Assembly (NCBI RefSeq): GCF_006345805.1
Contig: NW_021834548.1
Location: 1-47,474, forward strand
Origin: Octopus sinensis
Taxonomy: Eukaryota
Length of the DNA: 47,474 bases
Reading direction: 5' to 3'
Shown piece by piece: positions 1 to 47,474 of this stretch (the stretch's first letter is position 1; every line of letters begins with the position of its first letter). The notes under the pieces are model-generated. The model was given only the letters and a program-made list of their open reading frames with translations. It had not been told where the DNA came from and made no database searches. A program made the translations under genes and the position numbers.

Positions 1-200
1 ACACATGTTTTATTACAAAACACGCTAACTTCCAGAAGTGGTAGCGTGAAACTTTAGTTTCATTTATTTCAAACTGCTTTCACTTTTATCTTTGGATGAA
101 TAAATTGTCTTTTTAAGCAATTGAAGGCGGTAACATATTTTGATATAAATATAAATACTTACTGGTTTTTATTGATGATAAAATTCTCAAACACTTTTCG

Positions 201-259
201 TTTTGTATACACACACATATACATACGCATACACATTCATACATACACATACACACATA

Positions 260-313
<54 letters not shown>
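201..313. repeat. Compound (CA)n/(TA)n microsatellite
   Basis: Direct reading; source of the YIYI/VCVC ORFs. Confidence 0.95.
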
Positions 314-319
<6 letters not shown>

Positions 320-384
320 GCACACCAACAGAGTAGAATTCAAATAAAGTTAGGTCTAATGACGTAATAAATTATATATATGTC

Positions 385-757
385 AGGCACAGAAGTGGCT
401 GTGTGGTAAGTAGCCTGCTTACCAACCACATGGTTCCGAGTTCAGTTCCACTGCGTGACACCTTGGGCAAGTGTTTTCTACTATAACCTCGGGCCGACCA
501 AAGCCTTGTGATTGGATTTGGCAGACGGAAACCGAAAGAGGCCCGTCGTATATATATATATGTATATGTTTGTGTGTCTGTGTTTGTCTCCTCAACATCA
601 CTTGACAACCCGATGCTGGTGTGTTTACGTCCCTGCAACTTAGCGGTTCGGAGATGGAATAAGTACTAGGCTTACAAAGAATAAGTCCTGGGTCGATTTG
701 CTCGACTAAAGGCGGTGCTCCAGCATGGCCCAGTCAAATGACTGAAACAATAAAAGA

Positions 758-760
<3 letters not shown>
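385..760 (+). mobile_element. tRNA-derived bipartite SINE (family A), full length
   Basis: A-box-like gtggctgtgtggtaag, B-box-like ggttccgagttcagttcc, CORE-like caccttgggcaag, internal TA/CA tract, 3' half ending gactgaaacaataaaagaata; about 15 related copies in window. Confidence 0.9.
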
Positions 761-791
<31 letters not shown>

Positions 792-815
792 TATTATATA
801 TATATATATATATAT

Positions 816-854
<39 letters not shown>

Positions 855-926
855 TTATATATATATATTATATACACATATGTAGTAGAGGTTGGTAAGA
901 TTGTATTTAATGACATTGTATTTAAA

Positions 927-1087
927 GAGGGCAAGTCGATTTCATCGACTCTAGTGCTCAATTGGGACTTATTTTATGAACTTCGAAAAGATGACATGCA
1001 AAGTAGGCTTCAGCGGAATTCGAACTCAGAAAGTGAAGACAGACGAAATGCCGTTAAGTATTTTTTCCGGCGTGCTAACGATTCCAC
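927..1087 (-). mobile_element. SINE family B, diverged
   Basis: Reverse complement matches head (gaatcgttagcacgccgg) and body of family-B copies at 20850 and 32202. Confidence 0.7.
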
Positions 1088-1808
1088 TACTACACCATAT
1101 TTATTTATTTATACACACACGCACACATATAACAAAAAGAAGATAGTCAGGATTTGGTTAAAAACGACACGTACGTACACATACACACACGCACATACAC
1201 GCACACATACACATACACACACGCACATACACACACACATACATATACACACAATAGATGTGTAACTAGATTACAGATTTGTTTTAAAATTTTCTTTCAA
1301 ACAGTGAAAACACCACTGTGTGACAATTTAATATTTTATATTTGCATTTAAAATTTTTCCCATTTCCACATTAATCCCTTAAGGTTTTCTTAAGTCTTGT
1401 AATGCTTGATGACTTCTTCGGCTTCATCATTTGAAAAAAAAAAAAACAACAACAATAACTGCGTGTTATTCTCACACCTTACAATTTAGCGAATGGACAT
1501 AGGAATAATATTATCACTTATAAAACTATTACTGCATTTAAGATTGTTTAACGGTTTAGCCATGGTACTATTCATGATTTCGTTCATGTGTACTTTATCT
1601 CTGTGTTGACTTTTGGCCATATTATGCCATTAATAAAACTTCCCTAGATAATCTCGTTGAGTTTTGGTTCGTGAAATTTTATGCTGGATAGTAGTGATGA
1701 ATAAAGAGAAGTAGGCGGATTGTTTTAAAGGTTTCGAAAATAATTCCACCCTTAAATTTACTATCAAATATAGATCTAACATAAATTTAGAGCACATCCT
1801 TACTCTAA

Positions 1809-2114
1809 TCTCTTTATATAAAACTGTGAAGTTGTATGAGAGTCTGTCTACTCCGATTAAGATTCCTAACTACTCCCACATTTTGCGGTGCAGTTTAACC
1901 AAAAGCGGGTATCTAATAGTCGTGATGCATATCGAGCCCTTCTGGGTATTAGCGCGCGTCTACGATGAGCCTACGATTAAAAAAAAAATTACCATCATTT
2001 TTCCGAATTTTTAATGCATTTTTTCCTCGGTTTATATAAGGGAAGTAACTCTCTAAAAATGCTTATATAGTTATTTCCCTTACAAACCCGAGCAACGCCG
2101 GGCGATACTGCTAG
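1809..2114 (+). mobile_element. Non-autonomous Helitron (family H1), short form
   Basis: A|TC 5' end, 3' hairpin cccgagc-aac-gccggg then CTAG|T; homologous to 41565-42073. Confidence 0.85.
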
Positions 2115-2773
2115 TCTTAAATATAAAGATAGGAATAAGGACCACCCCAATTCACATACACACAAGATTATAAATAAATTACAACACGTACCATATATAA
2201 TCACAAAATTGTAGTTGAAATATATTAAAACAGACAACAGTATGAAAATCGCATGACTATAAAACCGCAAATTTGAAAGTCCCTGTATGCATTTCAGGCA
2301 CTTAATGTATCATGTATATTTCAATGTAAGCATGAGAATTGTAAACTTCGTGGCTCAAACTGATACGTCGGATACGACGCATTCCTGTCGGTTGATTATG
2401 CATTTACAACATGGAACAATTGCAGCATGGAGCAATTGGAACAAATGTATAATAATGTATAAGAAACAAAAATAAATAGAAAAACATTTGATGAAAGCAC
2501 GACCATCTTTATAAAATTCTATAACCCCCATCCTTGAGAACATTAACTGTGGAAGTTTTATTAATAGTTAATATATAAATCAAAAACCATATACTATAAA
2601 ATCCGTCAGGAGTTATCCATTGAACAATGTTAAAGCGCGCAAACAAAACGCACAATGCAACTATCATTTACTCAAATAAGGGGGCGGAAATGTTTGAAAC
2701 CTCAATGGACTGAGGGACATATTGCCCCAAATTAAATATAGGAGATTAATAAGAAAATATGAAGAAATATCTG

Positions 2774-2997
2774 TAATGGTTTCTAATTGAAGCACAAGGC
2801 CGCCAATTTTGTTTGGAAGAGGCGGAGTCGATACCATAGATATCTAGAACTTGATTAGCACTTTATTTTATCGATCTCGAAAGGACGAAAGGCAAAGTCA
2901 CACACGTCGGGATTTGAACTCAAAATATCAGGGCATTGAATAAACACTGCAAAGCATTTTCCCCCAACGTTCTAATGATTCCACCAGTTGGCTGCCT
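2774..2997 (-). mobile_element. SINE family B, diverged
   Basis: Head, body and ggccttgtgc tail recognisable on minus strand. Confidence 0.7.
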
Positions 2998-3290
2998 TTG
3001 AAGAAATATCTTTAATTGTATTAGATTAAATTACATTTTAACGCAGAGATGTCTTTAAAATAACATAGAGGGCAATAAATACACGCATACATGAATACAT
3101 ACGGTTAGAGCTATTGATATAGCTCTTTATATTATAATACAATACAAACATTTATGTGTAGTTGTGTGTGCGTGCACACACACACATACATACACACGCA
3201 CACACACATGCTAGTAGCTATTGTAACACATTAAAACACAATACAGATGTCTGTGCGTATATACATGCATGTAGCCACATGTATAATTTT

Positions 3291-3486
3291 CAGTTTGGCA
3301 AAGAACAGAAATTGTAAGGAGAGGGGATATCGACCAAGTTTTCCACCGGCATTTCCTTTTATCAACCCAGAAAGGATGAAAAGCAAAGCTGACCTTGGAA
3401 GCATGTGAATTCAGAACGTAAAGCCGGAAGAAATGTTGCTAAGCATTTTGTCCGATGCGCTAATGACTCTGACACCTCGCTGCCTT
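3291..3486 (-). mobile_element. SINE family B, diverged
   Basis: Minus-strand match to family-B head and body. Confidence 0.65.
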
Positions 3487-3575
3487 ACACACACATACAA
3501 TGAAGCTAAAACAATGACAAAATATAAAGCAATAAATGAATTCTGACATTTCGTATTAATTTTTTAGATTGTTGT

Positions 3576-3883
3576 TTGTTCTTTCTCAAGCCATGCCTGA
3601 CTTATAATGGGCCGGTTTCCTTGGCGTATAGGTTTCCCACCTGGACGGGGCGCCTGTCCGTCGCATGTGAGCTGCAAGATGCAGGAGGAAATAGTGAGAG
3701 AAAGTTGTGGCACAGCACAGACTCAGCACAGCACAGCAGAAGTTCGCCATTACCTTCTGCCGGAGCCGCGTGGAGCTTAGGTGTTACGCTCATAAACACA
3801 CACATCGCCCAGTCTGAGATTCGAACCCGCGATCCTTGGACTGCGAGTCCGCTGCTCTAACCACTAGGCCACGTACCTCCACA
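3576..3883 (-). mobile_element. tRNA-derived SINE family C
   Basis: Head ggcctagtggttagagcagcggactcgc...gggttcgaatc with A and B boxes; closely matches 34248-34547. Confidence 0.9.
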
Positions 3884-4092
3884 TTTTTTTTAAAAAATTT
3901 TAAATTGAAGTTATATAAATATCTAAATTTATACAGAAAGTCTTCACAATACAAAAGTAAGGTAAAAATGAAGTAGACAGCCAGACGTAGTCGCGAAGTA
4001 GACAAAGTATCTTACTTGATAATACGTACATATATAAAATAAAAACAAACGTGTGTATACTTATGTGTGTTGAGTTCTAATATCCTGTTTGC

Positions 4093-4102
4093 AGCACCAA
4101 AC

Positions 4103-4140
<38 letters not shown>

Positions 4141-4470
4141 ATCACACAAACACATATATACACACGCACGCATATGTTATATACACGTTAGATATATGTC
4201 CATATGTTATACATATTATTTATGTTATATATATTATTTAAATTATATATATGTACGTATGTACATTATACATATATGCATACATATATATACATAATAC
4301 ATACACACATACACATATACACGCATGCACACGTTATACATACGTTAGATATATGTCTATATGTTATATATATTATTTATATATGTACCTATATACACTA
4401 TACATATATGCATACATATATATATACATAATACACACACACATACATATATACACACATACATGCACAC
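4093..4470. repeat. Compound CA/TA microsatellite with an imperfect ~160-bp tandem duplication
   Basis: Unit containing acgttagatatatgtc and tacatatatgcatacatatatatacataatac occurs twice. Confidence 0.75.
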
Positions 4471-4929
4471 ATTTCTCTATACGTCTACCTTGAAAGCAAT
4501 TCTATAAGTCATCTTTTACTTTTTTGTATTTTTTTGCTGATAAGGATTTTTCAGAATCCTTTATTCGCATTTTATGTTCTGTTTGAAACAATAAATTTCA
4601 TTGCAAGACTTATGTGGTCAAATCTACTGGAATGAATGGTTTTAGTGAAGATTGTTATTGCCGAATTTATTGTTTTCTCTCATTCGCAATCGTCAGATTC
4701 GAACGTTTCCCACTCTTGACATCTGGTTTTCTTTTCAATAGTTGGAAAATAGTAAAAGCCATGGTGTCTCTTTTTTGGCATCTTATCAAATTTTGCGTAC
4801 TATTTACGGGTTAAACTTATTTCATCGACATCAGGATGAAATAAAAGAGAAAATCGAACCGGACAGAATTTTAAAGAAAGAATTGAAATATGTTATCAAA
4901 ATACTACATTCGTGTAGCGGCTTTAAATA

Positions 4930-4971
<42 letters not shown>

Positions 4972-5300
4972 TATGAGATCGCCATGTTGATTCAGTCGGC
5001 TAGTAGCCTCTTCACGAATTTTTTCTCTCCTTGTTTCTTTCTGTGTTTCTTTCTGTGTAATTTTCTGTGAAGAGCGTAGGCTCGAAACGTAAAAGACTTG
5101 TTTTATTTATATTTCTGAGCGCCATACTAATACAATTGTTTGTTTGTATTCCACCTGCTTTCGTCTTTTGTTTATTTTCATAAAGCTTCCCGTTATATAT
5201 ATATATGAAAAACAAGTCAAGATAGAAAATTCTAAAATAATTTTATAAAGAACATTTCAGTACCGGTTTCGGTCATTTTTTGAGACCTTTTCAACTGTAA
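4972..5300. mobile_element. Penelope-like pseudo-LTR fragment(s) with two hammerhead-like motifs
   Basis: gagcgtaggctcgaaacgt...ctgagcgcc...ttccac resembles 40766-40960; second motif on minus strand at 5258-5297; TA tracts adjacent. Confidence 0.6.
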
Positions 5301-5621
5301 CAATTAAAAAATTGAATTTAGAAAAATTCAAAGAAAAGTTATTTTTAAAAGAATATTTGTATAGTGTTCAAATATAAGTGGCATTTTCCTTGTTTCTGCC
5401 TTTCTCTGTCTCTCTTGTTCACTCTTGTGGGTTCAAGGTCCATGTGAATTCTTGGTAGGAAAGAAGAAGAAGAAAGAGGAGGAGGACGAGGAGGAGGGGA
5501 AGAAGGGGAGGAATAATTTGGGATTGCCTTGATTGTTGTTGGTCAGTGGTTGCTAGCAGTTCCTGCTGTTCAATTCATCAAAAATATTTCTATTGTTTAT
5601 AGAATTTGCGTAGGTGTATAC

Positions 5622-5668
<47 letters not shown>

Positions 5669-5896
5669 TATAACTTTTTTATGGCGTAGTCAGAGACACA
5701 AGGACACACACCATGTTCTGTTTTTCAGGGTCTCCGAATTTAGTTGCAGAAAGGGTGTAAGTCATCTTCTGATTGGAAGACTAGCTTAAATGTTGGCAAT
5801 GCAATATGCTTCGCTAAAAGTCCTGTCAGACGGTTATGCTAAACTGAATGATGGCTTAAGTATGCCGATAAAAAGTCAGGAACGATCTTTCTGAAG

Positions 5897-6047
5897 GTCT
5901 TTCACAGAGTTTCTGTCTACTAAATTTCATTCACAAACTTTTGTCGACATAACGTTAGGATAGAAGACGCTCAACCAGGGTTCTGTGCTATCGAATCGAA
6001 CCTGAAATTGCATGCTTGAGAAGGGAACTCCTTAACCACACAGCTAA
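5897..6047 (-). mobile_element. SINE family A 5' half, highly diverged
   Basis: Degenerate match to family-A head on minus strand. Confidence 0.55.
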
Positions 6048-6355
6048 CCATTTTTATTTTGCAGTTCAATGAAAGTATGTCACTGTTAGTGATAGACTCG
6101 TTGTCGCACCAATTCTTTCCATTAGCCAACTAGAGAGGTGGTTTCTAGACCTATAAGAAATAGCAACCAAATGACCTTCATATTAGATCGTATCGTCTTG
6201 CAAGCATGTAATTAAATGTTGTGTTATGTATTGTTTAATACGCTTATTTTTCACTGCTACTCATTGGAAATTTACAGTGAGTCAAAGCTTCGCGGAAGAG
6301 ATTTAATAATACACAAATGTGCATCATATATATATATATAATATATATATATATA

Positions 6356-6386
<31 letters not shown>

Positions 6387-6469
6387 TGCGTGCGTATGTA
6401 TGTATATGTATGTATATATATATATATATATATATATGTTTGTGTGGTGTGTGTGTGTGTGTGTGAGAC

Positions 6470-7215
6470 AAAATGAGATAACAAAACCACGGCTGTGAGT
6501 TTTCTGGACATTTATAAGGAAACAGATATAGATATAGTCTTACAGCTGTTTCTGAGATATGATATCCCTTTATCAGAGACGATGTGAGATGGTTAAATAG
6601 AGGTAAATATTTGAGCTCGAAATAAGGCATTATTTTGGGAAAGGAGGAAATAAGGAATACAGAGGGAAATAAGAGAATGAAAGTAGAAATAAAATATAAA
6701 ATATATAAAGATATTGTAGTAGCATTTTCATTATTCGAGGGAAGTGGTGTATAGAAGTGGTAAAAAAATGTTTCCTGTACATGGTATGCAAGTTCCAACA
6801 GTAGTTCATGTTTAGTCATTTCAAAGTATGGAGCCGTGGATTCTGTTGCTCATTCGAAAGGGCCTGGTGATGTGAATGAAAATTTGGTAGTATTTGTGAA
6901 TAGATGGGGGAGGGTGAAGATGTGTATGATTAGAATAGGGAGATGGGTCAAAATGAAAACAGGAAGAGAAAATGAGAGAAAGAGAGAGAAAAAGGAGAAA
7001 AAGTCAAGAGTGAAAAAATTTGAAGAAAGGGTGAAAGAAGTGAGAAAAGGAGTGTTAGTTGGTCAGGATAATGTGAGAGGAGGATAGGAGAGGAGTGGGG
7101 GAGGGATAGGAAGAGATGAGAGACTAAGGAGTGAATAAGTGTGATATGTGAGTAGGGGTAATATGATAGAGCTGCATTAAGGGATGGGTAGAGAAAAGGT
7201 ATGGGTGGGGTAACA
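6470..7215 (-). mobile_element. Penelope-like element 3' fragment
   Basis: Pyrimidine-rich tract, degenerate GTCIP motif resembling the GIY-YIG C-terminal LGTxxP, then a hammerhead-like motif at 6537-6580. Confidence 0.5.
6537..6580 (-). ncRNA. Minimal type-I hammerhead-ribozyme-like motif (G8A variant)
   Basis: gtct-CTGATAA-a-gggata/tca/tatctc-a-GAAA-cagctg-TA-agac; 4-bp stem I, 6-bp stem II, palindrome ACAGCTGT. Confidence 0.6.
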
Positions 7216-7359
7216 CCAAATTGAGTTGTAGTTTTAGTAGTAAAATTTAAAGTGGAGGGGAGAATACAAGGATGTCAAATTTATAAATAGACGTATTTTA
7301 TTGTATAGGTTAGTGTAATAAGTATCAAAGAGGAGGAAAGAAAGTATAATGACATTCGC

Positions 7360-7604
7360 ACGCGCGCACACGAGTACATATACATGTGCGTATATGCATA
7401 CAACACACACACACACACACGTATATATATACATACGCATATACATACACATATACATATGTACATGTATGCTCACGCGCGTCCATAAATGTATTCATAC
7501 ACGCATATGCGTGCGCAGATATATACTCATGCATGCACACGCACATACATACGCGCATATATATATATAGATATAAAATTATTTTAGCATTTTCTATCCT
7601 GACT

Positions 7605-7666
<62 letters not shown>

Positions 7667-7706
7667 TATATGTAATATATAATATGTAATATATATATAT
7701 ATATAT

Positions 7707-7737
<31 letters not shown>

Positions 7738-7790
7738 CACATATATAACATATATTATATATATATACTAGATATGTAATATATATGATA
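7360..7790. repeat. Compound CA/TA microsatellite
   Basis: Direct reading. Confidence 0.9.
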
Positions 7791-8573
7791 TAAGAAAGAG
7801 TTATTCCCCTCCTTTGGGAACCTGAATCTGACAAAATACTCACATGATAAGATTCTTCTCCACAATAAAAGAACATAAGATAAAATTTTAAAAAATGACT
7901 CGAACAGAAACAAACTATATTTTTACATGCAATAAACGAAAAAAAAAAAAAAAAGGAATATAACTTAATTCCTCTGCAGAAGAAATTATATCAAGCTTCT
8001 TAGTTAAAACGACAATATTTTAAACTTTTTAAATGACATAAATGACATCAACAACAAAAACAAAGCCATAACAACTGACAGTATTTGTCAAACGAAAACT
8101 TGAATGTGAAAACTGATTTTGGAGATAAAGAAATTTATTCCAGATGGTCTCTAGATATAAATGGAGAAAAATTCTCCTTAGTGGAGATATGTGATAAAGG
8201 AAGATGTATCCATAGCCTCGCCATTTATCGAACATTGAGTAAAAAGAAAAAAATATGAAATATATCTCTGCACCTCGAAAGCAACAGAGACATTTTTCAT
8301 TTTCAAGAAAAACCAGTTCCAGAAATTATGACTGAAATGTGGAGCAATATTTTTGCCATTCACTAAGGTGACAACTGCGCAAACACGTGCATAACATTCA
8401 GAATTGAGAGTGAAACGGTGTTTTAACAACCTGTTTAAAAAATATACGTCATTAAATGGGACGGGTAGCACAAAAGTTACGGTAAAGGATATTGGGTCTT
8501 CATTATTTTAGCAGTGCAATATGGGAGAGAGGCAGACCTGGAGGTTACCAAGAAGAATATGTTGAAGGGTGAA

Positions 8574-9142
8574 TCTATATCTCTATATCTATAAACGGCA
8601 AAATGTCTGTGTATCTGTGTGTCTGTGTGTTCTTTATACAAATCCACAGTTTTTCACGTAAAAGGCTCGCATTTTCTATGGGCTTTCAAAACTGCTTGAG
8701 GGTGGTCGTGAAGATCTTTTCATTTCCCTAGTCACCCAAGAAAGCCATTAAAAATCGATATACCGACCCCTTATGCCCATAAGTTATGGGCATATCCATT
8801 CAAAATCGTTATGACAGAAATTTGTACACAGTGCGTGCGTACAGCTAGATACGCCAATAGACTGCCAGCTGTTTTTTGATTGGACGGAGATAATTTTACC
8901 CTTGACAGTTGAATGCGCGTGCGCATTTGCACACAGTCTGTATGACTCAGCGCAATTTTGTGTTTTGCGAAGACGCGTTATCATGTGCTTTGGCTTTCAA
9001 ACGTGATCGCTTTCTTGATTTGAGAAATGCAGGGAATAATTAACGAGTTAGACCAAGTGAATGATAAGAGAGCAGGATTTTCATGAAAGGCCAAATATGC
9101 TTGACTAGCACTAGACCCGGCAACGCCGGGTCATAATGCTTG
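8574..9142 (+). mobile_element. Non-autonomous Helitron (family H2)
   Basis: A|TCTATATC start; perfect hairpin gacccggc-aac-gccgggtc (9114-9132) followed by CTTG|T. Confidence 0.75.
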
Positions 9143-9632
9143 TGTACATATAAGTCTTAACAGCCTTTGAAGACTCTAAATATGTTCCATTGATGTACCT
9201 CATTGATGATACAGAAAGAAGAATTATGAGACTTGCAATGCAGGACATAAAACCCAGCTGCTACACATGTAGCAGTAAGGAACATTTAAGGGATATTTTG
9301 CTTGGAGGATGTCAAAAGACAGACGAAGAGGACAGCAAAGACTAGAACAGCAGCAGACAGCAAAATCTGTTGTAAGAGACCCACAAGTCGCAGATCCGGA
9401 AATAGTGGATGAAACCGACTCGTCTTTGGCTACAAGAGCCATCGAACAGGAAATCGCTCTGGGAAATCAACGGTCAAGAAGGACCACGAATCGAAATCCG
9501 GAAAATCAGAAAAAAAGAAACAGAGAAAAGCAAGGAACCGAAACTGAAGGTGAAGAACAGCACACTTTCTCTCAGAACAACTTAAAATTCAAGCCCCTGC
9601 AAATGAGCAACGTACCTTCAGATCAAAGGTAA
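9143..9632 (+). pseudogene. gag-like / LINE ORF1 remnant with CCHC zinc knuckle
   Basis: Frame from 9181 reads ...PSCYTCSSKEHLRDI; removing one T at 9296-9299 gives C-x2-C-x4-H-x4-C; charged low-complexity ORF follows. Confidence 0.55.
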
Positions 9633-10137
9633 TCGTTCTGAATTAATTGATAAATGATGTTCTTCCGGAGGAGGAGAGAATAGAGCAGGATTTTAAAGAA
9701 TTGGAATGGTAGAATTTTTGTAGATCACATCAATGATTTATTATACCATAACAGAGGATTTCTCACTAGAGACGTTAGATGCCTTGTGTCCGGCCCAACG
9801 CAGAAAATACTCACAGATGCTTTGGGTGCATCAGGTTTTAATATGAAAATTAATTAACAGCCAGACAGGTGAGCAGTGTTGTAGGGCTGCTTCCAGACAA
9901 TCTAGCTGGTTTTCTCAGTCGTGCGTGAGTGTAAGTTATCCTATGTGTTTTCTTGCTTCATGAAATATCTTATTTTATATTTCTGATTGATATAATCATC
10001 TAATTACTTTGCACACTTTGTGTCATTCTAAGATGTCTAAACATATTGTGCATCTCTGCCCCTTCTGTATTAATACAGCGTTATTTTGTTAATAGCCACA
10101 TTTTATAACACATTTGAACACATTTTTATATGACTGA

Positions 10138-10355
10138 AAAGGCGGGCGTGCGGGCTGGATCGTTAGTGTATTAGACATAATGCTTAGTGGAATTTTGTCT
10201 GAATCTTTATGTTCTGAGTTCCGTCCAGGGTAACTTTTCCGCTCATCATTTTGGATAAAAAGATGTACCAGTCAAGTACTAGGATCGGTGTAATCGACTG
10301 TCTTCTTCTCCATAAAATTGTTGGCATTGTGCTAAAACTTGAACCCATTGTTGTT
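10138..10355 (+). mobile_element. SINE family B, diverged
   Basis: atcgttag...aatgcttag...gttctgagtt...ggtgtaatcgact...ttggcattgtgc. Confidence 0.7.
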
Positions 10356-10399
10356 ATTAATATTTTGAAATGTAAGTCTAGCATCTACACTGATCTCTT

Positions 10400-11730
10400 C
10401 TCATATTTGCTCTTCTACAAACTCATGTGTCTTGTTTATTACTGTTAATCTATGGCGCAGCATCGCAACTATGCTCCTTCTTACCTGCTCAAACTTTACT
10501 CCAAAGTAGGATATTTCTTGCTCTGAGGGACTTTTATTTTGATTGTATTCTTTTCAATGCATCTAAGGAATTTATTTGAGTTATTTTTAACATGTCATTA
10601 TCTTTGAAGAGCCTCGATCGATTTTCGAAGCGGTGTATGCTGTTTTAGCAGGCATTTTTTGTTTTATCATTTCCATCGCTCCAGCAAATCTGTGTTGAGA
10701 TTTTAATTCATATTTTCTCATTATTGTTTTCTTCTTAAAAGTTGTATATTATGATTATTGTTTAAGATTTTGTGTATTTCTTTATCAGATCGAAGAGATT
10801 TGTTTCTTGACTTCTCCATTGCTTCAGTAAATTTGTATTAAGACTTTAATTTATATTTTCTCATTATCTCTCTCTTCCTAAAAGGTTTTATATAATGATT
10901 ACTGCTTAAGATTTTGTGTATTTCTACATCAGATCGGAGAGGTTTGTTTCTTGAGTTTTTCTTGCCGCATTGGTTTTTTTACGATGATGTCCCACTTTAT
11001 ATTTCAGTTTTACGCCAGACATTTTGATGCATTCAATAGCAATAGCATAGAATAACTCATATAGAGATGTAAATCCAGTTTATTTTCCTTTATAATGATT
11101 TTATAATGATATCCACATGACAGATTACTCTGTCATATTTTCTTCTATTGCAGATCTTAGGAAGGTCACTGCGTTCCTTCATGTCCATTTTTTAGACTTT
11201 GATCCGTTCTTAGATTATTATTTTTTCAAGTTCTCTCAGATCACTGTTCTTGTATTCATCATTATTTGTTTTCACTAAATTGTTAGGAATTTCATAAAGA
11301 TATTCCTCTTCAATGGTTTGATATTCACAGAATATTTTTATGCTTTCTTATTGTGCATATCATGTTATTACTTCTTGTGACAGTTTTTCTATTCCGACCC
11401 TGACATCAGTTTTTGTCTGTTGTATTTTGAGTTGTATTCGTTGTTTCTTAAATCTGATTTTCTTTTATCTGTTCAATTTCAATCTCTGTCAGCATTTGCT
11501 GTCATACAATATTTCAGCTTACATTCTCAAGTTTATTACGTTTTTATGTTTAGTCTAATGCTGGAATTCTTTTCTCCAGACTTGGCATATTTCCCCCATG
11601 CTTGAAACTTCCGATAAATAATATACAGAAGTGTAATAAGTCTCAAAAACCTGTTTTATTGCTTACTCCGGACCATTTCTGTCTCTTGGTTTGAATGGTA
11701 CCTGTTAGTCTTGGACATGAAGGGCCGTCA
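10400..11730 (-). mobile_element. Heavily decayed RTE-like LINE (AP endonuclease to start of RT)
   Basis: Broken minus-strand motifs in the expected order: LHVQ (cf. TWNVR), KWSG, SIRLNIK, DVRVG (cf. NAKVG), KKWT*R (cf. WTW), DALKRI; many stops and frameshifts. Confidence 0.55.
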
Positions 11731-12335
11731 GAAGAATTTGCCTTGTGGGAAAGTTTGAACCAGTAGCAAGCATTTCGACTCTGACTAATTCTTCTAAGGT
11801 GGCGTGACCCTTGTTAGCTCGAGCAGAAACCGATTCGGTATAGTTTCCGATGTGTTGCTATTCAGATGAGTTTGTGAGTAAAGTCTCTCAAAGACCGGTT
11901 ATTTTATTGAAGCATCATTTCTCGATAAAGCTGTCCACCACGGCTTATTTACTCCTAGTTGAGACAAAGTACCCCACTCTTGTTGCCTATTCAGTAAGTT
12001 GCCTCCCGTTTTGCTTTGATCAGGGCTTTCAGGCCAGGGCCATGGACAATTTCCGGAAATCCCTAGCAGGTAGTGTTACCAGGGTGGTGGCATTGCCGCT
12101 CCGGGATAAATTCTATAGGCATGGTAGTGCCGTCAGTCTTGACCGTCCGAGATGCGCGCAGATAGAAGAAACCGTCTAGCGGGTGTTTCTATAGTACTGG
12201 GTATTGCAGACTTGTAGAATTATGTTAAACAGCAGCTATCATATGTTGGATAGATCCGGCAACTGGCCGATTCCATCGTGAGGATCACCGCTCTGCTTTC
12301 TTTTGGTCGAAGAGGGTAGGTAGTTTCCCTCTGTC
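11731..12335 (-). other. Possible 5' UTR of the RTE-like LINE
   Basis: GC-richer unique sequence directly upstream of the endonuclease remnant; positional inference only. Confidence 0.3.
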
Positions 12336-12351
12336 TTTGAATTATCCTGAA

Positions 12352-12387
12352 TCATCATCATCATCTTCATCCTTTTTTTCTTCTTCA

Positions 12388-12425
<38 letters not shown>

Positions 12426-12540
12426 TATTATTTTATTTACTATCATCATTATTATTATATTATTTTATTATTATTATTATTATTATATTATATCTATTAT
12501 TATATTATTATCATTATTATTATTATCATTATTCATTATT

Positions 12541-12572
<32 letters not shown>

Positions 12573-12618
12573 ATTATTATATTATTATTATCATCATCAT
12601 ATTATTATTATTATTATT
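12352..12618. repeat. (ATT)n/(ATC)n microsatellite
   Basis: Direct reading. Confidence 0.95.
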
Positions 12619-13109
12619 AAGATGGCGGTTATTTCAGAGCAGCAGCGATGTAGTAACAGTAGTAGACGCGGCAATGTTATAAAGTTATAAGTACGCTTAC
12701 ATGTAAAGCGGTAGTGGTGCTATATAGTTTTGCACGTTAACAAATAAATAGGTCATAGATGATTTTACTATATTAAAACTTGGCTATTCATTGAAATGGT
12801 AAAAAAAAAGGCTTCTGGCTTCCTTCCACCCACCGTCCCGCTACTACCTACCTGCCATCAGCCAAACGTGACACTTCGACAACATAGCGTTATGGCTGAT
12901 TTTTACGCGAAACAAAAGACTAAACAAAACGCTGGTGATAAAAAGTCTCTCAAGTATGTTAGTAGACATGAAGAAGATGATTTATAATGTCCGTTTGGAA
13001 ACATATGTTTGGTTTCTCTTCACCCCCTCTCCATATATCTCACAGTCTGTCGCAATTATTCTGTTCTTCATTGGTTATGAGTATCTCGAAGCTTACGATG
13101 TTTAAGCGA

Positions 13110-13115
13110 AATCAG

Positions 13116-13153
<38 letters not shown>

Positions 13154-13162
13154 TATCTATCT

Positions 13163-13226
<64 letters not shown>

Positions 13227-13250
13227 GCTCTCTCTCTCTCTCTCTCTATC

Positions 13251-13296
<46 letters not shown>

Positions 13297-13298
13297 CA
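13110..13298. repeat. (TCAA)n-(TCTA)n-(TC)n compound microsatellite
   Basis: Direct reading. Confidence 0.95.
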
Positions 13299-13377
13299 TC
13301 GTAAGTATTAACGCATGCAAGCACATTTATATGTGTTTTGAATGCATACATACACACGTGTATATAGATAGGTTTGG

Positions 13378-13433
13378 AGAGTGAGAGAGAGAGAGAGAGA
13401 GAGAAGAGAGAGAAGAGGAGAGAGAGAGAGAGA

Positions 13434-13489
<56 letters not shown>

Positions 13490-13490
13490 A
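13378..13490. repeat. (GA)n microsatellite
   Basis: Direct reading. Confidence 0.95.
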
Positions 13491-13775
13491 ATATGTAAGG
13501 CATAGACAGTGGAATGAAAAGAAACCAGACACATGTTTCTGACCGGACTTTAGAAATCATCTCCTTCATTTCTACAAACATGTTGAAAGCCTTATAATTA
13601 ACACTTTTCGATTGGTTTTATATTATATATATATATATATTATATAATATATATATAATATATATCCGTATGTATGTACAAATGTGTGTGTATATAAATG
13701 TACAAAATATATACACACATATACACTCGTATGTGCGTTTATATGTAGGCGTGTATTATATATATGTATACATTC

Positions 13776-13806
<31 letters not shown>

Positions 13807-14357
13807 TATTGATAAATAGATAAGTAGGTAGAGATGCATACAGAGGCTTAAATAGATACGTTCATTGAAACAAATTATCACCTTTTGTCACCTTTCAGTA
13901 TATAATACTGTGTATCATTGCCCTAATAAATTTAGATACGTTGACTGCCTTTGTCCGGCCTTCGTACTTATCCAACTCCACATAACTTTTCAATTGACGG
14001 CATTGTGTCTCTCAAGCCGTTTCCCCTCCCCCTTGAACGCTATTTCTTTCTTATTTATGAGCGAGCTGGACAGACAGATGAAAAATTAAGTGCTCTTGAA
14101 CATCCAGAAATTTTACAGAATTAGCAGGGAGAAACAAGTAAGAAACACGGGAAGAACTGGCTGGCTTGTTAGATGAATATAAATAGTATGACTAATAAAC
14201 AAACGATATATTTATATATATATATATGGTACGTACATATATGTTTGTATGTATGCATATATTTTATTTATTACACTATTGTATGACTGAGCGCCTTCGC
14301 GTCGATTCGATTCGATTCGTTTGGTTTGGTTTCGTTTCTTCTTCTTCTTCTCTAAAC

Positions 14358-14414
<57 letters not shown>

Positions 14415-14448
14415 TATATATATATATATTATATATATATATATATAT

Positions 14449-15241
14449 AAATGCCGTATCACTCGAAGCATTCCGTACGAACCATTAGTTCGTCGCCGTG
14501 AAATTGTCAAAGCATGCTCAATATCTCTGTAGCAGACTTCACAAGTTTCACACAAAATTTTCACGTTGGCTCTTTATCCAACTTCTTGTCCATGACAAAA
14601 ATCGCAGACATCATATACGTGATCACGAAAATACAAGTTTCACAACTTGCGAAGTGAACATATGTCACTCAATGCACAGCTTCATGAAGGTCACTACTAG
14701 CTCTCACTGCGCATGCAACTGTGTGCTGTCATCTGTTGGTGCGCTACACAACTAGTCCAGAAACTTTTTGACACTACCTCATATTTCTTCCTCCACCTTT
14801 ACTCTCCTCTTCCTATCTTTATGACTGTTGATGTATCTTTCTAGCCTTCCAGCTAATCTGGGAATATTGTTGGTTAAGCACTAAACTTTTGACACCAACA
14901 AAACTAGTATTGTTTATTGTCTTTCACACTTCTCTATTATGCCCTCCAAATGCATTCACCTGCACAGACACCCACACACACTTTCACCATATATGTATGT
15001 GTGTGTATGTGCGTATGTGTGTTTGTGTATGTGTGTGTCTTTGTGTATTCATGTATATATATATATTATATATATATATATATATTATATATATAATATA
15101 TATATATATAATATATATATATATTATATATATATATAATTATATACATGAATACACAAAGACACACACATACACAAACACACATACGCACATACACACA
15201 CATACATATATGGTGAAAGTGTGTGTGGGTGTCTGTGCAGG

Positions 15242-15285
<44 letters not shown>

Positions 15286-15895
15286 TATACATGAATACAC
15301 AAAGACACACACATACACAAACACACATACGCACATACACACACATACATATATGGTGAAAGTGTGTGTGGGTGTCTGTGCAGGTGAATGCATTTGGAGG
15401 GCATAATAGAGAAGTGTGAAAGACAATAAACAATACTAGTTTTGTTGGTGTCAAAAGTTTAGTGCTTAACCAACAATATTCCCAGATTAGCTGGAAGGCT
15501 AGAAAGATACATCAACAGTCATAAAGATAGGGAAGAGGAGAGTAAAGGTGGAGGAAGAAATATGAGGTAGTGTCAAAAAGTTTCTGGACTAGTTGTGTAG
15601 CGCACCAACAGATGACAGCACACAGTTGCATGCGCAGTGAGAGCTAGTAGTGACCTTCATGAAGCTGTGCATTGAGTGACATATGTTCACTTCGCAAGTT
15701 GTGAAACTTGTATTTTCGTGATCACGTATATGATGTCTGCGATTTTTGTCATGGACAAGAAGTTGGATAAAGAGCCAACGTGAAAATTTTGTGTGAAACT
15801 TGTGAAGTCTGCTACAGAGATATTGAGCATGCTTTGACAATTTCACGGCGACGAACTAATGGTTCGTACGGAATGCTTCGAGTGATACGGCATTT
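14449..15895. repeat. Near-perfect long inverted repeat, arms 14449-15059 and 15284-15895
   Basis: ORFs 14498-14755(+) and 15589-15846(-) translate identically; arm coordinates sum to 30344/30343 (one 1-nt indel). Confidence 0.95.
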
Positions 15896-15982
15896 CAAAA
15901 ACGGAAGAATCTCCTTGGAAGACGTTGAGCAAACTGCAAGACCTGGCACGCGCGTCACCCTGAAAAAGTGGAGAAAATTCTA
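15563..15982 (+). mobile_element. Mariner A, 5' TIR and N-terminal transposase remnant
   Basis: TA|tgaggtagtgtcaaaaagtttctggact; broken MDKKL..ANVKFCVKL..KSATE..FKNGRISLED..EKVEKI. Confidence 0.85.
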
Positions 15983-16331
15983 GCAGGTCCCTTATACACT
16001 CTTCTTAACATCGCGTTCTTCAAAATGGCCTTGATAGTATCCATCAGGAATCACTTCGAAAGGTCATCGAAGCATACGCTAAACCACAATATCTTCAAGA
16101 CTGATTGAGCTGCGGCTCTGTCGTGCCTTCTTCAGTCGGGGAGATGCAAGCCTCTTCTATTGTGACCAACAAAACTGGTATTGTTTATTGTCTTTCACAC
16201 TTCTCTGTTATGCCCTTCAACTGCATTGACCTGCATAGATACCTACCCCACTTTCACCATATATATATATGTGTGTGTATGTGTGTATGTGTGTTTGTGT
16301 GTGTTTTTGTGTATTCATGTATGTATATATA

Positions 16332-16888
16332 TTGGGTTGTCTGGAAAGTTCGTGCCAATTTTTAAAGGTAAGTATAAGGTCAATAAATACTTGCCATTAC
16401 ATTTTTAATCAACCAAATATGAATCATTTTGTTGCACAATGCGTCTCCATCTTTTCTTTAACTTGAAAATACCCTCTTCTCAAAATTGAGGTGGTTTCAT
16501 GGCAAAAAATTCATCTTTTTACGTCATCCAAGGAATTGAAATTTTTACCATTAAGACTATTCTGCAGAGACCTGAATTAGTGGAAATCCGAAGGAGCAAT
16601 ATCTGGGGAATATGGAGGGTGAGGTAACACATCCCAGCCGAACTGCAGCAATTTTTGTCTGGTTCCCAAAGCATTAAGTGCCGAAAATGAACTTTCTTAT
16701 CTTTCATTTTAAAGGGTTACAGAATTAACACAGGTTATAGGAACATAAATCTTCTTCCACGAAAAATAGCTTAAACTGTGCTCTAAATGGAGGTGTAGTC
16801 AAATCCTATTTTATGGACTCAGTCATGATCTAAAATAAGTTGAAATGTAAACTACTATACATCGGCACAAACTTTCCGGACAACCCAA
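16332..16888 (-). mobile_element. Mariner B, internally deleted non-autonomous copy
   Basis: TA|ttgggttgtctggaaagttcgtgccaat ... atcggcacaaactttccggacaacccaa|TA; N-terminal KKVHFRHLMLWE fused to a C-terminal HIPQ/SDFH-region remnant. Confidence 0.9.
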
Positions 16889-16932
16889 TATATACATATA
16901 TATATATCGTTTGTTTATCAGTCATACTATTT

Positions 16933-17653
16933 ACTCATGAGGATCGTCGAAAGACAGTCAACGAAATTGCTGATGAAGTTGGTCTGTCGAATGGGTCTGT
17001 GCTGGCAATCCTAACGTCTGAATTAAACGTGCGGCGTGTCTCTGCAAAGTTTGTGCTCCGTCTCCTGACCACTGAGCAGAAAGAATATCGCGTCGAAGTC
17101 TGTCGTGATCTCCTTCAGCTTGCCTCTGATGACCCATCCTGCATGTCGAGGATCATCACCGGTGACGAGAGTTGGGTCTACGGGTACAATCCTGTGACGA
17201 AGCCGCAAATCGTCACAATTATGAAGAGGCGTTCATCTCCGCGACCGAAGAAGGCACGACAGAGCTGCAGCTCAATCAAAAGCATGCTCATCGATTTGAT
17301 TTTCGACATCCGCAGTATTGTGCATCGAAAATTTGTCCCCCAGGGTCAGACCGTCAATCGAGATTTCTACTGCGACTTTTTGAAACGTTTGAGGTGGAAG
17401 GACGTTCGGTGAAAGCGACCGGATCTTTCGCCGTTTTAACATCGTTGTCGAGATCCAGAGTGAATCGCAGAAGGTTCTCGACTCGCTTACGGAAAACGAC
17501 TTCCAGGTCGGATCCCTAGCGTGGCAGGAACGCTGGTATTGGTATATTGGCGCACAAAGTGACTATTTCGAAGGAGATGATGTTAAAACTTAGGTAAATG
17601 AGTTATCTTTTTTATTAACATAACTAGTTCGGGAACTTTTTGATACCACTTCC
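16933..17653 (+). mobile_element. Mariner A, central/C-terminal transposase remnant and 3' TIR
   Basis: HEDRR..VSAKFV..IITGDESWVYGY..FVPQGQTVN..YFEGD; 3' TIR matches the 15563 TIR at 21 of 28 positions, followed by TA. Confidence 0.9.
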
Positions 17654-17717
17654 TAGTTTATACATACATACATACATACATACATACATACATACATACA
17701 TACATACATACATACAT

Positions 17718-18138
17718 AGGCGTAGGAGTGGCTGTGTGGTAAGTAGCTTGTTTACCAACCACATGGTTCCAGGTTCAGTCCCACTGCGTAGCACCTTGGG
17801 CAAGTGTCTTCTACTATAGCCTCGGGTCGACCAAAGCCTTGTGAGTGAATTTGGTAGACGGAAACTGAAAGAAGCCCGTGGTATATATGTATATATATAT
17901 GTGTGTGTGTATGTTTGTGTGTCTATGTTTGCCCACCCCCAACATCGCTTGACAACCGATGCTGGTGTGTTTACGTCACAGTGACTTAGCGGTTCCGCAA
18001 AAGCGACCGATAGAATAAGTACTAGGCTTACAAAGCATAAGTCCTGGGGGTCGATTTGCTCGACTAAAGGCGGTGCTCCAGCATGGCTACAGTCAAATGA
18101 CTGAAATAAGTAAAATAGTAAAATAGTAGTAAATAGTA
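17718..18138 (+). mobile_element. SINE family A, full length, between (CATA)n tracts
   Basis: Complete head, internal tract and tail. Confidence 0.9.
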
Positions 18139-18158
18139 TACATACATACATACATACA

Positions 18159-18192
<34 letters not shown>

Positions 18193-18888
18193 CATACATA
18201 TATGCTTCGATGATTTTCCGAAGTGATTCCTGATGGATACTACTAACGCCTTGATGGATACTAATAAGGCCTTTTTGAAGAACGCGATGTTAAGAAGAGT
18301 GTATAAGGGACCTGCCAGAACTCTGTTCCATGACGTTTATCAACGTGTAAAAGTTGATGTGTGTAAGAGTTGCTGGCGTGTAATTCAGTTTATTTATAAA
18401 GTATACAAAAGTGCGAACTTTTAACAGGGCTCGTGCACCTGACTGTAGAAAGTTTGCCGAGGATTTGCAGCTCTTTTGTTGCTAAAAGAATTATACAGCA
18501 ACAATAGAATTTGCTTTTAATGCAAGTGTTGTCCTAAAGTGTTAGAGTTACTTTCGGCTGTTTACGATTCGTTCTTTCTTATCTTATTTCTTTGTTACTA
18601 TTTTTCTTTTTTTACATATTCTTCCTGGTACATGTTCAAACTTCATTCTCTCATCTATCGCTGTCTACTACACGAAAACCCCAAAGTCATGCTGTGCCGA
18701 ATTCCACGACATGCTGAATATATCGCATATAGACGTACTTATATCACAAAGTAAGGATTTTAACAGTTCTAGTGTCTTTGTGATGCATTTCAAACAACAA
18801 ATTAGTACCGACTGTCTTTCATACAGTGAAATAACCTGAAACACCCAAAACAGACATGACTGAGAAGTTAAGGTGCCCTAACTGTGTA

Positions 18889-19448
<560 letters not shown>

Positions 19449-20849
19449 GTGTATGTTAATGATGACTAGGAAATTCTTATTTTTATTGCCGAATTTTATC
19501 ATTAAATACTCAGGATTTTCTTGAATTGTCGGAACTAGAACAGATTTAGAAAGTACATCTGTCCATGAGTTACCGTTGTGTAGAAAAGGGCTAAGAGCAG
19601 AAATGTGAGTTTCTTGGAGTTTAGTGTTGACAGAGAGGCACAAAGGTCACTGAAAATTTACTAGGAAAAAAGATGGCTATGTTGCGGTATTGTCAATGTG
19701 TTTGGTCAATTTTATATTAAGACATCATCCGTACACGCTGTAGACTCTAGATATTTTAGATACTGATTCAAGGTTGTGTTCGTCTGTAGAAACATGAATG
19801 TAACGAGGTATTATGCTGCTGACGAACATCCCATGATGATAACCGTTATGGGGCCAATGGTTCGACTATAACTGCTGATAATTCTCAAGAAATTTTTCTC
19901 GGAGAAGCGGTTAATACACTATAGTTAAGGATTCTCTCTGGCAAGACCATGTTAAATCTCTTGTTAATTTCAACAGAATTTCTCATCACTCATTATGAGA
20001 AGAAATATGCAACCCTCTAACGACCAGAAGATAAGTAATGAGAGAAGAGGTTTATTCTAACAACACGTTGCAATCACTAGCCGATGGCCACACTGTATGA
20101 ATTGCTTCAAATCTCTTCTATTGTTACTTCTACAGCGACTTCCACTTGGTTGATACGATATAGATACGCACCACACACGCAAGTTCATCTGGCGCATTTG
20201 ATTTTTCGTTTCTATTTTCCTTTCAAGAATTGTGATCCGTCAGAATCGACTCTCTTCTCAAGTTTATCCTTGATCCATCAATCTACAGAAATTCAATATG
20301 AATGCCAACTACATTAACCTAAGTAATCCATTGACTAAATCGCGATAACGAGAAAGGAAGATGTCAGAACGTGAAAGAGCAAGAACGCAACCATGTTTTA
20401 TAGACTTCTGAAGATGAGTAATCTAAATGGCTCGTAATCCTATGTGGCAGCTAGATTATTAATTTAGAAAGGCTAAGTAAGAACATTTGTTTTCTCTATC
20501 TCTAAATATTATACGAATATTGAACAGAATACTAACCCAAACTAAACAAAGCAATAAAGAAATAATTCAAATTGCCAATATCCATTTAAGCCAACAAAGA
20601 AAACTCTACGGAATCTCTTGAACTAGTAGAAAAAACAAAACAAAGTAAAAAATAGATTCATTTTCATTATATCATACCCCACCATCTCAAAAACAGTTGG
20701 TAAAACGTAGTTTTAATGTTGATCTAGACATGGTGTGTCTGAAGAAGAAATAAAAAAAGAAGACAATGGAGTTACGACTTGAATGTTTCTGGTCACAATT
20801 ACTAAGTGACAACAATTACTAAGTGACAACATTAGCAAAACTCTGTGAA

Positions 20850-21050
20850 TGCGGCGAGTTAGCAGAGTCGTTAGCATGCCGGACGAAATGCTTAGCGCTA
20901 AGCATTTCGTCCATCTTTACCTTCTGAGTTTAAATTCCGCCGAGGTTGATTTTGCCTTTCATCCATCCGGAGTCGATAAAGTAAGTACCAATTGATCGAC
21001 TAAGCCCCTGCTCACAAATTTCAGGCTTGTCCCTTTAGTAGAAATGATTA
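20850..21050 (+). mobile_element. SINE family B
   Basis: gcggcgagttagcagagtcgttagc head, ttctgagtttaaattccgcc B-box region, tail. Confidence 0.85.
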
Positions 21051-21519
21051 GCAAAGGTCTGTTAAATTTTGAAGCAATATCCACAAGAAAATAATAATTT
21101 ATCAAATCGACCCAATATTTGATAGTCTGGTATTTATTTATTGACCTCGGAAGATAAAGGCTAGTCTCTCTTCTAAGATTTGATCTATGAACTGAACGGG
21201 ATGCATATAAATGCCACAAAGCAGTTTCTTCGGCACTCCGTTGACTCTGGTATCTTCATTTATAATCATAACTTATTCAAGTTGTCTCTACATATTTTTA
21301 AGACTTATAAAAAAATTAATATACTTTGTAGCATATTATGGTTGCTGCATAGCGAAACATCCCTACAAATCATTTAGTATAATAATTACGAACAAAAGCC
21401 CCAAATTAAACATTCATAAAATTACCGTCGGTGGCATTCGAACACAGGGTTTGATTTATAATTGCTGCTACGCATTTTGGACAACTTTCTTTCAGTTTTA
21501 TCTCTCATTAGCCTATTAA

Positions 21520-21695
21520 TAATAACTTCTCGTATAGACTCAAGGTTAGAAATTTTAAAGAGTGCTACATAAGTTTAAATGGAACTCAAGAATTTAACTA
21601 GTAATTTTACTGACTCCGAAATGGAATAAGACAAAATCGACTTAGCGGGATTTGAAATCAGAGCGTAAAGAGGGAGAGACGAAATGAAATAGCGC
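21520..21695 (-). mobile_element. SINE family B, degenerate
   Basis: aaaatcgacttagcgggatttgaaatcagagcgtaaag matches family-B body in reverse. Confidence 0.45.
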
Positions 21696-22159
21696 AAACT
21701 TATTTAGGTATTGCCCTACATATTCAGCCATGCATGGACGTATAACAAAGCTATCTAAATATGAAAACAAAACAAATTACTAGATATAAAGAAATTAATC
21801 AAATATAATGATAAAAAACTATTTAAATATAACCACCTTGTCAATATAGATAGCTAGAAAACTATTGAAAATAGAAACGATTTTTGTAAAAACAGGTGCA
21901 TTAGGAATAATAAATAAAAAAATAGACTATATACAGGATAGAGATATTAAGCAGTGTACATTTATTTTATACATTTTTAAATAAATGCCAGGAAAGCGAA
22001 CTAGATTGTCTCTTATCTGATTATATTGGGTTGCGCTTGGTTGCACAGTAAAGGTACAGGATGATAATAAAACACCCAGATTTAATAATTTATATAATAT
22101 AATATAATATTATATATACTTATTAATACACACACACACACACACATATATATATATCC

Positions 22160-22532
22160 TCTGTGTGAAAAGTCTGGCTGCATACACGTTAGCATATGTT
22201 AGGTGCATACAATTGACAACACAGTTAATTAAGATTTATTCAGTGAGTTCTATTCAACACATGTTTACACGTGGAATTAGCAGAATCATTATTAACTTTA
22301 GATGTCTCGCAGGCGAGGTGAACAAATTAGTGAGAGAGATAGACTGGCAATACTTGCAGTCTTGGGAAGAGCTATCTGAGCGGAAAATTCGTGGATGTAT
22401 TCAACATCAAACTCGTGTTCGGTGTCATGTAGTTGACTGTCGTGGTGGTAACAGATTCGTGTAATAAATTTTGAGTTTACTTTTGTTTCATAATATATAG
22501 TTTTTCGGATGCAGCCAGACTTTTCACACAGA
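22160..22532 (+). mobile_element. Tc1-like MITE / deletion derivative
   Basis: Perfect 24-bp TIR tctgtgtgaaaagtctggctgcat; internal WEELSERKIRGCI..HVVDCRGG resembles a Tc1 C-terminus. Confidence 0.75.
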
Positions 22533-22540
22533 TATCGTAG

Positions 22541-22927
22541 GTATGACTTTTTGATAAGAAGCTTGCTTCTAAACTACGTAGTTGCAGGTTCAGTCCCACT
22601 GCGTGGTACATGGGGGCAAGTGTCTTCTGCTGTAGCCCCAAGCCTTTTGAGTGGACTAAGTAGGCGGAAACTGAAAGAAGCCCGTAGTATATACAATATA
22701 TATATATATGTCTATGCTTAAGTGCTTTTGTGCTTATGTTTTTCCCCTCCACCGATTGACAATTGGTGTTTGTTTACGTTCTCGTAACTTAGCGGTCCGG
22801 CAGAAAGAACCGCTAGGATAAGTACCAGGCTTAAAAATAAGTACTAGGAGTGATCTGCTTTGCTAAAACCTTCAAGGCGGTGCCCCAGAACGGCTGTAGT
22901 CCAATGACTGAAAGAAGTAAAAGAGAA
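22541..22927 (+). mobile_element. SINE family A, diverged subfamily
   Basis: Head, internal TA tract and tail gactgaaagaagtaaaag. Confidence 0.8.
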
Positions 22928-23911
22928 ACGATATATATTATATATAAAAGTTATATTATGCATTTACACTCTATGCATGTGCCTGGCGTTCAAAGCCAAA
23001 CATGAGGCAAGAAAACTGGCACGAATCAAATTCTGCCCCGAGGCTGGCGTTGCAGCATTAAGGAAGAAAGAAAACAAGGATCATAGTTACAGATAATAAT
23101 ACTAACGTGGAAACAGGAAGTTCTGAGTAGGAGATGGATCCTAGAGAAAAGATGGAAACTGTTGGAGACGTTAGGAAGGGCAAGTTAGAGCTTAGTAAAA
23201 ATACAGTACTCAAATTAAATGCATGTAAGTTGGAAGGGTACCCGTGCATTACGGCTGTGCAAATCTGATACGAGAATCTGATGGTGCTGATGAACGATCT
23301 GTTGGCCAGGAGAAATACTTCCCTTCTTGACGAGGGAATGGAATAAAGAACAAAAGTACAAAGAGAAAGTTCAATAATAAAATAAATACCTTAGAAGAAA
23401 GATACTGCAGCAAGAAAAACAACCGAAATTCATCTGGAATGCGTTGAAAGCAATGTACTTGTAATGTTATATTGTCAAACATTGATACTAGCTGAACAAA
23501 TGAAAAGTAAACAGACGAAGTAGTTAGAGGTTTGATGAAAATATCAAGAGCTGGTATTTATAGTCGAATCTTGAACAGATCGATAGCTAGATGAATAAGT
23601 AGGCGTAGAGCTAACTAGCTAGCTTGATAAATAGATATATGAATAAATAGAAAGTTAGCTTCCACAGAATAATTGTCAGCTCAGCTAAATAGATAAATAG
23701 ACGGCTTGATAGATTGATAAATAAATAAAAGAGAAAAGACTGAAACACACACGCATGTGTGTGTGTGTGTGTGTACAAATCGTTATAAAGTTATAATTTA
23801 ATGCCGTTTCAATTGTGTTCACCGAGTTTATTTTAACAATCTAAGCTTCCTGCTATATCAGTGAGTGTATTATTTATTAATTTCACTATAAATCGGATGT
23901 GACAAATTGTA

Positions 23912-25157
23912 TTAGGTTGACCCCGAAAATAATGGCCGATTTCAGAAACATAATTTTATTCTGGAAAAATTAACAATAGAAATGTTTTGATTAGTCAAAG
24001 TATGAGCTGTGAACATCTATACATCGATCAACGAGATTATTTATGCCTCATTAAAAAAAAAAAAAAAAAACCTATTGGCTCTGATGCTAAGAAATCTTTG
24101 AAAGCTGATTCCACCTCTGGTTTGGACCTGAAAGTTTTATCACTTAAAAACGTGTTTAAATGCTTGAAAAATGGTAGTCAGTGGGTGAAAGATCAGGAGA
24201 ATATGGAGGATGTGGTAAAGTCTCGTATCCCAAGTCTGTGAGTTTCTGCAGCGTCATTCTTGCAACATGTGGCTTTGTATTTTCATGGAGCAGAATTGGG
24301 CCAAGCCGATTCACCAAGTGAGCATGTATTTCAGCGAGTGATTGCAGTAAACCTCTGCTGTAATGCTCCGATTGGATTCCAGAAAGCTATAATGGGCAAC
24401 ACCAATTGCAGACTCTAGACAGCCACCATAATCTTTTGTTGATGCAATTTTGGTTTTGGGAAATGTTTGGGGGACTCATCACGATCAAGCCATTGACCTG
24501 ATCGTTTACGATCATCATAAAGGGTACATTTTTCGCCACAAGTGACTATTCTGTCAAGAAAAGGATCATTAGTGTTTCGTAGAAAGATCATCGAGCACAC
24601 TTCAAAATGCCAAACTTTTGATTTTCATTGAGCTCATGCAGTACCCATTTATCGAGATTTTTCACCTTACCAATCTTCTTCAGATTGCCTGAGACCGTTG
24701 CAATATCGACACCAAGTGCCTGAGACATTTCCCTACCACTTTGACGTGGGTTTTGTTCAACAATTGCTTTCAATTATTCATTGTCAAGTTTGCATGACTG
24801 TCCTCTACCTTCTTCATCTTCAAGGCTCTCATCACCACTATGGAATTTCTGAAACCACCTTCCTACTGGGCGATCACTTGTGGACCCCTCTCCCTATGCT
24901 CTGCTGATATTAGCAGCAGCTTAGGAGGTTTGAACTCATGAAAGAAAAGTAAGCGAAGATCCTTTTTTTGTCATGTTCATAATTAAGGGCGCCTATGCTT
25001 CAAGAATGTTTTCTGTCTGAAATAAGTAGAAAATTATTAAATAGCATACATCAACTAAGTATGTCGAAATTCACCTAAAATATAATTAAAATACTATGAT
25101 AAAATTGCATTTCAAAACACAACCCTTGGAGCGGTCATTATTTTTGGAACAACCTAA
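23912..25157 (-). mobile_element. Near full-length decayed mariner (Hsmar1/cecropia-like)
   Basis: TA|ttaggttgaccccgaaaataatggcc ... ggtcattatttttggaacaacctaa|TA; KWVLHEL, FLDRIVTCGEK, HENTKPH and YSPDLSPTDY motifs on minus strand. Confidence 0.92.
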
Positions 25158-25244
25158 TAGTTGCTGTTGTTATAATTACTACCGTTGTTTTAACTGATAC
25201 TGATGCTACTATTTTTAATTACTGTTTCGTATTCAGTAGTATCT

Positions 25245-27077
25245 TGTAAGAAATGACTGCGGCATCACTTTGTTGGAGTCTATGGGCAAAGTTCTTGCTA
25301 GATTATTGTTGAACAGGTTGATGGAGGACATTTGTCCTACTGTAGTCGCTGATCACAAAATGGCTTTAGATAAGGCAGTGGGACCATTGATAGGATCTCA
25401 GCAAGGCAGATTCAGTAGAAATGTATTGAGCAGCGAGTTCCTCTGTATCAGGTCTTTGTTGATCTGACAAAGGCCTTTGATACGGTGAACAGAGATGCAC
25501 TGTGGAAATTATTAGGGAAAATAGGGTGCCCGTCAAAGTTTATTGATATGTTCGTTCGATTGCACAGAAATATGAAGGCTCGGGTTGTTTTGAATGGAAA
25601 ATTGTCCAATGAAATCCCAGTTGATAATAGCGTGAAACAGGGACTATCCTCGTTCCCACACTGTTTGCAATATTTTTAGCTGTGATGCTGACTCATGCAT
25701 TCCATGACTGTGCAAATTAGAACTACAGGAAGGATTTTTGACCAAATATTAATTAGAGAACTCTTATATGCAGACGATGTTGACTTCTTGGCTCATTCTC
25801 AGAATGACATGCAACGCATCATGGATTGCTTTGCAACATCTTGTAATGCCTTTGGCTATTATCAACTGGGATTTCATTGGACAATTTTCCATTCAAGACA
25901 ACCCGAGCCTTCATACTTCTGTGCAATCGAACGAACATACCAAGGTAATGTTCACCCCATCATCAGGGTAAGCATATATCAAGCCAAATATAATGGTGCT
26001 TGGAACTAGGTTGGGTGTAGTTAACACTTTTGCTTACTTGGGGAGTACATTATCAAGGGATGGTTCACTGGATGCTGAAATACACCTGCGTAGTCAGAAG
26101 GCTCCTGTAACCTTTGGAAAACTCGAAAAGAGAGTGTGGGCAGATCATGGCATCAATATCAAGACCAAGATTAGTGTGTACAAGGCCTGCATTCTAAGTA
26201 CTCTGTTGTACTCTTCAAAAACGTTGACGGTACATCGTAAGCGCCTTAATTTGATCGAACACTTTAACCAAAAAGTGTTTAAGAAGAATCCTAAACATCA
26301 AATGGCAACAGAAATTACCTGACACACAAATCCTTATAGATGCTGGCTGCAGGATCATTGAATCTACCATCATATCTTCTCAAATGCGATGGGTAGGCCC
26401 TGTTGTGCGCATGAATGTGGTAAGACTCTCAAAACAATTAGTTTACAGTCAATTTCACACTGGGAAACGCCCTCAGCACAAACCAAGAAAAAGATATAAA
26501 GATTGCATAACAAACAACCTTATAGATTTTCAGCTTGAAGATCAGAACTGGGAAGTGATTGCTTCAAAGAAGGGTAAATGGAGAAGATATATGAAGGAAG
26601 GCTACAGGATGTTTGAAGGGAGACGTCTTGATCATGAAAAACTTAAACACCAGCTTCGAAAAGTGCTACAGTATGCAAATCATTAAGAACATAGTGAGGT
26701 GGATTTGTGAGGTGTGTGATCGTTTATTGGTCTCTAAATTTGGGTATATCACTCATTTAAAATCACATAAAAAACCAGCTCTATCGCTCCAATGCTAGGT
26801 GAGACCACGTGTGTGGTGTGCAAAAATATCTGCAAATCAATATCTGGTCTTAAAAGGCATATGAGGGTACATAAGGATGACATCCCACAAGCTGACCTAA
26901 TAAATCCAGTAGAAGGTACATCTTTTATCTGTCATATTTGCGGCAGACCGAGCAAATCTAATGGTGGACTCAAAAGCTACCTAAGGGTTCATGGACGGAA
27001 GTTTGGAGCTGATGATGGTTGATGGGGATACATGGGGAGACAGCAATCATCTTCAAAGATGAAGCAGTCATCATCAT
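25245..27077 (+). mobile_element. 5'-truncated RTE-clade LINE (RT plus C-terminal zinc fingers), pseudogenised
   Basis: GITLL..GKVLARLLLNRL, DLTKAFDTVNR, VKQG, LLYADD, YLGS, KTKISVY..LLY, RWVGPVVRM; 3' end gaagcagtcatcatcat. Confidence 0.92.
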
Positions 27078-27339
27078 GCATGTATGTATCCACACGTGTC
27101 TATGCGCATGCAGCCGAAGGTTGATTCATATGAAAAAGAAAATGAAAAAATAACCTGACCACTTGCTTATCACGAAATTTCGATTAAAAATAAATTCTTT
27201 TTAAAGTCTCACCATTTTTAAGTATCACAATCATAGGTGTTTATACTTCGGTGAGGTTAAGAAATGAAGTCGTAAATAAACGAAACCCTCGAACCCATCA
27301 CTTTGCACACACACACAGACACACACACACACACACACA

Positions 27340-27665
27340 AGCGCATATGTATGTATCCACACATGTCTACGCGCATAGGTACACCATGATCTATACATAC
27401 GTAAACGAGGGTCATTTCATACGAAAAAGAAAGTGAACAAAATAATATGACCATTTGCTTATAGGAAAATTTGCAAGTTCGATTGAAAAAAAAAATTTTT
27501 TCTTTAAAGATAATCAAACCACTCACCCAATTTCGAGCCACTTACCCAATGAGTATTTCTGCGAAATGTGAAAATCCGTTCAGTCGTTTCCCAGTAATTT
27601 TGCAAACACACAGGCAGACGAAGACGAGTGATTACTATATCCCGCTTTCGCTTACGCGCACAGTA
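27340..27665 (+). mobile_element. Possible Helentron-associated (DINE-1/HINE-like) element, degenerate
   Basis: aaatccgttcagtcgtttc...acaggcagacg...atcccgctttcgctta 3' architecture; 27077-27230 is a diverged partial duplicate of its start. Confidence 0.45.
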
Positions 27666-27691
27666 TAGTAATAGTAATAATGATGATGATG

Positions 27692-27727
<36 letters not shown>

Positions 27728-28098
27728 TAATAATAATAGAAATGCAATTGTCAAGTAGGTAAGAGGTTTTAAACAGGAGCGGTATACGGTAACTTGGTAA
27801 AACTAAAAATTGTCGAGGATAAATTAAATTTATTATTCTTACTGAATATGTTAGTGTTATTTAATTTCTGAACGGTTTCGCTGCCGTTTATTTATGTAGT
27901 CTGATTTCTTTATCCCTCAGTTTCTACTAAGATAGAGGCACGAGTAAAGTTAATAATAGAGAAACGAAAATAAAACTTTGAAAACAGCAAAGCCGCCATA
28001 GTTTACGTGGAAACCATGAGCGTGCTTTCAAGGAAGATAACCAGAGAAAGACTTGAAAGTCCGTAAGATCGTAATACTTCATGTAAAGTAAATATACC

Positions 28099-28304
28099 AA
28101 ATAATCCAGAATCCTTGTCCGGTACCGGATCGATCCCAAAATCTAACCAGTTCGTGCCAGTCACGAGGCCAAACATTTCCTTGAAAGTTTCATCCGAATC
28201 CATCCAGCGGTTCTTGAGATATCTTGTCCTCGGACAAACAAACAAACAAACAAACAGACAAACACGACTGAACACAATACCCCCGCCTTTGCTAAGGCGG
28301 CGGT
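28099..28304 (+). mobile_element. HINE/DINE-1-like element, 3' part
   Basis: (CAAA)n tract then terminal hairpin acccccgcc-tttgcta-aggcggcggt followed by taa. Confidence 0.7.
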
Positions 28305-28600
28305 AATAATAATATTAATAATGCAAGGAGAAGAGCATTGTCGCTGTGAATTTTCTTTCCTCTTTTCCCGCCTTTATGTCATTTGTTTACTTTTATATCG
28401 TTTATTATTCCTTTCTCGCTCTCTGTCTTCCCTTCTTCTCTATCACATGACTTTGTTAATTAACAATCTGGTGTATTTATTTTAATGGCATACTAATGTA
28501 TACAGTACGTTTCTATGCCCTAGGTGTCAGGAAGACACTTGGTAAGAAATTGAAACAGAATTGAAAGAAGATACTAATGCAAATAATAATAATAATAATA

Positions 28601-28643
<43 letters not shown>

Positions 28644-28655
28644 TAATAGTAATAA

Positions 28656-28754
28656 TAAGAGCACTCAGAGAGCGCAAACCTCCGCCAACGCAACACCAAC
28701 GGCCTTTAAACGATTAACAGGAGATGATTTTTAAAATGAGAATATCTGAAATAA
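28656..28754 (+). mobile_element. HINE/DINE-1-like element, 5' part, after an (AAT)n tract
   Basis: aagagcactcagagagcgcaaacctccgcc carries the subterminal motif echoed in the 28099-28304 hairpin. Confidence 0.5.
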
Positions 28755-28919
28755 CATACTTCTATAAATATCATGAGACCGGTCTTCCTTTAGTAATCCT
28801 GTTGTTTTAGATCGATGTATAGAATTATGTGTGTATGTGAGTATACTGTAAAGTGTTAAAATGTATGTACAATCTCCTACTAAAATAATTAGCGTTGTCT
28901 TTTTTTTTATATATTTGTT

Positions 28920-28970
<51 letters not shown>

Positions 28971-29242
28971 AATGTAATATTAGAGACAGAACCACCTTCA
29001 ACTTAATCAAAATTGAAAGATTTTATACCTAACCATTACATTAATTGTTAAATATTAAATCTTATACAAACTATATCTATTCTGAATCCCGTATTTACCG
29101 TTTATAAGACTACACGTGTTTCATAAAAGTACGTCGGTATTGATTAGATATGAAGTATCTAGTTTCAATACTTGTCGGGTCGACATACTCCCAATCTTCA
29201 TGCCTGGATACAATGCATATATATATATATAGATATATATAT

Positions 29243-29285
<43 letters not shown>

Positions 29286-29371
29286 GTTCAGCAAACAATT
29301 TAGATTCAATGAATATGGTACTTAATTTAGATGCACCAGAATTTTTTTTATGGTATTACTCATAAAAATAT

Positions 29372-29740
29372 GCGGGGTGATTATAATCAAAAATAAGCAA
29401 CAAGAATGTATCCGGTAATTTAGTACAATTGTTTCATACTATAACATTTTATTAAAGCTGTAAATATTACAGGTGTGAACTTAATTTTGGTCTGTTTGGC
29501 ATCCTACTTCATGTTCCTGAAATTCATATCTACAGCTTTATCGGTATATTTACCTTCTCTAGGATGTTACTAATTGATTTGAGAACTTTATATTATTGGA
29601 AAACCTATATGAAATTAGCTGAAGATTACTTGACATATTATATCTGCTGTAATATTTACAGCTTTAATAAAATGTTTATAGTATGAAACAATTGTACTAA
29701 ATTACCGGATCCATTCTGGTTGCTTATTTTTGATTATTAT
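29372..29740. mobile_element. MITE with ~90-bp inverted repeats
   Basis: 29383-29472 is the reverse complement of 29647-29737 with about 3 differences; left tip TA|tgcggggtg is Tc1/Tc3-like. Confidence 0.8.
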
Positions 29741-29749
29741 ATATATATC

Positions 29750-29783
<34 letters not shown>

Positions 29784-29870
29784 AGATATATCTATTATAT
29801 ATATATATATAATATAATGTATATATATACATACACCACATATATATATATGCAAATATATATATATATG

Positions 29871-29928
29871 TTTACTCTCTTTTACTTGTTTCAGTCATTT
29901 GACTGTGGCCATGCTGGAGCACCGTCTT
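29871..29928 (-). mobile_element. SINE family A 3' fragment
   Basis: cttttacttgtttcagtcatttgactgtggccatgctggagcacc. Confidence 0.8.
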
Positions 29929-29934
29929 TATATT

Positions 29935-29975
<41 letters not shown>

Positions 29976-30170
29976 ATATTTGTATGTATATATATATTTG
30001 TGTATATACATATATAATATAAATAATATATATGAATATATACATACGTATATCTACATACATATATACGTATATACATATGCATATGTGGGCACAGGAC
30101 GTCACGAAACGTAAACAACATAAAAAACGAAAACGAGGGATACGAAATACGAATACAAATACATGGAATA

Positions 30171-30391
30171 TTCTTTTATTCTTTTACTTGTTTCAGTCAT
30201 TTGACTGCGCCCATGCTGGAGCACCGCCTTTAGTCGAGCAAATCGACCCCAGGATATATTCTTTGTAAGCTTAGTACTTATTCTCTCGTCTCTTTTGCCG
30301 AACCGTTAAGTTACGGGGACATAAACACACCAGCATCGGTTGTCAAGCGATGTTGGGGGAGGGGCAAACACAGACACACACATATACGCCA

Positions 30392-30446
<55 letters not shown>

Positions 30447-30452
30447 CATACA

Positions 30453-30524
<72 letters not shown>

Positions 30525-30627
30525 CGGACTTCTTTCAGTTTCGTCTACCAAATCCACTCACAAAGATTTGGTTGGTCTGAGGCTATAATAGAAGACACCT
30601 GCTCAAACCGCCACGCAGTGGGACTCG
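30171..30627 (-). mobile_element. SINE family A, 5'-truncated
   Basis: Tail, internal CATA/TA tract, head lost beyond cagtgggact. Confidence 0.85.
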
Positions 30628-30897
30628 TTATTAATGTTAAGAAAATAGATTCGATATCGATGAGAAGAAAATATATTGAAATATAGATATTCACGTTCCT
30701 TTACATTCTGAATTCAATAGCTGTTGGAGTCAACTTTACGTTTTCATCCTCGTGGTGACCAATAATATAAAGTTGTGATCAAGTTCCGAGATAGGCATAA
30801 TCAATTATATTCTCTCGGGAAACTGTGTGGCATTGTATCTATGTAAGAAGTCTATATCGTTATTTCAATTGGATTTGTAGATGAGTAAATGTTACGG

Positions 30898-31209
30898 TGT
30901 GGAGGCGCAATGGCCCAGTGGTTAGGGCAGCGGACTCGCGGTCGGAGGATCCTGGTTTCGATTCCCAGACCGGGCGTTGTGTTTATTTATTGAGCGAAAA
31001 CACCTAAAGTTCCACGGGGCTCCGGCAGGATGTGGTGGTGACCCCTGTTGTACTCTTTCACCCCAACTTTCTCTCACTCTTTCTTCCTGTTTCTTGAGTA
31101 ACGCTGCGATGGACTGGCGTCCCGTCCAGCTGCGGGGGGTGGGGCATACGCCATAGAAACCGGGAAACCGGGCCCCTGAGCCTGGCTAGGCTTGAAAAGG
31201 GCGCATAAA
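30898..31209 (+). mobile_element. tRNA-derived SINE, family C second subfamily
   Basis: tggcccagtggttagggcagcggactcgc..ggtttcgattccc head; body gatggactggcgtcccgtccag; tail resumes at 32889. Confidence 0.85.
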
Positions 31210-32880
31210 GGATCTTTTCTTTTTGAAAGCCAGATTTTTCAGATTTTTCTAGTTAACTAAATAATTTGAAACTTCGAATACTGGTAGAATGTGTCAAAAG
31301 AAAACAATAATTTCAACTAGTTTTTTTGACAAAAATGTATTTTATAAGTTTATACGTAGTTTAAATCTGCGAATTTTAACCAATCGTATTCTCTGTATTC
31401 AGTTGAAATTATTTGCTCCGTCTAAACATATTGTTACTGTGACGTAAACAGCACACACGTACTGTTTACTTTGGATGAATAATAAACACATATTCAGTGT
31501 TTTTGTATAGGCTTCGGGTGTTTTCTCTATACAATGTATATATTTACTATAAACTGTGCACACGCTTTGATTCTTCAGTTTGACACACGCCCTTGAACCG
31601 GTTATTTGGCTTGTATGCACCCACATACACACACGTACCCATCCATACGCATACTCGCACATAATCAGGGCCCCTCTGCGTTTTCGCTCGTCGATGTGCT
31701 AGGAATAACACCCAAATCCCCTTAAAACCATATACTACTGGGTTAAAGGAAGGGTACATTGGCTAATATAATCATAGATGCTATATCTGAAAAGGGGGGG
31801 GGGCGCAAAAATACGGGTTGGTCATAGTTGGAACCCTTTGATCCTCAACCGGGTTTATCAGGATGACCTGAGTTAAATAGCAATAACAATATATTTGTAA
31901 TATTGATTATAGACACAAAGCATATATTTTGGGGTGAGTGGAGGGTATAATCATTTATATCGATCTCCAATACTTTATCGATGTATTTTCTCGACCGTGG
32001 AAGAACAGACGGCTTGTTTTGAATTCCGGTGAGGGTTGAAACCCGAACGTATAGGACCGTATCCCTAAACATTCTAACAGTCCTTTACCAAGCCCTTGTC
32101 AGCATGTAATATCATCTGATCCACATTATCTCTCTATATTTGTCCACGCGTAAAAATATATCATCAAGGTGACATAGTTAAACTTCGACGAAAAATATAA
32201 TGTAAAGCTGGCAGAATCGGTAGTGCATCGGATAAAATGCCTAGCGTCATTTCTTACGAATCTTTACGTTCCGTGTTCGAATATTGCTGAGCTTTCCTTC
32301 TTTCGGGCGGCGCTTATAGAATAAGTACCAGTTGAATACAATCGACTAGTTCTTCCCATCAGCTTCAGGCCTTGTACTTACTGGGGAAAGAAATATTATT
32401 AAGGAAGGGAGTGGGCAGTTAAAATGTTTTAAAACGTGGATTTTTCAGAAAAATAAGATTTAATGCGAATTACATGTATTTTAGAGTGACGAAAATTACC
32501 GAAACCCCTCCAAAAATTTACCATCGAAATTTCATTTTATTCTCGACAGCTATTTCGAAAGCCCGCCGTATTTTTATTATTATTCTGTCTGTTTAGGACT
32601 TTGTTATATGGGACGGTGATGTTTACATGTTAACTACGTCACAAAATAGCTGTTTACGTCACAGTAACAATATTTTGAGAAGTAGTAAATAATATGAAGC
32701 CGAAAGAAAGAATATCATTGGTTAAAATTCGAATTTTTAAACAACGTTTAACTTAGAAATTACAATTCCGTTTTCATTTTGGTTTACAATTATGTTTTCT
32801 TTTGACACATTCTACCAGTATACGAAGTTTCAAATTGTTTAGTTAACTAGGAAAATCTGGCTTTCAAAAGGAAAAGATCC
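31210..32880. mobile_element. Long-TIR non-autonomous DNA transposon with 8-bp TSD (Merlin/MULE/Foldback-like)
   Basis: cgcataaa|GGATCTTTTC ... GAAAAGATCC|cgcataaa; inverted arms about 31210-31452 and 32649-32880. Confidence 0.85.
32202..32400 (+). mobile_element. SINE family B inside the long-TIR element
   Basis: agctggcagaatcgg..aaaatgcctagc..aataagtaccagttg..caggccttgt. Confidence 0.75.
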
Positions 32881-33590
32881 CGCATAAATAAAAATGAAAA
32901 GTTACGATAACCTTTAATATTCTGTCGAATTCTATCGTCGAGTTGACTCTCTCTTTCGTCAGTTCATACAAATAATATGCTTGGAAGATATGGGGGGATA
33001 CTTTTCTGTATAATTTTGTGGAGATGCGAAAATGTAAGAGATAATTACTGATATTGTTTGTTGCTTGCAATGACTTAATGCGACGAATGATTTACCCTTT
33101 CGAATTTTATTCTGTCACACATTTCTAGCACGCATTAGCAATAACAAATATTTCTTTACTCCAGGGCTTACTTGAATTTTCATGAAGCTATGGGGGTGTT
33201 TAATACGGATTTGAATTTGTTTGAACGAAAATAGTATAAAGAGATTACAAACAAGAGGTTTCATTACCACAATTGTAAAGGAAATACCGTTAATTAGTGT
33301 CATTGAGAGAGCGACATGATGTTTGATGACATGATAAGATATGATGCACACTTCTATGAAATGTAATCTTCTATGAAATGTGATATGGTGAGATATCACT
33401 TGGTATATGAGAGAGTATAGTAAAAATTCTGATAACATTAAGAAATGTTTATCCTCATGTTTTTCTCTGTTTTGATTAAACGGACGTGTAAGTAAAATTT
33501 CCACTGCGATCACTCTGCCTTCTTTTTGTTCAAGACTAACATTTTTTATAGCTGATTCAGCCAGTCAAGACTATCATTTTTTATAGCTGA

Positions 33591-33953
33591 TTCAGTCAGT
33601 GGACTGTGGCTACGCTGCAGCACCACCTTGAAGGGTTTAGTCGTACAAGGCAACCATAGTACTTATTTTTGTGAGCCTGGCACTCATTCAATCAATTCTA
33701 TTGCCGAGCTGATAAGTTATGGGAACGTAAACAAACCAACACCAGTCGTCAAGCGGTGGTGGGGAAAAGTACAAACACGAATACAAATACACAAACACAC
33801 ATACACATACGGCAAGCTTCCTTCAGTTTCCGTCAAACAAATCCACTCATAAGGCTTTAGTCGGACCGAAGTTATTGTAGAAGACACCCGCTCAATATAC
33901 CACGCACTGAAACTGAACCCCAAATCACGTTGTTAGGAAGTAACTTGCTACAG
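33591..33953 (-). mobile_element. SINE family A, diverged
   Basis: Both halves recognisable; 35-bp tandem duplication (33531-33600) overlaps its tail. Confidence 0.75.
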
Positions 33954-34022
33954 ATGACGTTCAAAGACATAGAAATCACGATTTAGCAATTCCACCACCG
34001 TTTCCGGACACTTCGTCTAGAC

Positions 34023-34894
34023 CAGGGGTCGCCAAATTTTTTCAACCATCGACCCCCTTTAGCCACTTCTTCCACATCGACCCCCTTTAGCTACTTCTCC
34101 TTCCACATCGACCCCCTTTAGTCACTTATCCTTCCGCATCGACCACCTTCCTCATTTAAAATAGCTTAATACCCTACCCTACCGCACCATATCTTAAATG
34201 CGTACCGTGTACAGATGCTGGTAATTAAAATGTTAGCTAGAATATATTGTTTGCTCCTTCTCAAGCCATGCCCGACTCATAATGGGCCGGTTTCCCGGTT
34301 TCATTGGCGTATAGGTTCCCCACCTGGATGGGACGCCAGTTCATTGCAGGTGAGCTGCTAGATGCAGGATGAAAGAGTGAGAGAAAGTTGTGGCGAGTCA
34401 GCAGAAGTCCGTCATTATCTTCTGCTGGAGCCGCGTGGAGCTTAGGTGTTTTGCTCATAAACACACACATCGTCCGGTCTGAGATTCGAAACCGCGATCC
34501 CTCGTCTGCGAGTCCGCTGCTCTAACCACTAGGCCATGTGTCTCCACAGCTAGAATATATATGTACGACAAATTAAGAAATTCTGTTGAAGATGACACAC
34601 ATTTTACATTTAAAGCTACGTATACGAGTATACGGTATGAAATTTTCAATTTTTATGAAATTGTTTTCACGGTTGGAAAATGTGAAAAACGCATCATATT
34701 GCTGGAATATCTTTTATTGAAATTGACAACATCAATGTGAGGGAAGGGCATGGCACTAAGTATTTTAAGCAGTTCATTTGAGTGAGCTGGTCCTTCGCAC
34801 GCCGACCCCCATTCGACTCCTTGGCTATCATCGACCCCTTGTAATTCCTCGCCGACCCAAAGGGGGTCTCTCAGATCCCTTTTGGCGACCCCTG
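34023..34894. mobile_element. hAT (Charlie-type) non-autonomous element
   Basis: gtctagac|caggggtcgccaaa ... tttggcgacccctg|gtctagat; NTCTAGAN target; internal ~30-bp tandem repeat x3-4 at 34047-34145. Confidence 0.88.
34248..34547 (-). mobile_element. SINE family C nested in the hAT element
   Basis: 13-bp TSD agctagaatatat at 34235-34247 and 34548-34560. Confidence 0.92.
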
Positions 34895-35300
34895 GTCTAG
34901 ATGGTCTTTCGCACGCCGGCCCCCATTCGACCCCTTGACTATCATCGACCTACTGTAATTCCTCGCCGACCCCAGAGGGTCTCTCGGTACCCCTTTGGCG
35001 ACCCCTGGCCTAGACTATGTTTTACAATTGTAATTATGTTATTGCATTTAAAGGCAGTATATCGTAAATTTAAGGACATTTGGTATCTATTTCTAGCAGA
35101 TCCAGTGACCACATACAAGCCCCTTCGATGGTTTGTAAGAAAACGAGTCTCATTAAAAAAAAAAAAATGAAAATTACATTTTCATAATGGTGCAGTATAA
35201 TAAGGAATATTAACATATTGTGTTATGGAATATCGAAATGTTATTATGTAGCGTATTGTTACCACTGAGTAGCTGTATGTAACAGTATGCAAAATATAAG

Positions 35301-35368
<68 letters not shown>

Positions 35369-35939
35369 TAATATATATATATATAAAATATATACATTTA
35401 TAAATATATTTAATACTGAAGTATGATTGGAGTATGTTGAGAGAAAAATGGTCCAGTAAACAAGAATAATAAAATTGGTTAAGAAATTATCAAAATATTT
35501 CGAAATTTATATAATAACTAGCGTACACATGTATATTTGCAGTGACAGAGTTAAGCTAAAAAACACTCTGACATACATACATGCATGTATACATACATAA
35601 TTGCATAAATGTATGCAAACATGCATACTTACATAATGCATAGTTGTATACAGAGATGCGTATATTTATACCTGCATATATATGCACATGCATCCTATAT
35701 ATAAGCGTACATGCATATGCACGCGTGTTTGTCATATAATGAGGTAAAGTAGAGCAAATTACGATAGCAACATCCTTGGGAAAATATGAATAGCTAGCAT
35801 ATAATTGGTTAAAATACCTCAATAATACCTCATAGAAACATGAGTGAGCGTATTCACAAACAAACGCAGCATTTTAAAATATGATATATGATGTAATATA
35901 ATGTAAAGTAATTATAATACAATGTAGTACAAAATAATA

Positions 35940-35952
35940 TATGATATATATA

Positions 35953-35999
<47 letters not shown>

Positions 36000-36022
36000 A
36001 TATAATATATATATATATATAT

Positions 36023-36090
<68 letters not shown>

Positions 36091-36097
36091 ATATATC

Positions 36098-36128
<31 letters not shown>

Positions 36129-36136
36129 TATATATA
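35940..36136. repeat. Long (TA)n microsatellite
   Basis: Direct reading. Confidence 0.95.
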
Positions 36137-36299
36137 CGAGTAGGAGTGGCTGTGTGGTGAGTAGCTTGCTTACCAACCACATGGTTCCGGGTTCAGTCGA
36201 ACTGCATGGCACCTTGGGCAAGTGTCTCTTACTATAGCCTCGGGCCGACCAAAGCCTTGTGAGTGGATTTGGTAGACGGAAACTGAAAGAAACCCTTCA

Positions 36300-36357
<58 letters not shown>

Positions 36358-36585
36358 GTGTGTGTATGCTTGGATATGTGTGTGTGTGTTTGTTGCACCC
36401 CCCCCCCCAATATTGCTTGACAACCGATACTGGTATGTTTACGTCCTCGAAATTTAGTGGTTCAGCAAAAGAGACCGATAAAATAGGTACTAGACTTACA
36501 AAGATTTAGTCCTGGCGTCGATTTGCTTAACTAAAAGGGATGCTCCAGCATGGCCACAGTAAAACAAGTAAAAGAATAAAAGAAT
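36137..36585 (+). mobile_element. SINE family A, full length
   Basis: Head to (gaataaaa)n tail. Confidence 0.9.
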
Positions 36586-36593
36586 ATATATAT

Positions 36594-36816
36594 TATTCTT
36601 TCTTTCAGTCATGTGACTGCAGCCATGCTGGAGCACCACTTTTAATTAAGCAAATCGACCCCAGGACTAATTCTTTGTAAGTCTGGTACTTATACTATCG
36701 GTCTCTTTTGATGAAACACACCAACATCTGTTCTCAAGTGAGGGTGGGAGGACAAACGCAGGTACACACACATACACATACACATACATAAACACATACA
36801 TACACACACACACACA

Positions 36817-36871
<55 letters not shown>

Positions 36872-36960
36872 CGACGGGCTTCTTGCAGTTTCCGTCTACT
36901 AAATCCACTCACAAGGCTTTGGTCGGCCCGAGGCTATAGTAGTAAAACAATTTCCCAAGG
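36594..36960 (-). mobile_element. SINE family A, 5'-truncated, tail-to-tail with the previous copy
   Basis: Tail starts about 9 bp after the previous tail; head lost at cccaagg. Confidence 0.85.
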
Positions 36961-37345
36961 CTGCATTGGCCACCACTGCTTGACTTCTATCTTTCAGAAA
37001 GTCATGTAACCACTCTCCAAGTTTTCCAGCTATGCCGAGATCACGCAGTTTTGGCATATCGTACCATGATCCACTTTATCAAAAGCTTTTGCAAAGTCAA
37101 GGTATGTTACGTCCACATTTGAGTAACTGCCTCAACACCCAGTCGTAGTGCTGTAGGAGATGGGTCAGGCAGCTCCTACCTGGTCGAAACCATGCTGGGT
37201 ATCACCCAGGAAGTAGTTTTTTCAAGGAATGCACTATTCGTTCCATGACTTTGCTGATATGTGAAGTCAGAGAGATAGGCCTATAAATTTTGGCATCTGC
37301 TCTGCTTCTTCATTTATGGAGTGGGCATATTATTTCCTCCTTGAG
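36961..37345 (-). mobile_element. CR1/L2-clade LINE reverse transcriptase fragment
   Basis: YRPISLTSHISKVMERI, QHGFRPGRSCLTHLL, YLDFAKAFDKVDH, WLHDFLKDRSQAV. Confidence 0.9.
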
Positions 37346-37372
37346 GTTATTTGGCAGCCAGCTCGTCAAATT

Positions 37373-37628
37373 ACCATGTAAGTGGTTGAGCTCTCCACAG
37401 ACGTGTGTACCCGTTAACGTAGTTTACAAGAAGATTCAGCGTAATACAGAGTGTAACAAGACTGAACCTTTTGAAATACAGGTACAATTTACTTTTTGCT
37501 AGATGATAGGACTGGAGTAACGTGAAATAAAGTGGCTTGCTCAAGGACACAACTCACAGCCGGGAATCGAACTCACAACCTTATGATCGGGAACCGAATG
37601 CCCTAACCACTGAACCACGCGCCTTCAC
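37373..37628 (-). mobile_element. tRNA-derived SINE family D
   Basis: Head gtggttcagtggttagggcattcgg..gagttcgattccc followed by CORE-like gtgtccttgagcaag. Confidence 0.8.
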
Positions 37629-38511
37629 AGTCACTTTATATAATACTAGGAATATATAATTGTCTAGAAGGGTAGTGAAAATTACTTTCAGAATATCCTA
37701 CTGGGAAATGGGGTATATAAGTTGCGAAGACCTAACGACATAGTAATAAAAATTTTATCTCATTTAAGAGCGAGACGTAATCAACGAGAATATACTCAGA
37801 ACGTAGTTAATGCTATGACATAAAATTATAGCACCAGCTACATGTTATAGCTTCTCGGCTGGGCCACATAAAGAAGTTATGTGGTTAAATACAATTCGTT
37901 GTTTAGCCACACAATGCATAACAGTTGTGGACATCGCGAGTGACAGGTATACAAATTGACCAGAAGCGAACAAAGGAACGTAGAGGTCATTTTTATATGT
38001 CGCCAAGAAATAAGTGTCTAGAAAGGAAGTGAAGAATACCAAAAATACCAAATATACCGACAGAATTTTTTTATTGGGGGAACACACACACAACACAACA
38101 CAAACGTACACGCGTTCATTCATACAAGCACGCACGCACAAGCATACAGACAGACATACGGTATATATGTGTGTGAACGCAATATAATATATCTTAATTA
38201 TCTTAATCGAAGTGTAACTGACAATGAAAATTTACAAACAATTACGGTGACTGCAACAAAAGTCTCTAGTGAAGGAATAACACTGAAAGAATAAATTAAT
38301 ATACCATATTGAATAAAATATGACTGAACTCATTAGAACATTTACAATTTTTTTCTTGTCGTTAAGAAATTATTTAGTTGCGTAATCACCTCATCAAGTA
38401 GACTAAAAAGACGAATCTGCCTTACTGTCGATGAACTTAACTGTCGGTCCTATAGGCATGAATTAAAAATCAACTGAAACAGACAAACGTACAGCAATAA
38501 GTGTTTCAACG

Positions 38512-38945
38512 AGCTAAAGGAGTGGCTCTGTGGTAAGTAGCTTGCTTACGAACCACATGGTTCCTGGTTCAGTCCCACTATGTGGCACCTTGGGCAAGTG
38601 TCTTCTACTATAGCCTCGGACCGACCACAGCCTTGTGAGTGGATTTGGTAGTCGGAAACTGAAAGAAGTTCGTCGTATATATGTATATATATATATATGT
38701 ATGTGTGTGTATGTGTTTGTGTGTCTGTGTTTGTCCCCCCACCCAACATCGCTTGACAACCAATGCTGGTATGTTTACATCTCCGTAACTTAGAGGTTCG
38801 GCAAAAGAGACCGATAGAATCAGTGCTAGGCTTACAAAGCATAAGTCTTGGGGGTCGATTTGGTCGACTAAAAGCGGTGCTCCAGCATGGCCACAGTCTC
38901 ATGACTGAAACAAGAAAAAGAATAAAAGAATAAAAGAATAAAAGT
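38512..38945 (+). mobile_element. SINE family A, full length
   Basis: Head to (gaataaaa)3 tail. Confidence 0.9.
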
Positions 38946-39759
38946 ATTGTCAATAAACTCGCAGAGCGTTCAACATAGGAATAAATCTATAGAAAAAAGA
39001 AAAAGCAGCATTAAAGTGGAAGTCTCAACAAAAGAGTCGCTGGGTCCATAGATACAAGGAGGATACAAGGATCCTCGTGAGGAAGATACAAGGATCTTGT
39101 TCAATCCATATAAACTGAAAATAGTATATATTTTAGATTATATAAGGACTGGGAAATAAGAGGTATAACCCAACAACCATTTTGCGGGAACTAAATGAGG
39201 ACATGAGATTGGATTTCCTATAAAACCCACTTGTGTATGATAACTGCATTTTATAAATCCTAGGTAAAATGCCGATAACAAAAAGAAAACTAGTTATTGT
39301 GACTTAGAATGGAAATCAATCTAGTTTCAATTTGGTATTTAGCAATTGCTATTCTTGCTGAAAATCAGCGAATTTATTTTGGGTGAGTGTAGCCTTAAGT
39401 TTCACACTTCTTGCACATGTGGATGATCCTTTGCGTTATGCAAGAATGCGCAGTAAAAATCTTAATATCATGGCTTCTGTGTTAAACATGAAAGAATTGG
39501 TTCTGACATAATTTCATGATCACAAACATAAGGCAAAGTTTGAAAACTTTTTCGCTATTTAGGGAACCTTTTCAAAGCTATGAATATATTTGCATATTTG
39601 ATCAAACACACGTTCACATGGGACGTAAGTTTCCATTCTAGATATTCATAACTGTTGTTTGATGCGTATGTTCATCAGTGCCAAAGAGAAATGGTTATCA
39701 CGTATAAAATAAAACTATAAGAGAAACTTTCCATGTTAGATATTCATGTAAAAGTACCG

Positions 39760-40060
39760 TTCAATGCCACAAGTCAAGCTGGCAGGCTTGTTGCGAGCCA
39801 TATCAAGTAGGCTGCTTGAGTTTTGTGTGGCATTTACTCTACAAGGCTTGGAGTTACTGGCTCAGCAAAGCAGCAGAGAAGGCCCCTAGGCGGTTTTGGA
39901 TAAAGAGAAAAGACCAGTGGTTTGCTGTCACGAGGATACAGCTTTGGATTTGATCAACCTCAGCTGGATGTGTGGTGATGGCGGGACTGAGGGTATAACA
40001 TCTAAAATTCTCTAAGACCCTAGACGCATCCCTGTTGTAGTCTATAGCCTCCTTGAGATG
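39760..40060 (+). mobile_element. Restriction-like-endonuclease LINE (Hero/NeSL-like) 3' fragment
   Basis: Broken SSRLL..LSKAAEKA..WIKRKD, cf. Hero C-terminus RLL..AAERxSxWLWxKR; putative 3' UTR gatcaacctcagctgg..tgagggt. Confidence 0.5.
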
Positions 40061-40677
40061 TATCCAAGAAAGAAAAAAAACTTTGGAACTTTTCAAAAAG
40101 ACTGGTTGGTATTACACCAATATAATGGAATTTTTAGCTTCGTTGCTTGGTTGACGAAAATATATGGTTAACAAGCCAATTCACATTATAAATGATGTCG
40201 CATTATAAATGATGTCACGATATTTTAATGTTTTATTTTCTTTGAAATAAATCATTTTGAGTTAATCTCAGTTTAAAATCGTTAATTTCACTTTGAAGTG
40301 ACAGTTACACTTTGAAATCGTTATTCTCACTTTGAAGATGTGAAGTTTCACATTGAAATAAAATCTGCTCTCTTAGAATTTCAAATGGAATAGCACCATG
40401 CTGCGACGAACGTTTTGATTTAAGGATTAACACATATACGCTTGTACATACGCGCGCGCACGCACACACGCGCGCACACACACACGCGCGCACACACACA
40501 CAGAGATACACATAAATTATATGTGTATATAAGTTACGAATTTATATATTACGTGTCAATTATTTGAGAGTGATTGTGCACACAGGCACATAAATCACAC
40601 CAACACATAAATTACACACATATTTAAATTATGTATATACATAAATTACTTAAATATTACATGTTAGTTATATGTAT

Positions 40678-40749
<72 letters not shown>

Positions 40750-40765
40750 GTGTACTTCGTAAACA

Positions 40766-40960
40766 CCAGTCGCTTTTTTTTCTCCCTCTGTTTGCCCACC
40801 TCGGGATCTTTCTTTCCTCTCTCTTCCATCTTTATGTTTCCGACGAAGAGCTCCGCTCGAAACGTCATACCTTCCTGCTTCCTCTTTCCTGAGCGCCTAT
40901 TAATATAATACTGTAATTGTTCCACGTGTTGTGTTTTTTTCTGTTTTCCCGTTTTGATTA
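40766..40960 (+). mobile_element. Penelope-like pseudo-LTR fragment
   Basis: Contains a hammerhead-like motif; inverted homolog at 42958-43160; flanked by TA tracts. Confidence 0.65.
40836..40870 (+). ncRNA. Minimal type-I hammerhead-like motif (U4C core, GUC site)
   Basis: gttt-CCGACGA-a-gagc/tcc/gctc-GAAA-cg-TC-atac. Confidence 0.6.
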
Positions 40961-41289
40961 AAATTATATATATAATATATATATTGGATGTCAATTACAT
41001 TCATGTGCCTGTAGCACAAGGATACACACATGCTCTAAACCTATCGTTTCTTTCTTACTCTTTCTATCATCCTTCCTTTCCTTTCCCGGCGTATAACTCA
41101 TTCTGCACAAACTTTTATTGTTATTTTTGTGTATTTACGTTTAGTCGATTTCTTTTCGAATACTTCTCTACCTATGTAATCTCTCATACTGCTTCATATG
41201 TTTGTCTCTCTTATTCTTCCTCGTTCCATTTGTGTTATTTCAACTATATATCTATGTGTGTGTGCGTATTCGTGTGTCCATGTGTTTAT

Positions 41290-41500
<211 letters not shown>

Positions 41501-41564
41501 GTATATATGTATTGTCTGGATGTTTTGCGTCCTTGTCCCATTTTTGTATTTTTTATATATAAAA

Positions 41565-42073
41565 CTAGCAGTATCGCCCGGCGTTGCTCGGGTTTGTAAG
41601 GGAAATAACTATATAAGCATTTTTAGAGAGTTACTCCCTTATAGATGCCAATTCGGGCTTTCTTAGCCATTTCTCTTTTGGTGTCTTCAAGCCATGAAGT
41701 CGTTGTTCTAAAAGAACGCTGGTCTCCTTGACAACGCATTACGACGTTGATTTCCTAAACTCCCTTCCCCACAGCTTCACGAGGGAGGGAAGAAGGGGGA
41801 GAAGCAACAGGTGCAGGTGTGACCATGGACGCCCCCTCCGCCGCCATCGACACACACAAAATTATGCTTAAAATGGAATAAAAAATGATGTTAAATTATT
41901 TTTAAAATCGTAGACTCATCGTAGACGCGCGCTAATAGCCAGACGGCTCGATATGAATTCACGACTATAAGATACCCGAATTTGGTTAAACTGCACCGCA
42001 AAATGTGGGAGTAGTTAGGAATCTAAATCGAAGGGGACAGACACTCACACAACTACAGTTTTATATATATAGA
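41565..42073 (-). mobile_element. Non-autonomous Helitron (family H1), long form
   Basis: A|TCTATATATATAAAACTG start, hairpin plus CTAG|T end on minus strand. Confidence 0.88.
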
Positions 42074-42099
42074 TATAGCGGCGTACGTACACTTTGGTC

Positions 42100-42680
42100 T
42101 CTTATATATAAGTATATATATATATAAATTTTATACGACTCTATTATTCTTTGTATTTTTTCATTCTTTCCTTCTTTCTATCAGCCCTTTCACACTTCGT
42201 TCATTCCACTCTTAGTTCTTTCGTTTCCCCTCTCTCACATTTCCTGGCCTTCTCTTCATGCTCACTTTCCCTCCTATTTCACTTCACCGTGTCTCTTTCA
42301 TTTTTTCTCGCTTCTCCTTAATTCTTCTATCCCTCTGTCACTACCCCTCTCTCTTCTCTCTCCGCGTGACCGGTGTTCGGCCAGGCCTGACTTTTCTTTC
42401 TTGGTTCGACTACCATCCGTGCAACATCTATATTCCTCCCAGTGCCTGTTAAATCTTATGTTCCTGCCATAAAGCTTCACTTCCACACACGCCAGCTTAA
42501 TTTAATTCGTCCTTAGTCGAAAGATACCTGTTGTTATGTCCTGTTAATTGCATTTGTATTTGTGTAACATTTCTTTGTTTTCTCCGGTCCTTGTTTTCAT
42601 TGTATCGTCTGTTTGAATGTTTTGTTGTCCCTTTTTTATATCACCTAACTATCTGGATGTTTTGCGTTCTTGCGCCATTT
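42100..42680 (+). mobile_element. Pyrimidine-rich Penelope-like fragment (tentative)
   Basis: Tail tctggatgttttgcgt is also at 41516; related to 44660-44730; TA-flanked. Confidence 0.4.
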
Positions 42681-42833
42681 TTTAAATTTATATATAAAAG
42701 AAGCCTGTCATATATGTGTATATACACATATATATATTTATATGTGTATATATATATATGTATATATTTTGTATTTTATATATATCTATCGAAAGAAGCC
42801 CGTCATATATATGTATATATATATATATGTATA

Positions 42834-42913
<80 letters not shown>

Positions 42914-42957
42914 GTATATATAATATATATTATATATTATATATATATATATATTTT

Positions 42958-43160
42958 TATCCAAACAAGAAAGTACAAAAAAAAACACAACAACGCGAGA
43001 CGTGGAACAAATATATTATTATGGACGCTCAGAAACAAGGAAAGAAGGAGGGTTTAACGTTTCGAGCGGAGCTCTTCGTCGGAAACATAGGAGAAGGAGA
43101 GATCCAGAGAAGGGAAGACAGAGGAAAAAAAATCGCGAACGGTACACACGCGGTCACATT
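42958..43160 (-). mobile_element. Penelope-like pseudo-LTR fragment
   Basis: Inverted homolog of 40766-40960. Confidence 0.65.
43052..43086 (-). ncRNA. Minimal type-I hammerhead-like motif (U4C core, GUU site)
   Basis: gttt-CCGACGA-a-gagc/tcc/gctc-GAAA-cg-TT-aaac; perfect 4-bp stem I. Confidence 0.65.
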
Positions 43161-43194
43161 TTATATATATATATACACGCACACACACATATAT

Positions 43195-43351
43195 ATGACT
43201 GGCTTCTTTCAGTTTCCGTCTACGAAATCCACTCACAATTCTTTGGTCGGCGCAAGGCTATAGCAGAAAACAGGTGCCCAGGGTGACACGCAGTGAGACT
43301 GAACCCAGAACCACGTGGTTGGGAAGGAATCTTCTTACCACACCTACGCCT
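43195..43351 (-). mobile_element. SINE family A 5' half
   Basis: Head through gaaagaagcc only. Confidence 0.8.
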
Positions 43352-43487
43352 ATATCGTCAAATATAAATTCATTGATGACCTCTGTGAGAAGTACCACTT
43401 TAGAAAAATGCAGTAAATACTCTCAACTTCTTGATCTCTGTGTGCATGCCAACATGTCACCATTCTGAAATATGATAACACAGACAC

Positions 43488-43494
43488 AGACACA

Positions 43495-43564
<70 letters not shown>
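43488..43564. repeat. (CA)n microsatellite
   Basis: Direct reading. Confidence 0.95.
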
Positions 43565-43568
<4 letters not shown>

Positions 43569-43640
43569 TTTATAATCTTCCTGTTACCATTCGGAAAAAT
43601 TTGCGCTGATGAAACTGAGAGTAATGGATGGTTAACTAAT

Positions 43641-44084
43641 ATACTCTTTTACTCTTTTACTTGTTTCAGTCATTTGTCTGTGGCCATGCTGGAGCACCGC
43701 CTTTACTCGATCGAGCAAATCGACCCCAGGATTTATTCTTTGTAAGCCTAGTACTTATTCTATCGGTCTCTTTTGCCGAACCGCTAGATGACGGGGTCGT
43801 AAACACACCAGCATCGGTTTTCAAGCGATGTTGGGGGGACAAACACAGACACACAAACATACATACGTACGCCCACACACACACGCACGCACACACACAC
43901 ACATACATATACATATATACGACGGGCTTCTTTCAGTTTCCCATCTACTAAATCCACTCACAAGGCTTTGGTCGGCCCGAGGCTATAGAAGAAGACACTT
44001 GCCCAAGGTGTCACGCAGTGGGACTGAACCCGAAACCATATGGTTCGTAAGCAAGCTACTTACCACACAGCCACTCCTACGCCT
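43641..44084 (-). mobile_element. SINE family A, full length
   Basis: (tactcttt)n tail to cctacgcct head end. Confidence 0.9.
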
Positions 44085-44353
44085 ATTAACGTTTGATACT
44101 CACAAGTTCACTTCAAAATAATATTGAGCTCTCTCACAATTTTTTTTTCTTTTCACACAGTGGTGAACATTATAGTGAACACCGGCATACGCGCTTGCCT
44201 ACGCACACACAAACACATAGAAACACAGATAAATACACTCATATAGATACACACACTTAATCTATGCGTGTACAGTGACTACTAATTGAGATGCCTGAAT
44301 ATTTTGCTCCATAAATTGTACTATTTTCATATGCATCTCTTTAATAATTTTCT

Positions 44354-44523
44354 GAGGCGTGGCTTTGTGGTATGAAGCTTGCTTTCCAACCACATGGTTC
44401 TGGGTTCAGTCCCATTGCGTAGCACCTTCGGCAGGTGTCTTCTACTGTAGTCTGGGGCCGACCAAAGCCTTATGAGTGGATTTGGTAGACGGAGCTGCAA
44501 GAAGCTAGTCGTGTGTACGTGTG

Positions 44524-44560
<37 letters not shown>

Positions 44561-44773
44561 TAAATAATATCACTTTCAACCAGTGGTCAGCATACGTAAA
44601 AACCGTCCGAGGACCGTCAGTTCTACTTAAATATAGGCAATATGAGAGACCATATCCAGAACAATAGGAGATGGATATAAGGAGTGTTGGCGGTCGGCAG
44701 TCAGGCCAGAAAGAAAGATCATGGCTGGTATGTATAAGTGAAAGCCTTTATATGTAATATATATATATATATA

Positions 44774-44818
<45 letters not shown>

Positions 44819-45044
44819 TGTGTATAATCTTTGCGTCTGTGTCTGTCGCTCCCCGCTGCTTGGCAACCGGTGTCAGTGTGTTTACGTTCCCGTAACTTAG
44901 CACTTCTTAAAAAGTAACCGATAGAATAAGTACTAGGCTTAAAAGCAAAAAAGCCCTGGGGTAGATTTGTTCGACGAAAATCCTTCAAAGTGGTGCTCCA
45001 GCATAGCCGCAGTCAAATGACTGAAACAAGCAAAAGAATAAAAT
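44354..45044 (+). mobile_element. SINE family A interrupted in its internal TA tract by a ~170-bp foreign fragment (44575-44745)
   Basis: 5' half 44354-44512, 3' half 44817-45044. Confidence 0.75.
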
Positions 45045-45051
45045 AATATTT

Positions 45052-45244
45052 AAGCGTAGGAGTGGCTGTGTGGTACGTAGCTTGCTTACGAACCACATGG
45101 TTTCGGGTTCAGCCCCATTGCATGGCACCTTGGGCAAATGTCTTCTAGTATAGCCTCGGGCCGACCAAAGCCTTGTGAATGAATTTGGTAGATGGAAATG
45201 AAAGATGCCTGTCGTATATATATATATTATGTATATATATGTCG

Positions 45245-45280
<36 letters not shown>

Positions 45281-45548
45281 ATATATATAATATATGTGTG
45301 TGTGTGTGTGTGTGTGTGCGTGTGTGCGTATGTGTATGTGTGTATGTATATGTTTGTGTATCTGTGTTTGACCCCCAACATCGCTTGACCACCGATGCTG
45401 GTGTGTTTACGTCCCCGTAACTTAGCGGTTCGGCAAAAGACCGATAGAATAAGTATTAGACTTGCAAAGAATAAGTCCTGGAGTCGTAGTAATCGACTTA
45501 GCCCCTTCCCTAAAACTGCTGGCCTTGTGCCTATAAAGGAAAGGATAA
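45052..45548 (+). mobile_element. Chimeric SINE: family A body with family B tail
   Basis: After aataagtcctgg the sequence switches to gtaatcgactta..ctgctggccttgtgcctat..gaaagga. Confidence 0.8.
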
Positions 45549-45561
45549 AACTGTATATCAC

Positions 45562-45564
<3 letters not shown>

Positions 45565-45596
<32 letters not shown>

Positions 45597-45659
45597 TGTA
45601 TGTATGTATGTATGTATGCATGCACGTATGAATGTATGTATGTATGTATACATGCATGC

Positions 45660-45741
<82 letters not shown>

Positions 45742-45745
45742 GCGC
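45565..45745. repeat. (TATG)n plus (TCTA)n microsatellites
   Basis: Direct reading. Confidence 0.95.
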
Positions 45746-45995
45746 GCGCGCGTATGTATGTATATGTAGGTGCGCGTGCGCTTGTTTGTGTGTCTAAATG
45801 TTGATAAGATACTATTTCTCCGAGCGCTTCGTTTCTATATATTGGAATATGCTATTACACTTACAGATTTTATAAATATACAGATTTCATTCGTGTCAAG
45901 ATATATATATATTCTGTAGGAACTGTGAAAATGTGCACAAATACAGATCTTAAGGTATGTTTTTGACATCGAATACAAATTTATTTTAACAGAGG

Positions 45996-46040
<45 letters not shown>

Positions 46041-46150
46041 CATATATTTGTATGTATGTATACACCCCATGTATATACATACACTCACACACGTATATAT
46101 AACATACATACATATATATATATATATAATATATATAATATATATATTTA

Positions 46151-46181
<31 letters not shown>

Positions 46182-46583
46182 ATGTATATGTATGTGTGTG
46201 CGTATTTGCGTATGTCAACGTTTGTATTAGGGAATATACACAGCAGTTATTCGAATGTAAATTATAAGTGTACATTTTTGCACTCTCTACAAGTACGAGA
46301 GTGGAGTTGGTGTATATCAACACACACATACACACACGCACTTAAATTTTACAGTATATGTCTATGTGTTAGAAATAATACGCTATTGAAATACATTGAT
46401 AAAGAACCGATTCGTTATTTTAAAACATGCGTAGTTATGTATGCACGGACACATATACATACATAGGCACGTATACATGCATACATATAGCTGACTTAAG
46501 TTTAGAAACCTGTACAAACATACTATCCTCAGGCAAGATTTATTCAGTGATTAATTTCGACAATTTAAAACCTGGGCAGTTTT

Positions 46584-46659
46584 GCCCGAGGTTTTTAAGG
46601 CATAAGTACATAAACGCAATCGCCCGAGGTTTTTAAGGCATAAGTACATAAACGCAATC
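46584..46659. repeat. Exact 38-bp tandem duplication
   Basis: gcccgaggtttttaaggcataagtacataaacgcaatc x2. Confidence 0.95.
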
Positions 46660-46707
46660 GAACGCGCGCACATATACACACATGCACAAGCACATACACA
46701 CGCACAA

Positions 46708-46748
<41 letters not shown>

Positions 46749-46929
46749 TACAAACACACAAACACATACACACGCACAAACAGCAACACGCGTACAAATA
46801 TACGGATATGTATTTGTACACATGCAGAAGCACACATCTACACATTCACATACATATGTGTATGTGTGTGTGTGCGTGTGTGTGTAGGTTTTGTGGAACA
46901 AACAGGAGAAATATAAATCACGAGTGTAT

Positions 46930-46936
46930 ATATCAC

Positions 46937-47002
<66 letters not shown>

Positions 47003-47003
47003 G
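46930..47003. repeat. (ATT)n microsatellite
   Basis: Direct reading. Confidence 0.95.
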
Positions 47004-47474
47004 AGTGAGTGAGAGAGCAGTGCATGCCATCAAAGTGACAATGGGGTAAAATATACGAAGCCCAATATACCCATCATGACTACCCGTCTGATAAGGGTAC
47101 ACTAGTTACATGCATCGCGACCATATGTGCGTGACATGATGATCTCGTATCAAGATAAACAGCGCATGCATGACCTTGCAGGTAGGGCCCAGTTAGAATT
47201 TTCTTCTGGTCGAGTAGCCCATCCCACTCAAAAGGTCCCTGAATAAAGATTGTTTAAGGATGTTGAACGAAACACCCATGTTTCCAAAGGTGAATTGTCC
47301 AAACCTCCAAGAATTCCTTTCAACACACGGCTATGATGCTCCCCCACTACTTCTGCTCGTGATCAGAAATGCACATATCGTCAGCCACTAAGGCTCATGG
47401 TCAACTGGTTAAGGTCAAAGAACTGACAAGCAAATATGTGGTACTGAGCAGAATATTTGCTGTAGCCCATCTTT
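47004..47474 (-). mobile_element. Probable 3' end of a non-LTR retroelement with (AAT)n tail
   Basis: Complex GC-richer sequence running on the minus strand directly into (AAT)n; no ORF seen; continues beyond the window. Confidence 0.4.

What the first reader, a model, noticed from the sequence alone, without database searches (positions are those of the whole stretch)
15983..16331. An inverted, condensed miniature of its own 3-kb locus inserted in the middle of it
Read on the minus strand, this 350-bp block has four parts: a copy of 15284-15447, a copy of mariner-internal 17212-17278, a 25-bp linker, then a copy of 18201-18315. The three donors lie about 1.8 kb and 0.9 kb apart and appear in their genomic order. 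The block sits at the point where mariner A is broken (EKVEKI | HEDRR). The copies are visibly diverged, so this is old and not an assembly echo. The junctions lack AG acceptors, which argues against a spliced retrocopy. Serial template switching (FoSTeS/MMBIR-like repair), or an inverted duplication later pruned by deletions, would both fit.
Basis: partly seen in the sequence, partly recalled or inferred. Interest (0 to 1): 0.7.

Follow-up and report, generated by a model that had tools for sequence, protein, structure and literature searches.

The report
Inverted repair scar inside dead mariner
A dead mariner transposon is interrupted by a small, old, upside-down and shortened copy of its own neighbourhood, most likely a scar of faulty DNA-break or replication repair; it is a neat example of a known kind of rearrangement, with no sign of a function.

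Summary
On the minus strand, 15980-16331 is made of copies of 15278-15449 (A), mariner-internal 17212-17278 (B), 25 nt of unknown origin, and 18201-18320 (C). BLAST E-values against the window are 1e-15 to 1e-48.

It runs to 16933. After a later nested mariner-type MITE (16332-16888, TA duplication) comes a fourth collinear piece, Z' (16889-16933), a copy of 14180-14224. So the insert is a condensed reverse complement of Z-A-B-C.

- The four copies are evenly diverged from their donors (5-10%, pooled 7.5%, homogeneity p=0.75). This fits one old event.
- The insert has no terminal inverted repeats, target-site duplication, poly(A) or splice signals.
- About 9 bp (three codons) of the mariner are missing at the break.
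- Two junctions show 2-nt microhomology.

The best reading is a local inverted templated insertion from break or replication repair. It formed either by serial template switching or by a full inverted duplication later pruned by deletions. I cannot separate the two.

Next to the insert lies a near-perfect palindrome (14449-15895). It is either very recent or an assembly artefact.

Interest is modest.

The parts
15563..15979 (+). Mariner A, 5' part. TIR from 15563, TA duplication at 15561-62. Degenerate N-terminal coding region ending ...HPEKVEKI.
   Evidence: TIR alignment with the 3' end. tblastn and alignment to Mos1-type transposases.
15980..16076 (-). C': inverted copy of donor C (18201-18320). 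Bases 15978-79 (TT) are 2-nt microhomology shared with the mariner.
   Evidence: (I25), 3, 13, 30, 34: 5 mismatches in 99 aligned positions. It lacks the donor's 21-nt tandem duplication.
16077..16101 (.). 25-nt linker of unknown origin (minus strand GTCTTGAAGATATTGTGGTTTAGCG).
   Evidence: No match above chance in the window or in the collinear interval.
16102..16166 (-). B': inverted copy of mariner-A internal sequence 17212-17278.
   Evidence: 60/65 identical with 2 small indels.
16165..16331 (-). A': inverted copy of donor A (15278-15449). It is also a direct copy of the left palindrome arm, 14886-15065. It overlaps B' by 2 nt (GT microhomology).
   Evidence: (D14, I11), 3, 13, 30, 34: 8-10% mismatches.
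16332..16888 (.). Later nested insertion: an internally deleted mariner of another subfamily (MITE-like). 25-nt TIRs (TTGGGTTGTCTGGAAAGTTCGTGCC), TA duplication at 16330-31 and 16889-90.
   Evidence: TIR alignment. Transposase remnant PHPPYSPDIAPSDFH on the minus strand.
16889..16933 (-). Z': (TA)n plus an inverted copy of donor Z (14180-14224). This is the fourth collinear piece and the true right end of the insert.
   Evidence: 42/45 identical. Homology stops exactly at 14180 and 16933.
16934..17653 (+). Mariner A, 3' part, from (T)HEDRR to the 3' TIR. TA duplication at 17654-55. An internal deletion removes about 62 aa, including the second and third catalytic Asp.
14180..14224 (+). Donor Z.
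15278..15449 (+). Donor A, upstream flank of mariner A. It lies in the right arm of the palindrome.
17212..17278 (+). Donor B, inside the mariner A coding region (…KRRSSPRPKKARQSCSSI…).
18201..18320 (+). Donor C, downstream flank of mariner A. It is now separated from the mariner by (ACAT)n, a SINE-like repeat and (ACAT)n. It carries a 21-nt tandem duplication (18231-18272) that C' lacks.
14449..15895 (.). Neighbouring near-perfect palindrome. Arms 14449-15066 and 15277-15895, centre of (TA)n plus a 143-bp tandem duplication. It contains donor A and the first 333 bp of mariner A.
   Evidence: (I1, I2), 4, 23, 37: the arms differ by a single homopolymer indel and no substitutions.

Best explanation
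The block is most of a roughly 395-bp insertion (954 bp with a later nested MITE) at 15980-16933. It interrupts a dead Mos1-type mariner.

Read on the minus strand, the insertion is a collinear, shortened copy of the DNA around it: Z (14180-14224), (TA)n, A (15278-15449), B (17212-17278, inside the same mariner), 25 nt of unknown origin, and C (18201-18320).

I read it as a scar of one old repair or replication accident:
1. A break or stalled 3' end formed inside the mariner, after codon ...KI.
2. The end primed on the same-sense strand about 1.4 kb downstream, at a 2-nt TT/AA microhomology just beyond C.
3. It copied back through the locus in inverted orientation, then rejoined the mariner with loss of about 9 bp.

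The condensation arose in one of two ways. Either the polymerase skipped forward along the template three or four times during that event (MMBIR/FoSTeS-type template switching; GT microhomology at the A/B joint). Or a roughly 1.9-kb full inverted copy was made and most of it was later deleted, as long inverted repeats tend to be.

Shown: composition, order, orientation, even divergence, absence of transposon and retrocopy hallmarks, and the target-site loss.
Inferred: the break, the priming step, and which of the two routes produced the shortening.

No function is implied.
For: - Four collinear inverted segments have highly significant matches only to local donors.
- Divergence is homogeneous: Z 6.7%, A 7.9 and 10.3%, B 7.7%, C 5.1%; chi-square p=0.75; pooled 7.5%, JC 0.079. 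This fits a single event.
- B' is a piece of the very mariner that is interrupted, and it sits in its collinear place between the copies of the mariner's two flanks. So the template was this locus, or a duplicate of it, after the mariner had inserted.
- Homology to the donors stops sharply at 14180 and 18320. The flanks beyond them show nothing above shuffled controls.
- There is 2-nt microhomology at the left junction (TT) and at the A/B joint (GT).
- The alignment to six intact relatives shows I-R-x-L-x-HEDRR where mariner A has I | insert | T-HEDRR. About three codons are lost and no target duplication exists.
- An inverted copy of a nearby template, flanked by microhomology and sometimes using several templates, is the published MMBIR templated-insertion signature (PMC8421209).
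Against: - Two-nucleotide microhomologies are weak evidence. About 13% of random junctions reach 2 bp or more in the simulation of PMC3907307.
- One internal joint carries 25 nt that I could not template anywhere.
- The right junction cannot be scored for microhomology because the lost mariner bases are unknown.
- Templates lie 0.5-2.3 kb away today, farther than the 100 bp of the yeast-derived signature.
- The decisive copy-number test across the genome was not possible. Both collection scans and protein look-ups were empty, but the window's own ORFs are not in those collections.
Confidence: 0.7

Rival explanations
1. The insert is a transposed, internally deleted copy of a larger mobile element U (about 14180-18320) that had earlier acquired mariner A. 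That element jumped, inverted, into its own parent.
For: - The insert keeps both outer ends of U (Z and C) and loses the interior, as deletion derivatives of DNA transposons do.
- Homology ends sharply at both donor boundaries.
- Local reinsertion of DNA transposons is well known (my knowledge).
Against: - The ends CTAGCAGGTCCC... and ...GTCATACTATTTA are not inverted repeats.
- There is no target-site duplication. About 9 bp of target are lost instead.
- No Helitron ends: no 5' TC, the donor 3' end is CCAG rather than CTRR, and there is no 3' hairpin.
- No other copy of Z, A or C exists in 47 kb of very repeat-rich sequence.
Confidence: 0.1
2. Same origin as the best explanation, but the shortening matters. 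The locus carried a full-length inverted duplication that is still being eroded, and the neighbouring perfect palindrome is a second, recent product of the same fragile (TA)n-rich site. That would make this a recurrent fold-back hotspot.
For: - The palindrome 14449-15895 has arms differing by one indel, is centred on (TA)n, and has its outer joint in (AT)n.
- Both rearrangements include segment A.
- Fold-back with 2-8 bp microhomology and a spacer is a documented route to inverted duplications (PMC3907307).
Against: - Arms with zero substitutions and a single homopolymer-length difference are also what a chimeric long read or an assembly error gives.
- The old insert is not adjacent to its templates, as a classical fold-back product would be.
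- (TA)n is not one of its breakpoints.
Confidence: 0.12
3. The insert is a retrocopy of a spliced or otherwise processed transcript of the locus.
For: Collinear segments with the intervening DNA removed resemble exon joining.
Against: - There is no GT...AG (or CT...AC) at any of the donor boundaries on either strand.
- There is no poly(A) or poly(T) at either end and no target duplication.
- A 25-nt untemplated linker is present (read directly from the sequence).
Confidence: 0.02
4. The block is an assembly or sequencing artefact, or a chance resemblance between unrelated repeats.
For: The adjacent palindrome shows that the assembly may be unreliable here.
Against: - Copies are 5-10% diverged, with indels.
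- The insert carries its own later MITE with a TA duplication.
- The donor C has since gained a 21-nt tandem duplication.
- E-values are 1e-15 to 1e-48 in a 47-kb search space.
Confidence: 0.03

Closest known systems
MMBIR/FoSTeS templated insertions (MMB-TI signature; Osia et al. 2021, PMC8421209)
   Same: The insertion is an inverted copy of nearby sequence. There are short microhomologies at junctions, more than one template segment, and a small loss at the recipient site.
   Different: - It is larger (about 395 bp) and its templates are farther away (0.5-2.3 kb now) than the short events with templates within 100 bp used to define the signature.
- Its four segments are strictly collinear, which later deletions explain equally well.
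- One joint has 25 unexplained bases.
- It is an old germline relic, not a somatic event.
Fold-back inverted duplications (Hermetz et al. 2014, PMC3907307)
   Same: Both are inverted duplication of local DNA initiated at a break, with 2-nt inverted microhomology at the start of the copy.
   Different: - Classical fold-back gives a copy contiguous with its template across a single-copy spacer, and it extends outward.
- Here the copy is inserted within the template region and draws on both sides of the break.
- The neighbouring palindrome 14449-15895 fits the fold-back layout. The old insert does not.
Self-insertion and deletion derivatives of DNA transposons (for example maize double Ds; my knowledge, not checked here)
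   Same: An inverted, shortened copy sits inside its parent element, with ends retained and interior lost.
   Different: - The copy includes DNA from both flanks outside the mariner's own TIRs.
- It has no TIRs or target duplication of its own.
- It retains only 65 bp of the mariner.
Mu killer of maize, a natural inverted partial duplication of MuDR that makes a silencing hairpin RNA (my knowledge, not checked here)
   Same: An inverted duplicate of part of a transposon plus flanking DNA could fold into long double-stranded RNA if transcribed. Predicted duplex energies are -112 kcal/mol for B'/B, -158 for C'/C and -253 for A/A'.
   Different: - There is no evidence of transcription or small RNAs.
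- Only 65 bp of mariner sequence is duplicated.
- The host mariner is itself dead.

Membership tests
MMBIR/FoSTeS-type templated insertion | The insertion is a reverse-complement copy of nearby sequence. | tested here: met
   All four identifiable segments match local donors in inverted orientation.
MMBIR/FoSTeS-type templated insertion | Microhomology at the switch junctions. | tested here: inconclusive
   There is 2 nt at the left junction (TT) and 2 nt at the A/B joint (GT). The B/C joint holds 25 unexplained nt. The right junction cannot be scored. Two nucleotides is near chance level.
MMBIR/FoSTeS-type templated insertion | Template close to the insertion (within 100 bp in the yeast-derived signature). 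| tested here: not met
   Donors lie about 0.5 to 2.3 kb from the insert. This is compatible only with the looser 'human-type' features listed in PMC8421209.
MMBIR/FoSTeS-type templated insertion | All switches occurred in one event, not a duplication followed by later deletions. | not testable with these tools
   This needs orthologous loci or population data. Homogeneous divergence fits both histories.
Fold-back inverted duplication | The inverted copy is contiguous with its template and separated only by a single-copy spacer. | tested here: not met
   The insert lies inside the template region and copies from both sides of the break. The layout is met only by the separate palindrome 14449-15895.
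Class II (TIR) transposon or MITE | Terminal inverted repeats at the ends of the inserted unit. | tested here: not met
   The ends CTAGCAGGTCCCTTATAC and (reverse complement) TAAATAGTATGACTGATA are not complementary (sequence).
Class II (TIR) transposon or MITE | Target-site duplication. | tested here: not met
   There is no repeat at ...GAGAAAATT| and |CTCATGAGG. Instead about three codons (R-x-L) of the mariner are missing.
Class II (TIR) transposon or MITE | Multiple dispersed copies with the same internal structure. | not testable with these tools
   There are none in the 47-kb window. External scans were empty but do not cover this genome.
Helitron | 5' TC, 3' CTRR preceded by a hairpin, insertion between A and T. 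| tested here: not met
   The minus-strand unit starts TAAATAG. The copy ends CTAG but the donor ends CCAG. There is no 3' hairpin, and the flanks are not A|T (sequence).
Processed retrocopy | Exon joints at GT-AG introns, a poly(A) tail and a target duplication. | tested here: not met
   None of the donor boundaries has GT/AG on either strand. There is no A or T run at either end and no duplication.
Mariner (Tc1/mariner, Mos1-like), the host element only | Transposase homology, TIRs and a TA target duplication. | tested here: met
   Up to 58-59% identity to the closest intact-length Mos1-type proteins (about 350 aa) carrying PF17906/PF01359. Roughly 35-nt imperfect TIRs and TA at 15561-62 and 17654-55. 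The copy is dead: stops, frameshifts, and loss of the second and third catalytic Asp.

The most novel reading that the evidence does not exclude
The inverted miniature turns this locus into a natural hairpin-RNA gene. A read-through transcript would pair B' with B (65 bp of mariner coding sequence), C' with C and A with A'. That would yield double-stranded RNA that feeds small-RNA silencing of this mariner family, an animal counterpart of maize Mu killer. A related and likelier variant is that the (TA)n-rich site is a recurrent hotspot that has made inverted duplications twice (the old insert and the perfect palindrome).
Probability: 0.03. Interest if true: 0.55.

Novelty: new member of a known kind. 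Interest (0 to 1): 0.3.

Why it matters
If the reading is right, this is a well-preserved germline record of a complex, multi-segment inverted templated insertion. It has datable, evenly diverged pieces and a clear recipient site inside a recognisable reading frame. That makes it a useful worked example for people who study template-switch repair or annotate repeat-rich (apparently cephalopod-like) genomes.

It also warns annotators that such composites can pass for novel repeat families. It opens no new question and shows no sign of function.

The adjacent perfect palindrome matters more in practice. It is either a very young fold-back duplication or an assembly error that should be checked.

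Tried and rejected
1. Origin of the 25-nt linker. Local alignment against the whole window, and against the collinear interval 17279-17660, gave nothing above shuffled controls. The best look-alike, 15464-15487 (18/24, direct orientation), is at chance level.
2. A mirror structure, with mariner fragments flanking Z and C. A gapped alignment hinted at this, but shuffles and tblastn with intact transposases show no such similarity.
3. Other copies elsewhere.
 - Exact scans of metagenome and viral contigs with the conserved cores of C and A gave 0 hits.
 - A composite protein query made of the ORFs across all junctions and donors gave 0 hits.
 - An exact look-up of the 190-aa mariner ORF and of ten window ORFs gave none on record.
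 - Because none of the window ORFs tried is in the collection, these negatives say little.
4. Rfam and tRNA scans of the window found nothing.
5. Organism. A search with the reverse-transcriptase remnant gave only distant hits. The single named one was Octopus bimaculoides at 41% identity. This is suggestive of a cephalopod but not proof. My recollection that the abundant SINE-like repeat is octopus-like is unverified.
6. Spliced retrocopy, Helitron and TIR-element readings were rejected on the hallmarks listed in the membership test.

Full report
**Observation**

I read 14800-18800 and ran repeat finding. I then ran a sensitive self-BLAST of the block against the whole window and of the window against itself. 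Outside the TG/TA-rich simple sequence at 16259-16331, the block matches only four places:
- 14886-15065 on the plus strand and 15457-15278 on the minus strand (86% and 85%). These are the two arms of a local palindrome.
- 17278-17212 (89.6%).
- 18315-18201.

E-values run from 1e-15 to 1e-48.

**The insert is larger than reported**

- Immediately after A' lies a 557-bp element (16332-16888). It has 25-nt terminal inverted repeats and a TA duplication (16330-31 and 16889-90). On the minus strand it keeps the transposase remnant PHPPYSPDIAPSDFH. It is a later, independent insertion of an internally deleted mariner of another subfamily into the (TA)n tract.
- Beyond it, 16889-16933 is the reverse complement of 14180-14224 (42/45 identical).
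- The insert is therefore 15980-16933. On the minus strand it reads Z', (TA)n, A', B', linker, C'. These are copies of 14180-14224, 15278-15449, 17212-17278 and 18201-18320, in genomic order and all inverted.
- Homology ends sharply at 14180 and 18320. A hint that the outer flanks resemble mariner sequence did not survive shuffling controls or tblastn.

**The host element**

- Mariner A spans 15563-17653, with imperfect TIRs and TA duplications.
- Its conceptual translation is up to 58-59% identical to the closest intact-length (about 350 aa) Mos1-type transposases carrying PF17906/PF01359.
- Aligned to six of them, relatives read ...VE.I-R-x-L-x-HEDRR. Mariner A reads ...VEKI, then the insert, then T-HEDRR. 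About three codons (9 bp) are missing at the break and nothing is duplicated.
- The copy is long dead. It has stops and frameshifts in the 5' part and a deletion of about 62 aa that removes the second and third catalytic Asp.

**Age and unity of the event**

| Segment | Mismatches to donor |
|---|---|
| Z | 6.7% |
| A, microsatellite-like half | 7.9% |
| A, unique half | 10.3% |
| B | 7.7% |
| C | 5.1% |

- Homogeneity chi-square gives p=0.75. Pooled divergence is 7.5% (JC 0.079).
- Donor C has since gained a 21-nt tandem duplication that C' lacks.
- A SINE-like repeat with its flanking (ACAT)n tracts now separates mariner A from C.
- The insert has acquired its own MITE.
- All of this points to one old event, not an assembly echo.
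- If the window is from an octopus and the calibration in PMC13282606 (JC 0.09 to consensus is about 25 My) applied, the event would be of the order of 10 My old. The organism is not established. The only named hit was Octopus bimaculoides at 41%.

**Junctions**

- Left junction: ...GAGAAAATT|CTAGCAGG. The TT is shared with the donor (AA at 18319-20).
- A/B joint: A ends ...TTGGT and B starts GTCAC. The copy reads TTGGTCAC, so the shared microhomology is GT.
- B/C joint: 25 nt that I could not template anywhere.
- Right junction: ...CATACTATTTA|CTCATGAGG. It cannot be scored because the lost mariner bases are unknown.
- No donor boundary has GT-AG on either strand, and there is no poly(A).
- The ends of the insert are not inverted repeats. 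The Helitron end rules are not met.

**Interpretation**

B' is a piece of the interrupted mariner itself, and it lies between copies of that mariner's two flanks. So the template was this locus after the mariner had arrived. The insert has no transposon or retrocopy hallmarks and a small target-site loss. It is best read as a templated, inverted insertion made during repair of a break or a stalled replication end.

This is the class described as MMBIR/FoSTeS templated insertions: an inverted copy of a nearby template, microhomology, sometimes several templates (PMC8421209). It is related to fold-back inverted duplication (PMC3907307).

Strict collinearity of four segments can arise in two ways. 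The polymerase may have skipped forward along one template during the event. Or a roughly 1.9-kb inverted copy may have been eroded later; that long inverted repeats are deletion-prone is established knowledge.

I put 0.7 on the repair-scar class. The rivals get:
- About 0.1 on a mobile deletion derivative of a larger element.
- 0.12 on a recurrent fold-back hotspot at this site. This shares the repair origin and differs only in treating the neighbouring palindrome as a real second event.
- A few percent each on a retrocopy and on artefact or chance.

**Limits**

The external searches were all empty:
- Exact DNA scans of metagenome and viral contigs.
- A composite protein query.
- Exact ORF look-ups.

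The window's own ORFs are not in those collections, so these negatives carry little weight.

**Surroundings**

Donor A and the first 333 bp of mariner A lie in the right arm of a palindrome, 14449-15066 against 15277-15895. The arms differ by a single homopolymer indel and no substitutions. The centre is (TA)n plus a 143-bp tandem duplication, and the outer joint falls in an (AT)n tract. This is either a very recent fold-back duplication or a long-read assembly artefact. Either way it is far younger than the insert and does not affect the conclusion. The window is otherwise dense with a roughly 420-bp SINE-like repeat and microsatellites.

**Verdict**

This is a real, tidy, old example of a known kind of complex rearrangement. 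There is no indication of function, and the interest is modest.

Noticed in passing
window 14449-15895: Near-perfect palindrome with arms 14449-15066 and 15277-15895. The arms have zero substitutions and one homopolymer indel at 14812. The centre is (TA)n plus a 143-bp tandem duplication (15100-15389), and the outer joint lies in (AT)n at 14449. It is either a very recent fold-back duplication or a long-read assembly artefact.
   Followed up: partly
window 16332-16888: Internally deleted mariner of a second subfamily (MITE-like), nested in the insert. It has 25-nt TIRs (TTGGGTTGTCTGGAAAGTTCGTGCC) and a TA duplication, and keeps LLQFGWDVLPHPPYSPDIAPSDFH on the minus strand.
   Followed up: partly
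window 18231-18272: A 21-nt tandem duplication (TGATGGATACTAMTAASGCCT, two copies) in donor C that is absent from the inverted copy C'. It arose after the copying event, or was lost from the copy.
   Followed up: yes
window 17707-18203, 18889-19456 and 13 or more other sites (for example 374-843, 22526-22946, 36080-36595, 38518-38932, 43642-44095): An abundant SINE-like repeat of about 420 bp with an internal TG/TA-rich stretch and (ACAT)n tails. Two copies form an inverted pair around 18321-18888. ARAGORN and Rfam report no tRNA or RNA-family match anywhere in the window.
   Followed up: partly
window 17380-17440: Mariner A lacks about 62 aa of the catalytic domain between ...RLRWKDVR/KRPDL and FNIVVEIQSE. 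The gap includes the HDNAP and PYSPDLAP motifs that carry the second and third Asp.
   Followed up: yes
window 23994-24377 (minus strand): A third, distant mariner-type transposase remnant covering the C-terminal half. It is 27-31% identical to the Mos1-type proteins retrieved here.
   Followed up: no
window 25695-26686 (plus strand): Reverse-transcriptase remnant (YADD motif) split over three frames. Hits carry PF00078. The only named hit is an Octopus bimaculoides uncharacterised protein at 41% identity, a weak pointer to a cephalopod source.
   Followed up: partly
window 16077-16101 versus 15464-15487: The unexplained 25-nt linker most resembles a stretch just downstream of donor A (18/24 identical, direct orientation). 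The score equals the best chance matches elsewhere in the window.
   Followed up: yes
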